Assembly: GCA_963775685.1 (NCBI GenBank)
Contig: CAVZJV010000014.1
Coordinates: 448,001 to 512,000 of the forward strand
DNA from: Candidatus Bathyarchaeota archaeon
GTDB lineage: Archaea > Thermoproteota > Bathyarchaeia > Bathyarchaeales > Bathycorpusculaceae
Length of the DNA stretch: 64,000 nucleotides
Direction of reading: 5' to 3'
How positions within the stretch are numbered: position 1 is the stretch's first letter; every line of letters starts with the position of its first letter. The translations under genes were made by a program, and so were the position numbers. Of the stretch, positions 1-64,000 are shown piece by piece. A model generated the notes under the pieces. It was not told the DNA's origin. It ran no database searches and worked only from the letters and a program-made list of their open reading frames with translations.

Positions 1-20
1 TACTTTTTACGATAATAGGT

Positions 21-377
21 TTGATAATTCTCTGGATAGTCGTATCCATACCTGTTTGGTTAGCAGGTAAAGCCATAACAGGTGGAAAAGCAACTTTCGG
101 CGACGCCCTACTGGCCACTCTGGCAGGACCAATAATCTATTTTATCGTAACTTTTATAGTGGACTTTTTCTTGAGTGCAGTAATTGGAACCAGTGCATTT
201 GTTTTTGGCTATATTCTTGCACTTATAGCTTGGATGTGGGTTTACAAAGCTAGTTTCCAAACCGGTTGGATTCGGGCCATATTAATTGCGATACTGGCAT
301 GGGTTATCTTCATTGTGCTAAGCCTTATTGTTGGAGCATTATTTGGAGTGAGTTATCCTTCTCCATTCTTTCCTTAA
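21..377 (+). CDS. Small integral membrane protein (about 4 TM helices)
   Basis: 118-aa hydrophobic ORF followed by a T-rich tract; true start may lie upstream of the window. Confidence 0.7.
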   Translation: MIILWIVVSIPVWLAGKAITGGKATFGDALLATLAGPIIYFIVTFIVDFFLSAVIGTSAFVFGYILALIAWMWVYKASFQTGWIRAILIAILAWVIFIVLSLIVGALFGVSYPSPFFP

Positions 378-591
378 AATTTCCAATAATTTTTTCCTTT
401 AAATTGCTATAAAGAAACATTCTTTAAAAAAAAGATTGGCTATTTAATCATGACACAGTTCTCTGAACCACCGCCGGACCTATCCAGACATCCTACAAGA
501 AATACGTATCAATCATCCAAGAATCACAGAAAAAAGAAGCTTAAACATAAACTGTAACCCATAAAGATTCAACAGTCTTACTCGTAGGCTG

Positions 592-882
592 TTAAACCAA
601 ACATTCAGAAACATGCTCAACATAGACAGGCGCATTAACCAGCTTGCCCGTGAACGATTGCAGCTCTTCAGAAGTGTAAATGTTGAGGTTGCGACTCATC
701 CCAGCCGTCATAGCTACCCCCCGAATCTTTAGAGGCTTATCAGCCATCATTTCAAGAACACTAAAAGGCAAAACCGTTGACAAATGCTCCAATGCACGTT
801 TGCAGCCTTCGCATTTGGCTTTGGCGCCATCTTGCTTGGGTATTTCATTCTCTGGCATGAAAATCAAAGAATACGTTGGCAA
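592..882 (-). pseudogene. Truncated fragment resembling the N-terminus of a viral prohead/capsid maturation protease
   Basis: IRGVAMTAGMSRNLNIYTSEEL...LVNAPVYVEH resembles the G..S.N...Y..E.L....L...P...H pattern of HK97-type maturation proteases; ORF stops right after the His. Confidence 0.35.
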
Positions 883-955
883 GGGAACGCTGAAATAGAT
901 TATTAGCCTACTTGCGATAATAACGCTTTAATTCCAAGCCAAGGAAAATAGCTTA

Positions 956-1198
956 ATGAACCTTACAGAGCGAGAACGCACCATTCTTCAACTTACAAAG
1001 CAAGGATTGAGCGATTACAAGATAGCACGCAAAATCAAAACAGACCCCCCAAGCGTAACACGCTCACACAAAAATGCCAACAGGAAACTCATACTTGCAT
1101 TGACTGACCTTGAATGGGCAACAAAAATAGGCGTAAGCATCTCGGAAACTGAGTTAACTATTAACAGCCTGAGTAACATTTACAGTTTTTTCCTCTAA
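956..1198 (+). CDS. Small LuxR/sigma-like HTH DNA-binding protein
   Basis: LTERERTILQL..QGLSDYKIARKI HTH signature. Confidence 0.7.
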   Translation: MNLTERERTILQLTKQGLSDYKIARKIKTDPPSVTRSHKNANRKLILALTDLEWATKIGVSISETELTINSLSNIYSFFL

Positions 1199-1335
1199 AT
1201 TACTAAATAGCGTTTTGCAAAATTCAATTGAATCCTTTCGTCTATCTATTTTGAAGGTAGCGATTGTGGTCTCATTCATGCAACAACACAGTCTTAACTA
1301 TCCGTTGAGGGTAGATGCGAAACGGACATGAAAAT

Positions 1336-1572
1336 ATGATATCTGCAGTAGTTTTAGTAAATACTGACTTAGGTTCTCAAGACCAGATAGTAGAAAACAT
1401 AAAGCTTGTTGAGGGAGTTGAAGAAGCGCATGCCTTATACGGCGTTTATGACCTGTTAATTAGAATCAAAGCCATATCATTTGACAAACTTAAAGAAACA
1501 ATCAAATTAAAGATAAGAAATCTGGTGGGTGTAACTAGCTCGCTAACATTGATGGTTGTTGAAGACCGCTAA
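1336..1572 (+). CDS. Lrp/AsnC ligand-binding (RAM) domain protein
   Basis: AVVLVNT...GVEEAHALYGVYDLLIRI...IRNLVGVTSSLTL; ATG 1336 fits the domain start better than 1315. Confidence 0.85.
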   Translation: MISAVVLVNTDLGSQDQIVENIKLVEGVEEAHALYGVYDLLIRIKAISFDKLKETIKLKIRNLVGVTSSLTLMVVEDR

Positions 1573-1605
1573 AATCAACTTTGCCCTATTTTTTAAGGGA
1601 CTGGA

Positions 1606-1848
1606 TTATGGCGTGAAAACGATTACAGCTCCATCTTCAATTTTCATGCTTAAACCATGCTTCTGTAGAATTGGTTTAATGCAGTCCCAAGAACCGCTAT
1701 CAAAAGCACAGCTCATCTTTATCTCAAAGCCATTTGAATTTTCAAAAATCTGAGAAGTAGAATCCAAAGAAACCTGACTCATCGAAACCGTTTCCCATAG
1801 CGCTTCATATATTTCGTGAAGAACCTCTATGGCTTTAATTCTATTAAT
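1606..1848 (-). CDS. Hypothetical 80-aa protein with probable ATT start (not in ORF track)
   Basis: Open frame (I)NRIKAIEVLHEIYEALWETVSM...KHGLSMKIEDGAVIVFTP*; ATT directly follows an in-frame TAA and a GGGGG SD-like tract. Confidence 0.55.
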   Translation of the reverse strand: MNRIKAIEVLHEIYEALWETVSMSQVSLDSTSQIFENSNGFEIKMSCAFDSGSWDCIKPILQKHGLSMKIEDGAVIVFTP

Positions 1849-1976
1849 TTAAAGTCCCCCGGCAATATTACTGTTTGAGGGTGTACGCACTTAAGATTTG
1901 GCCTATTACCGCAGACAAGCCCTAACTAAAAAAGCATAAAAAATTTTGAATTGTTACCGGTACACCAATTTACCGT

Positions 1977-4900
1977 TTATTTCTTTGGGGGGGGGAAACG
2001 CAAAATAAATTTCGTTCCTTTGCCATTTTGACTCTCAAAGGCTATAGTACCGCCCAACGCTTCAGTAATTCGCTTAACAACGGCCAACCCGAAGCCTTGA
2101 CCTTTAGATTTAGTCGTGAACAAAGGCGTAAACAACTTAGGCTTAACTTCGTCGGGAATCCCAACGCCCGTATCTTCAACAACTAAAACTACGGCGGCAT
2201 CTATATCCTTAAAAGCCCTCACAGATAAGTTGCCACCATCTGGCATAGCTTGAATAGCGTTATTCACCAAATTATCCAAAATACGCTTCAATAAATCAGG
2301 ATCACCTATCACACATTTTGCTTCTTTCTCGACAATGCAAGAAACCATGATGTTTGCTGGGAAATGCTTCGTAGAACATGCATGCTCGATTACTTTGTCC
2401 AAGTCAGTTTCTCTTGCAGTAGGTCTAAGCGGTCTAGCATAATCCTGCAAGTCACCTACAATCTTGTTAATGTAATCGATGTTCTTTTCGATTTCTTGTA
2501 GACTTTCCATGACGTTGTTTTTCTCTGGAGTATCTAGAGCTGTAGCTAACTCTGTCTTTGCTAAGTAGACATCGCTGGTTATGGCTTGCAGGGGATTGCG
2601 AACATCGTGTCCAACCATACCTGCTGTCTCGCCAACTGCCGCCAACCGCCGGGCTTGATCCAATTCATTTATGTCTATAAACGCTAAAACAGCACCATCA
2701 ATCTTGCCTTTTTCATCAAAATAAGGCCTAACACGCATTTCATATAAGCGCCCATCTTTGTCTCTGACGCTTTGAGCAATATTGTCTTTGGTTACAATAA
2801 CGCCTGAGAGGGTTTTCTCTAAATTCTCAATATTTATTCCCAAGCTCACGCTGGTTATTGGAAGACCAATCTGTAGTGCCATAAGTTTTAGAATTTTTTG
2901 AGCTGATGGATTGAAAAGTCTAATCTTCAAGTCTACATCAACCAAAATAACAGCTGAATCAACATTCTCACTAATGTTTGTCAAGTCGGCATTAAGACGA
3001 GAGATGACTTGATTTCGTTCTTTAAGTTCGTCATTGAGCGTTGTTAGTTCCTCATTGGTCGATTGGAGCTCTTCTTTGGCAGTTTCCAACTCTTCGTTAG
3101 TGCTTTGCAGCTCTTCGCTGGTTGATTGAACTTCCTCCATAGCGGCTTTCAATTCTTCATTGGTTGTTTCCTGTGCCTCAATAATTGACTGGAACGATTG
3201 TTTGGCTAAGTCTGCTTCCTCTCTTTGTTCAAGAATTTGGCGGTCTTTAGCGCTTTCTCGACCTTCAGGAGTCGAGGTAAGCTCTATGGCTTGCCTCAAA
3301 TGTGCGGCTGCTGAACTCACATCTTCAAAAAGCACCAAAAAGAAAGGTTCTTCATACTGCATTATTTTGACTGGAGTGACTTGAATGTTGGCTGTCAATG
3401 GATTGGATTGATAGTTAAACCTTATTGCTTCTTCCCTGGTTGGTTTGTTTTCTTTTTTTGCCTTATAAATTAGAGTTTGAACCGTTGCCCTGACTTCTTT
3501 GCGAAGAACCTTAGCCAAGTTAAGACTAGCGTCTCCCGATTCAAGTTTTATGTAAGGCGCAACGTTCCCGCGGGTAATGATTACATCCAGGTTATTGTTT
3601 ACCAGAAGGGAAGCAGGAACATATTCCGTTAAAAGTAGTTTGTCAATTTGCTCTCTGATAAGTGAAACAGACTCTTTTCTCTCAGACAAAGGAGCTACTC
3701 CTTTCTTTTGACCAGCGTAAGTTTCAAAGCCAAATGCTAACTGAGGACGTGCCTTCTTCTTTACGTATATTATTCCCCTTGCAGTTTGAGATTCAAATAA
3801 GTTTGTTAGTTTACCTATACTTTCAGATTCGCCCAAATCAAGAAAACCGTTGGGTTTTAAAGCATAATGCAAGATGGGAATTACTTTTTCTTGAAGTTGC
3901 GAATTAAAATAGAAAGTATATTCGGCAACTGACCAGGTCCAAATTCGAAAATGGTGGGTCAGCCGTAACATCTTGCTTTGAGAATACACAAAGTTCGCGA
4001 ATGGCCTTTGATATTCGGTAACCGCCGTTAAAGTTATTGAAGTATTTTTTAAGTTGCGCTTCTGAGACGTTTGCCTCTATGGTTTTTGGGTATATTCCTT
4101 GACGCGCTCTATCTATATTTTTTTGATTGACATCCGTGCCAAAGACTTGGATAGGAATACCTGTTAATGATTTTTCTTCTAAAAATTCAAGTAAGGCTAT
4201 CGTGAATGAGTAAGCTTCTTCACCTGACGAGCAGCCTATGACCCATACACGGATGGCTTGCTGATTTGTCTTGCCTTTGACAAGTTCAGGGAACACTTTT
4301 TCTTTTAGAAGGGTGAAGGTATTTGGTTCTCTGAAAAGGTTTGTGACGCCTACCAGCAAATCGTCAAAGAGTTTTTGAAGCTCATCAGGATGCTTCTTCA
4401 CATAATCACAATATTCCTTAATATTATTTATGTGGTTTAATACCAAGCGGCGTTTGATGCGACGATTTAGAAAAGCTTCTTTGTAGTGAGAGAAATCAAC
4501 TTTGAAATTAGTCTTCAATAAGGAAAATAACGACCCTGAAACGGGTTTATTTTTGTTTTCGGCGGCTTCTATTTCAGCACGAATTAACTGGGGATTGCTA
4601 GCTATTTTTGAAAGCTCCTGAGCGATTTGACCTGGTGAAAGCACTAAATCCGCTGCTTCGGCAGATATAGCGCTTTGAGGCCATCCCTGTGTACTGGGCG
4701 GTTTTTGGGTCTTGCGCGATAGTTATTCCGCCTTCATTTTTAATTTCTCTAAGTCCCTCGGTTCCATCGGTGCCAGTGCCTGAGAGCACTATGCCTATAG
4801 CTTGAGTTTTTCGCTGTTGGGCTATGGAGTCAAAAAATGCGTCTATCGGTTTTAATGAGGCTCCTTTAGGAATCAATTTGAGGCTTTCTCCATCAAGGGT

Positions 4901-5212
4901 CATTATTTTTCCAGAGGGGATAACGTAGACGGTGTTGGGTTCTGTCTGCATTTCATTTGTAACTGCGTAAACGGGCATTTTGGTTGAACGGGCAAGAATG
5001 CTGGGCAGCATACTTTCTTGTCCTGTGGCTAAGTGCTGCACGATGACAAATATTAAGTCCGTGTTTAGCTCAAGCTTTTGAAGTATTGACGTGATGTCTT
5101 CTAAGCCGCCTGCCGAAGCGCCGATACCAACAATTGGAGTACCTTGCTTGTTTTGGTTTGAAATAGATTTCTTATTGGACAGCTTGGCTTTTTCCTTCTT
5201 TTTTTCGGAAAT
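1977..5212 (-). pseudogene. CheB/CheR-coiled coil-PAS-histidine kinase fusion, split by two frameshifts
   Basis: CheB motifs GASAGG, VQH, GTGTDG; CheR motifs GCSSGEEAYS, DLVSCR; EELQSTNEEL coiled coil; HDVRNPL, NAIQAM, DTGVG, GFGL kinase boxes; frameshifts near 4680 and 3920. Confidence 0.85.
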
Positions 5213-5522
5213 TTTGTTCCACCCTCCATTAGAATCTAAACTTGCTGTTGAGATAGCCCTAGACGCACATTGCTTATACCGATACACAAGATGACTGCAT
5301 AAAAAGCTATGTGTATGGTACGGATAAGGGATGTTAGAGTTTTCCTTTTTTGTTTCTCCCAGATTTCGACCGTAATACAGGTCAATGCCCAATGTCATCC
5401 TCATTTCTCGGCAATATGTACTCACCGAATTCTTTCCTAGCGCTTAATCAATAAGAAATTGACTCAGAAATTTTGAATTTTGTCTTTAACTTTAAATTTT
5501 AGCTGGGGGACTATACCCGTTT

Positions 5523-7157
5523 CAGACGGTGTAAAAACTCGGAGTTTAGAAACAAGTGTTCTTGACTTCAACTCTCATCTAGCATCTGGTTGCTACTTTT
5601 GTCTTGCTTTTCTTAGGTCTTCACCAGAGCCATTAACTTTCCAACGCCAAGAATATTGATGTCCCTTAGCATGTTGTAAGCAAGCATCGTAAAGCCCACC
5701 TCACCTTTAACCTTCCTTAGACCCTTCAAGAGCAAGTACCTCTGATTGAATGCCCGCTTCATGGTTCCAAAAGGATGCTCTACCAACATCCGACGCAACC
5801 GCAACTTCCCTTTCCCCTCAGAACTCTCAAGCCTTGCTCTGAGCCTATCAACCGCACCCTGATACTCCCATCTCACCATTATCCTACCCCGCCTATTCCT
5901 AGTACACTTACTTCTAGAAGTGCAATAAGAACAGAAACCTGTTCTGTAATGCCTACCATTTTCAGGGTTATTCTTGAAACTGCCCTTCCAAAACCCCAAT
6001 TCCTTCCCAACAGGACAAACATAAACGTCTTTGACCTCATCGAAGATAAACCGTTCAGAGCCAAACTCAGGCTCCGGCACACCTACACTCTTAGTCGGAT
6101 TGAAAGCTGGAATCGGCATGAACACTGTTATCCCAGTTTCTTCACATTTAACGAGGTCATTTGCAACGTAGAAGCCTTTGTCACTCAAAACTTCCAATTG
6201 ATCAACGCCAAGCACATGTTTCGCAGCCTTAGCATCAGTCGTTAACTGATGATGGTCAGTTGAATTATTGATAACATCGTAATCCACGATTAAATGCTGC
6301 TTCGCATCAACAGATGCCTGAATGTTGTAGCAGATTTCAAGCCTTTGACTATCTACCCGCATCAAACGGCTATCAGGATCCACAAGCGAAATCTCCTTCT
6401 GGCCTGTTGCCTTCATTTGGCCTTGAATCTGCTCGTACCGTTGCTTTTCTTCTTCAAGTTTGCATATTTTCTCCTTAAGCTCATCGACATTGGTGCTTTC
6501 ATCTTCATCTGAATCAGCTGTGTCGTTTTGGTCCATTTCTTTGAGGTACTCTGCTATCTTTTCTTCTGTTTGTTTGAGCCTCAAAGCGACTGTTTTCTCA
6601 TTGAGGTTATTGCTCTTCGAATTGACAGCCCTGAATTTGGTTCCATCAATGGCTACCAGTTGAGCACCGTAAAGATCAAGGCTTCTGCAGAGGTAAACGA
6701 ATTCTTTGAAGACAGGTTTAATGCAGTCAACGTTGTCTTTTCTGAAGTCAGCTATGGTTTTATGGTCTGGCGAGAGCTTCTTCATGAGCCACATGACCTC
6801 GACGTTGCGGTGGCATTCTTTCTCTAATTTCCTGCTGGATCTTACTTGGTTGAGGTAGCCGTAAACGTAGAGCTTGAGCAAATCTGAAGGGTTGTAGGAG
6901 GGTCTTCCAGTTTCAGCTACTACTGAGTGTTTGAATCCGAGTTTTTCCAGGTTTAGGCTGTCGATGAAGGCGTCGATGAACCTGACAGGGTTGTCCTTGT
7001 CAACGTACTTGTCGATTGTATTGGGAAAAAGCACTGTTTGGTCTCTGTTTGTTCCGATTACATGTTCGCTCATGGGTTTTCAGTTGTTCTAAGGATAGTC
7101 TAGATTTAAGGTTAACGGACACAAAGCCAGCAGGAAGGAGACTTTTCACACAGTCTG
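5523..7157 (-). mobile_element. IS1182-family insertion sequence, copy 1
   Basis: Terminal IRs cagacggtgtaaaaact (5523-5539) and acttttcacacagtctg (7141-7157); imperfect 4-bp TSD gttt/attt. Confidence 0.9.
5613..7073 (-). CDS. IS1182-family DDE transposase
   Basis: GRPSYNP..LLKLY.YGY...RSSRKLE, IDGTKF, DKGF, VEHPFG.MK motifs; intact 486 aa. Confidence 0.92.
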   Translation of the reverse strand: MSEHVIGTNRDQTVLFPNTIDKYVDKDNPVRFIDAFIDSLNLEKLGFKHSVVAETGRPSYNPSDLLKLYVYGYLNQVRSSRKLEKECHRNVEVMWLMKKLSPDHKTIADFRKDNVDCIKPVFKEFVYLCRSLDLYGAQLVAIDGTKFRAVNSKSNNLNEKTVALRLKQTEEKIAEYLKEMDQNDTADSDEDESTNVDELKEKICKLEEEKQRYEQIQGQMKATGQKEISLVDPDSRLMRVDSQRLEICYNIQASVDAKQHLIVDYDVINNSTDHHQLTTDAKAAKHVLGVDQLEVLSDKGFYVANDLVKCEETGITVFMPIPAFNPTKSVGVPEPEFGSERFIFDEVKDVYVCPVGKELGFWKGSFKNNPENGRHYRTGFCSYCTSRSKCTRNRRGRIMVRWEYQGAVDRLRARLESSEGKGKLRLRRMLVEHPFGTMKRAFNQRYLLLKGLRKVKGEVGFTMLAYNMLRDINILGVGKLMALVKT

Positions 7158-7424
7158 ATTTGGGTCTGAGACCCTGGGGGCCCGCAAACCCCCGTACGAA
7201 TATGTACTTTTTAGATTAAGGGAAAAAAGATCACCACTCTTCTTTACAGACACCCATTTTTTCTTTTTTTAGGAAACTTCCCAGCCACAAACCGAGTCTT
7301 AGAATGGTTTTTGCAGTTTTACAGGCGGGCTATCTATTTTTACGCCTAGAACTAGAGTTCAGCACCCTCTTTGGGTGATAAGCTTATTAGACTTTTGGAG
7401 TTACAAGATAACTAGGCGATTATT

Positions 7425-7868
7425 TTGGGAGTTAAAGAAAATCTAGAGTTGATGAAAACACTTGATGATGCCTGGAACGCAGGGCCAAATAGCCCATTAT
7501 GGGAGACTTTTAAGAAACGCCACCGAGAAGACGTCAAAGTGTACTGGCCAGCCCAACCGCTTCCCACAATTGGACGCCACAACCACGACGTCGAAGCCAC
7601 AGAATTCTTCAAAACATTTGACAACAAACTAGTCAATAACCCCTATAAGATCATTTTTGGAGAGGGAGATCATACATGTACCGTTGCTGATTGGACTGTA
7701 ACCATGAAAGGACCCATGAAAGGTGCAGAAGGAAAAATGATTCCGTCAACTGGAAAAACGGCGAAACTCGAATTCTGCACAGTCGCCACATGGAAAAACG
7801 GCGAAATCATCGAAGAGCGTCTATTCTACGATGTTGTCGGCTTCATGAAACAACTTGGCCTAATGTAG
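7425..7868 (+). CDS. SnoaL-like ester cyclase (NTF2 fold)
   Basis: DDAWN..., T.KGPM....GKMIPSTGK, WKNGEIIEERLFYD..FMKQLG. Confidence 0.8.
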   Translation: MGVKENLELMKTLDDAWNAGPNSPLWETFKKRHREDVKVYWPAQPLPTIGRHNHDVEATEFFKTFDNKLVNNPYKIIFGEGDHTCTVADWTVTMKGPMKGAEGKMIPSTGKTAKLEFCTVATWKNGEIIEERLFYDVVGFMKQLGLM

Positions 7869-7931
7869 GCCAAGACCTCTTTTTTAAAATGTTTTTAAGA
7901 ATCGTTATTTACTGCTTTGCAGTAGTATTTT

Positions 7932-8815
7932 ATGGAGCGGTTTTTGTTGGAACGAAAAGTCGAAAAAATTTTAGAACAAAGACTAACTCTTGAAGGCGCC
8001 GGAGTGAAACTAAGACGCGTTCTTGGCAATGATGATGACTCCACACTTGATCCGTTTCTGCTCCTAGATCATTTTGGCTCAGAAAACCCCAAAGACTACA
8101 TCAAAGGTTTTCCTTGGCATCCACATAGAGGAATGGAAACAGTCACATACATGTGGACAGGCGAAGTTGAACATGGCGACAGCATGGGCAATAAAGGCGT
8201 CATCGAATCTGGAGATGTACAATGGATGACTGCTGGATCAGGCATTATTCATCAAGAAATGCCCCAAAAATACGACGGTTTAATGCAGGGCTTCCAATTA
8301 TGGGTAAACTTACCCGCAAAGAAAAAGATGGTTAACCCCAAATATCGAGGAATAGAAAAAGAACAAATTCCGATGGTCCAGAAAGATGGCATGAAGATTA
8401 AAGTCGTAGCTGGAGAGATCGATGGAACACGGGACCAGTTCGGGAATTAGCAATCGACATTAAATATTTTGATGTAGAGTTAACTTCAGGAAAAACATTC
8501 GAACATGCAACTGCAAAGGATGATACGGTTTTTGCTTACATTGTCGAAGGCTCCGTTGATGCTAAAGGTAAAACAATAACCCAGGGTCAGTGCGCAGTCT
8601 TTGGGAAAGGCGATTTAGTCAAGATAAGTTCAAAAAACGGAGCTCACTTTCTTTATGTGTCAGGTGAATCATTGAATGAGTCTGTGACTTGGAGAGATCC
8701 TATAGTAATGAATACTGAAGAAGAATTAGCTATAGCTTTCGAAGAGCTGGACGCTGGCACTTTTATCAAAACAAAAAGTTCTTTAAACCCTGATCAAAAA
8801 ATCGATGTGATGTAG
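7932..8815 (+). pseudogene. Pirin family protein, frameshifted near 8430
   Basis: DPFLLLDHF, GFPWHPHRGMETVTY, WMTAGSGIIHQE; C-terminal cupin (GPVRELAIDIKYFDV...PIVMNTEEEL) continues in another frame to TAG 8813-8815. Confidence 0.85.
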
Positions 8816-8817
8816 AT

Positions 8818-9156
8818 ATGAGTGCAAGAAAGAAAATACCAGTTGAGAGTAAAAAGAAAAGCACTTTTCATGATAGGCTAGATAATAAAGACAAAGCATT
8901 TGTTCTTTTCTACGCGACCTGGTGCCCATTTTCCCGGGCGTTTTTGCCAACCTTTGAGGAGTATTCAAAGAGCAATCCGGATGAGTGCTTAAGTGTTATT
9001 GTCGATGAAGAGCCTGACTTATGCGAAGAATACGGCATAGAATATTATCCAACAGTGTTAGTGTTCAAAAAAGGAAAAGTGCACAAGCGCTTAGACGCAG
9101 AGCCTTATGTAGGTTTAAGCAAAAAACAGCTTAAGGACCTTACTGAAAAACAGTAA
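8818..9156 (+). CDS. Thioredoxin-fold protein (WCPFS active site)
   Basis: FYATWCPFS, YPTVLVFKKGK. Confidence 0.8.
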   Translation: MSARKKIPVESKKKSTFHDRLDNKDKAFVLFYATWCPFSRAFLPTFEEYSKSNPDECLSVIVDEEPDLCEEYGIEYYPTVLVFKKGKVHKRLDAEPYVGLSKKQLKDLTEKQ

Positions 9157-9176
9157 GGAACCTCAAGCGCGCCGCT

Positions 9177-10261
9177 TTGTCCCTAAATTAGGTATTGAAG
9201 TAAGTCGGTGATACAGCTTTCTCGTGTCTCCCAATTTTTTGAGCTGCTTCTCTATTGAGCACTAAACACAGAATACTACACAATGCATAGAACGTCACTT
9301 GCGCTAATTCCCTGACCTTATTGTTAGCCATGCTAAACTGCGTCTTTAGGAAACTGTTAACTGCCTCAATCAGCGGTCTCTTATGATACGCCGTCTTATC
9401 CTCTAAAGACCCATAAGTCCTAAACTTCCTATCAACCCGCAACAAACCCTCCACACCCTTACGATGATTAGCAGGATATGGAATAGTTGCCTTCTCAACA
9501 GCACACCTGAGCTTAGAATCGCTATATTGGCTATCCGCTACTACACTTCTAACTTTAGCTTTACAGTGTTTGAGAATTCCCTTGGCCTTTTCAAGTAGAG
9601 CCAGTGAATGTTTCTTTTAGTTTTGGTTTGCAGAGACAAAAACGCTTGACAGCGGCAACATGGTTTTGTGGTCGATGATAGGTGCATTTTGTAGCCCAGT
9701 GCATATGATCGACCCGATCTGCCAACTCTGGCTTGAGCATCTGAGAAGCCGATCTGGTTATCTGTTGGGTGACGTGTGCTCCAAGCCTTGATAAACGAGG
9801 CATCCAACACAACATCAACTTCGCTGCTTTGCTGAGATTTGAGCAGTTTGATTACTTTTTGATCGATTATTCTGTTGAGTTTGTCTTGGCCTACTCGTTT
9901 GCTGAATCGGCTCATTACGCTTCGGGTGTAACCTTTTTGGTTGTCTTTGATTAGGCAGAGCTTTCTAATTCTTAAATCAGTGTTTAGGATGCGTGTCATT
10001 TCTTTTAGACTACGTATCGCTTTCATTCGCATAATTAAGAATGCTCGAAATAGTCCCAGTGGGTTTCTGGGTCGTCTTCCTGGGCCGCTTGTGTGGAAGC
10101 ACTGTTTTATTAGGTTATTCGCAAAGCTTAAGTCTACGTTTTTGAAGAGGGTTTCAAGGGTCTCGTGTTCATCCTGTCTCGCAGGGATCACTTCCTTGTG
10201 TGATTGGTTCTCAATGACACGAGGCCCGTTTCTAGTTATAAGCTTTTCAATTTAGGGACAA
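9177..10261 (-). mobile_element. IS5/IS4-like DDE insertion sequence with frameshifted transposase
   Basis: 13-bp terminal IRs TTGTCCCTAAATT (9177-9189) and AATTTAGGGACAA (10249-10261); ORFs 9541-10191 (DVVLDAS, GYKMHL) and 9188-9454 (Y..R..IE..NS.LK). Confidence 0.75.
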
Positions 10262-10755
10262 GCCAGCACTCTGTCTGGAATCAACTAAAAACTTCTTTCT
10301 TGGTCTACATACTGTAATTGAGCATTCCGATGATTGGGCTCGGCTTCAATTGCTTCGTGATATACCTGTTTTGCTTGTAAAAGGAAAGGACTCAACTAGG
10401 GACAATCAGGGTATAGTGGATTTGCTTTTTCAAAATCACTGGACCAAAATTCAAGAGTCCTGGTTTTGCCAGATTGTCATGCGTGCCATACTGTTGCCCG
10501 AGACGAGTTCATCAAAGAACTAGAAATAGTTTATAGCAAAAAATGCAATAGTTGAGGGTTAGGGACCCAGACTCGTTTCGGGGGGTGAGCCCGTTCCGGC
10601 CCACTTATTGCAAAGGAGATATTCAGGATTCAGTTAAATAATTACGCGCATCACTTCAATTGATGATTACAGCCAAAATATCTTGGAATAACTTGTTTTT
10701 TAATTCCCAATTCGATGAGCCGCTATTTTATTAAAACGAGCAAACATTTAGTTTA

Positions 10756-11838
10756 TTGATAGGCATGAACCTGGAAGATGTCGCCAAGCTTCGGTTGATT
10801 AATCATCAGATTGCTTATTCAGCTACCAAAGAACCCGGTGAAGTTGTCGCTTCGCTTGGCGCCATGCAGGCTCAAGATTATCAAGCGGCACTCTGGGCTA
10901 TTGGTCTTCGCGCCAAAGAAGTAACTTTGCCAGAGGTGGAATCAGCGATAGCTAACAGGGCAATCGTCCGAATTTGGCTGTTACGGGGCACATTGCATTT
11001 CGTAGCACCCACTTATGTTCGTTGGATGCTAAAGCTGTTAGGACCACAAATTATTGCAAGTAGTGCTGGACGCCACCGTCAGCTGAAATTGGATGAGGCA
11101 ACTTTTAGGCGGTCCGAGGAACTATTTGTTGAAGCTCTGCAAAATGGTCAGTTGACTCGAGATGAAATGTTTAAGGTTTTGGAAAAAGGAGGTATTTCTC
11201 CTGAGGGTCAACGGGGTTACCATATTCTTTGGCGAGCAGCTCTGAAAGGGTTGATTTGTTTTGGTCCACAAAAGGGCAAGGAGCAGACTTTCGCTTTGCT
11301 CAATCAATATGTACCAAAAGGCAAGAGCATGAAACAGGACGAAGCGTTGGGTGAACTTGCGCGTTGTTATTTTTCAAGTCGGGGTCCAGCGTTGCTTGAG
11401 GATTTTGCTTGGTGGTCAGGGTTGAATCTGTCCAATGCTAAGATAGCTTTGGAAACAGCGTCTTCTCGGCTCAGGTCAGAAACAATCGAAGGGAAAAGAT
11501 ATTGGATGCCCCAAAATATGCCCGAAAATGGAAAAGAGTTGGCAACAGCGTTTCTTTTGCCAGCTTTCGATGAGTATATCCTCAGTTACAGAGACCGAAC
11601 CGTTACACTTGAACAGCCTCATTTTAAGAAGGCAGTATCAACCAACGGCATCTTCTACCCCACAATTATCTTTAATGGCAAAGTAGTGGGAACATGGAAG
11701 CGTACGTTCAAGAAAAGCAACATAGTCATTATGCTCAGCCCGTTTAAGACATTAACCCCAACACAAAGAAGTTCAATTGCTTTAGCAGCGAAACATTACA
11801 GCAGATTTATGGAAATGCCGGTAACAATCACAAAATAA
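10756..11838 (+). CDS. AlkZ-like (HTH_42) DNA glycosylase / crosslink repair protein
   Basis: AMQAQD (QxQ motif), W.LRGTLH, GPA...DFAWWSGL, LLPAFDEY, G.VVGTW. Confidence 0.85.
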   Translation: MIGMNLEDVAKLRLINHQIAYSATKEPGEVVASLGAMQAQDYQAALWAIGLRAKEVTLPEVESAIANRAIVRIWLLRGTLHFVAPTYVRWMLKLLGPQIIASSAGRHRQLKLDEATFRRSEELFVEALQNGQLTRDEMFKVLEKGGISPEGQRGYHILWRAALKGLICFGPQKGKEQTFALLNQYVPKGKSMKQDEALGELARCYFSSRGPALLEDFAWWSGLNLSNAKIALETASSRLRSETIEGKRYWMPQNMPENGKELATAFLLPAFDEYILSYRDRTVTLEQPHFKKAVSTNGIFYPTIIFNGKVVGTWKRTFKKSNIVIMLSPFKTLTPTQRSSIALAAKHYSRFMEMPVTITK

Positions 11839-12573
11839 GATCACTATTATGCTGAAAGCGATTCGAACTCCAATTCGGGTAAGTGCCCAATGCAAACCTG
11901 GATTCTTCAGTATGCTCACCTAACTCTTTTTCCAAACGCTTGTTCATTTTAGATTTTTTGCTTATTTGGTAGCGCGTGCTCAGAATAGTTAAAACAAGTT
12001 ATGAAGCGTACTGGCGTGATGGATACCCCGAGCATCTAACTTCCTCAATGAAGGTGAAAGAATAATTCTCTCAAAGAAATCACTCAGACGCGCACACGAT
12101 GAACCTGAAGCTTTCTCATCTTCGTTATTCAGCCGAACATGTTCCTAACCTGCCCTTCTGTCATAGCAACCACGAAGGAAACGCAAACGACGATACCATT
12201 CGCGTAACAGATGGTGGAATTATCAAGAAACATAGGGCTCTACCGTTGCCTCAAAACAAGTTGATCCGCCTGGTCCATAACTTCCCAGTTAATCAAAACG
12301 TTGTTACAGAATTTTGGTGCAGAAGCGCGATATATGACTATCCATTTTATTGGATAACGAGATTTGGGTTATCGCAAAATAAACAAAAATGGAATGCCCA
12401 AATAGAAAGCTGGGTAACCAAAGGTGCTCCCTTTATTATTCACAATTTAGTCATGAAAAAACACAAAGGTATAGCCTGTAAATCGAAAAAGATTGTCAGT
12501 GGGTTTTAGGAAAGATTTTAATAATTTGTTAGTTTATGGACATTTAACATTTGTTTTCTTTTTAGGTGGGTAA

Positions 12574-13989
12574 ATGAGCAAAAAACAATCTAAGAAGTTT
12601 AATGTGTTTGTGAATGAAAGCCAGCTTTCCGGGCAAATGCTCCGCGAAGAGCCTGCTCAATGGATTCTTTCGCCGTTTGTCCATCTATTCAATATTGATG
12701 AATCGACGAAGTGTCTTTTCAATTCTTTAACTCTAAAGAAAGTATATTTAACCAACAAAAAGTACGAAAAGGTTTTATCAGATCTGAGTAAAGGCGAGCG
12801 CAGTAATGACGTTAAAGAATTAATTGAATTAAAATTTGTGGTGCCTCAGGGGTTTGATTCGGAAAAAGTGTTTGATGCTGTTGCATGTAGCTTGCTTAGA
12901 AAAAAAACACAAACTAATCTTGCCTACATTTTGGTGACTGACTTCTGCAATTTCAGATGCGGCTATTGCTTTATCGAAAATAATCTAAAAGGACCAAGCA
13001 TTTCAATGTCCAAGGATTTAGCAAACAAAGTCATAAACATTCTAATCAACGAAGCAAAACAGGTCCCAGAATTAAGGGTCACATTTTATGGGGGAGAGCC
13101 GTTTAGCAATAGCGAAATTGTTTTCTACATTATTGAGAAGCTTGAAGAAGCATCTAAGAAATTCTTGTTTTCCTGCGTAACAAATGGAAGCCTAATAACC
13201 GAAGATATAGCTAAAAAACTCAAACAACACAACGTTTCCGTAGGATTATCACTAGACGGATGGGCCAACATTGACAAAAACCGCGTTTTCACAGATGGAA
13301 AAGAAACCTTTTACCAAGCTCTCAAAGCCTTAGCTATTCTGAAAGAAGCAGGCGTAAACACAGGAATATCATGCACAATCACAAAACAAAACTATATGCA
13401 CGCAGAAGAAATAGTAGAATTTATCCAGAAACTGGGAGTTAGAACCATAGGCTTCAACTTGTTGACCAGACTTAAAGAGGCAAGCAAATTTGAGGTGCCT
13501 GATCCAAAACAACTCGCTCATCATCTTTTTGGAGCTTACTTAAAAGCAAAAGAATTGCACATGTTTGAAGATCGTATAGATAATCGGCGAGCAAGTTATT
13601 TTTTCAAAGAAATACTTCATTTGTACGATTGCCCAGCGTTCGGTCAACTATTATTTTTTTCGCCATCTGGAACAGTAGGACCTTGCCATGCGTTCTATCC
13701 GTCGGGGAAATATCAAATTCCAATTAAAGAGAATTTGAAAATTCAAGAAGAACCATTATTTCATAAATGGCTGGAAATAGGCACGCTAAAAAATAAAGAC
13801 TGCATGCGATGTGCTGCGATTGGAATTTGCGGCGGGGGCTGTGCTTACGATATCTATGTTAAGACTGGGCAACTTGGCATAAAAGAAGACTACTTCTGTA
13901 CTTTTCAAAATGAAATACTAAAGCTGCTAATTTCATACAATTTCCTGCTGCAATCTCAAAAAAACCAAATTGCTAAAACCAAAAGTTGA
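12574..13989 (+). CDS. Radical SAM/SPASM peptide maturase with N-terminal RRE-like domain
   Basis: CNFRCGYC, FYGGEP, TNG, SLDG; SPASM Cys CPAF..PCH...CMRC..IGICGGGC..C; N-terminal LFNSLT...ELIELKFVV segment resembles an RRE. Confidence 0.9.
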   Translation: MSKKQSKKFNVFVNESQLSGQMLREEPAQWILSPFVHLFNIDESTKCLFNSLTLKKVYLTNKKYEKVLSDLSKGERSNDVKELIELKFVVPQGFDSEKVFDAVACSLLRKKTQTNLAYILVTDFCNFRCGYCFIENNLKGPSISMSKDLANKVINILINEAKQVPELRVTFYGGEPFSNSEIVFYIIEKLEEASKKFLFSCVTNGSLITEDIAKKLKQHNVSVGLSLDGWANIDKNRVFTDGKETFYQALKALAILKEAGVNTGISCTITKQNYMHAEEIVEFIQKLGVRTIGFNLLTRLKEASKFEVPDPKQLAHHLFGAYLKAKELHMFEDRIDNRRASYFFKEILHLYDCPAFGQLLFFSPSGTVGPCHAFYPSGKYQIPIKENLKIQEEPLFHKWLEIGTLKNKDCMRCAAIGICGGGCAYDIYVKTGQLGIKEDYFCTFQNEILKLLISYNFLLQSQKNQIAKTKS

Positions 13990-14077
13990 AGAATTTTTCT
14001 CCAATAATCCAGCCCCAGCTTTACTTCACAATAAACATTAAATAAAACGACTTAATAGATCAATGTAGTGATTGTTT

Positions 14078-14494
14078 TTGTCAAAAAATAAACGCATACC
14101 TAACTCTTCCTTAAAAAAATCAGCGACTGTCCCATCGGAAAAAAAATTGACGCCAGCACAAAAGAAACGTTTACGGATAACTTTGGCGAAAATGCCGACC
14201 ATTGAAAAACTGGATCCTAAAATGTATGCAAAACTGCAATCAACAATACGTGATGCTGTAGCAAAAACTTTACCGGAATATCAGCAATGGGTAAATTCTT
14301 CATTAATAGCAGCCGACGACTGCCCGGTAGAACTCTGTAGTTCATGCGGCAACGACTGCCCGGTAGAACTCTGTAGTTCATGCGGCAACGACTGCCCCAC
14401 GCCAACTAAAAACATTGATGACATTGTCGTAAAAGCTGTCAACGAAGCTATGATGGGAGCAATTCGCCAGGCTATGAAAAAGCAGTTCAAATAA
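14078..14494 (+). CDS. Putative RiPP precursor 1 (leader, Cys-rich repeat core, follower)
   Basis: Core DDCPVELCSSCGNDCPVELCSSCGNDCPTP between helical segments; lies between two radical SAM genes; TTG 14078 aligns with starts of paralogues. Confidence 0.75.
   Translation: MSKNKRIPNSSLKKSATVPSEKKLTPAQKKRLRITLAKMPTIEKLDPKMYAKLQSTIRDAVAKTLPEYQQWVNSSLIAADDCPVELCSSCGNDCPVELCSSCGNDCPTPTKNIDDIVVKAVNEAMMGAIRQAMKKQFK
14316..14397 (+). repeat. Perfect in-frame 36-bp tandem repeat (2 units plus 10 bp)
   Basis: acgactgcccggtagaactctgtagttcatgcggca at 14316-14351 and 14352-14387, partial unit to 14397. Confidence 0.95.
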
Positions 14495-14611
14495 GAAGCT
14501 GCTTTGGGTTCAGAAACCGAACGCCATCAACTGAAAAACAGTTCGCTTATTTACACCATAAAGGTAGTAGTTACCATAAAACCAATGCCTAAGAAGGTTA
14601 GATGATTTAAA

Positions 14612-16201
14612 TTGCCTGTTTTTCTTTGCATTCCGCCAGTTTCTTCTTTAATTCCATATCCAGCAATTCCATACTTAACAAGCAGCCTGAGAGCAAATAA
14701 CCAAAAGGTAAACATATTTGATCTGAACATAAAGGCTTTCAACCTAACTCTTTTCTATCAGAGAATAGATATTAAACCCAGAGAAATTCTAAGGATAAGT
14801 AACAACACGAAAAAGGCAAAATCGAAAAGAGTTCCTAAGGCAGAGATTTACTCGACCATGCGAGAAAGCCAAACAATTTTTGAAGAAATAATGTTACAAG
14901 AGGCTTATGATAAATTAGGCTATAATGTCTCAGACTTGATGTTCAAAGATATTATCAGCGAAGAATCAAAGCAGGCAACGTTGTCGGATGTCTGGAAAAT
15001 TTGTAATGCTTGGTTTCTAGAAGTTGCCCACGATTCCAAACGGCAAAATATAGTGGGATTTCATGTAATAAGTCGTACTGGTTTGATGTGGAGCATCCTT
15101 CTGGCACGTAAATTAAAGAAAATTCAGCCCAGAATTTTGACAGCTTTGGGCGGTCCAGCATTCCTCTCAGTGCAAGAAGTTCTGTCCGTCAATTCAGAAA
15201 TTGACGTAATAGTTCGAGGGGAGGGCGAGGTCACGATTTCTGAGATAGCTAATTCTTATGACGGTAGTTTGGAATCAATAAAGGGAATCGATGGAATTTC
15301 CTACAGAACTGAAAAAAACGGAATTGTTTCCAATGCTGATCGACAATTGATGAAGTCTCTTGATGCTTTGCCTTTTCCCAATTACGATGATTTACCATTA
15401 CATGAATATCCTCAGAATAAGTTTGGGATGCCTGTAATGCCGGTTGTCGGCTCTAGAGGCTGTATTGGAGACTGTGTTTTTTGTGTTGAAAAACGTTTAT
15501 GGGGAAACACGTATCGGATGCGGTCACCAGAAAACATCGTATCGGAAATCAAGAATATTAAAGAAAAACATGGAACTTCCATCATTCGATTCAATGACAG
15601 CTTGATTAATTGTAATATCAAATCGCTAGAAAAACTCTGCGATTTATTGATTGAAGAGAAGGTTGGAATGCAGTGGTCGAGCAACTCCAGAATTCGTCCT
15701 GAAATGAACAACAAACTGCTTAGGAAAATGCGACAAGCGGGTTGTATGGGCTTGTGGTTTGGCATAGAATCTGGGTCCCAGAGAATTCTGCGCAAAATGA
15801 AAAAAGGGATTGATTTGGAAACTGCTAAAAACGTGCTCCGCGATACTGCAAAAAATGGCATCCGAGTTCAGATATTTATGATAGTAGATTTTCCAGGAGA
15901 AACTCAGAGAGATTTTAACGAGTCTGTTGCTTTCTTAGAGCAAAACCACCAATTTATTGACCAAGTCAGCGTTTCACGTTTTGGAGTCTTGCCTGATTCA
16001 GAAGTTTCTCATAACCCCCAAAAATATGGAATTGAGCTGATCAAAGGAAAAACAGGGGCCACTTACAGTTATTTGTATTCGCCCTTGCCCAATAGCTACC
16101 GATTTGAAAATCTACGTTCGGTTTGGAACCGCTTAAGCATGGAAAAAACATCAGGCTCAAAAAGAAATTATCTTCCAAAAATAATTGTTCCATATTACTA
16201 A
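14612..16201 (+). CDS. Cobalamin-binding radical SAM protein (class B methyltransferase-like)
   Basis: LGGP, GEGE (B12-binding domain); SRGCIGDCVFC; GIESGSQRIL; PGET. Confidence 0.9.
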   Translation: MPVFLCIPPVSSLIPYPAIPYLTSSLRANNQKVNIFDLNIKAFNLTLFYQRIDIKPREILRISNNTKKAKSKRVPKAEIYSTMRESQTIFEEIMLQEAYDKLGYNVSDLMFKDIISEESKQATLSDVWKICNAWFLEVAHDSKRQNIVGFHVISRTGLMWSILLARKLKKIQPRILTALGGPAFLSVQEVLSVNSEIDVIVRGEGEVTISEIANSYDGSLESIKGIDGISYRTEKNGIVSNADRQLMKSLDALPFPNYDDLPLHEYPQNKFGMPVMPVVGSRGCIGDCVFCVEKRLWGNTYRMRSPENIVSEIKNIKEKHGTSIIRFNDSLINCNIKSLEKLCDLLIEEKVGMQWSSNSRIRPEMNNKLLRKMRQAGCMGLWFGIESGSQRILRKMKKGIDLETAKNVLRDTAKNGIRVQIFMIVDFPGETQRDFNESVAFLEQNHQFIDQVSVSRFGVLPDSEVSHNPQKYGIELIKGKTGATYSYLYSPLPNSYRFENLRSVWNRLSMEKTSGSKRNYLPKIIVPYY

Positions 16202-16300
16202 GAGTTTACTTTCACGAAAACGTCTCCTAGCTTAGTCTTAATGTTAATCACCAACCATAATTATTATCTTGAGAGAGCATAAAGAGAGCAGTGATTGTTT

Positions 16301-16695
16301 TTGTCAAAAAATAAATCTGCACCTATCTATTCCACAAAAAACCTGACTCCAGCACAAAAGAAACGTTTAGAGAAAACTTTGGTAAAAATGCCAACTATTG
16401 AAAAACTGGATCCTGCAGTTTATGCAAAGCTGCACTCATCGATACGTGATGCCGTGGCGAAAACTTGCCGAAATATGAGAAGTGGGTAAATTCTTCATTG
16501 GTAGCAGCCGATGATTGCCCCCCGCCAACACCTGTATGTAGTTCTTGTAGCAACGATTGCCCCACGCAGCTTTGTAGTTCATGCGGTAACGAATGCCCAA
16601 CTCCAAATAGAAAACTGGACGATATGGTTGTTAATGCTGTCAACGAAGCTATGATGGGCGCAATTCGTCAAGCTTTGAAAGAGCAGTTCAAATAA
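16301..16695 (+). pseudogene. Putative RiPP precursor 2, split by a 1-nt deletion at ~16465
   Basis: ORFs 16295-16489 and 16465-16695 join into a paralogue of precursor 1; core DDCPPPTPVCSSCSNDCPTQLCSSCGNECPTP. Confidence 0.75.
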
Positions 16696-16878
16696 GAAGC
16701 AGCTTTACGGTCAGAAACCGACCGCCATCAACTGAAAAACAGCTCTCGCCCATTTACACAACAAAGGTGTAGTGGCCACTATTTTTCTTTGCATTCCGCC
16801 AGTTTCTTCTTCAGTTCCATATCCTGCAAAAACCATAAATATTATCTTGGGAGATCATAAATAGAGCAGCGATTATTT

Positions 16879-17982
16879 TTGCCAAAAAATAAACCAGCAA
16901 CCAAACCCCTCTCTAAAAGACCTACAAAAGCCAAAAAACAAAATCAACGCCTAAACGCACCTTCGGAAAAACTTCCATATTTTGAAAAGTTAGATCCAGA
17001 AATTTATGCAAAACTGCAATCAACTGTCCGTGAAGTCATTGAAAAAACGTTGCCCGAGTACAAAGAATGGCTAAATTCCGCATTTGGCGAAAAAATCATA
17101 GGTAACGATTCTTCAAATGGTTCCCTGCAAAACATCGACAAGTTAGTGGTTTCGGCTGTTAACAATTTAATGGCAACTGCATTGGGTAAAGCTTTGAAGG
17201 AATGTGATGAGCAGCAAGGGACTATGGAAAAATGGTTTAAAATGAAATTTTATGATGACGTTTCTGACATTAGACCTGAAAGCAGAGCATATTACAAATA
17301 TTGTGTAGAAAAGTTCGTTACCGAATTTTTTACCGGACAAAAAATATTTGAAAAGAAAATCCTCGATTTTGGTTGTGGACCGGGATACTTTTCCAAGATT
17401 TTAGCCCAACGCGGAGCACTTATAACTGGAATTGACAGAAGTTTATTTCTGATTTCGAAAGCAAATGAACTTAAGCAAAGACTATGGCTTGAAAATGTAG
17501 AGTTTTTGCATGGGGATTTTCTTGATTTTGCAAAAAATATGCCCTCGGAAAAGTTTGACTATATTGTCGCGATAGATACGATTGTGAGTTTTGACTATTG
17601 CAGACAAACGCATAATCATAAGGATTTCACTCAGGCTTTAAGCGAAATTAGAAGAGTTATGAAAGACGAGGGTCGATTTTTTATTATTGAAGCGCATCCG
17701 TTTTTTGGTCAACTTGCGAAAGGCATAACTTCCTCAAGCAAAGGACGCTTTCATGGACGTTTACCTAATTACAAAATAGAGTACAATGCTAAAGACAATC
17801 CGCACCATTGGTTTACCCTTGATGAAATGACCCGTGCTCTTAGCGAGAATGGCTTGGCTATTTGTAGGATTTATGAGCCTGATCCAAGTGTTGAATTGGA
17901 AAAAGAAAACCCTCACTTATACAAATTTTATCTGAAGTATCCACATTTAATTGTGTATGAAATATGCAAAGCGAGAACCTAA
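16879..17982 (+). CDS. Class I SAM-dependent methyltransferase with N-terminal precursor-like scaffold domain
   Basis: ILDFGCGPG, GID.S, FDYIV motifs; first ~110 aa align with precursor leader and follower but lack the Cys core. Confidence 0.85.
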   Translation: MPKNKPATKPLSKRPTKAKKQNQRLNAPSEKLPYFEKLDPEIYAKLQSTVREVIEKTLPEYKEWLNSAFGEKIIGNDSSNGSLQNIDKLVVSAVNNLMATALGKALKECDEQQGTMEKWFKMKFYDDVSDIRPESRAYYKYCVEKFVTEFFTGQKIFEKKILDFGCGPGYFSKILAQRGALITGIDRSLFLISKANELKQRLWLENVEFLHGDFLDFAKNMPSEKFDYIVAIDTIVSFDYCRQTHNHKDFTQALSEIRRVMKDEGRFFIIEAHPFFGQLAKGITSSSKGRFHGRLPNYKIEYNAKDNPHHWFTLDEMTRALSENGLAICRIYEPDPSVELEKENPHLYKFYLKYPHLIVYEICKART

Positions 17983-18510
17983 ATCGATTTTCTATTGCAC
18001 TAACTTTTGTAGGAGTTCTTTGCTGTCTAATTACCGAATTTCCTTAAAGTTGACACTAAATCTCCTGTAGAATGAAGACTGCGTATCCCTCTGGGCGGCG
18101 CAAAAAATTCTCGCCAACCATCCATCTGCGTCCATTAGTCCTCTGAGGATTCCACATTGTTTTCATGGCTCCACCATGCAGCGGCTTTGAACGTCACGTT
18201 TTTCCACTTTGCTTCAACCCATTTTCCTGCCTAAGACTCGCCAAGACTGTTAAGGACGAAGATTAGGCCAGGTTGATTAGTTGTTCCGTTTCTTTGCATT
18301 ATATTATTTAAAGGCTGTCGTCGACATAGAGGGTTGTAGTTGTGCCTGCGGCGTTTTGTTCGTAGATTTTTACGAGTGAGGCAATTCCGTTTGGTCTGTC
18401 TTCTTTGGATAGTTGCAAGTTTAAGTAGTCTTGCTAGAAAACGCATGGGTAGCAGACATATGAATTCGGGATGCATAAAGTTTAAAAAAAAATAAATCCT
18501 TAGGCTGATT

Positions 18511-18580
18511 GGGCGGGTTCAGAGGGAACTGCTGGATGGTTTGCCATCTTCACGCACTTCCGCAAACTCTCGACCTACCC
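18511..18580 (+). ncRNA. Candidate long-hairpin non-coding RNA
   Basis: GC-rich nested complementarity gggcgggtt/gacctaccc, agag/ctct, ggaa/ttcc, tgc/gca, gatgg/ccatc; TTTAAA upstream, T-run downstream. Confidence 0.3.
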
Positions 18581-18828
18581 CCTTTTTTAAAGTCTTCCAA
18601 AATCTGGGGGTTATTGTAGGAAAGGCTTGCGGATTTTACCTTATCATCAAAACCTTTATCGATAGACCTTTCTCTATTTTTTGAAGGCGTTTAATAAAAT
18701 CTAATTCAAAATGAGTTTCTATGTCTACTGGAAGGATCCAAGGTAATTACCTATGCAGACAACTTCTTTGGATCCTAAATTGCAAAGGGAATTGAATCTC
18801 AACTTAATATTCATTCTGGAGGACCATT

Positions 18829-18853
18829 GGGTTCAAATCCCGCCCGATCCACC
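18829..18853 (+). repeat. tRNA 3'-end-like fragment (T-arm plus acceptor strand)
   Basis: gggttcaaatcccgcccgatccacc; no 5' half of a tRNA present. Confidence 0.6.
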
Positions 18854-19111
18854 TTGCTTTGTGGATAATGTTGTAACGACGGTGTCAAGCTGGTCTCGGC
18901 ACCACCGATTAACAAAAAACAGTATAATTGATGTGGAGTGCATTAGCGTAGAGCGGGCTTAATTTAATTTATTTTGTCTACAAATAATTTTTCAGGTCCA
19001 GGCATTCCCAGAGAGCGTTTAAATCTTACAGCAAGATTCAAAAAGCCATAAAACTATTAAAAAGTTCCAACCCCCTTTTGGGCGCAGAATCATAGAGACC
19101 TGAACCGCATT

Positions 19112-20742
19112 CAGACTGTGTGAAAAGTCTCTTTCTATGCCTAGCTCCATTTACCGTTAAGCTTAAAGCTAGCTTCAGAACAACTGAAAAGCCATGAGTG
19201 AACATGTAAACGGAACCCACAGAGATCAAACAGTCCTTTTTCCCAACACCATCGACCAGTACGTAGACAAAGAAAACCCCGTCAGGTTCATCGACGCCTT
19301 CATCGACAGCCTAAACCTGGAAAAGCTTGGATTCAAACACTCCATTCCAGCGGAAACCGGAAGACCATCTTACAATCCCTCAGATTTACTCAAACTCTAT
19401 CTTTACGGATACCTCAACCAGGTGAGATCATGTCGCAAACTCGAGAAAGAATGCCACCGCAACGTCGAGGTCATGTGGCTCATGAAGAAACTTGCTCCCG
19501 ATTTCAAGACTATTGCTGACTTCAGAAAAAACAATGTGGACTGCATCAAAGGTGTATTCAAAGAATTTGTTTATCTCTGCAGGAACTTGGATCTTTATGG
19601 TGCTCAACTGATAGCGATTGATGGCACCAAATTCAAAGCCGTCAATTCCAAAAGCAATAATCTTAACGAGAAAACGGTCGCTTTGAAGCTCAAACAAACA
19701 GAAGAAAAGATAGCAGAGTACCTAAAAGAAATGGACCAAAACGATACGACCGATTCAGCAGAAGATGAAAATGTCAATGTCGATGAGCCCAACGAGAAAA
19801 TATGCAAACTTGAAGAAGAAAAGCAACGATACGAGCAGATTCAAGATCAAATGAAAGCAACAGGCCAGAAAGAAGTTTCACTTGTTGATCCAGATAGCCG
19901 TTTGATGCGGGTAGACAGTCAAAGGCTTGAAGTCTGCTACAACATTCAGACATCCGTGGATGCGAAGCAGCATTTAATCGTGGATTACGATGTTATCAAT
20001 AATTCAACTGACCATCACCAACTAGCGACGGACGCTAAGGCTGCAAAACAGGTACTTGGCGTTGATCAGCTCGAAGTTTTGAGTGACAAAGGCTTCTACG
20101 TTGCAAATGACCTCATTGAATGTGAAGAAGCTGGGATAACAGTGTTCATGCCGATTCCAGCTTTCAATCCGACTAAGAAGGTGGGTGTTCCAGAGCCTGA
20201 GTTTGGCTCTGAACGGTTTATCTTCAATGATCTGAAAGACGTTTACGTTTGCCCCGTTGGAAAGGAACTGGGATTTTGGAAGGGCAGTTTCAAGAGTAAA
20301 CCTGAAAATGGCAAGCGTTATAGAACAGTTTCTTGTGCTGATTGTAATTCTAGAAGTAGGTGCACTCGTAATAAGCGTGGCAGGATAATGGTGAGATGGG
20401 AGTATCAGGGTGCGGTTGATAGGCTCAGAGCACTGCTGATGAGTTCTGACGGAAAAGAGAAGGTGCGCTTGAGGAGGATTTTGGCAGAGCATCCTTTTGG
20501 AACCATGAAGCGGGCATTCAATCAGGATTATTTGCTCTTGAAGGGTCTTATAAAAGTCAAAGGAGAAGTAGGATTCACGATGCTAGCTTACAACATGAGA
20601 AGAGTCATCAATATTCTGGGAGTTGGTACGCTAATGGGTTTGATGAAGGCGTAAATAGAGAAAATAAGTGAACAATAATCCCAGACAAGAGCTTGAGTGC
20701 CAAATATTCTTAGGCTTTAACTGTAAGTTTTGACACAGTCTG
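19112..20742 (+). mobile_element. IS1182-family insertion sequence, copy 2
   Basis: IRs cagactgtgtgaaaagt (19112) and agttttgacacagtctg (ends 20742); perfect TSD CATT at 19108-19111 and 20743-20746. Confidence 0.92.
19194..20654 (+). CDS. IS1182-family DDE transposase
   Basis: Close paralogue of 5613-7073, intact 486 aa. Confidence 0.92.
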   Translation: MSEHVNGTHRDQTVLFPNTIDQYVDKENPVRFIDAFIDSLNLEKLGFKHSIPAETGRPSYNPSDLLKLYLYGYLNQVRSCRKLEKECHRNVEVMWLMKKLAPDFKTIADFRKNNVDCIKGVFKEFVYLCRNLDLYGAQLIAIDGTKFKAVNSKSNNLNEKTVALKLKQTEEKIAEYLKEMDQNDTTDSAEDENVNVDEPNEKICKLEEEKQRYEQIQDQMKATGQKEVSLVDPDSRLMRVDSQRLEVCYNIQTSVDAKQHLIVDYDVINNSTDHHQLATDAKAAKQVLGVDQLEVLSDKGFYVANDLIECEEAGITVFMPIPAFNPTKKVGVPEPEFGSERFIFNDLKDVYVCPVGKELGFWKGSFKSKPENGKRYRTVSCADCNSRSRCTRNKRGRIMVRWEYQGAVDRLRALLMSSDGKEKVRLRRILAEHPFGTMKRAFNQDYLLLKGLIKVKGEVGFTMLAYNMRRVINILGVGTLMGLMKA

Positions 20743-20851
20743 CATTCGGTTTAAAACCTAAAAATCTCCTTAGTTGGCGCTGCCATGGCTGACTATGCAT
20801 ATCGCCATTAGAATAAACATCAAACTTCTGATCCTATCTATCTTTGTCTCA

Positions 20852-21904
20852 TCAAGACATAGGACCGGAAGTATTCAGGTTCAGATACTTGGAAGCTAAT
20901 CGCCTCATTGTTTCAAAATGCAGACTAATAGCAACCTTGCCTTTATCGGTTATTTGTATGAAGGTGCGGGGTCCTCCTGCCGTTTTGAAGCCTTTACGTA
21001 CGGTTATGTAGCTAGCATCTGATAGAGCATTGACGCTGTAATTCAAAGAGCTTTTTGAAACTTGAACTACCATCAGGAGGTCTGTAAAAGTGATTTGTTC
21101 AACTCCCAAAAGAGCAAGCATAATTCCAACCCTCGTAAAACTGGATAAAACACCTCCTGAAGCAAATTCGGAAAGACTAACATCATCCTGTTTTCTTGAG
21201 GGTAAGGGGTCTGTGCTGAAGCTGTCCTTTGCGCTCAAGACTTGCACGAGCTCTTGTGGAGCTTCAAACGACGATTTGATGCCAGCCAATAGAAACACAA
21301 GAATTAGGGAAACCAAATAGGTCGTTGTATTTATTTCCTGGAAAAAAGAAAGCATCAGCAACGTTGCAGGAAAAACTGCGACCAGCCAATCTTCTATGCG
21401 CCAAGGAAGAACACTGTCCGCGGACTGTTTTGAAAAAACAAGAAAGTAATAGAATAGTACATAACCAACAAATGCAATCAGCACTACGGAGCCAAGAACT
21501 GCACTGCTCGTTACTTCAAATATTGCGGCAGCAACTAAAGGCAAAAGAACAAGAGCAGTTCTTGCACTCTCCAAAAGCCTATTTAATCTGTGCCTATGTT
21601 TTTCCTGTTTTTGTTCAAAAAGATCCATGACAAGCCGCATTTGATAGAAGCGGTTCATTCCTGCCAAACGAGAAAAAAACAAAATCCCCAAAACCAATAG
21701 ACCTACAGAAATTAGTATAGCATACAAGGGCGCGGATAAAGAAACTAAAACGCCCACAAGAATCGGCACCATCGAAAGCAGGGCATAATAAACTCCAATT
21801 CCTCGTCTGGCTCTAAACCTAAATATTGATAGTGCAATATTTTTCGGCTTCTGCTCTTCCTCTTCTAGTAACTTTGCAATGCTATTCCCACTCGCCTTAG
21901 TCAT
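20852..21904 (-). CDS. Membrane-bound transcriptional regulator (multi-TM plus C-terminal winged HTH)
   Basis: About 6 hydrophobic segments, then RVGIMLAL...TFTDL....VSKSSLNYSVNAL...PRTFIQITDKG (ArsR/MarR-like wHTH). Confidence 0.75.
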   Translation of the reverse strand: MTKASGNSIAKLLEEEEQKPKNIALSIFRFRARRGIGVYYALLSMVPILVGVLVSLSAPLYAILISVGLLVLGILFFSRLAGMNRFYQMRLVMDLFEQKQEKHRHRLNRLLESARTALVLLPLVAAAIFEVTSSAVLGSVVLIAFVGYVLFYYFLVFSKQSADSVLPWRIEDWLVAVFPATLLMLSFFQEINTTTYLVSLILVFLLAGIKSSFEAPQELVQVLSAKDSFSTDPLPSRKQDDVSLSEFASGGVLSSFTRVGIMLALLGVEQITFTDLLMVVQVSKSSLNYSVNALSDASYITVRKGFKTAGGPRTFIQITDKGKVAISLHFETMRRLASKYLNLNTSGPMS

Positions 21905-21958
21905 AACTTGTGGATAACCTTAGATTTCAAATTATCCAAGATACCTTTAAAGTAATGC

Positions 21959-21975
21959 TGTTCAAAAATTGAACA
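21959..21975. promoter_or_regulatory. Palindromic operator TGTTCAA-AAA-TTGAACA
   Basis: Perfect inverted repeat in the divergent regulator/ABC intergenic region, next to TTTAAA; related site at 31755. Confidence 0.65.
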
Positions 21976-22041
21976 ACTAGCCCCACTTAAATAAAACGCA
22001 CTTTTTCTAATATCAATACAGAACTTAAACCTAAATCGCGG

Positions 22042-22974
22042 TTGCTTAATATGATTGAGACCGAGAACCTTACAAGAAAGTTCGGTGACCACATTGCAGT
22101 CGATAACCTAACTCTTCACGTAAACAAAGGGGAGGTCTTTGGCTTTCTTGGTCCCAACGGAGCAGGAAAAACCACAACCATACGAATGCTTTGCTGCTTA
22201 ATCTCCAAGACCAGCGGCAACGCCAGAGTCGGTGGTTATGAGATTGGTAAGCCAGAAAATTCTCTAATGATTAGAAAGATCATCGGACTTGTCCCTGACA
22301 ATGTGGGTCTCTACGAGTCTCTTACTGCCTACGAGAACCTTGACTATTACGGGAGACTGTACAGGCGAACTAGCGCCCAGCGGAAAGAGAGCAACGCGCA
22401 CTTTCTAAAGTTGCTTGGACTCTGGGAGAAAAGAAACGCGCTGGCGGGGACATTCTCAAAAGGGATGAAACAGAAACTCGCCATAGCACGAGCACTCGTT
22501 CACGACCCCGAAATACTTTTTATGGACGAGCCAACTGCGAACCTGGATCCCGAAGCTGCGAAGGCAGTAAGGGAATTTATTCTTGATTTAAAGAAAGAAA
22601 AGAAGACTATTTTCATCAATACCCACAACCTTGATGAGGCGCAAAGAATCTGCGATAGAATTGGCATCTTGAATACCAGGTTGATGGCAGTAGGTACTCC
22701 TGAAGAACTTGAACGGTCAATCCACGGGAGAAAAACTGTGATTCAACTTAGAATAGTAAGTAAAGCTATCTTGGATTCACTGAAGAGACTGCAGGTTAAA
22801 AACTTAGTCAAGGAAAGCAACAAGCTTACGGTCGATGTCGTGAATCCCGAGGAGGAGAATCCTGACATAGTAAGTGCTATTGCCACTGCCGGAGGACGCA
22901 TCGAAACGGTTACGGTAACCAGCAGTTCGCTAGAAGATGCTTACCTAAAACTAGTGAGGGAGAACACACAATGA
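22042..22974 (+). CDS. ABC-2 type exporter ATP-binding subunit
   Basis: GPNGAGKTT, FSKGMKQK, FMDEP, THNLDEA. Confidence 0.92.
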   Translation: MLNMIETENLTRKFGDHIAVDNLTLHVNKGEVFGFLGPNGAGKTTTIRMLCCLISKTSGNARVGGYEIGKPENSLMIRKIIGLVPDNVGLYESLTAYENLDYYGRLYRRTSAQRKESNAHFLKLLGLWEKRNALAGTFSKGMKQKLAIARALVHDPEILFMDEPTANLDPEAAKAVREFILDLKKEKKTIFINTHNLDEAQRICDRIGILNTRLMAVGTPEELERSIHGRKTVIQLRIVSKAILDSLKRLQVKNLVKESNKLTVDVVNPEEENPDIVSAIATAGGRIETVTVTSSSLEDAYLKLVRENTQ

Positions 22975-23705
22975 CCACCTGGATGCCATGGAATATAGCG
23001 CGCAAAGAAATGAAAGTAATAAGCAGAAAGAAAAGCATCATCGCCTACACCATTATACTTCCCATTCTCCTCTCATTTCTTTTCTCGCTCATCGTCAAGA
23101 ACCAAATAATTACGTCCTCGGGGGTTATCTCGAATTATTCACTGGGTCTTGAATGGCTCACGTACTTCTTTGTTGTTTTGGCAGCTATCTTGCCTAGTTC
23201 GATTGCAGCATATAGTATTGTGGGAGAGAAAGTGGAGAAGACTTTGGAACCGTTACTTGCAACTCCTATATCCGATGATGAGATACTGCTGGGAAAAAGC
23301 ATCGCTGCATTTCTACTTCCTATTCTTTCAATCTGGATAGGCGCTTCAATTTTCATGGCAGCAACGGATTTCCTAACTCATAATGTGTTGTCGTTCTATT
23401 ATTTTCCCAATTGGACTTCGGGGGTCATTTTGTTCTTCCTCGCTCCTCTTGGAGCAATATTAAGTATTGAACTGTCTGTTATTGTGTCGGCGCGCGTTAA
23501 CGATGTTAGAGGAGCGAACCAGATTGGGAGCCTCATGTTTATTCCGTTCATAGTTTTCTTCCTTGCAGGCGTGGAAGGAATAATAACGTTCAGTATCGAT
23601 AACCTGCTGATCTTCTCGGGCATTTTATTGATCGCTGATGTTCTCCTGTTCTTTTTGAGCAAATCAACATTCAGGCGAGAAGAGATACTGACCAAGTGGA
23701 AGTGA
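22971..23705 (+). CDS. ABC-2 type exporter permease
   Basis: SIVGEKVEKTLEPLLATP...ILLGK; about 6 TM; ATGA overlap with the ATPase. Confidence 0.9.
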   Translation: MTTWMPWNIARKEMKVISRKKSIIAYTIILPILLSFLFSLIVKNQIITSSGVISNYSLGLEWLTYFFVVLAAILPSSIAAYSIVGEKVEKTLEPLLATPISDDEILLGKSIAAFLLPILSIWIGASIFMAATDFLTHNVLSFYYFPNWTSGVILFFLAPLGAILSIELSVIVSARVNDVRGANQIGSLMFIPFIVFFLAGVEGIITFSIDNLLIFSGILLIADVLLFFLSKSTFRREEILTKWK

Positions 23706-23714
23706 ATATAGAAT

Positions 23715-24890
23715 TTGGCTGCTAGAGCTACAGGAGCGGAACATAAAACCCGCCTTTATTTTGTAGACTACCTTAAGGCGGCACTCGTAAGCCTTGTAAT
23801 CCTGCATCACATAGCTATTACCTATGGCGCAAACGGATCCTTCTACTACACAGAGCCTGCCACTGACTCTTCTGCCTTGGGAGTGCTATCGCTTTTTACT
23901 AATTTCAATCAAGCCTGGTTTCTGGGGCTGTTCTTCCTAATTTCAGGGTACTTTTCCCCTGCTTCATTCGACCACAAGGGTCCCAGACAATTTCTAAAAG
24001 ATAGGTTGACACGACTCGGCATTCCACTGCTGATATTTTTCTTTGTGCTCAACCCAGTTACTGTTTACATCGCTTTTACCCATTTGCCTGCAGCGCAGGT
24101 TGTGGCACAGGGGATTACGTTTCCTGTAGCTTTGACATGGCAGTTTTACGTTCAGGCGGTCGGTACAGGACCTCTTTGGTTTGTGGAAATGCTACTGATT
24201 TTTGAATTCGCCTATGCAATTTGGCGTGTCACTGCCAAAAAAAGAGAGGCAAAGAAAGAAAATGGTTGCCCCTTTCCGTCTTACCGCAAAATCACCGTTT
24301 TCATTTTGCTGCTGGCAGCGACAAGTTATCTACTAAGGAGCGTTGTGCCAGCCAGTGCACAAGTGCTTGGGTTTCCCTCTTTGTTTGATTTGCCGCAATA
24401 TCTGAGTTTCTTTGTTGTTGGCACGATTGCTGCACGAGGCGACTGGCTACGCAAGCTGCCCAATTCCATGGCCAAGCGGATGTTTGGTATCGCGCTTATC
24501 GCATCGGTAACACTGCTTCTACTGGCGCTAATAGGCACAGAAGTGAGTTCACTTGGGTGGGGCAGCTTGGCTGGGTATGGGTCGTTGTCTTCGATGTTTT
24601 ATGCGCTGTGGGATTCAACTTTCGCCGTCGGAACCAGCATGTTTGCAATTGCACTGTTCCAACGTTACTTTAATTCTCCAGGAAAACTCTGGAGGTTCTC
24701 TTCTCAGCACTTCTACACAGCATACATTCTGCAAGCGCCAATAATCGTTATAATTACGGCTATTGTGCTCTCTTCAAGTCACATGGAATCACTGCTCAAA
24801 TTTGGTGTGGCATCGGTGATTATATTACCGCTGATTTGGGGAGCCGCTTATGTGGTAAAAAAAATCCCGTTCGCTAACAGAATTCTATAG
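23715..24890 (+). CDS. Acyltransferase family 3 membrane protein
   Basis: RLYFVDYLK....LVILHH, FFLISGYF, RL.RLGIP, GPLWF. Confidence 0.85.
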   Translation: MAARATGAEHKTRLYFVDYLKAALVSLVILHHIAITYGANGSFYYTEPATDSSALGVLSLFTNFNQAWFLGLFFLISGYFSPASFDHKGPRQFLKDRLTRLGIPLLIFFFVLNPVTVYIAFTHLPAAQVVAQGITFPVALTWQFYVQAVGTGPLWFVEMLLIFEFAYAIWRVTAKKREAKKENGCPFPSYRKITVFILLLAATSYLLRSVVPASAQVLGFPSLFDLPQYLSFFVVGTIAARGDWLRKLPNSMAKRMFGIALIASVTLLLLALIGTEVSSLGWGSLAGYGSLSSMFYALWDSTFAVGTSMFAIALFQRYFNSPGKLWRFSSQHFYTAYILQAPIIVIITAIVLSSSHMESLLKFGVASVIILPLIWGAAYVVKKIPFANRIL

Positions 24891-25249
24891 AAATGTACGA
24901 TGACCCTAAATTTTTAATGATTTTCTGGATTTGACGTCGATTCTAACTTTGTTTGTTAAGTAAGCCTGATCCATTCGGGTCTGAGACCCAAGGATACTTG
25001 CTCCTAATCGAGTGTTAGAGAATATATAAGAGGCTTCTAACAGAAAAGAGAAAGAAGTGAATACATCGAACTTCACTTCGAAACAATATTTTTTGCTCGG
25101 CAAGAATTGGAAAACTAACATACTTGAAATCCAATTTACCACTTATTTTTTTGGGTAAAAAACATACACTGAAAGATAAAGCAACCCAAAATATTCATAG
25201 GGCATGATGAAAATGAATAAATTCCCATTCTCAATAAGTATAGTAGGAG

Positions 25250-25654
25250 TTGATGTTTTTGAAGAAAATTGGAGAATTAGTTCAAGAAGCCGACTGGAAG
25301 ATGGAGAAGCATGTGCCAGTTATTGAATGCGCGGACTTTGTGAAGGCTGATGAGCTTTTTGAAGTTAAAGTTACCGTTGGCAGAGAAGTTGCTCACCCGA
25401 ACACTACAGAGCATCATATCAGTTGGATAACGCTATTCTTCTTGCCTGAAGGTGAAAAGTTCCCGTATCAGGTTGTACGCTATGAGTTTGGAGCCCATGG
25501 CGCTTCGGCGCAGGGACCGAACACAAGTACTGTTTATACGCATCATGCGGGGACTGGTTGGATCAAAACAGCCAAAGCAGGAACTTTCATAGCGGTTTCA
25601 ATGTGTAACATACATGGGTTATGGCAGTCTTCGAAAGAAGTTAAGCTCAAATAA
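25250..25654 (+). CDS. sor: Superoxide reductase (neelaredoxin / class II SORL)
   Basis: EKHVP, HPNTTEHHISW, CNIHGLW iron ligands. Confidence 0.9.
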   Translation: MMFLKKIGELVQEADWKMEKHVPVIECADFVKADELFEVKVTVGREVAHPNTTEHHISWITLFFLPEGEKFPYQVVRYEFGAHGASAQGPNTSTVYTHHAGTGWIKTAKAGTFIAVSMCNIHGLWQSSKEVKLK

Positions 25655-25817
25655 ACTCGTTTTTTGATACAGTAATTAATTTCCCTCTTCTTTTTTTCTT
25701 ATCTAATGTTATATAGATCCTTAGCTGTCTGTTGCGCACGCTTGAATGGTGCATTTCTAATTAACTCATTTTTCTTATATCTCACCCGTAAAGGTGAGAG
25801 AAAATTAAAGCTCCACC

Positions 25818-26180
25818 TTAGAGCAAGATGTGGTGTGTAGTGTTATCTGCGTTCCACAAACCCCACATAGTATTCTGCGGGTTTCTCATGACCACCCATA
25901 ATTTCTATGCAAAACCAGCACTGCCTCAGCCATAATTGCCCCAGCACCTCCATGGCATTCCGCACAACATCGTTCCAAGTGCTCAAGAGCTTGAAAATGC
26001 TAGTCTCCCAGAAGACCACACCATCACCGTCAGTGCATAATTAAAAACAACCAGATACTTAGCGCCACCTTCATGCGCCATAACCATTTGATTGTACATT
26101 TCGTCGCCGCTTGATAGATAAGGTGCATCTTGAAATTTCCAATTTAACATTTCACCCCAATCTTTGCCCTTGCGGGTTTG
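25818..26180 (-). pseudogene. Degraded fragment of a conserved archaeal hypothetical protein
   Basis: Frame-hopping peptide KDWGEMLNWKFQDAPYLSSGDEMYNQM...GAKYLVVFNY / AVLVLHRNYGW / MRNPQNTMWGLW. Confidence 0.4.
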
Positions 26181-26773
26181 CTACACCCCTACCCAACGCA
26201 AATATCTTGCATTGTTGTGTGGTTTCAGTCGAACTGTGCAAGGCATTATGCTTTTGGCTTGCCTTCTAAGTATTTTCTTTCAATGACCTACCTAATTGGA
26301 TTATTACGTTTGAAACTTTTATTTGCCTTCTCCTATTTTTTCGATCTTTGGGACTCAAGAATTTAACAGGGGAGATTTAACGACCACTTCTTTTTCTGTT
26401 TTGTCGGGGGATCCTATCCCCAAATTACAGTAAAAAAATATCAAGAACGAGCGGCACTGGACTTACCCCTCGAAACGGGTCTGGGTCTCTTTGCTCAAAT
26501 TTGCCGGTTAAGCCTGACGTCCCTGCAAATATCCAGCCTAAGTCAGATACGACAGGAAATTCCGTATAACTGGAAAGACGATGAAAAAAGTGGTTCCCGG
26601 AGAGTCGAATCTGCACCTCAATTGATAGACCGAGAATCCAGGAAATAGAGAACTGGCGCGGAGAGATGCTTTCCAGTTTCTATGTGTTTTTATTGTTAAT
26701 GCTTGCTAAGCCTGTTTCATAGGCCTTTCTTTGGGGAGAGTTTAGTATGTGTTTGCTCATTATATTTTTCTCT

Positions 26774-27170
26774 TTATTTCCATTTCCCATATTATAAGTG
26801 TCAAATCACCGTTTTCTTCAGTCTCAAGCTCGGATATCCCATTATTTTGTTTAATCGACCTAGTTTCTCAGAACTCGTTATATAATAAATTGCTTCTCGA
26901 AAGGAAGATGCTCGCCCCTTTCCGACAGCCACACTCAACCTTCTTATTCGCATAACTGCGACATCATGATCCAAAGTTGTTATTTAGTCCGTTTCATCTC
27001 TCAATCAATTGTCCGTTAGCCATCCGTGAAAAAACACCTGTCGACGCATATGCGGCATTAATTCCAAAAATCTTTCCTGTTCCATTAACTGTCATTTCAG
27101 TATGTTCCCCAGAGAGAAGTCTAACTCAGATATTTTGCCTCTAAAATCACCAATTAAATCACCAATTATT
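26774..27170 (-). pseudogene. Degraded hypothetical protein gene
   Basis: IGDLIGDFRGKI...EMTVNGTGKIFG...RMANGQL...W.WK remnants with several stops and shifts. Confidence 0.35.
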
Positions 27171-27333
27171 TCTTTCACCTTTAAAAAAACAAAACTTCAT
27201 AATTCAACTCTCAACTCAATTATGTTCGCTGTAATGAAAAATCATGTTACTTCAGACTGCGACAACAAAAATTTATTTGCATAGAATATTCAATGTGATT
27301 AGAACAAAAATTTTAGTTACACGACTGAAATGA

Positions 27334-27834
27334 GTGACTGTTATGACGAATAAAACTAAAATTAATGCCGAACCCGGAAAACAGGAGATTTTTATCGTCA
27401 GAGAACTTGATGCCCCTCGAGACCTTGTGTTCAAAACATTTGCAGATCCAAAGCTCTATTCACAATGGCTATGGCCAAGAAGGCTGACAACAAAATTTGA
27501 AAAACTTGAACCAAAAGATGGCGGAAGCTACCGATTTATCAACGAAGACGAAGAAGGCAACAAATTCGAATTCCACGGCGTTTACCATGAAGTTCTTGCG
27601 CCACAAAGAATTATTGGTACTTTTGAGTTTGAAGGCTTGCCGGAAAAAGGACACGTAAGTTTAGAAATCACTTTGTTTGAAGAGTTACCCAGTGGAAGAA
27701 CCAAGTTGACTTCTCAGGACGTTTTCATGTCAGTCGCTGATCGGGACGGAATGCTAAGCGGCATGGAAGAAGGAGTCAACGACTCGTACGACCGACTTGA
27801 AGAACTTTTGGCAACAATGAAAGCCAAACAATAA
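27334..27834 (+). CDS. SRPBCC/AHSA1 (START-like) protein
   Basis: [35 protein letters not shown]...SYDRLEELL. Confidence 0.88.
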
Positions 27835-27848
27835 AGAGAATTAGCCTT

Positions 27849-27989
27849 GTGATTGTCAAGCGTGAAGAAGGATATTATGTTGTTTCTGAAAAAACAGAAA
27901 AGAATTTAGGCGGACCATACAAGACTTGGGAAGATGCTGAAAAGAAGCTTCATCAAGTAGGGTTTTTTAAGCATCAGAAATCAAGCTAA
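27849..27989 (+). CDS. 46-aa small protein (not in ORF track)
   Basis: MIVKREEGYYVVSEKTEKNLGGPYKTWEDAEKKLHQVGFFKHQKSS*, followed by T-rich terminator; resembles a small-protein pattern G.Y.V.S...KNLG......EA......FK. Confidence 0.6.
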   Translation: MIVKREEGYYVVSEKTEKNLGGPYKTWEDAEKKLHQVGFFKHQKSS

Positions 27990-28169
27990 TTCTTTTTTCC
28001 ACTCTTTTTTATCTCGTGGTTTTCCTGAGTTGTATGAATAACATCCATTTACGACTAAGAATAGTGGTACAATCAATATTCCTATTCATAATATATTTCC
28101 CACTAAGGGATGCGACGCGAAAAGCTATTAGGAGAAGCTCTGCAAATATTCTATAGGTGTTTTTAGTCC

Positions 28170-28550
28170 ATGAAAAAGAATTTTGAGTCGATTGATGAAT
28201 ATATTACTTCTTTTCCCAAGAACGTTCAAACTGTTTTAGAACAAATAAGGCAAGCAATTAAGGATTCTGCACCCAAAGCAGAAGAAACAATCAGTTACAA
28301 CATGCCAGCGTTCAAACTGAACGGCAACTTAGTCTGGTTTGGAGCCTTCAAGAATCACATAGGTTTCTATCCGCGGGAGTCGGCCATAGAGGAATTCAAA
28401 GAAAAACTGTCAGGCTATGAAGTAAGCAAAGTCCAAGGTACCGTCAAATTTCCATTGGACAAGCCAATGCCATTAGATTTAGTAAAGGAAATGGTAAAGT
28501 TCAGAGTAAAGGAAAACCTGAAAGAAACAAGCGGTTCCAAATATTCATGA
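28170..28550 (+). CDS. DUF1801 (YdhG-like) protein
   Basis: SIDEYI, APKAEETISYNMPAF, AFKNHIGFYP, GTVKFPLDKPMP. Confidence 0.85.
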   Translation: MKKNFESIDEYITSFPKNVQTVLEQIRQAIKDSAPKAEETISYNMPAFKLNGNLVWFGAFKNHIGFYPRESAIEEFKEKLSGYEVSKVQGTVKFPLDKPMPLDLVKEMVKFRVKENLKETSGSKYS

Positions 28551-28581
28551 TTCCAAATAAGACTTGCCAATCTCCATATTA

Positions 28582-28982
28582 CTACGAATATACCAGCTGT
28601 GTGATTTGTATTAAATTGCCACAAGTGTCATCCAGGACTGCTATGGTCGAAGGGATACCTGGTAGCTTCGTTGGCTGCATAGTAAACTTCACACCAAGCT
28701 TTTTCAATCGTTCATACTCTTTTTGGATATCATCCACAACGAAGTTAGAGTTGCGCGAATACTCTGCTTGAAGAGAGCTTCTTGATATGCCTTTGCAGCT
28801 GGGTTTTCATTTGGCTCAAGAACTAACTCGACACCATCCGGGTCTTCAGCCGAAGTAACAGTCAACCACCTATATTTTCCTGCTGTTATATCTGCCTTTT
28901 TTACAAAACCAAGGGCCTCAGTATAAAACTTTAATGCTCTGCCCTGATCACTAACGTACACACTAGTATATTTAATCCTCAT
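28582..28982 (-). pseudogene. VOC/glyoxalase family protein, frameshifted near 28750
   Basis: VYVSDQ.RALKFYT.LGF; continuation VDDIQKEYERLKKLGVKF...DDTCGNLIQI ends at TAG 28584-28582. Confidence 0.8.
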
Positions 28983-29195
28983 AAAAACACCAATTACAGC
29001 TAACGTTCTTAAAATTAATAATCTTTGCGCTAAGTTATCGGGAAGGTCAAGCTTACGTCAATTAACGCGCTTCAGACGGTTTGGGGGACGCCAGCAATGG
29101 CTTCAAAAAAAATTTAGACTGTTAAATTGAGGATAGGATCCCCCGTCCCAACACTATTCGAGCTTGAATAATCATTTAAGGTTCCGAACCCACTT

Positions 29196-29326
29196 GAGAC
29201 TGTGTAAAAACTAATTTCAAATTCAGAAAAATGATAGCTTTGTTCGAATAGTGTTGAAATATGACTATGATTTATGCATGTTACATAGCAATTTCGAAAG
29301 CTAAAATTTAGTTTTCACATACTCTG
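29196..29326. mobile_element. 131-bp non-autonomous MITE with IS1182 ends
   Basis: gagactgtgtaaaaact ... agttttcacatactctg match the IS1182 IRs; flanks accc-actt and attt-gggt. Confidence 0.75.
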
Positions 29327-29780
29327 ATTTGGGTCTAAACCCAGCGGCCCCATTCAAGATTCCAAAAAGGTTCTGGTTCAAGTTCATAGAGACTTACACC
29401 ATTCAGGGTATGAAACTATTGTGATTCTATCTTCTATCCGCAAACACCCATTAAGCATAGCCCTTTCCAATCGCGTACTGGAGAAAATAGATAAAGAAAC
29501 CTCAAAACAGAAAAGATCGAGAAGCTAATATGTAGAACTACATATTTTTTGCTCAGAGGAATTAAAATCTAAGCTTAAATAGAAAACGACGTCTTCCAAC
29601 TTTGGTGAAATGGACGAAACTGAAAACTGCTTGAGCTATCACTCTTCCAAATAACGCGCAGTAAACATAGTCTCTATCTTAATTACCGATTCTGCTAAAA
29701 GAATAAAAAATAAGAAAAAATAGGTCATTAGGGGAACTGACACCCAGCGGTCGAGGTCGTGCTCAGGGTGTGCCGCTAAT

Positions 29781-29972
29781 TTAGTTCTCTGATTTCTTCT
29801 GCCGCGGCTTATAAATAATGCCGGCAATAAGCAATACCACTCCAAAGATGGGTAATACGAGCGCTTCTTGGATGCCTTTTGCAAAAAAGAGGACGATGCC
29901 CAAAACAATTAGTACGGTTCCAAAAGCAAGGAGTCTCCCCTTATTTGTCTGATAATATTTACTCGGATCCAA
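29781..29972 (-). CDS. Small 2-TM membrane protein
   Basis: 63 aa, two hydrophobic helices, GGAGGTG SD, downstream of the permease. Confidence 0.65.
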   Translation of the reverse strand: MDPSKYYQTNKGRLLAFGTVLIVLGIVLFFAKGIQEALVLPIFGVVLLIAGIIYKPRQKKSEN

Positions 29973-30006
29973 TGTTCCACCTCCGCCCTCTTCGCTTCCA
30001 ACTTTG

Positions 30007-30750
30007 CTACTTCCACCTTGTTAGTATTTCCTCTCGTCGAAAAGTTTTTGTACTCAAAAAGAAAAGCGCCACATCAACCGCTAAGATGACCCCTGAGATT
30101 ATAAGCAGACCGTTTACGTCAAGGGTTATTATGCCTGTCTCGCTGAGAAGGTATATACCCAAGAGGGGAAAGAGAATGAAAATTCCAAAACTATTAGCGC
30201 TGCGCACATCATTAACTCTCGAAGAAACAAAGACGCTGAACAGAACACTCATCACAATAGCGACCGGCATCAGAACCAACAGCAAAGTGTCGATGTTCCA
30301 GTTTGGAAAATAATAATAGCCAAGCGTACTAAAAGTAACCTCATCAACGCCCACCATGAAAACTACAGCAGCAGCATACATTGCCATTAAAGTTGGAATA
30401 ACTGCGGAAACGGCTTTTCCAAGCAATATTTCACCATCAGTAAGAGGCGTAGCTAGAAGCGGTTCCAGACTCTTCTCCACTTTCTCCCCCACTATACTGT
30501 AGGAGGCAATTCCTAAGGGAACGTACGCTGCTCCTATAACTAAAAAGAAGGAAAAAGAGTTAAGCAAATTTGGAAGCACCGCCGGCGCTGCGAGTCCCGG
30601 GCTCCCCCTTAATGCTAAATACTCCAGTATCGACGGAAACATGACCGAGATAATAACTGGAAAAATAATAATTGAGTACCAGACGTTTTTTACTCGCCTA
30701 AATATCTTAAAGTCCCTAGCCGCTATAATCCACGCCTTTGAGATTCGCAT
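30007..30750 (-). CDS. ABC-2 type exporter permease (paralogue of 22971-23705)
   Basis: SIVGEKVEKSLEPLLATP, FRREEILT.WK. Confidence 0.9.
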   Translation of the reverse strand: MRISKAWIIAARDFKIFRRVKNVWYSIIIFPVIISVMFPSILEYLALRGSPGLAAPAVLPNLLNSFSFFLVIGAAYVPLGIASYSIVGEKVEKSLEPLLATPLTDGEILLGKAVSAVIPTLMAMYAAAVVFMVGVDEVTFSTLGYYYFPNWNIDTLLLVLMPVAIVMSVLFSVFVSSRVNDVRSANSFGIFILFPLLGIYLLSETGIITLDVNGLLIISGVILAVDVALFFLSTKTFRREEILTRWK

Positions 30751-30752
30751 AT

Positions 30753-31670
30753 TTATTTCCTCACAAGTTTTAGATAGGTATCTTCTAAAGTTGAGCCCAC
30801 CACATTGATTGATCGGACATGACCTCCCGCCAGTACTATAGCCTCTATAACAGGTGAATTTTCCTTGTCTGGGTCGTCCACACTAAATATTACTGTGTCG
30901 CCGTCGGTGGACAGGTTATTGAGCGGCAGTTTTTTCAGTGCTCCCAAAACGGCATCGCTGATTTGCTGTTCTAATCCGATAACTGTCTTTTTGCCGCTAA
31001 CGGACCTTTCAAGGTCTTGGGGAGTGCCTATTGCCCTAAGGCGCGTATTTATTATTGCTACTCTGTCGCAGATTCTTTGCGCCTCATCAAGGTTGTGGGT
31101 GTTTAGAAAGATTGTTTTCTTCTCTTTTTTTAGTTGAAGAATGAAATCTCGCACTGTTTTTGCAGCTTCGGGATCTAGATTTGCGGTAGGCTCATCCATG
31201 AAAAGGACTTGTGGGTCATGGATGAGGGCGCGGGCTATGGCGAGTTTTTGTTTCATGCCCTTGGAAAAGGTCCCTGCCAAAACGTTTCTCTTATCCCAAA
31301 GCCCCAACATCTCAAGAAAACGCTGGATGTTCTCTTTTCTTTGTGTTTCGGGGCAATCATATATCCTTGCAAAAAAGTCTAGGTTATCGTAGGCTGTCAG
31401 ATTTTCAGATAATCCAACGTTATCAGAGACAAACCCGATGATTTTGCGGATTTTGAGTGAGTCTTCTTTGTTGCCTATTTCATAATTGCCAATTTTGCCG
31501 TTTCCGCTGGTTTTGGAGATTAAGCAGCAAAGCATCCTGACAGTCGTAGTTTTTCCTGCGCCATTTGGACCCAGAAAACCGAAAACTTCCCCTTCGTTAA
31601 CATGTAATGTGAGATTGTCTACCGCTGTGAGGTCTCCGAATTTTTTGGTCAACCCATCTGTGTCTATCAA
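30753..31670 (-). CDS. ABC-2 type exporter ATP-binding subunit (paralogue of 22042-22974)
   Basis: Walker A/B and FSKGMKQK signature. Confidence 0.92.
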   Translation of the reverse strand: MIDTDGLTKKFGDLTAVDNLTLHVNEGEVFGFLGPNGAGKTTTVRMLCCLISKTSGNGKIGNYEIGNKEDSLKIRKIIGFVSDNVGLSENLTAYDNLDFFARIYDCPETQRKENIQRFLEMLGLWDKRNVLAGTFSKGMKQKLAIARALIHDPQVLFMDEPTANLDPEAAKTVRDFILQLKKEKKTIFLNTHNLDEAQRICDRVAIINTRLRAIGTPQDLERSVSGKKTVIGLEQQISDAVLGALKKLPLNNLSTDGDTVIFSVDDPDKENSPVIEAIVLAGGHVRSINVVGSTLEDTYLKLVRK

Positions 31671-31754
31671 TGCGATTATCCTTCAAGTTTAGATTAAAAC
31701 CTTGCCGATTGTTCTACTACTATAAGTCGATGATTTATAAATAAAGTTTCATTG

Positions 31755-31769
31755 GTACAAAATTTGTAC
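31755..31769. promoter_or_regulatory. Palindromic operator GTACAA-AAT-TTGTAC
   Basis: Inverted repeat beside TTTATAAA in the divergent promoter; same geometry as the 21959 site. Confidence 0.65.
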
Positions 31770-31832
31770 GATAACGGGAAAAGTCAAAAGAGATGTAGCA
31801 CTCAGATAATAAAATCAAGGAGCTAAAGGGGT

Positions 31833-32504
31833 ATGGTCCAGGATGTTTCACCAGAGCAAATTAAGCGGGTCGCAGAAAAAGCCCTAGTTATAGAACGGTA
31901 CATACTAGAGAGAGCTTGGGGACTCTGTTATGCTGCAGTCGTCGCTGAAATTGTCCTCATTCCTTTTCTGCCCTTGATTGTCCTATTCCTTGGGCTTTCA
32001 GCTGGCTATTTTCTTGTTGTTGCGATCGTGGTTAACACAGTTGTGAGCATTGTGGGCGCTGCGATGATTGCTTGGATTTTCAAGAAGGCTTATAACTCCA
32101 TGCTTGTTCGCAGAGAAATTGTAGATTCAATATGGACAAAATTGCTGAGGCCTTCGTGGATAGCATTAGTTTGGACGGCCTACTATTTGCCGATTTTTGC
32201 CGCAATTTTCTTGCTGGGCCACGACTTTTTGGTTTTTAGATTCGGACTTTTGGCCACAACAGTGTTTCCTTTATTCTTTGCGCTTAAAGGTTCGTTCCCT
32301 GAGCAGCTACCACGAGAAAGTATAGCCGTTGTGTCTGCATTAACTATTTACACGTTAGGGGGTTTTGTTGTTTCTCTCCTAAAAGCCAATGCGGGTTTTT
32401 TCCTGATTCTTTGGGTAATCTTTCTTGTTGTTCTTATCTTAGCTTCTGCACATGCACGCAGACGGAAACCTCCCATCTCTCTGGAGGATCCCCCCAAGTG
32501 GTAA
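31833..32504 (+). CDS. Multi-TM membrane protein (putative sensor partner of the adjacent wHTH)
   Basis: About 6 TM; RAWGLCYA resembles RGIGVYYA in the fused regulator at 20852-21904. Confidence 0.7.
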   Translation: MVQDVSPEQIKRVAEKALVIERYILERAWGLCYAAVVAEIVLIPFLPLIVLFLGLSAGYFLVVAIVVNTVVSIVGAAMIAWIFKKAYNSMLVRREIVDSIWTKLLRPSWIALVWTAYYLPIFAAIFLLGHDFLVFRFGLLATTVFPLFFALKGSFPEQLPRESIAVVSALTIYTLGGFVVSLLKANAGFFLILWVIFLVVLILASAHARRRKPPISLEDPPKW

Positions 32505-32839
32505 AGGACCGACAACCCAACTTCAAATTGCCCAGCACAGACATAATTAAATCATTAAACGAGCAGCTAAACGACCCTATCTTCAAATCATCTACCAGAA
32601 TATTGATTTTGATTTTGCTTGCCATGAACAAGAAGTTGACTTCTGTGGAGTTGCGTTCTTTCGCAAGGTTGGGAAAGGGTAGTTTGGAGAATCACTTGGT
32701 AAAGATGGAAGCTTCTGATCTGATCAGAGTCCGCTCTGTTAGGTCTTGGGGCGGCGTGCATCAGGTTGTGGAGATAACTGAGAAGGGACTGGAAGATTGC
32801 AGATCATTGCTTAAAAAGATTCATAGCATAGATGTTTAA
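32498..32839 (+). CDS. Winged-HTH transcriptional regulator
   Basis: RILILILL...ELR....LGKGSLENHL..ME...EITEKG; GTG 32498 preceded by GGAGG. Confidence 0.75.
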   Translation: MVKDRQPNFKLPSTDIIKSLNEQLNDPIFKSSTRILILILLAMNKKLTSVELRSFARLGKGSLENHLVKMEASDLIRVRSVRSWGGVHQVVEITEKGLEDCRSLLKKIHSIDV

Positions 32840-33323
32840 TGGATTCTTAGGAAGATGACTATTAGTCCTATTGAAAAATTAATCTTAACTTCATAAGAAT
32901 CGATTTGAAGTCATGCAAAACGCAGCCTACTCGATATAACTCAGCTTATCGCAGAAGCTACAAACCTGATGGTCATTTCAGTGGCGACGCGTATAATCAG
33001 CTATGGTAATGGAAACTAAAGGGCTTTGATCTCTTCCTGTTTGCCCCTTATTTCCATAGCAAAACTTGTTAGTGCCCAATGCCAACCACTCTCACTACGA
33101 CGGTTTAAACGATGGTGTCAAGCTAGTCCTCTGTGCTTTTAAGCCTATTACGAGCTTATTTTCAGATATTAGTCACAAAACAATGGCTTTTCTAACGGAA
33201 ACCAATTTAGAAACCACTTAGAAAGTGAGACGAGTACCTGTTTGAGGCTGAGTCCGATAGAGACTCAACCCGCTCGCGCTATCTTTTGTGATTTAGGTTA
33301 TGTCTTCCGCCTTAAGCCTTCTG

Positions 33324-34028
33324 CTAAAGCGATATAGTTTTGAATGTATACGACTCTATTGCCCAAACGGTGGTTTTAGGCAATGCCTCTTTGACTCTTT
33401 GTTCGAACTGCCGCTTTTGTTTTTCCGACCCATGCATGCTTATTGCAACATCTGGTTTGAGATCAGCCACCATCTTGAACGCATTTTCAGGCGAAGCCGT
33501 AGGCGACATCCTTCCAACAGGAACAATCGCTGCTTGAGAGGGATATTCTATTAGGCTTACATACCCCGAGTCGCCCCCGTGGAACAGCGTTATGTCATCT
33601 ATTTTTATTAGATAAAGCATTATTGGGCCGCGGTGAATTCCTTGAATAGCTGTTGCGGTTAAATCACCAAAGGTATAAGTTTTATCTGGCTGAACGCCCG
33701 CGAGTTTGTCAACTGGTATTTTTCCCTTGAGTTTGTAAGCCACTTTAGGCTCAGCCATTATGGGCGCAGCAGTTGCCTTAAAAATAGCCTCAGTTTTACC
33801 CGAGCTAAAATGATCCAAATGATTATGAGTGAAAAGAAGTAGATTAACCGTTTTTAGGGCTTTTATCTCGTAGTCTTTAAGCATGCCTGCAGGGTCAAGG
33901 AGAACTGTTTGACTGGAACTCCTTACGATGAAACCTGATACGCCCAAATAGAAAACTGCAGGTTCATTCTTCTTCACCTGCAGGGCAAAGAACTTACCAA
34001 TTTTGTCAGCTTTACTTTTTCTGAACAT
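33324..34028 (-). CDS. Metallo-beta-lactamase fold hydrolase
   Basis: THNHLDH, H, FHGGDS, MH motifs. Confidence 0.85.
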   Translation of the reverse strand: MFRKSKADKIGKFFALQVKKNEPAVFYLGVSGFIVRSSSQTVLLDPAGMLKDYEIKALKTVNLLLFTHNHLDHFSSGKTEAIFKATAAPIMAEPKVAYKLKGKIPVDKLAGVQPDKTYTFGDLTATAIQGIHRGPIMLYLIKIDDITLFHGGDSGYVSLIEYPSQAAIVPVGRMSPTASPENAFKMVADLKPDVAISMHGSEKQKRQFEQRVKEALPKTTVWAIESYTFKTISL

Positions 34029-34306
34029 CTGGAACCAATTCTTCCTTGAAACTTTTTGGCTATAAAAAGCTATTCCGTCAAGGCTGACTTATTTCTGTAA
34101 ATTAAGCCTTTCCGGGGTAATTGGTCCAACACGTTTTGGAATCCTTTCGATAATTTTTTCTGGAAAACAAACACAAAATCCTCACTCTCCCATTGATGAA
34201 AGATTTCAGAGAAAATAGCATAACCACAAACCAGAGGACACTTACTTTCACCTAAAAGTCTCTCTGTTTTTGCACAAGAACCCAATAAACAAGGAAATTT
34301 TTGTAG

Positions 34307-35026
34307 TTAAAACGCCTCTTTAATGTAGCCTTCAACCGCTTCATTAGATAGCATACCCCATTTCTTCGTTGCTATGGGTACCACGGCAATCTTTATTCTT
34401 AGCGGTAACTCCCTCGCTTGTAACGTTTTCACTAAACATTTTGCTGCAAGCGTTATACTTTTTTCAAGAGTTAAATCTTCACGGTACTCTTCTTTTATCA
34501 TTGATAGAACTGTTTCTGTTCCTGCACCTACCGCTGTAGCTTTGTATCCTGTGTAGTTTCCGCTTGGATGAGTTCCGAAGACATGTGGACCTGTTTTGTC
34601 GACTCCAGCTAAGATCATGGCAACTCCGAAGGGTCGTCCTCCACCATGTTGTGTATATGTTTGTTGGGTGTCGCATATTTTTTTGGTTGCAACTTCTACA
34701 TCAATGAGTTCATCGTATGTTAGTTTATTGCTTTGGGCGTTGATACGTGCTTGGTCGATTAGGACTCTTGCGTCCGAACTTAAGCCTATAATAGCTGCTC
34801 CAATGTGTTCGTCTACTTGAAAAATTTTCCATGAGCGTCTTTCTTCTTCAAGAACTTCTACGTTTTCTTCTGAACCCAGAACAACGCCTTCTGCACATCG
34901 GATACCTAAAATGGTGCCTCCACGATTTACTAATTCTCGGGCATATTCAACTTGGTAAAGTCGTCCATCAGGTGAGAAAACAGTTGAATTATAATCATAT
35001 GCTCCAGGTTGTGCAAATACAGCCAT
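34307..35026 (-). CDS. psmA: Proteasome alpha subunit
   Basis: YD...TVFSPDGRLYQVEYA, TQHGGGRPFGV, PSG.Y..YKATAVG. Confidence 0.93.
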   Translation of the reverse strand: MAVFAQPGAYDYNSTVFSPDGRLYQVEYARELVNRGGTILGIRCAEGVVLGSEENVEVLEEERRSWKIFQVDEHIGAAIIGLSSDARVLIDQARINAQSNKLTYDELIDVEVATKKICDTQQTYTQHGGGRPFGVAMILAGVDKTGPHVFGTHPSGNYTGYKATAVGAGTETVLSMIKEEYREDLTLEKSITLAAKCLVKTLQARELPLRIKIAVVPIATKKWGMLSNEAVEGYIKEAF

Positions 35027-35715
35027 AGTATTACCTTCTATTTCACGATCTAACTTTAAGCTTTTCTAAAGACTCATATAAGGATGCGCTCGGTTCACAA
35101 CTGATTGGTTTTTCATAGCCAATTTTGAAGACACTAACTGAATTCTAACAAACGTCCTATTGCGAAATTGTAAATCTATAAAGCTCATAACTAAACTGTA
35201 AGTTATTGGAGAAACATCAGAAGTCAAGTGTTAAGAAGAGTTTTTGACCCCTTTTGGGTATGGGACGGGCGCACTCAAACTTGGTCAAAATTTGCAGAGA
35301 TTAGTCTAATTCAATGAGTTTGAGTAAGGGAGTAAGGGACCCATACCGTGTAGGGGCAAGTCCAGCGGCCTACCCGCTTTTTTTGGAGAACGTTGTAACG
35401 ACGGCTTAAACGATGGTATCAAGCTAGCCATTGGCACGTGAACTCTTTCTTTTTTATAAAAAGAGAACCTATGCTAAATGAAAAATATGCTTTTTTATAA
35501 TTTTCGAACTCTGAAATAATTAGTATTGAAGATATAGCTTGTTCAGCAATTTCTTGATACATTTAATTTCCGTTCTTGGCTCTTTCAACTGGATCCTTAG
35601 AAAATTAAAGACCAACTGTGATCTTGTTTTCTTACTTGCTTCGGTTTTTTCCAAGTAAAATGTATTTGAGGTTAAATAATTTTTAGTAGGATAAATGCCT
35701 TAACATTTCAAGGGT

Positions 35716-35976
35716 ATGATTGTGGCGAAGAAAGAAACAATACCAGAAGTTTTAGATCAAGAGGAATTGGTTTCAGAAAAGTTAGATGAGCATGGTGAGC
35801 GATGGGTAAAAAAGTATGTTGGTGGGGGTGAGCATTTTGTTAATTGATTAGAGCAATATAGAGAAGTTTATGGCGAAAAAGATGTGGAAATAGAAGAAAT
35901 AGATTCAAGAGGGTTTAGTTGTTTTGAGATGGGTAAGGAAAAAATGTTTAGAATTTGGGTAAAAGAAAAGAAGTAA
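35716..35976 (+). pseudogene. 86-codon hypothetical gene with one in-frame TGA at codon 44
   Basis: ...WVKKYVGGGEHFVN*LEQYREVYG...IDSRGFSCFE...FRIWVK; purine-rich coding-like composition on both sides of the stop. Confidence 0.6.
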
Positions 35977-36071
35977 TTGCTACGCGCGCTAAAATGGTTG
36001 ATTTTTTAGATTTGTGGGTACACTAATTTAGAATTTTGTTACTTGGTAGCTATCGTTTTAGCTTAGGACAT

Positions 36072-36791
36072 TTATGCAACTGCTGTTCCTGATGCCAAAC
36101 CAATCAAAACAGGCGCAAAGTTATTATCAAGAACCACAATTTGGTTAACGTCCGACCAGAAAGCAGCTACTGGAGCGTAGGATTCAGAGTACACCAATTT
36201 CATCTCCATAACATAACAGTCAGAAAAGTTGAAGTCATACGCCCACTCTGTCAATTGGTAGCCTGATTGGTTATTGTAAAAGAACTGCATATGAAGTGAA
36301 CTAATCACAACTGAACCATCGGGGGAGGACATGACAGTTGTACTATTGTGCCAAGTTACTCCTTGTGGTGCAGGACTATTGTAGATACGAAATTCTGAGA
36401 ACTTTGTCACGTTTGCTTCGTAGGTTAGCTCTATGCCTTTAGGATATATAGGGTCCTCTTTTCCCTGTAGGTTGGCATACCTTGTTTCATAGTACTTTAT
36501 GACTTCTGAGTCAATAAAGTTGGCACGCGTATACGCTATGTATGCGCCTGGATGAAGATAAGCCTCGGGGTCACTTGAACCATCAAAGCGTTCTATTGAA
36601 GAAATAGCCGAATAATTCATTGATTCGGCTGCCAATAGTGCATTTTCTTCTTCTTGGTTATCAAAGCTCCGGTTGATTGTTCTCTCGTATTTATGAGGGA
36701 TTTCTGAATGAAGGTTTGCCCATACGAATGAAGATATAACAATCATAGTAATCGCGAACACTGCCATTATTAAAAGCGCTTTTCTACGCAC
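36072..36791 (-). CDS. Membrane-anchored/secreted hypothetical protein
   Basis: MRRK plus hydrophobic N-terminal helix; 239 aa. Confidence 0.7.
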   Translation of the reverse strand: MRRKALLIMAVFAITMIVISSFVWANLHSEIPHKYERTINRSFDNQEEENALLAAESMNYSAISSIERFDGSSDPEAYLHPGAYIAYTRANFIDSEVIKYYETRYANLQGKEDPIYPKGIELTYEANVTKFSEFRIYNSPAPQGVTWHNSTTVMSSPDGSVVISSLHMQFFYNNQSGYQLTEWAYDFNFSDCYVMEMKLVYSESYAPVAAFWSDVNQIVVLDNNFAPVLIGLASGTAVA

Positions 36792-37276
36792 CTCGTCCGA
36801 ACCTCAGCCTTATCTCCCAGTACTGACAATATAAGACTTGCTAACGCTTCTTTTGACCCACACTCCTAAGAGGGGGTTAAAATCAACAAATCCTCGCAAT
36901 GCGCATGACCCACCCTAAATAACATTTTTCCTTGACGCAATTCGTCAAGAGAATAACTTGTGCAGAAGTTAGAATTGCAAACATGCAGCTTCTTCTATCT
37001 GTAATTCCTTCCTTGCAAATCCGAGCAAAGCGTATTTTTTTCATGGATAGTTTCGCCCAGAAGGGTAGTTATTGCTGCCAATTTTTTGAATTATGCAAAT
37101 AGATAATCAAGTCTGCAAGCGCTTTCCTTGAAGCTACCACTTAGGTTAACGCCTTTTTTCGATAAATCCATATGAGATCAAGTGTCTTAACTTAAATCTT
37201 GCCCTCGGCAGTATCAATTTTAAGATTCCTTTATAACTCCAAATTACAATAATAGTAAAAAAAAGAGGATTAAGTT

Positions 37277-37831
37277 ATGGACCTTGATGTTTGTATTAAA
37301 GGGAGAAGAAGTGTTAGAGCTTACACCAATGAACCTGTTTCGAAAGAACAAATTGAAATTGTTTTGGAAGCTGGAGTTTGGGCTCCGACGGCGATGCATA
37401 GAGAGCCTTTGCGGTTCATAGTTATCGAGGATAAACAACTAATCAAGTATGTCTCTGATGAAACCAAGGTTATGGTTCAAAAAATGATGCCGCCCCTAGC
37501 CGAACAATTCTCAACGGCGGCTGACATAATCTGCTATAATGCACCGGTGCTCATTTTGGTTTGCACAGAAAAAGACCCGCAGTGGGATAACGTAAACTTG
37601 CTCGACAGCGTACTTGCTGCGCAGAACATGTTTCTCAAAGCCTATGAATTGGGACTTGGAACGTGCTACATGGGATTTGTTAATGTCCTAAACAATAAGC
37701 CTGATGCCCTCAAAAGGGTGGGAGTGCCGGAAAACCACACAATGACGGTACCTTTCATTATAGGACACCCAAAAATAAAACAGGGCGCCGCAAAAAGAAA
37801 CAATCCGGCTGTGCTGAAATGGGTTAAATGA
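37277..37831 (+). CDS. Nitroreductase family protein
   Basis: RRSVRAY, APTAM.REP..F, AAQN..L.AY.LGLGTC. Confidence 0.9.
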   Translation: MDLDVCIKGRRSVRAYTNEPVSKEQIEIVLEAGVWAPTAMHREPLRFIVIEDKQLIKYVSDETKVMVQKMMPPLAEQFSTAADIICYNAPVLILVCTEKDPQWDNVNLLDSVLAAQNMFLKAYELGLGTCYMGFVNVLNNKPDALKRVGVPENHTMTVPFIIGHPKIKQGAAKRNNPAVLKWVK

Positions 37832-37865
37832 TGCAAGCTATAGATTTGACGCCGAGGAATCGGAG

Positions 37866-38477
37866 TTAACTCCTGGGTTCTTCTGCTTTATTTTTTCGAA
37901 AGGTTCCCTTCGGCAGAATTATAGCTTGGTTGGGCTCACCATCGGCGACAGTTTTATTTTCCAAATACAGCTTGCCAACATAAACGCAAGTTAAAGCATC
38001 GAGCTCATGATCACTCATTTTGCTGTTGAGCCCTTCTATGCATAAATTCTCTAGCCCTACCTTTAGTTTTTCAAAACCTTTTTGCTTTCTGGGAATACCT
38101 AAAACGCTTTGGGCACCACCATGGTATGCCTAAAAGACAGTTAACCCTTGAGCTTCAAGCATATTTTTCAAGTTTATCCCGCGCTCGGTTAGTTTTCTCA
38201 TAGGACCTAAAGTTATGAGAAAGTTTTATGCAATTTTAAGGAGTTCACGATCGCTTTCTCTAAGATTGGATGTTTGTCCTTTCTTCTATTGATTTTCTTC
38301 CAGGCGGCACACATTACAGAGCATCGATAGCAACAACTTTTGGCTCGCAACTCACCGTCCTATCCAGGATTTCCAAATCATCATAAACCAAACAAGTTTG
38401 TGCTTTCATAGCTTTGAGTAAACAAAAACCGTAGGTCGAGTTTCAACCCCTGCAAGATCTAACCCAACAATCGACAA
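37866..38477 (-). pseudogene. DUF429 (RNase H-like) gene remnant
   Basis: MSIVGLDLAGVETRPT, VVAIDA, LGPMRKLTERG, HELDAL motifs interrupted by stops and frameshifts. Confidence 0.7.
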
Positions 38478-38690
38478 CTAATTTCAACATTTAAGTCTAA
38501 TTCACGCGCAGTTAATATTTCTTAATCTCCCCACCGCAATGGAACTCCTCAAAGCTCACTTTTTCAATAAAAAATGGTAATTTCACCATGTTTCTATATT
38601 AAATAAGCCTAGTTTTAGCCATTTAACAGGCAAGCGATAGAAAGTGTTTTAAACTCATACATACGAATACGTTCCATCAGAGGAAATAAC

Positions 38691-38855
38691 ATGGCAAAAT
38701 GCCCAACATGTGGAAAAGAAGTCAAAACCGCTAAGAAAACCTGGAAGATGGCTGGAAAACCAGACAAAAAAGGCAAACGGACACAACTTACCATAGCGCT
38801 CTACGATTGCTGCGGTAAGACTTTCCGCGAAGTCATAGACAAGAAGAAAATCTAA
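38691..38855 (+). CDS. Cren7/CC1-like small basic chromatin protein (not in ORF track)
   Basis: MAKCPTCGKEVKTAKKTWKMAGKPDKKGKRTQLTIALYDCCGKTFREVIDKKKI*; TTTTAAA box, GAGG SD, long T terminator. Confidence 0.75.
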   Translation: MAKCPTCGKEVKTAKKTWKMAGKPDKKGKRTQLTIALYDCCGKTFREVIDKKKI

Positions 38856-38985
38856 AACCTAACTTCCAATTTCTTTTTTTTATTTTTTTCTTTGTTTTCC
38901 TGCCTTAATTTTTTAATCCATTAGGCACCCAAAGTTGAATGTTCATTCACCAGAAAATCAAACGATAATTGCAAAGTCGAAATAG

Positions 38986-39666
38986 CTAAGTTAAGTTGCT
39001 TTTAATCAATGTACAAACCGATTTTCGCTCTTCTAAAATGGCTTCAATTCGATTAGAAAACAACCCATTAACTACGAAGCAGTCGATAGATGCTTTCAAA
39101 AGCAATTTAGGCAAAGCATGATCCACGCTTGTACGCTTGTTCATCGCCAAAAGTTCGCTGGCATACAAACTCGTAATTAATTGAGCATCTGGATAGGTCT
39201 TTGGGTCACTTAAGTAAACTCCATCTACGTCTGTAACTAACAAAACCTTATGCACCTGTAATTTGAGAGCGAGGTAAACTGCAATGGAGTCGGAAGTTAT
39301 GTTCCAGGAATTCTCCAATTGGTCTTCATGAAACAGCATCTGTGATGGTAAAAAAATAGGTAACCCTCCTAAATCTAAAAAATATTTAATTTCTTGTAGC
39401 TTGCTCACACTAACAGAATGTGGCATCAAATCTGAAAGCAACAAGCCATATTGGTCCATGGCCAAAATCGCCATCCGATGTGAAACGGTGCAAGACAGAG
39501 AAAACCTTCTGTCCAAACTTCGCACGACATCTGCAAATTCGCCACCTCCAGGTACCACTATTAACTTGTGTTTCTTGGAGACTTTGCTTAACTTAATGCA
39601 TAATGCCTTCAGCTTTTCTGGGTAAGCTGCTAAGCTTCCGCCCACCTTAATAATTGCAACATTCAT
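38986..39666 (-). CDS. mfnE: Amino-acid-kinase family enzyme of methanofuran synthesis
   Basis: IKVGGSL, PGGGEFAD.VR, H.MAILAMDQYG, SW.ITSDSIA, TDVDG; mfn context. Confidence 0.8.
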   Translation of the reverse strand: MNVAIIKVGGSLAAYPEKLKALCIKLSKVSKKHKLIVVPGGGEFADVVRSLDRRFSLSCTVSHRMAILAMDQYGLLLSDLMPHSVSVSKLQEIKYFLDLGGLPIFLPSQMLFHEDQLENSWNITSDSIAVYLALKLQVHKVLLVTDVDGVYLSDPKTYPDAQLITSLYASELLAMNKRTSVDHALPKLLLKASIDCFVVNGLFSNRIEAILEERKSVCTLIKSNLT

Positions 39667-39679
39667 CTGTTTCTCTCCT

Positions 39680-40741
39680 TCAAGCTTCATTTTCTCCTTC
39701 AAGCTTGTATGCGGTCATTAAGGCTACGCCGAAGGCTGGTGTTGTCAAAACAGCTTCTTTAGGCAAAAGCGTTCCTAAATCGACAATGGAATCAACGCCA
39801 ACATTTTCGGCTGCTTTGGCTGCGATAAATTTCTTTCCGATACCTGTAACAACAACTGGAACCGTAAGCGAAGATCGCGATTTTGCGTAAGTGTATACTT
39901 TGCTTAAGCCTTCGGCTACTTGCTGTATTTGCTTGTTACAAATGAATTGGGCCATATAGGTGATTTCTTGTTGGGTTAACATTTCTTTGTCGGCGCAGAC
40001 CACTCGGGCAACTCGTGCTAAAGCTTCAGGAATTGTTTTTCCTCGCCCATCCGCGGTTTCAGAGATATATTCAGTATACGTAATATTGCCAAGAATTAAG
40101 TGAACATCGCCTGATAATGCAAAAAGCTCAGAAGCAACACCTGCAATGCCGTTTCTTATAGGGATTGATTGGACTATCGCTGCAACATTGGTTCTTAAAC
40201 TTCCTGTATAAACTAGTTCTCCGCATAGGAGTTTGTCGAAATCAGTCTTGCCACGCGCTACGACCTTACCGTTTGCTATGGGAATTATACTGGTGCTTGT
40301 GCTTCCAACATCGACAACCACGCAGTTTTTGAGATGTTGTGCTATTAACCAACCTGTTGCGGCCCAATTCGCCGCTGCAACTCCTAATGGTTCTTGTTCG
40401 GCTAAATCTGCCAGCTCAAGTCTGGCGTCCGTATTCAAAACATGAATAGGCGCGTTCGGAAATGCCTTCTTAACACAGCCCAAAATATGATGCACCCCCT
40501 CCCTCTTAGTTTGGTAAGCATCCGACAATTCTGCCGTCATGGTTACGCCCACACCATCAAGCCTTCCAACCCCCAATCGCTCTTTAAGCTCTAAAAGAAC
40601 GCTTGATAGTTTCTCAGGGTGTTTCCAAACTGGAAAATACTCAACAACGACTTTGACATTAAGCAGTGTGCCATCTTTGATGTTGATGACTGCCGCTTTG
40701 GTGTTGGCGCCTCCAATGTCATAGCCTAACACATCCACCAA
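39680..40741 (-). CDS. mfnF: Hydantoinase A-like methanofuran synthesis protein
   Basis: DIGGANTK, TMTAELSD, AAANW, DVGSTST, ELVYTG.LRT, TADGR. Confidence 0.85.
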   Translation of the reverse strand: MVDVLGYDIGGANTKAAVINIKDGTLLNVKVVVEYFPVWKHPEKLSSVLLELKERLGVGRLDGVGVTMTAELSDAYQTKREGVHHILGCVKKAFPNAPIHVLNTDARLELADLAEQEPLGVAAANWAATGWLIAQHLKNCVVVDVGSTSTSIIPIANGKVVARGKTDFDKLLCGELVYTGSLRTNVAAIVQSIPIRNGIAGVASELFALSGDVHLILGNITYTEYISETADGRGKTIPEALARVARVVCADKEMLTQQEITYMAQFICNKQIQQVAEGLSKVYTYAKSRSSLTVPVVVTGIGKKFIAAKAAENVGVDSIVDLGTLLPKEAVLTTPAFGVALMTAYKLEGENEA

Positions 40742-40751
40742 ACTGTTTTCC

Positions 40752-42011
40752 TCAGGTGATAATGTTGAGTAAGTGCTTTTTAGCTTCTTCTAAATGCTGC
40801 TGTGCATCATCTAGGCTGTCGCCCTTGCCGATAACGAGGGAATACGCTTTGGGGTTGCCACTTAATGGGAAAGGCGGCGAAATAACTGAGTCTGATTTAG
40901 AAGCATTTTGGAATGCACTGACTGTCGGCATAGGCGTTTCTATTTTTGAAAAACAAGCATAACCTTCATTTTCATGTTTAGCAGGAAGCACGCTGTTGAC
41001 AACAGAATCAACCAATGCTTCAGCGATATTAAAACCAGCTACTTTACTTAAACCAACATAAGATGTCGTCAAACGCGGGTTAACATCAACAACAAACGCC
41101 TTGTGCTCAGTTAAAACAACATCAACCCCCACATAACCTCTCAAACCAACGAATGCGTCAACAACTTTCTCTGCAACCTCGAACACATCCTGTTTTAGCC
41201 AATATTCAAAAGGAACAGCGCCGCCTTCATAACTTGAAGTTGCACTGGGACCTGCAAGGATTATGTTTTGCTTGTTTAAGCTGAGTGCCTTAGCTTTTAT
41301 TCCATTAGAAAGTAAGCTGACGCTTGCAGAGACGCCGTTGATGAATTCTTGTGCAAGAAATGCGGCACTTGTTGATTCGGCTTTTAATTTAGCTATTGCT
41401 TCCTCTATTTGGGACTCGTCTTTAACGATGCTTAATCCACCGCAGCCAACACCATCTACAGGCTTGAGAACAACAGGGTAAGTCAGTTCACGTTTCATCT
41501 CTTGTTTAATTTGAAATGGACTTTCACCAAGGTTAAGAGTTAATGTTTTGGGAGTGGGAAATCCTTTTTTTTCCAGTTTTTCGTAAAGGACTGCTTTATT
41601 AGCAATCTTTCCTATAGCACCAGATTCACAGTTGAATGAAGTTATCCCTGTTTTTTCCACCAGTTTAACAAGTGATTTCATGGTACTTGCCGTTTCGGGT
41701 GCAACGATGTAGATTGCGTCATTGATCGTGGATATTTTCTTTAGATATTTTTCTGCTTCTTTTGCGTAGTTGATTGGTAATATGCAGAATGCGTCGATTG
41801 GCGGATGAAGTTTAGCTATCCTCACATCCATTAAGGTTGTTACTTGGTGCCCTGCCACTTTAAAATCTTCGACAATACTTCGCAACATCCCAAAACCTTC
41901 AGCTAAAAAACTCGATGGAATAATTTGCTCTGCGTACCCACCACCTGAAACATACTCGTAAACAATGACCTTTAAAATATGCCCCCTCCAAGAATCCGAT
42001 AATTTCCTCAA
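40752..42011 (-). CDS. mfnD: ATP-grasp tyramine--glutamate ligase
   Basis: VYEY..GG, EG.GML, APE, KP.DG.G, GYVGVD, NPRLTTSY. Confidence 0.85.
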   Translation of the reverse strand: MRKLSDSWRGHILKVIVYEYVSGGGYAEQIIPSSFLAEGFGMLRSIVEDFKVAGHQVTTLMDVRIAKLHPPIDAFCILPINYAKEAEKYLKKISTINDAIYIVAPETASTMKSLVKLVEKTGITSFNCESGAIGKIANKAVLYEKLEKKGFPTPKTLTLNLGESPFQIKQEMKRELTYPVVLKPVDGVGCGGLSIVKDESQIEEAIAKLKAESTSAAFLAQEFINGVSASVSLLSNGIKAKALSLNKQNIILAGPSATSSYEGGAVPFEYWLKQDVFEVAEKVVDAFVGLRGYVGVDVVLTEHKAFVVDVNPRLTTSYVGLSKVAGFNIAEALVDSVVNSVLPAKHENEGYACFSKIETPMPTVSAFQNASKSDSVISPPFPLSGNPKAYSLVIGKGDSLDDAQQHLEEAKKHLLNIIT

Positions 42012-43153
42012 AATGTCTTAAAGCTTTCGATTTCATTTAAATCTTTCAGAAAAGCTGCTACATGTCGCTTCTTAACATGAGGCATAACAACAATTCTTAT
42101 GCAGTTATACCTAGGCACGTAAGAAACATACCAACCATGCTTCCACAGTTTCTCAGCTAACTCTTTCGTGTTCCCGCTACGGAAACCAACAACATTCAAA
42201 GACGGTTCTACGACCAACTTAAAACCAGACTTTTCTACGCCTTGAGCAAGTAACTTCGTGTTTTTCAAGCACTCACTGACGACTTTTTGAAAGCCCTCAA
42301 ATCCTAATGCCTTAAACACCGCCCAACAAGAAGCAGCGGCAGCGCCTGTTCTTGTCCCAACAAAGGTGTACTGGAACTTGTCTGTCAGGTAAGGAGTTTC
42401 AGTTTTAACATAATCCAACATCTGTGCATTTTTGAAGAGGATGCCGCCTGCGGGAATGGCAGCTAAACCCATCTTATGCGGGTCAACAGTAACGGATTTC
42501 ACGCCGTCCAACTTGAAATCAAAGTCGGGTTTGGATTGGACTAAGAATGGAATTACTAAACCGCCGAATGCTGCATCAACATGCAAACAAACATTTTGCT
42601 TCAATGCAATATCCGAGAGTTTATCAATTGGGTCAATTACGCCTAACTCTGCTGTTCCAGCTGTGCCAACTATAGCAACGGTGTTCCTGCTAATGCATTT
42701 TTCAACCGTTGAGACATCAACTCTAAAGGAGCTGTCCAAACCTGCGTAAACAGGTTTAAGATTGAGCATATTGCAGATTTTAATAAAAGAGAAATGAGCT
42801 GACTCTGGAAGAACAACTTCCGGCTGTTTGATTTTTGCCATGTTTCTTGCCGCTAAGAGCGCCATCAAGTTTGCTTCAGTTCCGCCAGAAACCACAAATC
42901 CAACCGCACTTTCACCATGAAGAAGAGAGCTGAGTTGATCAATAACTTCTTTTTCTATCTGTGCACTTCCAGGAAAAAGTCCCAAATCACCCAAATTTGA
43001 ATCAAAAAACATTCGATAAGCCTTTTCTGCCAAAAGATGAGGTTTGGTACACATGGAACACAAAACTCTGCCCTCAGAATATCTTTTGTCCAAGGCACAA
43101 AGCCTTTTTAGTTCCTCCAAAACAGCTTTTCTATCTAACCCCTTAGGTTGCAA
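42008..43153 (-). CDS. mfnA: PLP-dependent tyrosine decarboxylase
   Basis: SMCT.PH, NLGD.GLFPG, SGGTEAN, HVDAAFGG, DPHK. Confidence 0.92.
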   Translation of the reverse strand: MQPKGLDRKAVLEELKRLCALDKRYSEGRVLCSMCTKPHLLAEKAYRMFFDSNLGDLGLFPGSAQIEKEVIDQLSSLLHGESAVGFVVSGGTEANLMALLAARNMAKIKQPEVVLPESAHFSFIKICNMLNLKPVYAGLDSSFRVDVSTVEKCISRNTVAIVGTAGTAELGVIDPIDKLSDIALKQNVCLHVDAAFGGLVIPFLVQSKPDFDFKLDGVKSVTVDPHKMGLAAIPAGGILFKNAQMLDYVKTETPYLTDKFQYTFVGTRTGAAAASCWAVFKALGFEGFQKVVSECLKNTKLLAQGVEKSGFKLVVEPSLNVVGFRSGNTKELAEKLWKHGWYVSYVPRYNCIRIVVMPHVKKRHVAAFLKDLNEIESFKTF

Positions 43154-43155
43154 AG

Positions 43156-43896
43156 CTAAGCCCTCTTAACGCTCGTCTGTGTTTCCGCTTGCCTAACAAC
43201 CTCAACCAATTCCTGAACCAGTTTTCGGGTAATTTGCCCTGAAACCCTGTTGCTATTTGTACAGGCCGCTCCCCGTAACCCAGCAATATCGGCTCCCAAA
43301 CCATAAACTTCGGGCAAGTCCTGCTTTCTTAATGAACCAGCCAACGCAGCATCTAAACCAAAGTCATGCGTTGAATCCACAAATTCCTTTAATTGCTCTT
43401 CCTTGAGGTAATCAAAGAGGTTTTTGCCATCTTTAACCGATGTATCAAGCATGGCAACATCAACTTGCGCCTTATTTGCAATCTCAGGAATTTGTAATGG
43501 GTTGATTGCGTAAATTCTTTCGGCATCAGCGTATCCAGCTACAGCGACTTTTATTTGAGGGTTGCATTCTTTGGCGGCTTTTCTAACATTTTGGAGTAAA
43601 AAAATGGCTTGATCAAATGTTTTGACTCCGTAAAGCCCTACTTTGATATAGTCAACGCCTAATGATGTTGCTCCAAGTGCAGCTAACGAAACAGAGCCTG
43701 GAAGGTTCCCGATTTCGCCTAATGTGCAACTGACCTTGAGGCTCTTTGGCGTTATCTCTTTTATCCGCCTGATAACCCATGGATAATTTGCACCTAATGC
43801 GCCCTCTTGAGGGTTTTTAACATCGATTATGTCGGCGCCCCCTGCGATAGCTTCCAAAGCTTCTTTTTCGTTCATGGGACTTATGAGCAGCTTCAA
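43156..43896 (-). CDS. mfnB: (5-formylfuran-3-yl)methyl phosphate synthase
   Basis: LLISP..EKEA..A..GGADIIDVKNP.EGALGAN, YIKVGL, LDT..KDG, LAGSL, G.RGAAC. Confidence 0.93.
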   Translation of the reverse strand: MKLLISPMNEKEALEAIAGGADIIDVKNPQEGALGANYPWVIRRIKEITPKSLKVSCTLGEIGNLPGSVSLAALGATSLGVDYIKVGLYGVKTFDQAIFLLQNVRKAAKECNPQIKVAVAGYADAERIYAINPLQIPEIANKAQVDVAMLDTSVKDGKNLFDYLKEEQLKEFVDSTHDFGLDAALAGSLRKQDLPEVYGLGADIAGLRGAACTNSNRVSGQITRKLVQELVEVVRQAETQTSVKRA

Positions 43897-44053
43897 GTTG
43901 AGTCATATTGATGCGGCTATTTGATGCCTTTAAAGTTTTCCCGTGACCGTTTGTTTTCTTATTAGTAGATGTTGAGTAGCGCTTCTCTTGACAGATGAAT
44001 GTTGGGTTAGGTTTTTCTGTTGGATTAACTCAATCATTAGATGGGTTAAAGGT

Positions 44054-44785
44054 TTGAAGATAATTCCTGTAATCGACATCTTAAACGGAAAGGTGGTTCA
44101 CGCTGTTAAGGGTCAGAGGAACAATTACCAACCCTTAGAAAGTATCATGTTCAAATCAACAGATCCTTTGGAGGTTGCCAAGGGTTTCAAAGCTCTCGGC
44201 TTTACTGACCTCTACGTGGCTGATTTAGATGCCATAATCGATTGCTCAACCGACTTCGAGGTTTTCAAACAAATTGCTAAAAAAACAGGGCTGCAGGTAA
44301 TAGTTGATGCGGGAGTAACCAGCATCGAACGCGCTCGAAGATTGCTACAAAGCGGCGTTTCAAAACTAATTATCGGGACTGAAACGCTCCATAGCAAAAA
44401 ATTTGTCGAACAAGCCGTGGAAATTTTCGGAAGCGACCGCGTTGTTGTCAGTTTGGATTTGAAGGGAGATAAAATTCTTGTCAAATTAGGGTTTGACGGC
44501 TGCCTAAGTCCCATTTGCCTGCTACAAGACTTCAAGCGCATGGGTGTTTTGCAGGTTATTGTTTTAGATTTAGCGAGAGTTGGTAGCGACGAAGGCATAA
44601 ACATGGATTTTCTTAAAAAAGTCATTGCAGAGGTCGGAGGTGATGTTTATGTGGGCGGAGGAGTACGAAACATTGATGATTTAATAGCGCTTAGAAAACA
44701 GGGTGCCAAAGGTGCTTTATTAGCCACTTCTTTACATTCAGGAAAAATTGGAATTGAAGCATTAAAGCGGGAAGGTTTGCTTTAG
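44054..44785 (+). CDS. HisA/HisF-related TIM-barrel protein (C1-cofactor cluster type)
   Basis: KIIPVIDI.NGKVVHA..G.R..Y.P, LYVADLDAI, LDLARVGS..G, GGGVR; divergent from the mfn operon. Confidence 0.85.
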   Translation: MKIIPVIDILNGKVVHAVKGQRNNYQPLESIMFKSTDPLEVAKGFKALGFTDLYVADLDAIIDCSTDFEVFKQIAKKTGLQVIVDAGVTSIERARRLLQSGVSKLIIGTETLHSKKFVEQAVEIFGSDRVVVSLDLKGDKILVKLGFDGCLSPICLLQDFKRMGVLQVIVLDLARVGSDEGINMDFLKKVIAEVGGDVYVGGGVRNIDDLIALRKQGAKGALLATSLHSGKIGIEALKREGLL

Positions 44786-44961
44786 CTGGTTTCCTTTTGC
44801 AGAATAAAAGAAAGACGATTATAACCGTAACTGAAGCAACCATTGCACCAATGGATGTTGCTCCAACTACCAAATTATTTGTTTGAATCAAGATGAACTC
44901 TTTTCTCAAACTGACTGAAAAAACCCATTATTCATAGGTGAGTTAATTATAAGAAAAAGGT

Positions 44962-45690
44962 TTATGAAGGCTCTCGCTTTCCGAGAGCTACAAGTCCTCC
45001 AAGTTGAGTAAGACGGTTACCCGCGTTCGATTCAGCATCGATCACCCGCGTTTTAACCCCATTCCTGGCAGCAATCTGCATCAACCGGTTAACGCGGTTC
45101 TTCTGGCGACTTTCTGCAAGATAATCATTTGTTAACATAAGATATTCTGGATGTGGTTTTCCAAGAGCTTGTGGATAAAGGATGAGATTTTCCGCTTCTT
45201 GCAAGGAAAAATACACCAAATTGTCAGTTTTGCTTAGGCGTCTTTCGAGAATTTCAAGCAGATTCTCAGTTTCCTCATTTGCGTTTTCCTGAATTAATTG
45301 TTTGAAAGTTGTGGTTTTTGTTAAAGTTGCCACTTGTGGGAGTGAGCTTGCGGAACCAGTGATCAATGAGATGGATGCTTTGTTTGTTCCCTGCAAAAGC
45401 CATGAATGATGACCTTTGATGTGGCTTTGAAAGTCTTGGGCATAACTGCTTCGGGGCGGCGAGGCAATTATGATGCTTCTAACACCTTCCTTAAGTACGG
45501 GTCTTAGGGCATTTATGATGGTTTCATGGAAGCAGTAGAGAGCTTTAGAGTCTTTTCGGTTGCCGTTTAAGGGTACGGTTTGTTGAGGTTTGGCGACTTG
45601 ACTAAATAAATGCCAAAGAGCCGCATGGTCTTGTTCTATTCCAATTAGGACAGCAACAGGGTATCCGCGTTTATAGTTTTTCGGCTTCAT
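44962..45690 (-). CDS. Pelota/aRF1-like protein comprising only middle and C-terminal domains
   Basis: IIIASP; C-terminal VIDAESNAGNRLTQLGGLVAL resembles the eRF1_3 domain end. Confidence 0.6.
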   Translation of the reverse strand: MKPKNYKRGYPVAVLIGIEQDHAALWHLFSQVAKPQQTVPLNGNRKDSKALYCFHETIINALRPVLKEGVRSIIIASPPRSSYAQDFQSHIKGHHSWLLQGTNKASISLITGSASSLPQVATLTKTTTFKQLIQENANEETENLLEILERRLSKTDNLVYFSLQEAENLILYPQALGKPHPEYLMLTNDYLAESRQKNRVNRLMQIAARNGVKTRVIDAESNAGNRLTQLGGLVALGKREPS

Positions 45691-45807
45691 TTCTGTTCCG
45701 CATAATCATCTGCAGTTTTGCTTATTTTATGTATTGCTCAAATTTTCTATGTTAATTAGCAAGCGGTGAAAACATATGTTTATCAAATCCTAAAACAGCA
45801 TCTTTAA

Positions 45808-46146
45808 TTGACCCCAATGATCAAAATTTACAGTCAAAAAGACCTTGACGTAGAACTTAAAAACAAGAAAGTTCTAGCTTTATTCTATTCTTCCTGGTGC
45901 CCTTATTGCATTAGATTTGTCCCAACATTCGACAAAGACGCAACTAAATTAGGCGTCAAAAACATAATCCATGTTCTCTTGGAAGACTACGACAACCCAA
46001 TGTGGGATGAGTACGACATACCTGCTGTACCAACTATAATTCTGTTCGAAGACGGAAAGGTTTGTCAAAGACTTGATGCAAGGCTCGGTAGCGGATTGAG
46101 TAAAGAGCGATTTGCAGCATGGATGGAAGAGTTCAAAAGCCCCTAA
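45808..46146 (+). CDS. Thioredoxin family protein
   Basis: FYSSWCPYC, VPTIILFEDGK. Confidence 0.85.
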   Translation: MTPMIKIYSQKDLDVELKNKKVLALFYSSWCPYCIRFVPTFDKDATKLGVKNIIHVLLEDYDNPMWDEYDIPAVPTIILFEDGKVCQRLDARLGSGLSKERFAAWMEEFKSP

Positions 46147-46208
46147 TATAGGTTTAAAATACAAAATTGTTTTCTAACAAAAAAGAAAAAGGAAAAGATT
46201 AGGATTTT

Positions 46209-46721
46209 TTAGCTTGGTGGAGGCGGAGGTGGCGGTGGAGGAGCACCTACTGACGCGAAGGCTTGTTTGGTTTGAACAACAGTCGTTCCAGCATAGCGAT
46301 CAGTGAATTTTTGGCGTTTGTCATTTCCAGCTGTGACTACAGCAATAAGCCAGTCTAAGAATAAGAAAAGCCCGTAGATTTTTGAGATGTTGCGAATGAA
46401 TGATTTGTCAAATGGTACTTTGCCCCCATTTACTGTCTCTACCTGCAAGCCCATTATTCTTTTGCCTATAGTTCCTCCCCAAGAAACATCCAGAACCATG
46501 AAATAGATTAGCTGGAGTATGCCTAAAAGGAACGGAAGTATTAACCAACCTCCAAAGGCTAAAACGAACGGGTTAGAGAGCACTATTGACCATATTACGA
46601 AGAAGTATATGATTGCTGCGGGAATTCCAATGATTATGCTGTCGATTATATATGCAATTAAGCGATATATCCAATGAGTTAAATCAAATTGTCCACTATT
46701 GCTTGCCATTTTTTCTATCAA
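46209..46721 (-). CDS. RDD family membrane protein with poly-Pro tail
   Basis: RLIAYIIDSII, GTIGKRIMGLQV, QKFTDRYAGT.VV, APPPPPPPPPS. Confidence 0.85.
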   Translation of the reverse strand: MIEKMASNSGQFDLTHWIYRLIAYIIDSIIIGIPAAIIYFFVIWSIVLSNPFVLAFGGWLILPFLLGILQLIYFMVLDVSWGGTIGKRIMGLQVETVNGGKVPFDKSFIRNISKIYGLFLFLDWLIAVVTAGNDKRQKFTDRYAGTTVVQTKQAFASVGAPPPPPPPPPS

Positions 46722-46812
46722 AACTCCTAATAATTCTTCTCGAGCAGTTGTTATTAATACTTTCTATTTATTGATAACTCGCTAGAATGAACCGAGGAAG
46801 AAGAAGTCTAAG

Positions 46813-47463
46813 TTAGGGTTTAACGCCTACCAGAAGCGCTAATTCTAGCCATTTCCAGTCACAATCAACATCTACAAACCCAATTTTTCGTAGCCACTGC
46901 AATTGTGTTTCGACATCCAAGAGTTTGTTTGAAGGATCCTCGGTTTGAGGCGTGAAGCCTGTTACAACAAGAAATTTTAGGTGTAGATTCTCGGTCGCTG
47001 AGGAAACGTGCTCGAGGTTGCAGAATACTCCGCGGGGGTTAAGCAAGCTGAATACTTCGGTGTAGAGTTGTTTTTTTCTGGGATGCGCTAAATGATGAAT
47101 AGCTAAGCTTGATACAACGGCATCAAAGCGGCCCAGTTTCTCAACTGGGAGGGGTTGGCTAAAATCATGTTTAATAATCGTGACTTTTTTGTCGTTTGAG
47201 AAGCGTTTTTTCGCTTGCTGTATCATGGGATCTGAAAAATCCAAAGCAAAACCCTCCACTGACGGATTATTAAGCTTTATTAAGGCAAGTAATCTGCCAT
47301 CACCCGTTCCTAAATCCAGCACCCGCCTTGCATTTGGCGGAATTTGTTCCAGAAGCACCTTTTCCCCTTCTGTTCGATGTGGTAACCTATCTGCTCTCGC
47401 TAAATACGATAATGCATGTTCGATTGTTTGCCATTCACTAATAGTTGACTCAAGGTTTTTCAA
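46813..47463 (-). CDS. Class I SAM-dependent methyltransferase
   Basis: VLDLGTGDG, DFS, FDAVVSSLAIHHL, L.P.G.F. Confidence 0.88.
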   Translation of the reverse strand: MKNLESTISEWQTIEHALSYLARADRLPHRTEGEKVLLEQIPPNARRVLDLGTGDGRLLALIKLNNPSVEGFALDFSDPMIQQAKKRFSNDKKVTIIKHDFSQPLPVEKLGRFDAVVSSLAIHHLAHPRKKQLYTEVFSLLNPRGVFCNLEHVSSATENLHLKFLVVTGFTPQTEDPSNKLLDVETQLQWLRKIGFVDVDCDWKWLELALLVGVKP

Positions 47464-47607
47464 TTTCGTAAACCTCTTGCTTGACTCGGTTGCTTTTAAT
47501 TTTAGGGCTTATAGATATTTCGACCGAATTTTCTTAATTTAGGAGAAATAAGCCTTATATCCCATCAAACCGTTTTATGGAAAGATAATAGAGGGATTCT
47601 TTAATTT

Positions 47608-47955
47608 ATGGAATTTTGTCCCAAATGCGGTTCACGTCTTGAACCAAAAAAAACAGGCGTCGGCAACTCATTTGTACTGTGCTGTGGAAAATGCAACTTT
47701 ACAAAGGAACCTGCAGATAGAAAAGCTGAGGCCCGAACTGGCGCGGTCATTCAACCGAAAGCTAAACCATTCTTGACCGTTATTTCTGAAGAAGACCAGA
47801 AAATAAGCACGATGCAAACAATCAAAATGAAATGTGAAAAATGCGAAAACAACGAAGTTTTTGTATGGCAGGTGCAGACTCGAGGCGGCGACGAAGCGTC
47901 CACACAGTTTATGCGTTGCACAAAATGCGGTCACACCTTTAGAGAATACACGTAA
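47608..47955 (+). CDS. tfs: Transcription factor S (TFS)
   Basis: MEFCPKCG...C..C and C..C...QTRGGDE...F.RC.KCG; acidic DE pair intact. Confidence 0.9.
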   Translation: MEFCPKCGSRLEPKKTGVGNSFVLCCGKCNFTKEPADRKAEARTGAVIQPKAKPFLTVISEEDQKISTMQTIKMKCEKCENNEVFVWQVQTRGGDEASTQFMRCTKCGHTFREYT

Positions 47956-48035
47956 AAACCGTTTGTTTATGTGCATCTTTAGAAAGCTATTAAAGGCGAG
48001 TCCGTTATAGAGTTCAATCCGGAGAACAATCCGAA

Positions 48036-48128
48036 ATGCCGAAAAAAGAAAAACCGTTAACTAAGAAAGAACGCGACGAAAAAAGAAAAGCAAAAAAGGA
48101 AAAGAAGAGCAAAACCCAGACTAGCTAA
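48036..48128 (+). CDS. 30-aa Lys-rich micropeptide (not in ORF track)
   Basis: MPKKEKPLTKKERDEKRKAKKEKKSKTQTS*; TATTAAA box and GGAG upstream, T-rich tract downstream. Confidence 0.45.
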   Translation: MPKKEKPLTKKERDEKRKAKKEKKSKTQTS

Positions 48129-48288
48129 GCTAATCTGAAATTTGCTTATGTTCCTTTTCTAATTTTTATTTTTTATTTTCTCCATCTTTAATTTTAACAG
48201 TCTGTTTCTGGCTCTTCATTTGGCAGAGCCTAAAATATGGCGCTCAAGAGTTTTCTGTCAATACTTTTATTTCAGGTGCGTACTGCTT

Positions 48289-48378
48289 GTGTATGCCTAT
48301 GATGAATAACACGTCAGTCGGAGGAAGGATTGGTAGTCCTATCGATGATGTCAGTTATACGAATTCTGAGGCGTACAC
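48289..48378 (+). ncRNA. C/D box sRNA candidate 1
   Basis: Box C ATGATGA 48299-48305, box D CTGA 48366-48369, terminal stem gtgtatgcc/ggcgtacac, internal C'-like ATGATGT, TTTTAT upstream, T-run downstream. Confidence 0.7.
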
Positions 48379-48428
48379 GTTTCTTTTTTAAGCTTAAACT
48401 CCTTTTAAGTTAACTTGAAATCTCATGA

Positions 48429-48519
48429 CGCCTATGATGACAATTGCACGTAAGGAACGGGAAGCATTAATTCTGCTTCTTAAGCAAATGACTTATTAAA
48501 AAAAATTGGTTCTGAGGCG
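48429..48519 (+). ncRNA. C/D box sRNA candidate 2
   Basis: Box C ATGATGA 48434-48440, box D CTGA 48512-48515, stem cgcc/ggcg, internal hairpin gaagca/tgcttc, TTTTAA ~25 nt upstream. Confidence 0.6.
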
Positions 48520-48583
48520 CTAAACCCAATCTTAATTGGTAACGTTAATTACAATCGCTCAAGGATATAGCTATCCGATAATC

Positions 48584-48892
48584 ATGCCTAAGACATCTGC
48601 CTTCTGGTTCATTCGAGACGGCGAAAAACTAATTCAATGCAGCAAGGAAGCTATCGACAAAGCCATCATGGACGGAAAAAGCGTAAAGTACAGAGGTTAC
48701 GCTAACAAAAAGTGTGAACGAATTGCGGATAAGTTGGAAGAATCCCGAATGGCTTTCCTTGCTGATCCTAATCTTTCGTCAAAATTCCGAGCTGCACTTA
48801 CTAACCCCCTAAATGTTTGTGAGGTTCAGGTTATCTGGGTGGATGACCCTGAATTTTGGATAAAAGAATCTAAGCGACCAAAATACCGATAG
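48584..48892 (+). CDS. Hypothetical protein
   Basis: ~102-aa open frame from ATG 48584 with normal protein-like composition. Confidence 0.55.
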   Translation: MPKTSAFWFIRDGEKLIQCSKEAIDKAIMDGKSVKYRGYANKKCERIADKLEESRMAFLADPNLSSKFRAALTNPLNVCEVQVIWVDDPEFWIKESKRPKYR

Positions 48893-49337
48893 CGACATTA
48901 GCTGTTTGGTGTCTTGAGATTGAAAACAACAACTCAAATTAAAATTGTGAGCCAGCTTGAGAACCACGTTACAAGTTTTTTTCAATGAGAATATTTTTCA
49001 ACAATCAATTCCTATCTTAGAATACATCCTGGTCCTCTCAATTTCGAAATCAATTCGTATAGTGGAAGAGGTTGAATTTGGGTGAAAATCCATCCGACTG
49101 ATACCCTGGGCGATTTTAATTCTTTAAAAACTTATTTTATATTTTGGTTTTTATTAAAAAGGCTTATATGGAGTATGCCGATATTATTTGTAGCGATTTT
49201 CTTTTTGATTAATTTAATGGAGAAAAAATTTTTGATCGTTCAAACTCTTGTGGATAAGAAATGTAGTAATATTAAGTGTGTTAATCTTTGGTCTTTTCTT
49301 CAATATGTAGAAATTACTTGGATTGGAGGTGAATCAT

Positions 49338-51182
49338 TTGGCGTTAACTATCAATTCTGATTTTTATGTGGCTATTCAGGATGCAGGAATAAACCGTGTG
49401 GTAAAGCATGTAATGCAGCAGCGCCCTTCGATATTTAATTATGGCACCTTAGCTGTGTTTCGCAATCCCGAATTGCTTTGCGAAAAAATCGATGTTGCAA
49501 ATGAGGTTTTGCAAGCTGGGAATCCATTAATCACAGTTCTCGACCCATTGCCCGTTATCGGAACAAATCTGGGCTTAAATTATTGTGTTCAGCTAACTAA
49601 AGGAGAAATTGATTTTCACCCAGGCGATATCATAAGTCTGCCGCCAGAACTAAATCCTCTAGCGAATCAACGTCTAAGTATTCACTTTCAGGTATGTGCA
49701 GGGATGGGTTGCCCCACGGGCAGAATACCTCTTCCTGGTAAGTTTACAACCTCCGTGCTAACTGCTGCCCGGTTGTCCGCATCAAGAGTTTCTCCATCAA
49801 GCAATATTCCATTACCTGGAAAAGGCGAAGTTGGTCTACCAAACAATGAAGTTGTTGTTGTACCTACCTCAAAGCTTGAGTGCTTCTGCCTTGACCTTTT
49901 CGCCACAGCCGAAGCTAAAATAACAGGCGCAGCAGGGAACCAAACAATTTTGCCCACAATAGATGGCATAGAAATTGTTGACCTAAAACCTGAAGGCTTG
50001 GAAAATAGCATAGAATGCTATGCACTGCTGGCATTAAATAAAGGAATAATTCCGCCTTTGGCTACTTCAATGTCAACATTAGCTTTTGGCATAATTAACT
50101 TGCCTGAAAACATGGGTAACCTTCAAGTTTCTGGATCAACAACTGTCCCAAACAACCCTGCGATTGAGCAAAACCAGCTAAAAGCATTCATCAACCTTGA
50201 TCAGATTAACCTCAACATAGAAATCGAACCCATCGACTGCACGCTACCTACTGGAGGTGGAGGACCAACAATCACGCGGACCACTCGTGCCAGAGCTCGG
50301 ACAGGAACCTTTGATTTGACGGCTGCTATTTCTCAGACGGCATTCGAAAAGATTTACGCTGCAGTAACAAAAGGTTTTAAACTTCACTGCGCAGACGGCG
50401 GAAGTTTTGGTCCTTTTTCAGCAAACTATGATGTCGCAGCTCATCTAGAAGGAGGCTCAGTTGATTTGAGAAGTAATGGTACAATTAAAGTGTCAGAGTT
50501 AGATGTGAAATGGGATACGCTTAGCCTAAACCTATGCATAGATATCCCTGAAGTTTGCACACCTGGCGGCTGTATAATCCCGATTCCTTTCGACGGCTGC
50601 CTATTGGATGTGCCTTCTTACTGCTTCTTCAGCGACAATCCAGACTTTTGCATACCTCTAAACTTAAGCGGTTTTTTGACATCAGAGATAACCTTCACAG
50701 CAGGAATCCAAGTTTTCTACGGAACAAGTCCAGGCTTACCAAACCGTTGGCAAATCGTAATTGTGCCTACATTGCCCTTTGATCTTGATATTATTGATAT
50801 TGCCGACACGGTAGGTGACTTAGTAGAGAATGCGGTTAATGCTGCAATCGACGGGTTACTTGGAGGGTTTCCAGACTGGGCCAAAGATGTCTTCAAATTT
50901 CTTTTCGGACCAATCGACGACTTTATCCGTTTTGCACTTGACATACCCGACGATATAGGTGAGTGGCTTCTTGACGCGCTGACAGATTTGGGTGTCTTCA
51001 ACGTTCTTTTAGATTCGCTCAATGGTTTTCTAACGACATTGGTGCCTCCGCTTGAAATAGAAGATCCGCTTCCGATACTTCCCGCTGATGCTGGATTAAT
51101 TCCGGTGAAGTTGCCAATTGAGTTTATTGGCGTTCGAATTACAGGTGATGAAATTGTTATTGAAGGGGATATAGGAAATTAG
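49338..51182 (+). CDS. Large uncharacterised acidic, beta-rich protein with a Cys-rich loop
   Basis: 614 aa from TTG after GGAGGTGA; two similar halves; CIDIPEVCTPGGCIIPIPFDGCLLDVPSYCFF. Confidence 0.8.
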   Translation: MALTINSDFYVAIQDAGINRVVKHVMQQRPSIFNYGTLAVFRNPELLCEKIDVANEVLQAGNPLITVLDPLPVIGTNLGLNYCVQLTKGEIDFHPGDIISLPPELNPLANQRLSIHFQVCAGMGCPTGRIPLPGKFTTSVLTAARLSASRVSPSSNIPLPGKGEVGLPNNEVVVVPTSKLECFCLDLFATAEAKITGAAGNQTILPTIDGIEIVDLKPEGLENSIECYALLALNKGIIPPLATSMSTLAFGIINLPENMGNLQVSGSTTVPNNPAIEQNQLKAFINLDQINLNIEIEPIDCTLPTGGGGPTITRTTRARARTGTFDLTAAISQTAFEKIYAAVTKGFKLHCADGGSFGPFSANYDVAAHLEGGSVDLRSNGTIKVSELDVKWDTLSLNLCIDIPEVCTPGGCIIPIPFDGCLLDVPSYCFFSDNPDFCIPLNLSGFLTSEITFTAGIQVFYGTSPGLPNRWQIVIVPTLPFDLDIIDIADTVGDLVENAVNAAIDGLLGGFPDWAKDVFKFLFGPIDDFIRFALDIPDDIGEWLLDALTDLGVFNVLLDSLNGFLTTLVPPLEIEDPLPILPADAGLIPVKLPIEFIGVRITGDEIVIEGDIGN

Positions 51183-51194
51183 AGGTGAACATGA

Positions 51195-51938
51195 ATGATT
51201 AATCGATATATTTTCTCTCAAGTGAATTTGGATAGTGGCGCGCTCACAGTATTAGCTTCAGTGGTGCATAAATTCTCTGAACCAGGTGAATATTCCGGTG
51301 AAATTAGAAGAGGAGAGATGGAAGTGGGGCAATTTAAAATATTGGTTGGTCAAACTGCCACACCACAACTCAGTGTCAAAATAGACCTAAAGTCTTTAGA
51401 CCTGCCAGTTTCACAACCTCTTAAAAACAAAATATGCGACTGTTTTGCCATTAACCCTGAAGGGTTTGTCTCTTTTTTTGTTTCCACAGGTGCAGGCGGC
51501 TACTTTGTAGAGATACAGAAATCAGGCAAAGAATGTGGAGGAGCTAAGGTTTTTGATAATCGCGAACTAAAGCAAGAAGATATGTTCGTCGCTACAGTGC
51601 TGCGTCCAGGACTCTACCGTGTAATAAATGCTACAACTAAGGCTGAAGCTGAATTAACCGTTGCTTACCCTGAAATAGGAAAAACACCAAGATCTTCACA
51701 AGCAATTCATCTAGAATGCAATGAAAAAGCAATTTTTCCAACAAGTATCTTCGTTAACCCTGGTCAAGGTTTAGTGTTTCGTTTCAAGGTGCCTTCGAGA
51801 ATTAAGATAGAACTTGTTAAGCCTGAGGATCGCCCTAAACAAATTCCACCTGAAAATCAAGTTGGACAAGCAACAAAGACAGCCATTGGGACGCCAACAA
51901 AGAAATTAACCCGCAGAATTGGGTTGAACCATAGTTAA
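51195..51938 (+). CDS. Uncharacterised beta-rich protein
   Basis: GAGGTGA SD, 12 nt after the previous gene; repeated F.EPGEY / LRPGLY motifs. Confidence 0.8.
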   Translation: MINRYIFSQVNLDSGALTVLASVVHKFSEPGEYSGEIRRGEMEVGQFKILVGQTATPQLSVKIDLKSLDLPVSQPLKNKICDCFAINPEGFVSFFVSTGAGGYFVEIQKSGKECGGAKVFDNRELKQEDMFVATVLRPGLYRVINATTKAEAELTVAYPEIGKTPRSSQAIHLECNEKAIFPTSIFVNPGQGLVFRFKVPSRIKIELVKPEDRPKQIPPENQVGQATKTAIGTPTKKLTRRIGLNHS

Positions 51939-52285
51939 GGTCGATCAAATTTAGGGTATTATTTAATCCAATTAGTGTCTTTTTTTAATTTTGAGGAATT
52001 GGATTTAAGTAGACTAAATAATCTTATTTTTTTTTAATTTTTTTATAGTGTTTTAAAATTTTTTAGCTTAGCTGACAGGATTATAACTTTAAAATTGGAA
52101 TGCTAAGATCAACTCTTTCTAGCCGGTGTATATTACACGGTTTTAGCTAAGAAAATCTAAACATCTTAAGTATCAAAGTAAAAACACAGCTGCAAATCTT
52201 GCATTAAACCGTTAACTCGCATGTCTGAACTGTTACTAAACATATATATTCACAATTTCCCATATCCTACGATAGGTCGATTTTT

Positions 52286-52642
52286 GTGAGTGAAGATAAA
52301 AACCTAAGAGACTTGTTGCTTTGCGCAACCAAAGACACCACTTTTAGAATGAAGTTCTTAAGAAACCCCGAAGCAGTAGCCAAAGAAAGCAATGTGAAAC
52401 TGAAACCGGAACACCTAGAGAAAATAAAGAAAGCCGCTTCCTTCATAGATTCCTTAAACGACGTAAGACTTCCACCAGGTCCAATCTACTATCCCCTTGA
52501 CCCCGTTTTGAGTACATGGACGTTAGGCGAAATCAGAAACGTGCTAAAATACAGCTATCTAACAAAGATACGCTGGATACTGTATTCTAACCCTGACTTC
52601 AACCAAACTATTGGCACAGTCCTCAAAGAAAAACAAAGGTAA
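52286..52642 (+). CDS. Putative RiPP precursor with NHLP/Nif11-clan leader
   Basis: LL..ATKD..FR..FL.NPEAVAKE..V.L..E.LE leader pattern; directly upstream of a radical SAM/SPASM gene. Confidence 0.65.
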   Translation: MSEDKNLRDLLLCATKDTTFRMKFLRNPEAVAKESNVKLKPEHLEKIKKAASFIDSLNDVRLPPGPIYYPLDPVLSTWTLGEIRNVLKYSYLTKIRWILYSNPDFNQTIGTVLKEKQR

Positions 52643-52700
52643 GAAAGAAACAACATCCTTTCTTTTTTTGTATCAAGAGAATCCTTAAAGGAGCCCCCAT

Positions 52701-54020
52701 TTGGTCAATCTATTAATAACCATGCGATGCAACCGCTCCTGTAACTACTGTTTTGCAAAAGAAAAACTGCATTCATATGCTGCTAGACAAGCTGAGACTG
52801 AAATCAGTCTTGAAAACGTCGAGAAAGTCTTGCAGTTTCTTTCAAAAACTAACTGCGACACAATCCAGTTGGCAGGAGGCGAACCTACCATTCACCCAAG
52901 GTTTAAAGAGATTATGTTAACCCTGCTAAAAAATAACATTAGAGTTAACCTCTTAACTAACGCTCTTTGGAACCCTAAATTAAACATATTTTTTAATCAA
53001 ATATCACCCTCTTCACTGGGCTTTCTACTAAACATCGATAACCCAAAAACCTACAGAAACACCGAACAACAAATACTAAATGAGAACCTGGCATTTCTAA
53101 GCAAACGTGGAAACATAACTCTAAGTTTTAACTTGTTTGAAAAAAGACCCGATTATAACTACATTTTTGACCTCGTAAAGAAATATGGTTTTAAGAATCT
53201 TAGACTCAGTTTTTCGATGCCTGTAACTTTTGAAGGGAAAAGAAATACCTATCTGCAAATTGAAGATTATAAAGCATCTGCAAAATACATAATGGACTTC
53301 GTACATAGGGCCGAACAGATGGATGCAACAGTCGGAATGGATAACGCAGTGCCAGTTTGCATGTTCAATCCTGAAGACTTGTCTGAACTTATGGTAAAAG
53401 AAGTGGTTTCACCAAAGAGGAATTTTATCTGTTATCCGGCTATCGATATTGGTCCTGACCTTTCTGTTTGGAGATGCTTTGGAACATCCAAGCTCTTCAA
53501 TAAAAAACTTGACGATTTCAATTCATTAGCTGAAATCTATGATTATTATCAGCAAGTTAGCAGACTATACCAATTCAAGTTCTTCCCCTTAAAAGAATGC
53601 GAGAACTGTGAACATGCAAAAAAAGAAAGGTGTCAAGGCGGATGTATCGGGTTTGCAGAAGCAAAATGTGCTGAATTGGGCATTTTAGTTACGGACCCTC
53701 AAGATAAAGAAATTTTGCAGCTCAAACCAATTCTCTCAAGCAAAGTATCCCTTCAAAGATACAGTTTGCCTGCTGTTAAAGCAACCATAAATTTCCATGA
53801 TGGCTATGAAATGGAAATTCCCTCCGCTATTGCTGACCTGTTGACTCACATAGACGGGAAAACTACCATAATGCAGGCGTTGAACGTGGGAATCTCGGGA
53901 ACGCAACTCAAAGAATCAGATGAATTTGACGAGTTTCTGATGGAAATGTCAAGTAAAGAAGCAATGCCTATTATCAGGCGATTGATAGAAAAAAAAGTTC
54001 TGCTGACAAATAATCAATAG
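52701..54020 (+). CDS. Radical SAM/SPASM protein with C-terminal PqqD/RRE-like domain
   Basis: CNRSCNYC, GGEPT.HP, CYP.IDIGPD....RC, CENC...RCQGGC; C-terminal LL..IDGKTT...L.EKKVL. Confidence 0.88.
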   Translation: MVNLLITMRCNRSCNYCFAKEKLHSYAARQAETEISLENVEKVLQFLSKTNCDTIQLAGGEPTIHPRFKEIMLTLLKNNIRVNLLTNALWNPKLNIFFNQISPSSLGFLLNIDNPKTYRNTEQQILNENLAFLSKRGNITLSFNLFEKRPDYNYIFDLVKKYGFKNLRLSFSMPVTFEGKRNTYLQIEDYKASAKYIMDFVHRAEQMDATVGMDNAVPVCMFNPEDLSELMVKEVVSPKRNFICYPAIDIGPDLSVWRCFGTSKLFNKKLDDFNSLAEIYDYYQQVSRLYQFKFFPLKECENCEHAKKERCQGGCIGFAEAKCAELGILVTDPQDKEILQLKPILSSKVSLQRYSLPAVKATINFHDGYEMEIPSAIADLLTHIDGKTTIMQALNVGISGTQLKESDEFDEFLMEMSSKEAMPIIRRLIEKKVLLTNNQ

Positions 54021-54304
54021 AACTTTTTAAATCGGGAGACGAATCATTATTTTGCATGAAGAATTTTCAAAGGATCCATTTTCCATACTTGGTATGTACG
54101 AAAGAAGATTCTTGTGTAGAGGTTTGCTTGGCTAAACTTTCTCTGGAGTTCTAGGAGAACAAATCTCTGGAGAGAATGAAGGACCAAAAAAATAGATCTT
54201 ACAGGTCCCCCTTGGCAGGGAGCCGCCATCAAATTTTTACGATACCTGAAGTTAGAAGCAAGGTACCGTTTAATTCCCATTATCTGATAAACCATGTAGC
54301 CTAC

Positions 54305-54595
54305 CTATAGAGGTCTTCTGGCAACTCTTCTAAACAATAAGTTGGCAACAGCCGCCACCACTAAATCCGCCAAAACCCAAACAATGAAAGAAATTTGCCC
54401 TAAAAAAGCCAACACTGTAAACACTATCAGGAACGCAATTGCAATTACGCCGATTGCTCTTTTTCGGTTTCGTACCTTTTCATAGCTCAGTATTTCTTTG
54501 GCGGGAGTTTTATTCACTCTTACCTCAATATCTTCGGTCTCTATAATATGTTTTAGTACATTTGCGCATTTAGGAAACGGATTACTTGAACTCAT
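54305..54595 (-). CDS. Small membrane protein (2 C-terminal TM helices)
   Basis: RKRAIGVIAIAFLIVF...VLADLVVAAVANLLF; start uncertain. Confidence 0.5.
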   Translation of the reverse strand: MSSSNPFPKCANVLKHIIETEDIEVRVNKTPAKEILSYEKVRNRKRAIGVIAIAFLIVFTVLAFLGQISFIVWVLADLVVAAVANLLFRRVARRPL

Positions 54596-54730
54596 GGATG
54601 AACTTTCTTTTTCGAAGGGGTTTAATTCAGCGGCAAAAGACCAACTTATCGGCTGACACGTTATGGGACTAAAATATTGTGATTTAGCTATATTTATCAA
54701 GAAGTAAGTAGTATTTAATCTTGATTAATT

Positions 54731-55231
54731 ATGAAAGCATACATGGGCTTGTCCTGCAAAGTAGGTGCTTTCAACCGCGTCTTAGATGAACTGATAAAAC
54801 TGAACCTATCCAAAAAGAATGTTTTTCTACTCTTTGGTCCCGTAGACATCCTAATTCAGTTCCGCGACCTTAAGAACCTCGATGAATTCTTTAACAAATG
54901 GTTTAACCCTATTAGAAAAATAACTCCCCAAGAAGCACTCGTTGAACATACCCAAACACTAATAGTAGTCTGCGAAGGAAAACCCTACACTGAAGAACCA
55001 TACGCCTTCCTATTCCTGAAAACTCAACCAAGAAACCTAGAACAGGTTCAAGAAAAACTTCATGCGATTCCACAGGTTTTATCGGCTGACACAGTTTTGG
55101 GTGCCTACGATTTGATAGCTGCGGTGAGAGCAAGCGGCAAAGAAGACCTCAAACAACTGATTTCTCAGATACAAGAAAAAGTTCCGCACATTCAAGGGAC
55201 AGTAACTGCAATAGTAGCCTCACTGTACTGA
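54731..55231 (+). CDS. Tandem Lrp/AsnC ligand-binding domain protein
   Basis: Two repeats: LFGPVDILI and VLGAYDLIA. Confidence 0.8.
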   Translation: MKAYMGLSCKVGAFNRVLDELIKLNLSKKNVFLLFGPVDILIQFRDLKNLDEFFNKWFNPIRKITPQEALVEHTQTLIVVCEGKPYTEEPYAFLFLKTQPRNLEQVQEKLHAIPQVLSADTVLGAYDLIAAVRASGKEDLKQLISQIQEKVPHIQGTVTAIVASLY

Positions 55232-55354
55232 CAAGTTATTTAAAAGGTTAATTGGGAATCAATCAACACAGCATTAGCCATATAGTCATCCTACAAAGAG
55301 CAATGTTTAAGTCAATATTTTGCTAGCCCATTTGAATTTTCTTGTATCAATTTT

Positions 55355-55615
55355 CTAAATCTCGGTCATTTCTTGCTTTAGAAATTCTGCCCACTTCTCT
55401 TGATGACGTTCAATCTCCAAAGCACACATGACTGCAACTGCACCTTCAAGTATACCTTCATTGCCGCCGTGACTGCAAACCAAGTAGCAACCGTCATCGA
55501 TGCGTATTTTGAAGGCTTTTCCATCAAAACATTCACAATTGATTTCATCTACAGTATTGGAGAATAAACATAATATTCCCTCACTTTCCAACCTGCCTCC
55601 ATGTGAGTTTGGCAA
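55355..55615 (-). CDS. Hypothetical small protein
   Basis: 86 aa, TTATAA box just upstream of TTG (leaderless-like). Confidence 0.45.
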   Translation of the reverse strand: MPNSHGGRLESEGILCLFSNTVDEINCECFDGKAFKIRIDDGCYLVCSHGGNEGILEGAVAVMCALEIERHQEKWAEFLKQEMTEI

Positions 55616-56038
55616 AAGTAAGCTTATAACAATTTATTGCTTCAATTCTGCGGATGCATTGACGCAAAAACTTAGTGCGGTTTGTTGTGCTTACAGAGAA
55701 ATCAAAAGGAAAAATCATAAAGACATTGAAACAACTCATGAGATGGCGAACATCTACGAAAGACCTTGTTCAATTACACTGAAGGATCTGCAAGTCAAAT
55801 GAACCCGTTTGTGTTACCTTTGCAAGAGGAAGCATTGAACAAAAACAGAACACTATTTGCATAAGTCTGAGGACCCCAAAGATCCCAATTAAGGATTTTA
55901 TATATGCCCAAACTTCCCCTGCTGCTTAAAACCATAAAGATCTGAATTTTCACCATACAAGTTGTGAGACCGATAAGATAACCAAACCCGTTTTTTCACG
56001 CAACATAAATAAACCATCTATGATCAATCAACATTACT

Positions 56039-56569
56039 TTGAACTTTGAAAACGTAGTCTTCCCCGATTCTGTGGGCTTCCGATGTAAAAACTGTGGAGT
56101 TTGCTGCCGAATGCAACCGCCCGACGTAAGCAAGAAAGAGCAAGTAGCAATAGAATCAAAGGGTTTTAAGGATTTTTTAGAACGTCCCGATGAAACAGGA
56201 ATTCTGTGGATTCGCAGAAAAAAAGATGACAGCTGCTTTTTTCTGACTAAGAGCAATAAATGTGCAATCTACGACGTTAGACCCGCAGTATGCAAGATGG
56301 AACCTTTTACAATAATGGACTACGATTACGAGAAAAACCAAATAGAGTTAGAGTTGAACTTCCCGTTTTCATCTTGTTGCCCAGGTATTGTAGACAAAGA
56401 AAAGGTAAACGTAGAAGAAATTGGAAAAGCCGCCCAAACGCTTTTGCATAAAATTTTAGCCCTAACTGCCAAAGACCTAGACCTTCCATTTAAAGACAAA
56501 CGTGTTCATGCTGAAACTAGGTCAAGGCTATTACGTCGCAGCATTGAAGCCGCGGACCTGCAAATTTAG
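56039..56569 (+). CDS. YkgJ/CxxCxxCC family Fe-S or Zn cluster protein
   Basis: FRCKNCGVCC, CFFL....CAIY..RP.VC..EPF, CPG. Confidence 0.88.
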   Translation: MNFENVVFPDSVGFRCKNCGVCCRMQPPDVSKKEQVAIESKGFKDFLERPDETGILWIRRKKDDSCFFLTKSNKCAIYDVRPAVCKMEPFTIMDYDYEKNQIELELNFPFSSCCPGIVDKEKVNVEEIGKAAQTLLHKILALTAKDLDLPFKDKRVHAETRSRLLRRSIEAADLQI

Positions 56570-56825
56570 GAATTAAAACATATCCTTAAAAGCAAAAGAC
56601 TCTAGAATTGATGCTGGCACCTTTCAAATTTTATTAGTTTAAATATAAATTCTTATACAAATCCATTGCTTTCCAAAAAAGTCATGGAGCATTATTCCTC
56701 AACTGCTCCTCAGTTTTATAAGGAAAATTAAAAATCAGAAACTTTTGAGACCCAGTTTTAACTGAACAGGTAGAACACTCTTTTATTGCCTGCCTCCTAA
56801 AGTGCGCAAAGGAGAATAAGCTAAT

Positions 56826-57476
56826 TTGGTTAACCGATTTACCAGTAAGTGGACAATAAAAGAAAAAGAGCCCTCAGTAGTATCGAAGATTATGAACCTC
56901 ACAAAGCCGAAGGAAAACCTGAAAGACCAAATCAGCTTGGTTACCCAACGCCTTGACGCTCAAACTAGAACTTTGGATGCCGCAGTGCACCGCTTTGAGT
57001 TGCGTGACGCGGACATCTTTCAGCGGGTAGTTAAAGCAATGACAGAACGGGATACGCCTCGAGCAAACATTCTTGCTACCGAACTCGGCGAGATACGCAA
57101 AGTCAAAAAAATGTTAACGCACTCTTCATTAGCCTTACAGGGTGTTTCCATGCGGCTAAGTACTGTTTCAGAATTGGGCGACGTGGTTGCTTTGTTGAGT
57201 CCTGCGAGAGGCATGTTAAACAGCATTCGCTCGGAAATGTGCAGCATTATGCCTGAAGCAAGCCAAGAACTTGGCAACATCGGTAATCTTCTGTCGGACA
57301 TAGTTATGACAACAAACCAAGGACCAGACGAACCTGTGAATACGATAATGGCAAGTGCAGATGCGTTACAAATCCTAGAAGAAGCAGAGGTGGCCGCGGA
57401 GAATAGACTTAGGGAAAAAATTCCTGAAGCAGCAACTGAAATCGCCCACAATAAACGCACAAGCCTAGAAGCATAG
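56826..57476 (+). CDS. cdvB: ESCRT-III/Snf7 (CdvB-like) protein
   Basis: RANILATELGEIRK, L..VS.RL.TV.ELGDV...L.PA, ILEEA...AE. Confidence 0.82.
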   Translation: MVNRFTSKWTIKEKEPSVVSKIMNLTKPKENLKDQISLVTQRLDAQTRTLDAAVHRFELRDADIFQRVVKAMTERDTPRANILATELGEIRKVKKMLTHSSLALQGVSMRLSTVSELGDVVALLSPARGMLNSIRSEMCSIMPEASQELGNIGNLLSDIVMTTNQGPDEPVNTIMASADALQILEEAEVAAENRLREKIPEAATEIAHNKRTSLEA

Positions 57477-57578
57477 CATTTGCGCACCGAAAAAATTGTT
57501 CTTCTTTTTCTTTTTGCAGGTTTTTTATCTGTTTGGAGGCTTCTTCTTTCTTCCTTTACACACTAAAAAAAAGGGGAA

Positions 57579-58415
57579 CTATTTTGCATAAGCTTCGACA
57601 AGGTCGCGTGCTGTTATGATGCCTACCAACTTTTCTTCCTTGATGACAGGCAATCGTCTAATATGTTTTAACGCCATCGCCGCAGCAGCTCTATGAACAC
57701 TTGTCCCCAAAGGAATAGCAACTATTGGCTGTGAGCATTCTGGTCCAACTTCGGTGAACAACGCTTTGCCTTTAGCTAAGAAGTTTGTAAGCAGGTCGCG
57801 TTCAGTAAAAATTCCAAATGGCTCTCCGTCGCGGGTAATTATTACGCTTCCAATGCGTTGCCCACCCATGATTTTTGCAATTGCAATAACTGATGTCTCT
57901 TCATCGGCAGTTATGATGTCTGTGGTCATAAAGTCATCAAGTTTGACTTCGGTTTCAGGGACATCAGGTAAACTTTTGATTAGGTCCGAAGCAGTTACGA
58001 TTCCCACAAGCATTCCAGCATCAAACACTGCAAGCCGACCTTTCCTGCTAATCATTTGTTTGGCAACTTCTTTTATCTTAGCTGTAACAGAAACACCGGC
58101 GAGCGGATACGACATTACAGCCTCAACTTTTTCGTCTAGAAACAATCCAAGCGCTAAAACCTTGCTTAACAAATCTCGCTCCGTAACTATCCCCACAGGT
58201 GTTCTGTATTTCACAACAATCAAACTTCCTATATGCTTCTTACCCATGATTCGAGCAGCTTCATCCAGCGAAGCCTCAGGAGCTATGGTAACAACGTCTT
58301 GGCTCATTAATTCCTTGGCCAGTCGATAGAGTGGCAAATCACGTTTGTATTGCTCATAAGCTATGTCAACAACACCCGGCAACTTTCTTTTTAATTCATC
58401 TTGAGGTGTCACCAA
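57579..58415 (-). CDS. Four-CBS-domain protein
   Basis: GIVTERDL, GIVTASDL, GIFTERDL, GIITARDL. Confidence 0.9.
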   Translation of the reverse strand: MVTPQDELKRKLPGVVDIAYEQYKRDLPLYRLAKELMSQDVVTIAPEASLDEAARIMGKKHIGSLIVVKYRTPVGIVTERDLLSKVLALGLFLDEKVEAVMSYPLAGVSVTAKIKEVAKQMISRKGRLAVFDAGMLVGIVTASDLIKSLPDVPETEVKLDDFMTTDIITADEETSVIAIAKIMGGQRIGSVIITRDGEPFGIFTERDLLTNFLAKGKALFTEVGPECSQPIVAIPLGTSVHRAAAAMALKHIRRLPVIKEEKLVGIITARDLVEAYAK

Positions 58416-58977
58416 AAAAATCCCTCACGTAATATAATGGTTGAAATGTCTAATTAAGCTTCCATACTTATGCAGCTGCTTTAGTGTCAAAGGTACAATG
58501 GAGCCAAATACACGTGAATATTTTTATGAGAGCCGTTAAGAATGTGAAGGGTAATTGTTGGAAATGAGAAGAAGCAACATCAGTCATAAAGGAACTTCTC
58601 AATAACGGAGTGAATCTGGACGGATATTTCTTGGAATTACCTCACCCAACGCTTTAACCTCAGAGTACCAAATAATCATCAAATGAATCTTTGGTCAAGA
58701 ACCAAACAACACATGCAATTTTTTATTAAAAAAAACACCAACTCACCAGCCAAACCGGAAAACTCATGGAAAACAAAAACCGCATCAAAAGCTTTCTTAT
58801 GAAAAAAAAGAAACGAAAACAACTTGCGCAAGCGGGTCGTGTAGCTTGCACTGTAAATATGAAAGAATCTAGTGATAGAACTGCTCAGAATTCAACATAG
58901 GAAATAATTGTTCTGAATTGGAATAGTTATATTAAGGAAAAAGGTAAACAGTTTATTAAACATTAGGAGAAAAGGTT

Positions 58978-59487
58978 TTGGAGCCAAAGCGAACTAGAAA
59001 TTGGGAGCTCTGGGTCTCAGCAATTACTGTATTCCTCAGCGTTTTTTTAATGATTGCTTACTATAACCGCTGGTTTAGCTTTGCCACGCGGGTTGGTCCG
59101 TTCCGCATCATTCATTATATTGCATTTGCGGGCACGCTCTACATTGCCTTTGGAGTAATTTTGTTTGCCGTATTGAAACGCCGAAAGCCCAGCAAGTATA
59201 AGATTCTTATGAGGGCACACGTGTTAGGTAATCTTTTTTCATTTCTTTTGATTTCCCTACATTTTGCGGGTCAAGTTGGTCGACCTACAGATTTCTATCC
59301 TAGTTTTGGAACAGGATTAACTTTGTACATCGGGATAATTGCCTTAGTTGGAACCGGGTTAACCCTTAGATTTGGCTTGTTTAGACGTTTTACCACCGCA
59401 ACGAAACGTTTCATTCATGCAGGGTTGGCATTTGCTTTTTACTTAATTATAGTTGTCCATATTCTTCATGGCCTAAGCATAATCTAG
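58978..59487 (+). CDS. Membrane protein with intramembrane His residues (cytochrome b-like)
   Basis: About 5 TM with His in IIH, RAH, SLH, FIH, VVH. Confidence 0.6.
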   Translation: MEPKRTRNWELWVSAITVFLSVFLMIAYYNRWFSFATRVGPFRIIHYIAFAGTLYIAFGVILFAVLKRRKPSKYKILMRAHVLGNLFSFLLISLHFAGQVGRPTDFYPSFGTGLTLYIGIIALVGTGLTLRFGLFRRFTTATKRFIHAGLAFAFYLIIVVHILHGLSII

Positions 59488-60190
59488 AATAGAATTGTTC
59501 TACCCCAGAAATTGTGGGTTCTTATGGCTTGTTATGGGTTTGTTAATGCTTAAGCGGAAAGCAAAGCCTGCATAATCTTACCCAAGCGTACAACAAAAAC
59601 GGATAGGAACACGAATAGTATCTCTTTAAAAGGGTTCATTTTTAGTTTGCGGCTTCTAATCGGGATCTTTGCTTTTCTTAAAGGCAAATTTTCGTAACCG
59701 GCAATAATTTATAATTTTTCGGTGATTTTCAGAGTTTGATCTGCCTAAAGCTTAAAGCGCTTTGAAAATACGTTGGCACTTGCAACCAATTTCGCTCCTG
59801 CAACAAAACTTAAAAACGCACCTTTTAATCAAGGCAAATTGTTATTCTATCCACATACCCAATTGCCTTTTTACGACGTTTTGTGACGTTCTGTGACGAA
59901 TCCAGACGCAACCTGCAAACGCCGCAAACCCTAAATCAAGAAAACAACCCAAAACAAGCCCTGCCATTACTGCAATTTCAAGTGTTGTTGTTCTCTTAAC
60001 GCACAAAAAAATGCCCAAATTCCCTTCATTCTCTATGCTAGAAATTAATCTACCAACTTCTGCCAAGTATTCTATTATCAGCTTTTTCATAATATTGAAT
60101 AAATGTACAAGAAACAATCAAAGGCTAAACTCCTTTTAAGAAAAAATCATAATTTTGTGACCCCTTGGAATCCAAACAAAATGTTTTAAG

Positions 60191-61792
60191 TTATCCAAGG
60201 AATGTAAGTATCAAGATTCTTCGAGGGTTTGCGCCAAATGTAGCTTCTTGAGTTATTTGGCTAAAGTTGCCTGAGGCATAGAGTTGTTCGTAAATGTGCT
60301 GCAGGTTCAGGGTTGTGTTGTAATAAGGTATGGTGCCTCCTTGTTCGTAGGTAAAGAGGAATTTAACGTTGTACTGATCGCACTGACGGATTAGTTCAGT
60401 AAGGTTGAAGGTGGGTGTGTAGGTGTCAACGGGCAAGGCGGGGTACTGATGGGTTTGGATTTGGTTATTTCCATTTTTGGCGAGATAGAAGGTTATCATA
60501 TCTTGACTAAAGAAATTGAATGGCGAGAGGACCATAATTGATTGGTTGTTCTGCATATGGCTTAGAGCGTAGATTGTAGCGGGTTCCAATTCTATTCGGA
60601 TATTATAAAATGTTGTTAGGGAGTAGCTGTCATATATGCTATAAGCCACCGCTCCAGCAGTCACCGCAATCAACACACCAGCGACAATCTTTGCGTTCTG
60701 CCTCTTGTTTGCACCCACCCGCCTCTTCCAGCTATCCACTTTACCGAACACAAACAGAATCAACACTGCGGCGGAAATCGCCAACGTAGGAAACAGCGCC
60801 ATCACATACCGCCACTCCTTGTTTGTTATGAGCGAGAAAAAGACCAAGATGCTTAGGAACCATATGAAGGTAAACTTGTCACTTTTGCAGTGTCTCCACA
60901 CAAGAAAACCTAAACCGGCTAACCCAAAGATATAGAGAAAAAGCGAAATGGGGTGGACACTGTTGTAGGGCCAAACTACATCTATTAGGTAGAACACAGG
61001 TGAGGGATATCGGTCGCTATATACTGATTTTTCTGGGTTGCCGACTTGCAGAGCGTACAACCATTGGCTGAATACCTTAGATGCATACACTTGATAGGCA
61101 GCGACTACCCATGGAACTACCACTAAAACTGTCGCAAAAACCAGAACGGCAAACCTTGAAAACACCCGTTTAAGCTGTCCCCTAGCCAAAACCAGTAGAC
61201 TTACAACCATAATCACAACGGCAACGACAGCTTGGTATTTAGCTAAAAATCCCAAACCTACAGCTACACCAGCCAAAACCAAGTATTTGTCTTGCCTATA
61301 ATTTAGCCAACGGAAAAAGAAGAGAAGCGCCAAAATAACAAAGAACAGAAGCATCGTTTCCAACAAAGCCATGCGGCTGAGCCAAAAGTAACCAGGCATA
61401 ATCCCCAGCAAAACGACCGAGAGGAAAGCAGTTTTACCGTTATACATGTTATATGCGAGCTCAAAAACTGCCCCGAGAGAAAGAACCGAGAAAACCGCTG
61501 AAACCAGACGCGCCGAAAACAGGCTTGTGCCAAAGGCTTGGAAAGATATGGCGGTTGCTATGTCGTAGAGGGGAGGATAGAAGGCGTTGGATACGTATTT
61601 GGTGTAGAGTCCCGCGTTTAAGGTTAAACTACCGTTGAGGTGAACCACTTCATCCCATTGCAACGGCATGTTGGTCAAGTTCAGAAGGAGAACCACGGCG
61701 TATGATAGAGAAAAAAATAGAAACCCCACTCGCCAAATGGTAAAGGATGCCCTAAATTTCAGTAGCAATTGTGAATTTGACGGGTCAATCAT
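60191..61792 (-). CDS. GT-C glycosyltransferase (ArnT/PMT, family 39-like)
   Basis: WDE, YPPLY, ARL.S, SR.ALLE, G.GFLAKY, KEWRY. Confidence 0.85.
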   Translation of the reverse strand: MIDPSNSQLLLKFRASFTIWRVGFLFFSLSYAVVLLLNLTNMPLQWDEVVHLNGSLTLNAGLYTKYVSNAFYPPLYDIATAISFQAFGTSLFSARLVSAVFSVLSLGAVFELAYNMYNGKTAFLSVVLLGIMPGYFWLSRMALLETMLLFFVILALLFFFRWLNYRQDKYLVLAGVAVGLGFLAKYQAVVAVVIMVVSLLVLARGQLKRVFSRFAVLVFATVLVVVPWVVAAYQVYASKVFSQWLYALQVGNPEKSVYSDRYPSPVFYLIDVVWPYNSVHPISLFLYIFGLAGLGFLVWRHCKSDKFTFIWFLSILVFFSLITNKEWRYVMALFPTLAISAAVLILFVFGKVDSWKRRVGANKRQNAKIVAGVLIAVTAGAVAYSIYDSYSLTTFYNIRIELEPATIYALSHMQNNQSIMVLSPFNFFSQDMITFYLAKNGNNQIQTHQYPALPVDTYTPTFNLTELIRQCDQYNVKFLFTYEQGGTIPYYNTTLNLQHIYEQLYASGNFSQITQEATFGANPRRILILTFLG

Positions 61793-61918
61793 TTTCTCAT
61801 CAATCTAAAAGCGTTTGCTCCTATTGCATGTTAGGGGATATAAAACCTTCCAAGCTCAGAGTCTTATCCAGGGCGCTTTTAGAAACGCTAAAATTCCCCA
61901 TAACACCACTTGTTTTGT

Positions 61919-62974
61919 ATGCCGTATAATGAACTAAGAAAAGATTACTTGCTTGACCGATGGGTAATAATCGCGACAGAACGAAGCCGCCGACCCATCG
62001 ACCTCGCAAAACCCAAGCCGGAAACTGCTAAAACAACGGTTTGCCCGATGTGCCTTGGCAATGAAAACATGACGCCGCCAGCTATAATGCTTTATCAAAA
62101 AGAGAATGGCGAAATAAAACGTAGCCAAGATCAACTGACGGGGGAAAGAACAAAAAACTGGCTTGTTCGAGTTATTCCAAACCTCTATCCAGCGTTTAGC
62201 CCCCCCAAACACCCCCAGGATGAAAAACAAATCATAAAAAACGATTATTTGTGGAACGCAATAGGTCATCACGAAGTCATCGTTGAATCCCCCAACCATA
62301 ACGAAGACCCCGCTGAAACCGAGTTGCCTCAACTTGAACTGGTCATAAACGCCTACATCGACCGGTTAAAAGAGTTAAGCACCAAACCATACGTAAAGTA
62401 TGTTTCGATTTTCCGCAATTATGGCTTGGAAGCTGGAGCATCGCTATCTCATACCCACAGCCAAATCATCGCAACTCCGATGGTTCCCACAACAGTGCGA
62501 GAAGAGCAAAAAGCCTGCAAAACATTCTACGATAACCACGGCAAATGCTTGTTCTGCGACATCCTTGATGGAGAAGTGAAGGGGCCACGGCTTGTTTCTG
62601 AGGATGAGGCATTTGTGGTTTTAGCGCCTTACGCGAGCATTAACCCCATGGAATTCTGGATAATTCCCAAAAGACACGCCTCAAACATCCTAAACCTTTC
62701 AGCGGCAGAAATTGCGGCATTTGCTAAAACCCTAAAAACCAGCCTTAAAGCCCTAAAAGATATAGTAAAAGACCCCCCATACAACTACGGCATCCACCTA
62801 TCTGTAAACCAAGAAGACAAAGAAAGCTACCACTGGCACATAGAAGTTTACCCGAAACTCTCCACTTGGGCAGGCTTTGAGAAGAGCACAGGAGTCTACA
62901 TCAACACGGTCACACCAGAAAACGCTGCGGAGAGCTTAAGAAAAACACTAAAACCTATAGCCCCAATTCATTAG
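61919..62974 (+). CDS. galT: Galactose-1-phosphate uridylyltransferase
   Basis: ELRKD, RSRRP, CP.C.GNE, PNLYPA, GASLSHTHSQ, YHWHIE, AGFE. Confidence 0.92.
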   Translation: MPYNELRKDYLLDRWVIIATERSRRPIDLAKPKPETAKTTVCPMCLGNENMTPPAIMLYQKENGEIKRSQDQLTGERTKNWLVRVIPNLYPAFSPPKHPQDEKQIIKNDYLWNAIGHHEVIVESPNHNEDPAETELPQLELVINAYIDRLKELSTKPYVKYVSIFRNYGLEAGASLSHTHSQIIATPMVPTTVREEQKACKTFYDNHGKCLFCDILDGEVKGPRLVSEDEAFVVLAPYASINPMEFWIIPKRHASNILNLSAAEIAAFAKTLKTSLKALKDIVKDPPYNYGIHLSVNQEDKESYHWHIEVYPKLSTWAGFEKSTGVYINTVTPENAAESLRKTLKPIAPIH

Positions 62975-63174
62975 CTCTTTTTTGTTTAAGATAAGCTTAG
63001 TCAAGAAACCTGCGCCAAAACCACCTAACTGGAAGAGACGAATAACTCGTGGGGCAACATAGGTTTACAAACATTTAGTTGAAGTTTCAGCGCCAGAAAA
63101 TTTCCTTCCACAATAGGCGACGCTATTTTTGTCGTTTCAGTATTTGCAATCAATGCGGGATTTGGTTGTTTATC

Positions 63175-64000
63175 TTAAAAAACGGCACCATTAACCAGTC
63201 GCCCGAACCGAGGTTTAATCTGCAAAATATCTTCCACGTAAGCGCGCAATGGCTCAGCAACGCTCCATGCTTGGGAAATGCAGCCGCGGGGTTCGTTTGG
63301 TGGGTCGCAGTCGTAGATTTCGTTTATGGTTCCTAAACCACCTTGGTGAATTCCTGTGGAAAAAAGGGGCAGAACTAAATTTTCTAGTGTTTGTTGTCTT
63401 GCCTGTGCCGTGTATTCGTTGACTTTTAGATACGCCGTAACGTAGGGACCAAGTAGCCAAGGCCAAATTGTGCCGTTATGGTAAGCCATGTCCCTGCTTC
63501 GACTGTCACCTGAGCATTTGCCGACAAACTTGGGGTCGCTTACTGACAAAGTCTTCAACCCATAAGGCGTCACAAGCTCACGGTTCACAGTTTCCACTAC
63601 TTTCTGCATTTTACCGTTGTCAAGCATGGTGTAATCCAAGGAAACTGCGAATATTTGGTTGGGACGAATGGAAGCGTCAGGAGCTCTATCGACGACGTCG
63701 AAAAGGCAGTTTTCTTTCGAGTTCCAGAATTTCTCGTTAAAGTTTTGCCGGGTCTGGTTTGCCATTGAATCATATTTTTCAGCCAAAGAAGAGTCCTCTA
63801 ATTTGTTGGCAAGTACCTCCATTATACGCAGAGTGTTGTACCATAGGGCTTGGATTTCCACGGCTTTACCTGTTCGCGGCGTAATCACATCGTTTCCAAC
63901 AGCGGCATCCATCCAAGTAAGCCTTGGACCGTGCATAAGCAAACCGTCATCGTCCACGTGAATGCCAAACAAGGTGCCTTTTTTATGGGTCTCAACTATA
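63175..64000 (-). CDS. Glycogen debranching enzyme (amylo-alpha-1,6-glucosidase), 5' part outside window
   Basis: LTWMDA, TPR.GKAVEIQALWYN, RPNQ, YHNGTIWPWL, QAWSVAE. Confidence 0.92.
   Translation of the reverse strand, partial: IVETHKKGTLFGIHVDDDGLLMHGPRLTWMDAAVGNDVITPRTGKAVEIQALWYNTLRIMEVLANKLEDSSLAEKYDSMANQTRQNFNEKFWNSKENCLFDVVDRAPDASIRPNQIFAVSLDYTMLDNGKMQKVVETVNRELVTPYGLKTLSVSDPKFVGKCSGDSRSRDMAYHNGTIWPWLLGPYVTAYLKVNEYTAQARQQTLENLVLPLFSTGIHQGGLGTINEIYDCDPPNEPRGCISQAWSVAEPLRAYVEDILQIKPRFGRLVNGAVF

Follow-up and report, generated by a model that had tools for sequence, protein, structure and literature searches.

A 64,000-nt stretch of DNA from a Candidatus Bathyarchaeota archaeon (hereafter, the window) carries what we read, at heart, as a lineage-restricted operon for post-translational protein modification. 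Its product is probably an uncleaved, RiPP-like modified protein in which a loop of cysteine repeats would be cross-linked by thioethers and methylated, a chemistry that we infer solely from the families the enzymes resemble. The link of the Cys-repeat proteins to genes for a radical SAM/SPASM enzyme, a B12-type radical SAM enzyme and a methyltransferase is strong. The operon is probably a variant of the archaeal cross-linking of whole proteins, which was demonstrated only recently and is akin to the bacterial cross-linking of peptide antibiotics.

Gene content and distribution

Gene calling in the window placed five co-oriented genes on the plus strand between 12574 and 17982. The first (12574..13989) encodes a radical SAM/SPASM maturase of 471 aa. 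It is followed by precursor 1 (P1; 14072..14494), a protein of 140 aa and seven Cys with a TTG start, or of 138 aa from a possible alternative TTG at 14078. Next come a 529-aa B12-binding-type radical SAM enzyme, a putative C-methyltransferase (14612..16201), precursor 2 (P2) and a class-I methyltransferase of 367 aa (16879..17982). An earlier note on this DNA had listed five co-oriented genes; all are present, but the second precursor is split instead of forming an intact ORF.

That note had named the gene neighborhoods of homologues as a check on its proposal, and most homologues do have radical SAM genes nearby. Across 29 foreign loci from 21 assemblies, the SPASM gene lies directly upstream of the precursor in 25; 20 of the loci have the B12 radical SAM gene, and 22 the methyltransferase in its fused form. 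The remaining four foreign loci lack an intact SPASM gene next to the precursor, as do two of the four precursor loci in the window's own genome. Of 120 genomes of the genus, the window's own among them, 22 carry both the precursor and the SPASM orthologue and the other 98 carry neither, a perfect co-occurrence among same-genus genomes, which are non-independent observations. The precursor was found in 0 of 286 sampled genomes outside the genus. The archaea that carry the operon are a small set of Bathyarchaeia from peat and soil.

A cysteine-repeat precursor family

P1, defined by its ORF call, a family alignment and an AlphaFold2 (AF2) model, has a basic tail and leader helices ahead of a 7-Cys core (residues 82-113), and a follower helix behind it. 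The model places helices at residues 28-40, 49-81 and 114-138 and leaves the core disordered (pLDDT < 50), at a low overall confidence (mean pLDDT 58), so that we took from it the helix positions only. Homologue alignments bear out the earlier description of a Cys core in the middle of the protein between conserved flanks. The most conserved motif, P-x-I-E-K-L-D-P-x2-Y-x-K-L, lies in the leader helix region, and the follower helix is conserved as strongly as the leader. The N-terminal 40 residues might have been untranslated, but we rejected this because they are kept as protein in homologues.

The core is built of one to five copies of a 12-aa unit, [D/Q]-C-P-x3-C-S-[S/A]-C-x-N, and the loop is closed by [D/Q]-C-P-T-P ahead of the follower helix. 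Among 253 units in the 120 homologues listed, the C, P, C and C positions are invariant, S is kept in 236 and N in 245; this pattern is not due to chance. In sub-families of the precursor, the flanks are kept and the core motif is changed. The units of P1 are identical at the DNA level, forming a perfect 36-nt tandem repeat of 2.3 copies at 14316..14397 (Tandem Repeats Finder, TRF; 100% matches, score 164).

The family is real, though very small: a profile search recovered 18 representatives of it among 1.84 billion. It was seen here in Bathyarchaeia only. The earlier note had not recognized this family, and it indeed matches none that is known: the precursor had no Pfam or NCBIfam match at E ≤ 0.01, Fer4, metallothionein and other metal-binding families included, a Protein Atlas look-up of P1 gave no usable match, and the family alignment, searched as a profile against the PDB, returned nothing at E ≤ 0.5 (chance-level rows at E 0.57 and 0.74). 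Pfam searches at relaxed thresholds with the N-terminal domains of the SPASM enzyme and the methyltransferase, and with paralogous precursors, returned sub-threshold noise only.

These searches bear on whether the precursors are ordinary metal- or iron-sulfur-binding proteins with free Cys, used by the radical SAM enzymes as cluster or electron donors or as chaperones and not as substrates. The spacing C-x4-C-x2-C-x3-C-P does resemble the end part of the ferredoxin motif, 95 of the 120 listed proteins have a Cys count of 3n+1 (4, 7 or 10), and a metal-related role was also suggested for the archaeal Cys-repeat protein CrpA (PMC13692751). We nevertheless hold this to be very improbable. Apart from the empty family and structure searches, a variable number of one to five units misfits a fixed cluster site, the partner enzyme falls in the peptide-maturase branch of SPASM proteins, and a methyltransferase bearing a copy of the scaffold would be hard to explain. 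A ferredoxin site proper was rejected, its spacing being C-x2-C-x2-C-x3-C-P and no Fer4 match being found.

Protein or released peptide

We clustered 1295 ORFs of at least 70 aa from 33 loci, reaching about 10 kb to each side, and found no further conserved neighbor family and therefore no protease or transporter in the set. This agrees, as do the gene calls, with the earlier remark that no protease is visible in the locus; a gene for a protease or an exporter may lie at another place in the genome. The earlier note had left the product as a peptide or a modified protein. Given that the set has no protease or exporter and that the follower is conserved, we favor the modified protein over a released peptide.

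In a classical secreted RiPP, a protease from another locus would remove both leader and follower, and the product would be exported, as an antimicrobial or signal, in the form of a small cross-linked, methylated Cys-rich peptide or of one such peptide per repeat. A set of SPASM, B12 radical SAM and methyltransferase enzymes is typical of RiPP clusters, the repeat number, and between sub-families the motif, varies while the flanks stay, and the system is patchy and accessory, as its presence in 22 of 120 genomes of one genus shows. We judge this outcome quite unlikely all the same, since in the 33 loci the 10 kb on either side contain no conserved protease or transporter and the follower helix, besides being as conserved as the leader, is kept in the methyltransferase N-terminal domain. 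In addition, the flanks, at about 105 aa in all, are long for a leader, and within the main sub-family the core is highly conserved, unlike hypervariable bioactive cores.

The SPASM maturase and its predicted chemistry

The gene at 12574 had been identified in the earlier note as radical SAM/SPASM, and this assignment held: the radical SAM domain PF04055 covers residues 119-284 (3.1e-22), peptide-maturase models align end to end, and the cluster-type cysteines are conserved. The CxxxCxxC motif corresponds to C125/C129/C132. The SPASM consensus comprises C..G-x4-C, C-x2-C-x5-C-x3-C and a final C, and the seven Cys of the C-terminal region (353, 371, 410, 413, 419, 423 and 442) reproduce it as C353, G-x4-C371, C410-x2-C413-x5-C419-x3-C423 and C442. 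All ten Cys are invariant across 21 orthologues.

A domain of about 115 aa precedes the radical SAM core; the earlier note had called it a RiPP recognition element (RRE), and we treat it as a candidate RRE. Residues 1-120 had no PqqD-type Pfam match at E ≤ 5, and the FibroRumin, CefB, CcpM and QhpD models align from residue 33-35, ahead of the core. The AF2 model, made from a 21-row alignment, had a mean pLDDT of 49.5 (< 50 for residues 1-61), with the N-terminus and the SPASM region unmodelled, and was too poor to serve for comparing folds or for judging an RRE.

Residues 33-453 align with the NCBIfam models of several peptide maturases, namely FibroRumin, PapB, CefB, QhpD and the SCIFF maturase. 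The best match is FibroRumin (2.2e-53, 181.7 bits against a cut-off of 400), and PapB (7.1e-44, 150.4 bits, cut-off 340), CefB (121.5 bits, cut-off 600), QhpD (5.1e-33, residues 34-445, 114 bits, cut-off 453) and the SCIFF maturase (109.7 bits, cut-off 425) also stay under their thresholds. In the PDB, the CteB structure 5wgg matches at 1.8e-26. No named NCBIfam maturase family reached its curated cut-off and all scores were far below, so function is not transferable by family membership.

Thioether formation is the chemistry we predict, and we regard it as unlikely that the SPASM enzyme instead modifies the Cys repeats by another radical SAM reaction, be it formylglycine formation as in anaerobic sulfatase maturases (anSMEs) or C-C cross-linking. 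For such a reaction speak matches of similar strength to an anaerobic sulfatase maturase (8.6e-31) and to the cyclophane formers AmcB, YhhB and GrrM, PDB matches to anSME structures at 7.8e-16, and the fact that no family cut-off was reached. Yet the two best full-length matches, FibroRumin and PapB, are maturases of Cys-rich peptides; CefB, SCIFF and CcpM match as well, although a nif11-type maturase and QhpD score equal or better. The substrate also speaks against some of these reactions, as its Cys units have no aromatic residues of the sort used by cyclophane formers and, as read from the sequence, do not contain C-x-P-x-R, the sulfatase motif.

The putative methylating enzymes

The B12 enzyme matches PF04055 at 1.4e-18, and PF02310 scores 27.8 bits, under its cut-off of 32.1. 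Its best match is TIGR03975, the "RiPP maturation radical SAM C-methyltransferase" sub-family, which aligns over residues 5-490 (4.7e-47; 160.8 bits against a cut-off of 281.85), and an ApyD-type model, also below its cut-off, follows at 7.2e-47. PDB matches include 9ccb (2.5e-19) and TokK (1.4e-6). These B12 C-methyltransferases of RiPP pathways resemble the 529-aa enzyme in sequence and in RiPP-like context, but the score falls below the TIGR03975 cut-off and the B12 gene is accessory here. It is absent from five of the 25 foreign loci that have the SPASM gene, which points to an accessory tailoring step.

The last gene had been called a methyltransferase, and residues encoded by 17224..17982 do form a class-I SAM methyltransferase domain (PF13847, 4.4e-22; PF08241, 1.1e-16; PDB 1ve3, 6.8e-12); what had been missed is the precursor homology at its N-terminus. 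Residues 1-115 (16879..17223) are a copy of the precursor leader and follower, about 110 aa of the scaffold, with a short linker in place of the Cys core. P1 matches this region at 41% identity (tblastn, E 5.6e-21), the domain is conserved in 16 orthologues, and some copies retain a single Cys in an N-D-C-S-N-G remnant.

Complex prediction weakly suggests that this domain pairs with P1. The pair scored 0.44 (best of three controls, 0.00), within a range up to 0.60 in which only 7 of 80 solved complexes passed, along with both of the mismatched pairs that passed; over the whole range, 58 of the 80 solved complexes reached the mark, as did 2 of 110 mismatched pairs. Runs agreed in at least 81% of contacts, with a partner pLDDT of at least 59.

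Proposed pathway

From these parts we infer each chemical step, the mode of docking and the fate of the product. The substrate would be a protein of about 138 aa with a basic disordered tail, a leader helix region, a Cys loop of one to five units and a follower helix. The SPASM enzyme would dock on the leader and process the repeats one by one, forming thioethers between the sulfur of Cys and a carbon in a residue nearby; candidate acceptors are the near-invariant Asn and the Asp or Gln that precedes each unit. The B12 radical SAM enzyme may then methylate unactivated carbons of the core. Finally, the class-I methyltransferase would methylate a heteroatom; its N-terminal domain, a decoy copy of the precursor scaffold, would recruit it to the substrate or the enzyme complex. 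With no protease or exporter in the set, the product most likely remains in the cell as a protein of about 15 kDa whose two helices hold a rigid cross-linked knob between them. As to its cellular role, metal or redox chemistry is a guess.

A bolder version, possible though we doubt it, is that scaffold display and enzyme recruitment by substrate mimicry constitute a new logic for RiPP-like pathways. The modified segment would be a loop presented between two helices of a folded protein instead of a terminal core, and the methyltransferase would locate its target through its core-less decoy of the substrate's helical scaffold, which would pair with the substrate or take its docking site on the radical SAM enzyme. 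The outcome would be a stable intracellular protein with a multiply thioether-bridged, methylated knob and a dedicated metal or redox role in peat-dwelling Bathyarchaeia.

Comparison with known systems

Among known systems, the Crp system of Methanococcus voltae comes closest. There, the SPASM radical SAM enzyme CrpC installs ranthionine-type thioethers on the Cys-repeat protein CrpA, and the paralogue CrpB has its N-terminal 47 residues in common with CrpA, according to a 2026 report (PMC13692751). Because of this publication, the earlier description of a new RiPP system overstates the novelty. Both systems are archaeal, encode a SPASM enzyme beside a protein-sized Cys-repeat substrate, include a second protein that shares the substrate's N-terminal region, have no protease assigned and are seen as yielding a modified protein. 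They differ in that CrpA carries ten C-terminal copies of a 17-aa unit, whereas the 12-aa units here are internal between two conserved helices; that Crp is described without the B12 radical SAM enzyme and the methyltransferase present here; and that the leader-sharing protein here, unlike in Crp, is an enzyme fusion. We saw no sequence relation between CrpA, as reported there, and the Bathyarchaeal precursor. CrpC belongs to TIGR04463, against which the Bathyarchaeal enzyme scores 91.8 bits, under the cut-off of 525.

Ranthipeptide and SCIFF maturases (PapB, CteB and NxxcB) share the enzyme architecture, PapB and CteB being among the best matches, and their substrates likewise have repeated short Cys motifs with Asp or Asn nearby. 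Those substrates are short leader-core peptides, in contrast to the proteins of about 140 aa with a follower found here, and the scores lie below the cut-offs. Acceptor rules in ranthipeptides are C-x3-D and N-x-x-C, to which the spacing of the Cys unit here is an inexact fit. QhpC/QhpD, of the quinohemoprotein amine dehydrogenase gamma subunit, shows the arrangement proposed here, a SPASM enzyme that cross-links Cys to other residues inside a small protein that stays a protein. QhpC is a periplasmic dehydrogenase subunit with a cleaved leader and a dedicated protease; no dehydrogenase genes occur at the Bathyarchaeal locus, and the QhpD score, as given above, is under its cut-off.

A literature search found no paper describing the operon. 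In archaea, enzymes that cross-link whole proteins, and not just short peptides, through thioethers have been demonstrated only very recently and in a single system. The operon would add a second, unrelated substrate family with an internal core and two extra methylating enzymes, one bearing a copy of the substrate scaffold, and for the uncultured Bathyarchaeia it would be the first candidate pathway of this kind. Its small substrate, three enzymes and natural variation from one to five repeats make the operon well suited to asking how radical SAM maturases deal with folded or repeat substrates, which reactions the C-P-x3-C-S-x-C-x-N unit undergoes, and whether tailoring enzymes are recruited by leader mimicry.

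A broken second precursor and a trace of duplication

P2 had been listed as one gene, but its ORF is not intact. Compared with P1 and with five orthologous second precursors that are intact, P2 lacks one T in a TTT run at about 16465, and this 1-nt deletion splits it into two ORFs. By ORF call and alignment, the 5' piece (16295..16489, 64 aa) holds the leader and ends prematurely after the frameshift; the 3' piece (16465..16695, 76 aa), in another frame, holds the end of the leader, the 7-Cys core and the follower. The frameshift may be either a real mutation or an assembly error.

Among sequencing runs, none was of the same strain (best share of words, 0.15). In contigs of relatives, from two RNA libraries and two DNA runs, the P2 stretch 16375-16736 was covered in X1 only. 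The other genes of the locus were covered in the RNA libraries in 29 of 30 and 26 of 30 bins, which is no proof that they are transcribed. X7, X20 and X1 show a joint from 16201 to 16829 that fits relatives without P2, as in loci L016-L018.

Alignment of the DNA at 14492-14700 with that at 16693-16900 revealed a remnant of the B12 radical SAM gene, its first ~50 nt, at 16779..16829. It sits behind a duplicated precursor 3' flank, which we take as the trace of a tandem duplication of a unit made of a precursor and the start of the B12 gene. In the window, the locus is flanked by genes for an AlkZ-like glycosylase and a transposase, and by an ORF without a family match.

A precursor family linked to radical SAM genes

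The operon at 12574-17982 comprises five genes, all on the plus strand, and includes two precursors (P1 and P2) with a Cys-repeat core between a conserved leader and follower. A word-indexed search returned 159 proteins of the precursor family. The 120 listed were unnamed or 'hypothetical', save two with evidently spurious automatic names, and one was labelled Bathyarchaeia. In a full profile search, only 18 of 1.84 billion representatives matched at E ≤ 0.001. The family had gone unrecognised in the earlier note, and we likewise found no match in Pfam, NCBIfam, PDB or Atlas and no description in the literature.

Among the 120 listed proteins of 159, the core unit is [D/Q]-C-P-[T/V]-[E/P/Q]-[L/V/I]-C-S-[S/A]-C-x-N, present in one to five copies and ending in [D/Q]-C-P-T-P. 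All 253 units of these proteins preserve C, P, C and C, with S kept in 236 and N in 245. Seven cysteines occur in 61 of the listed proteins and ten in 32. P1 (14072-14494, plus strand, 140 aa) has seven, and at the DNA level its core consists of 2.3 copies of a 36-nt unit repeated perfectly in tandem. AlphaFold2 (AF2) modeled P1 at low confidence (mean pLDDT 58), predicting helices at residues 28-40, 49-81 and 114-138 with a disordered core. The earlier description of conserved flanks around variable cores applies between sub-families, where distant members keep the flanks but have cores of C-W-S-C-G-T-G-P-T-P-A units, C-P-x-P-x-C-D-C-x2-C-P units or a dense C-x-C run. It does not apply within the main sub-family, whose core is also well conserved and varies mostly in copy number.

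We then counted gene content by tblastn with the window's proteins at 29 related loci in 21 other assemblies. As the earlier note had anticipated, SPASM and B12 radical SAM genes accompany precursor homologues: the SPASM gene lies directly upstream of the precursor at 25 of the 29 loci and the B12 gene is present at 20. The fused methyltransferase (MT) was found at 22 loci, a second precursor between the B12 and MT genes at seven, and no enzyme gene nearby at four (L023, L027, L033 and L035). Among 120 species genomes of the genus, whole-genome searches placed the precursor family in 22, the window's own one included, and a SPASM orthologue (E ≤ 1e-60) in exactly the same 22, counts in which relatives are not independent and some genomes are incomplete. 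The precursor was absent from all 286 genomes sampled from the class outside the genus. Genomic evidence could hardly tie precursor and enzyme together more firmly.

All but one of the 29 loci carry a Bathyarchaeota label. The exception, L037, is a 10.4-kb contig binned as an acidobacterium (Candidatus Sulfotelmatobacter), with a SPASM gene 75% identical to the window's and a 174-aa precursor. Because the contig is short, mis-binning is likely, rather than a bacterial occurrence of the system. Some genomes hold two or three complete operon copies (L016, L017 and L020 in one assembly; L012 and L021 on one contig). Genomes with the system, mostly 2.4-3.5 Mb in size, also appeared to exceed most of the listed genomes of the genus that lack it.

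Enzymes and proposed chemistry

The SPASM enzyme (12574-13989, plus strand, 471 aa; PF04055, 3.1e-22) aligned nearly end to end with NCBIfam SPASM peptide maturases, including FibroRumin (2.2e-53, residues 33-453) and PapB (7.1e-44). It also matched the nif11-type maturase, CefB, QhpD and the SCIFF maturase, and all of these maturase scores were far under the curated cut-off (e.g., 181.7 versus 400). Its closest solved structure is CteB (5wgg, 1.8e-26). Cysteines 125, 129 and 132 of the CxxxCxxC motif are invariant in 21 orthologues, as are seven more in the C-terminal part, spaced in the SPASM pattern. The N-terminal RRE named in the earlier note stays putative, as no PqqD-type match was found there and the AF2 model of the enzyme was too poor to use (pLDDT 49.5). 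In the B12 enzyme (14612-16201, plus strand, 529 aa), a radical SAM domain is accompanied by a B12-binding match that falls below threshold. The enzyme's top family was TIGR03975, 'RiPP maturation radical SAM C-methyltransferase' (4.7e-47, under cut-off).

Judged by sequence, the SPASM enzyme falls in the branch of its family whose members target Cys motifs in peptides or proteins. Given this placement and the strong precursor-enzyme link, we read the operon as a putative RiPP-like protein-modification system. The SPASM enzyme would most likely form Cys-to-carbon thioethers, one unit after another, the B12 enzyme would C-methylate, and MT would methylate a heteroatom.

The methyltransferase carries the precursor scaffold

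The product of the fifth gene (16879-17982, plus strand, 367 aa) is a methyltransferase, as first described, and belongs to the class-I SAM type (PF13847, 4.4e-22), but its precursor-like N-domain had been overlooked. MT residues 1-115 are homologous to the precursor tail, leader and follower (41% identity, E 5.6e-21), with a short linker where the precursors have the Cys core. This fusion is kept in 16 orthologues, and some retain a single Cys in the linker as an N-D-C-S-N-G remnant. The most conserved motif, I/F-E-K-L-D-P-x2-Y-A-K-L, is common to precursors and MT, which suggests that they may dock on one same partner or on each other. Complex prediction lends weak support to a pairing of the MT N-domain with P1, which scored 0.44 against 0.00 for the best of three controls, with contacts agreeing at least 81% between runs and partner pLDDT of at least 59. 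Of 80 solved complexes, 58 attained the mark for such predictions, as did two of 110 mismatched pairs, but only seven of those complexes, and both of those pairs, attained it with scores ≤ 0.60.

Clustering 1295 ORFs of at least 70 aa from 33 loci revealed no other conserved neighbor, the remaining clusters being only antisense shadow ORFs or families in at most nine of the 33 loci. Hence, no protease or exporter is conserved, in keeping with the earlier observation that a protease is missing from the locus. Since both are lacking, the flanks are long and conserved, and the scaffold is reused as an MT domain, we argue that the product most likely remains a protein.

Comparison with the Crp system

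The precursor-enzyme gene linkage partly supports the earlier proposal of a RiPP system, but not its novelty, as an archaeal system of the same kind has been published. According to PMC13692751 (2026), CrpC, a SPASM enzyme of the TIGR04463 family from Methanococcus voltae, modifies the 28.8-kDa Cys-repeat protein CrpA with ranthionine-type thioethers, and CrpB, whose first 47 residues are common with CrpA, increases the extent of modification. 'Bathyarchae' does not occur in the paper's main text, and its filter, given as Cys ≥ 10% for proteins of at least 100 aa, would have left out P1 with seven Cys in 140 aa. Relative to the system as described there, the SPASM enzyme here belongs to a sub-family other than TIGR04463 (91.8 bits versus a cut-off of 525), the substrate is unrelated to CrpA, the core lies inside the protein instead of at its C-terminus, and two methylating enzymes are added. 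Unlike CrpB, the leader-sharing paralogue here is an enzyme fusion, MT.

History of the locus

The earlier note had counted the second precursor as one of five co-oriented genes. The co-oriented layout stands, but P2 falls into two plus-strand pieces, 16295-16489 and 16465-16695, since a TTT run near 16465 lacks one T relative to P1 and five intact orthologous second precursors. The same genes contain many frameshifts in related assemblies, making an assembly error plausible for P2. A search of sequencing runs turned up none containing this strain.

P2 is followed by a copy of the precursor 3' flank and then by a ~50-nt copy of the beginning of the B12 gene (16779-16829). A ~60-nt upstream segment is common to P2 (16235-16300) and MT (16815-16880), of which P1 has only the proximal part. 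These duplicated pieces indicate that the locus grew through tandem duplication of a unit combining a precursor with the 5' end of the B12 gene. In the ~60-nt segment, some 40 nt 5' of the start codon, lies a ATAAATATTAT-like box rich in A/T, which may be an archaeal promoter copied when the gene unit was duplicated.

Further loci and operon surroundings

Three additional precursor loci occur in the genome that contains the window. At L011:5920-12049 (contig C14 of G000, about 1.185-1.191 Mb), a divergent system pairs a 494-aa SPASM enzyme, 67% identical, with a 193-aa precursor of C-W-S-C-G-T-G-P-T-P-A units and a C-terminal extension. Two more 330-aa radical SAM genes and one 95-aa ORF follow downstream on the same strand, and the system has neither the B12 gene nor MT. 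A precursor of the same kind occurs in another assembly (L038). L009:10078-11414 has a 142-aa precursor with four Cys beside a degraded SPASM remnant with frameshifts, and L010:9994-10509 has a 171-aa precursor with nine Cys and no enzyme gene within 10 kb.

The operon region is rich in mobile elements. A DDE transposase (19194-20654, plus strand; PF13751, 1.2e-19, plus DUF772) lies 1.2 kb downstream, and a truncated DUF772 transposase fragment (9541-10191, minus strand) lies upstream. Genes nearby that are not conserved with the operon encode a thioredoxin (8818-9156, plus strand; 7e-15), an AlkZ-like DNA glycosylase (10756-11838, plus strand; 1.2e-61) and a multi-pass membrane protein whose C-terminal domain is of the winged-helix type (20852-21904, minus strand; HTH_34, 2e-12).

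Follow-up and report, generated by a model that had tools for sequence, protein, structure and literature searches.

The window analyzed here, a 64,000-nucleotide stretch of a Candidatus Bathyarchaeota contig, contains a cassette in the order SPASM radical SAM enzyme, precursor, B12-binding radical SAM enzyme, (precursor), methyltransferase (Table 1). The SPASM enzyme was found in all 23 related loci, and its nearest curated and solved relatives are the ranthipeptide/SCIFF maturases PapB and CteB, with 5wgg/5why as the nearest solved structure (E = 1.8e-26). All of its NCBIfam scores lie below the cut-offs: the best NCBIfam match, to the FibroRumin maturase, reached 181.7 bits (cut-off 400), and the scores against the PapB ranthipeptide maturase family NF047865 (150.4 bits, cut-off 340) and the CrpC-type family TIGR04463 (91.8 bits, cut-off 525) place it outside these families as well. 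The B12-binding radical SAM enzyme likewise scored below the cut-offs of the Pfam B12-binding family (27.8 bits, cut-off 32.1) and of the NCBIfam RiPP radical SAM C-methyltransferase subfamily (160.8 bits, cut-off 281.85). Its gene lies between the precursor and the methyltransferase in 21 of the 23 related loci and is absent from that place in L013 and L032.

Table 1 Features of the cassette and of its methyltransferase gene in the window.
Feature	Position	Strand	Basis
Radical SAM/SPASM-type peptide maturase, 471 aa, cassette gene 1	12574..13989	+	Pfam Radical_SAM, 80 bits
Precursor 1, 140 aa: Lys-rich tail, helix a0, leader helix, two 12-residue Cys repeats, follower helix	14072..14494	+	ORF
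B12-binding radical SAM enzyme, 529 aa	14612..16201	+	Pfam Radical_SAM
Precursor 2, 1-base frame shift near 16464, ORFs of 64 + 76 aa	16295..16695	+	ORFs
Relic of the first codons of the B12-binding radical SAM gene, from the precursor 2 duplication	16772..16864	+	92% identity, 16779-16829 versus 14616-14666
Methyltransferase upstream region and start, paralogous to those of the precursors	16831..16899	+	Nucleotide identity
Methyltransferase gene, 367 aa	16879-17982	+	
Residues 1-31, precursor-like Lys-rich tail, predicted disordered	16879..16971	+	Alignment; pLDDT <50 at 3-33
Residues 32-70, leader-like helix, best-conserved part of the domain	16972..17088	+	AF2 helix 40-69; conservation
Residues 71-84, Cys-free linker replacing the Cys-repeat core	17089..17130	+	Alignment gap; AF2 loop
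Residues 85-110, follower-like helix running into the first helix of the catalytic domain	17131..17208	+	AF2; alignment
Residues 116-367, class I SAM-dependent methyltransferase domain	17224..17982	+	Pfam Methyltransf_31

The precursor family comprises proteins of 133-193 aa with a follower helix and core repeats carrying C-x-x-D/Q motifs, and the genome sets one copy of the methyltransferase gene against five or more precursor genes, which are of diverged types. Precursor 1, whose gene contains an exact 36-nt tandem repeat at 14316-14387, belongs to no NCBIfam family and reached no Pfam cut-off. AF2 predicted helices at residues 28-39, 49-79 and 115-138 of the precursor (pLDDT 67-87) and a low-confidence core; a structure search of the PDB with this model returned 0 matches, and the precursor fold is therefore unassigned. 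Precursor 2 is 80-82% identical to precursor 1 at the nucleotide level. It is intact (133 aa) in L012, L019, L021, L025 and L029, and in RNA-library contigs from relatives 16463-16465 is followed by one additional base. The relic downstream of it encodes a 30-aa ORF that starts like the B12-binding radical SAM protein.

Several flanking genes were rejected as parts of the cassette, namely those encoding an AlkZ-like protein, ORF136 and an HTH_34 membrane protein, and those encoding an ABC ATPase with its permease, an acyltransferase-like protein and a desulfoferrodoxin-like protein; none of them is conserved in the 23 loci. The exceptions among these loci are ORF136 fragments in L016 and L030 and a transposase homolog in L015. 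No protease or exporter was conserved next to the cassette in the related loci compared. A wider, uncurated set of environmental contigs combines a Cys-repeat protein with a SPASM radical SAM enzyme and a class I methyltransferase.

The catalytic domain of the methyltransferase is intact, and by profile, motif I and Rossmann-like fold it is a class I enzyme. Residues 159-273 match Methyltransf_31 at 78.8 bits (cut-off 27), and Methyltransf_11 scored 61.6 bits (cut-off 21.2). Across 80 sequences the glycine-rich SAM motif I shows no variation at D163, G165, P168 and G169 and hardly any at C166 and G167. The predicted structure of this part has a pLDDT mostly of 80-98, and its top Foldseek matches are class I methyltransferases (E = 1e-13 to 1e-10), with CypM 7wzg at rank 6. 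A Foldseek search with the whole enzyme returned generic class I methyltransferases only and gave no pointer to the methyl acceptor.

We found that the first ~110 residues of this enzyme are a paralog of the cluster's own precursors, with a Lys-rich tail, a leader helix and a follower helix. The preliminary description had aligned residues ~32-108 with both the leader and the follower of the precursors, and BLASTP bears this out: methyltransferase residues 5-108 align with precursor 1 residues 16-137 (52/124 identities, 42%, E = 1e-23), and 22 gap columns coincide with the two 12-residue Cys repeats of precursor 1. Residues 1-104 matched no Pfam or NCBIfam family, and a profile built from the precursor alignment of 28 relatives matched the fused protein cluster P0010 (E = 6.2e-14). 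Judged against the features of the precursor family, the N-terminal domain has the homologous leader and follower helices and lacks the one to four 12-residue Cys repeats, in place of which stands a 14-residue linker free of Cys; the sole Cys N-terminal to the catalytic part is residue 109, past the follower-like helix. The paralogy that had been proposed for the upstream DNA and the TTG start is also seen at the nucleotide level, as 16831-16899 is 87% identical over 69 nt to 16253-16321, upstream of and into precursor 2, and 16868-16919 is 67% identical to 14067-14118 at the start of precursor 1, with a match to the start of precursor 2 too. A TTG start and a KNK motif in the first residues are common to the methyltransferase gene and the precursors. 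That the fusion carries no core, as had been stated, holds for the window but not for all its relatives: among 48 clusters holding the domain, the linker has no Cys in 25, one in 18 and two in 5, the two-Cys linkers being a C-x-x-(D/N)-C remnant. The former core of the fused domain is thus decaying.

The fused gene lies in the same cassette in all 23 related loci, which belong to Candidatus Bathyarchaeota MAGs. The fused ORF is unbroken in 16 of them and in the window, and frame-shifted in the other 7. Full-length fusions make up 42 of 94 protein clusters (358-402 aa, 60-100% identity), and the fusion occurs in 20 of 120 genomes of the genus (G000 among them), so that the fusion is not unique to this assembly, the case in which the preliminary description would have viewed it as an accidental duplication joint. 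No ortholog without the domain was found in the 120 genomes of that genus. Unfused orthologs (44-62% identity) have an unrelated N-terminal extension and no leader copy; derivation of this extension from a precursor was rejected for L041 and L034, for which no alignment was obtained at E <= 100. A search of 1.84 billion proteins with the scaffold profile gave 18 representatives, the sole long one being the methyltransferase fusion, and the 8 matches in the genome that holds the window are precursors and the methyltransferase only. An ESM Atlas search with residues 30-115 gave no usable match. The fusion is described here from one genus of uncultured peat archaea.

In the phylogenetic tree, one branch (support 85/90; 88% of bootstrap trees) has all 24 fused domains on the same side, and the cluster's own precursors, with support 95/95, stand apart from them. 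The fused domains are compatible with a single origin. Recent copying from the adjacent precursor was rejected, as the fused domains form a group apart from the cluster-linked precursors. RNA-library contigs matching 16920-17308 and 16980-17232 bridge the point where the domain meets the catalytic part; these come from relatives at 85-99% likeness, not from this strain, in RNA runs holding 5-11% of the sampled words.

The fused domain is under purifying selection. By pooled pairwise comparison of 17 fused genes, a crude measure in which the pairs are non-independent, the catalytic part had a dN/dS of 0.15, the linker 0.28 and the tail 0.44, and the leader-like and follower-like helices had 0.30 and 0.62, respectively; the leader helix and the follower of the true precursors had 0.16 and 0.37. 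The leader is lower than the follower in both, and the order of constraint is therefore alike in the fused domain and the precursors; relative to dS the fused domain evolves ~2x faster than the true precursors, and its follower-like helix is weakly constrained. The leader-like helix scarcely varies among 21 fused proteins. The conserved positions of the fused domain, polar ones included, are largely those of the precursors, and the conserved helix a0 of the precursors is not retained in the enzyme.

An RRE or a leader-binding groove is the usual means by which the enzymes of RiPP and protein maturation locate their substrates. The N-terminal domain would answer the same need of bringing a tailoring enzyme to its precursor, but it differs from an RRE, a PqqD-like winged helix-turn-helix with a three-stranded sheet, in that it is predicted to be all-helical and is homologous to the substrate. 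AF2 modeled a helix at 40-69, a loop at 70-81 and a helix at 82-123 that continues into the catalytic domain, at a pLDDT of 50-73 in the N-terminal domain (<50 at 77-83). No strands are predicted before residue 124 and hence no RRE-like fold. The earlier view of leader and follower as helical therefore agrees, at moderate confidence, with the models of both enzyme and precursor.

The N-terminal copy probably anchors the enzyme to its substrate or to partner enzymes, and the fused domain is most likely a docking module, which the enzyme would need because it has no RRE-like domain. Our reading in full, which we hold tentatively, is that of a core-decayed precursor paralog that was fused once, was kept by selection and docks the catalytic domain on the precursor. 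In an ancestor of one Bathyarchaeota genus, an ancestral precursor gene would have brought its upstream region and TTG start into a single fusion with the methyltransferase gene downstream of it, and purifying selection has maintained the domain since. The Cys-repeat core between the helices has decayed into a short loop. The resulting helix-loop-helix may dock the catalytic domain on the precursor through the precursor's like helical frame, which would bring the modified Cys loop close to the active site. In this scheme the homology, the conservation, the single origin, the selection, the predicted helices and the intact catalytic domain rest on the data above, and we infer the binding partner, the geometry and the methylated atom. 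Rather more doubtful is the specific picture in which the precursors are self-associating helical hairpins with a cross-linked Cys loop, one of which was captured by the methyltransferase, so that like binds like.

When enzyme residues 30-367 were co-folded with precursor residues 24-140, the ipSAE was 0.37 (runs 0.37, 0.45 and 0.32), as against 0.00 for the highest-scoring of 3 controls; the runs shared at least 39% of their contacts, and the partner pLDDT was at least 55. Of 80 solved complexes 58 passed the co-folding mark, as did 2 of 110 mismatched pairs; these counts apply only roughly here, since our own alignments were used. Passes scoring <= 0.60 comprised 7 of the 80 solved complexes and both passing mismatches, and a pass at such a score is more often mistaken than correct if the guess had no high prior likelihood. 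The proposal of the preliminary description, that enzyme and precursor co-assemble through like domains, thus gains slightly from the comparison with the controls and meets an unfavorable calibration at this score. The same conserved residues would also be expected if the partner were another enzyme. Many RiPP methyltransferases are described as leader-independent (PMC11285071), which counts against docking. So do the modest pLDDT of the N-terminal domain, its faster evolution relative to the true precursors, the weak constraint on the follower-like helix, the loss of helix a0 and the frame breaks of L027 and L028 described below.

In line with the recruitment of other enzymes that the preliminary description named as an alternative, that other partner could be the leader site of the SPASM maturase or of the B12-binding radical SAM enzyme, which would bind the leader-like helix as a mimic and so tether a multi-enzyme complex. 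Among the residues common to the fused domain and the precursors are conserved polar surface positions where the leader helix begins, which fits recognition by a common partner, and the SPASM enzyme has ~100 N-terminal residues before its radical SAM domain, placed like the extra N-terminal sequence of 5wgg/5why. An RRE in such an N-terminal part of a SPASM enzyme is reported for CrpC, with CteB cited, and contacts beyond the RRE-leader pair, from domain to domain, are proposed for the CrpC system (both PMC13692751). We consider this mimicry fairly unlikely, as helix a0, an equally possible recognition element, is lost in the enzyme, and an enzyme-borne leader would compete with the substrate leader for one site.

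It is also unlikely that the domain is a relic, such that the fusion supplied a precursor-type promoter and start codon and the coding stretch was carried along, perhaps aiding solubility, without a part in recognition. A neutral stretch of ~330 nt would not have kept its frame in the window and in 16 of 23 diverged loci, nor would it retain the conserved positions of the precursors, and the leader-like helix is nearly invariant, with a dN/dS of 0.30, though the fused proteins are 60-70% identical overall. The precursor-like upstream region and start, the decayed core, the dN/dS of the follower-like helix and the tail, and the low to moderate pLDDT of the N-terminal domain are all features that a relic would have. 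In two loci, L027 and L028, the frame is broken within the core remnant and the adjacent genes are apparently intact; that lineage may be able to do without the link between the leader-like helix and the enzyme, or the breaks may stem from errors of assembly.

The fused leader might instead act in cis, the self-activation that the preliminary description gave as another alternative, filling a leader site of the methyltransferase itself and making it constitutively active on the cores of diverged precursors. This would suit one methyltransferase serving at least five diverged precursor genes and a fused domain that groups with no cluster-linked precursor, and engineered leader-enzyme fusions are constitutively active (PMC13003496). 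We regard it as quite improbable, however: the unfused orthologs do with an unrelated extension in place of a leader copy, leader dependence of the class I methyltransferase itself is unsupported, and the follower-like helix would be left with no role.

It is very improbable that the fusion doubles as a precursor whose own loop is modified, in the manner of an inverted borosin, for although 5 of 48 clusters keep the C-x-x-(D/N)-C remnant and 18 keep one Cys, the linker in the window and those of 25 clusters have none and the Cys positions are unconserved. A duplication joint or missed stop in a single assembly, which the 1-base frame shift of precursor 2 and the frame shifts of the fused gene in 7 of 23 related loci might suggest, has a practically negligible probability, since the same fused frame is open in 16 independent MAG loci, in 42 protein clusters of several sources and in metatranscriptome-library contigs and is therefore not an assembly accident.

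The reading of a core-decayed precursor paralog that docks the enzyme can be set beside known systems. The borosins of types I-III, such as OphMA, resemble the fusion in holding a precursor-derived segment and a methyltransferase of the same pathway in one polypeptide; they are named as RiPPs with a methyltransferase-fused precursor that retains its core in the review PMC11285071. The precursor part of a borosin sits at the C-terminus and undergoes methylation in trans inside a homodimer, whereas here it is N-terminal, with free precursors beside it. Borosins keep the core, and the fusion in the window does not, residues 1-108 having neither Cys nor repeat core. The C-terminal precursor part that marks the alpha-N-methyltransferases of the OphMA family is absent, and the Pfam matches in the window are to generic class I Rossmann families; OphMA belongs to another fold. 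Engineered leader-enzyme fusions likewise place a core-less leader covalently on a tailoring enzyme; those are laboratory constructs (PMC13003496), and the fusion described here is natural, conserved and equipped with a follower helix.

The Crp system of Methanococcus voltae (CrpA/CrpB/CrpC) also joins an archaeal SPASM radical SAM enzyme with long Cys-repeat proteins carrying C-x-x-Q/D, and CrpA and CrpB have a common N-terminal domain and then diverge. The accessible part of PMC13692751, from which these points come, describes no methyltransferase fusion there and makes CrpC a TIGR04463 member, unlike the maturase in the window. In the literature searched, which did not extend to the supplements of PMC13692751, we found no description of the cassette or of a natural core-less precursor-enzyme fusion, and no papers on radical SAM enzymes of RiPPs in Bathyarchaeota.

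A precursor frame that has lost its core and is yet kept by selection on a tailoring enzyme would show that nature uses either the leader-fusion trick or scaffold-scaffold association. If like does bind like, this would be a form of substrate recognition independent of both an RRE and a linear leader motif, and a natural precedent for enzyme-borne leaders. The fused domain would also offer a compact module of ~80 residues for steering enzymes to peptide substrates. The finding also marks an uncharacterized cassette in the uncultured Bathyarchaeota of peat and wetlands.

The fused methyltransferase lies in a five-gene cassette of the window, and over residues 159-273 it scores well beyond the Pfam cut-offs of class I SAM-dependent methyltransferase families (Methyltransf_31, 78.8 bits; cut-off 27). 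In an NCBIfam search of all cassette proteins, none attained a curated cut-off: the SPASM enzyme came nearest to the maturases of FibroRumin (181.7 bits; cut-off 400) and PapB (150.4 bits; cut-off 340), the B12 enzyme to a RiPP C-methyltransferase subfamily (160.8 bits; cut-off 281.85), and the precursor had no match whatever. Because the window's flanking genes are not kept beside the cassette in related loci, the unit consists of just the four or five cassette genes and includes neither a protease nor an exporter. A protein that ends in an HTH_34 winged-helix domain and has several hydrophobic stretches, predicted to be membrane-like, adjoins an ABC ATPase/permease pair, and is not conserved with the cassette in related loci.

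Coordinates of features in the window and in other loci (named in the position column)
Feature	Position	Strand	Remark
Shorter transposase-like ORF	9541-10191	-	upstream of cassette
Radical SAM/SPASM-type maturase	12574-13989	+	first cassette gene
Precursor 1	14072-14494	+	140 aa
B12-binding radical SAM (B12-rSAM) enzyme	14612-16201	+	
Precursor 2	16295-16695	+	ORFs of 64 and 76 aa, split by 1-base shift near 16464
Copy of B12-rSAM gene start	16772-16864		repeat pair D7
Fused methyltransferase	16879-17982	+	367 aa
RNA-library contig, X3 record 18	16920-17308		bridges domain and catalytic part
RNA-library contig, X2 record 13	16980-17232		bridges domain and catalytic part
Transposase ORF	19194-20654	+	486 aa; 1.2 kb downstream of cassette
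HTH_34 protein	20852-21904	-	350 aa
ABC ATPase/permease pair	22042-23705		
Precursor paralog, own genome	L002 1486-1914	-	142 aa
Precursor paralog, own genome	L004 1483-1998	+	171 aa
Precursor paralog, own genome	L005 1282-1863	-	193 aa
Second SPASM maturase paralog	L005 2057-3226		
Break in fused frame	L027 ~8096-8380		within core remnant
Break in fused frame	L028 ~8150-8430		within core remnant
Environmental three-part system	L046 5843-8756		
Environmental three-part system	L041 4368-8258		two Cys-rich precursor genes in tandem
Environmental three-part system	L034 5760-8894		

BLASTP aligned residues 5-108 of the methyltransferase with residues 16-137 of precursor 1 (52 identities in 124 columns, E = 1e-23), and 22 gap columns coincide with the two exact 36-nt (12-residue) Cys repeats of precursor 1. 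The likeness begins at the first residues and extends into upstream DNA: 16831-16899 is 87% identical to 16253-16321, upstream of precursor 2 (repeat pair D5), and the gene starts of precursor 1, precursor 2 and the methyltransferase form a single repeat family (D3, D5). These results bear out the preliminary description, according to which the enzyme carries an N-terminal copy of the precursor scaffold. Its addition that the copy has no core holds for the window's linker but not for some relatives, which show intermediate stages. Of 48 domain-holding clusters, 25 have a Cys-free linker, 18 a linker with one Cys and 5 a linker with two; the two-Cys linkers retain the remnant C-x-x-(D/N)-C, with P-T after it in most, and in the most diverged fusion (cluster P0047) the linker is almost absent. 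The former core is in decay. Contigs from peat/wetland metatranscriptome libraries, 85-99% like the window, span the domain and run on into the catalytic part; they come from relatives, show no start site and may stem from carried-over DNA.

Since the start of the B12-rSAM gene (~17 codons) recurs as a 92%-identical copy between precursor 2 and the methyltransferase, precursor 2 is the product of a segment duplication comprising precursor, spacer and B12 gene start, with the copy as its scar. A short run of T contains the shift in precursor 2. The gene is intact, at 133 aa, in five related loci, and RNA-library contigs of relatives have one extra base behind 16463-16465. The break reflects either recent, genuine inactivation of the gene or an error of long-read sequencing. 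Three extra precursor paralogs in the own genome bear one to three Cys repeats; the one on L005 adjoins a SPASM maturase paralog and a further rSAM fragment, and a methyltransferase was found beside none of the three.

A search of 5.8 billion proteins returned 94 clusters, of which 42 were full-length fusions (358-402 aa, 60-100% identity, 98-100% coverage, the window's own included), 6 were truncated forms still holding the domain, 8 were short gene calls from the same clade, and 38 were unfused methyltransferases (44-62% identity) matching the catalytic part only. With one genome per species, a locus scan yielded 23 loci, every record titled Candidatus Bathyarchaeota. The precursor-like and catalytic pieces adjoin on one strand in all 23, the gene order SPASM, precursor, B12-rSAM, methyltransferase is found in 21, and a second precursor in 7; in L013 and L032 the B12 gene is absent from its usual cassette place. 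In the window and 16 of the 23 loci, a conserved TTG opens an unbroken fused frame; in the other 7 the frame is shifted, and four of these (L025, L029, L031 and L033) have shifts in SPASM or B12 genes too, a pattern that errors of long-read assembly would produce. Of 401 genomes sampled from the class, 3 had the gene, all of the window's genus. The genus scan matched 21 of 120 genomes and found the fusion in 20 (G000 included), sometimes in two or three copies, with no ortholog lacking the domain; the remaining match, G420, was rejected as merely an unrelated methyltransferase of 35% identity. The loci, the full-length clusters and the genus genomes together rule out that the fusion is unique to this assembly; it is conserved and under selection.

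In two species-level genomes (L027 and L028), the broken frame yields two overlapping ORFs, one leader-like (111-133 aa) and one for the methyltransferase, which still begins with the follower-like helix; the adjoining SPASM and B12 genes appear intact, and the fusion may truly have split here. In L015, a transposase 75-78% identical to the window's lies upstream of the cassette. The nearby transposases, the patchy occurrence and the presence of several copies in some genomes suggest that the cassette is mobile.

In a 58-sequence tree, built from 24 fused domains, 28 precursors and 6 representatives after the exclusion of 11 fragments, all 24 fused domains fell on one side of a branch (support 85/90; 88% of bootstrap trees), with cluster-linked precursors apart from them (support 95/95). 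This grouping is consistent with a single old fusion; repeated copying of the domain from the neighbouring precursor does not fit it.

The preliminary description had also proposed that the enzyme co-assembles with the precursor through its like domain instead of using an RRE. In the AF2 model of the enzyme (80 sequences, mean pLDDT 77), residues 3-33 are disordered, followed by a helix (40-69), a loop (70-81) and a long helix (82-123) running into the catalytic domain, with pLDDT 50-73 across the N-domain. Because no strand is predicted ahead of residue 124, the modelled N-domain has nothing RRE-like; a fold search with the enzyme gave generic relatives only. Precursor 1 (28 sequences, pLDDT 65, pTM 0.45) is predicted to form helices at 28-39, 49-79 and 115-138 (pLDDT 67-87), with the core below 50. 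When residues 30-367 of the enzyme were co-folded with residues 24-140 of the precursor, ipSAE was 0.37 (runs 0.37, 0.45 and 0.32) against 0.00 for the best of three controls, with at least 39% contact agreement and partner pLDDT of at least 55. Of 80 solved complexes 58 attain the mark, as do 2 of 110 mismatched pairs, and scores up to 0.60 come from only 7 of the 80 complexes and both mismatches that passed. Co-assembly is thus plausible and weakly supported: the N-domain may be a docking module that would associate with the precursor's like helices, the likeliest of the readings considered, though short of probable.

The conserved positions of the fused domain largely coincide with those of the precursors, including polar ones at the leader helix start and a P-E-Y...W stretch near its end; the precursors' conserved helix a0 is absent from it. 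The domain might instead be a leader mimic docking on the SPASM or B12 enzyme, which is unlikely. Slightly less likely again is that it is a relic retained for promoter and start. Pooled pairwise Nei-Gojobori dN/dS values, rough because pairs are non-independent, were 0.44 (tail), 0.30 (leader-like helix), 0.28 (linker), 0.62 (follower-like helix), 0.10 (junction) and 0.15 (catalytic domain) in 17 intact fused genes, and 0.74 (tail), 0.27 (helix a0), 0.16 (leader helix), 0.15 (core) and 0.37 (follower) in 16 true precursor genes. The fused copy is roughly twice as relaxed as the real precursor, yet far from neutral, with an identical order of constraint. A cis-acting activating leader, paralleled by engineered leader-enzyme fusions in the extract of PMC13003496, is decidedly doubtful. 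The own genome encodes a single methyltransferase alongside at least five precursors of diverged types, which is compatible with a shared docking frame or leader-independent action. That the fusion is a self-substrate is very improbable beside so many Cys-free linkers, and that it is an artefact is scarcely conceivable beside its recurrence.

Unfused orthologs (52-61% identity) occur in 16 metagenome loci. The methyltransferase directly follows a SPASM maturase, 29-37% identical to the window's, in 13; the maturase lies elsewhere in the locus in two (L039 and L047), and none was found on one short contig (L043). ORFs were read in three of the 16 (L046, L041 and L034), and in each the maturase is preceded by repeat proteins that are very rich in Cys and have a helical C-terminal part. 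These three-part systems combine Cys-rich proteins of 176-257 aa, a FibroRumin-like SPASM maturase and the unfused ortholog, and none of their proteins attains the cut-off of a curated model. Cluster P0067 (412 aa) combines, in a single ORF, an unfused-type methyltransferase with the C-terminal end of a SPASM maturase; read-through on a truncated contig or a genuine fusion of two enzymes may account for it.

Among known systems, borosins of types I-III are precursors fused to their own methyltransferase (extract of PMC11285071). The nearest published system found was Crp of Methanococcus voltae, where, in the extract of PMC13692751, two proteins have an N-terminal domain in common and domain-domain contacts with the SPASM enzyme are proposed. 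The fusion described here is a precursor-enzyme fusion of novel form, so far confined to one genus of uncultured archaea. At the place of the fused domain, the unfused enzymes carry an unrelated extension of ~45 residues, which in neither of the two loci tested resembles their own precursors. Because of this unrelated extension, the N-terminus of the methyltransferase family looks like a slot for add-on modules, which the Bathyarchaeota clade would have filled with a precursor copy.
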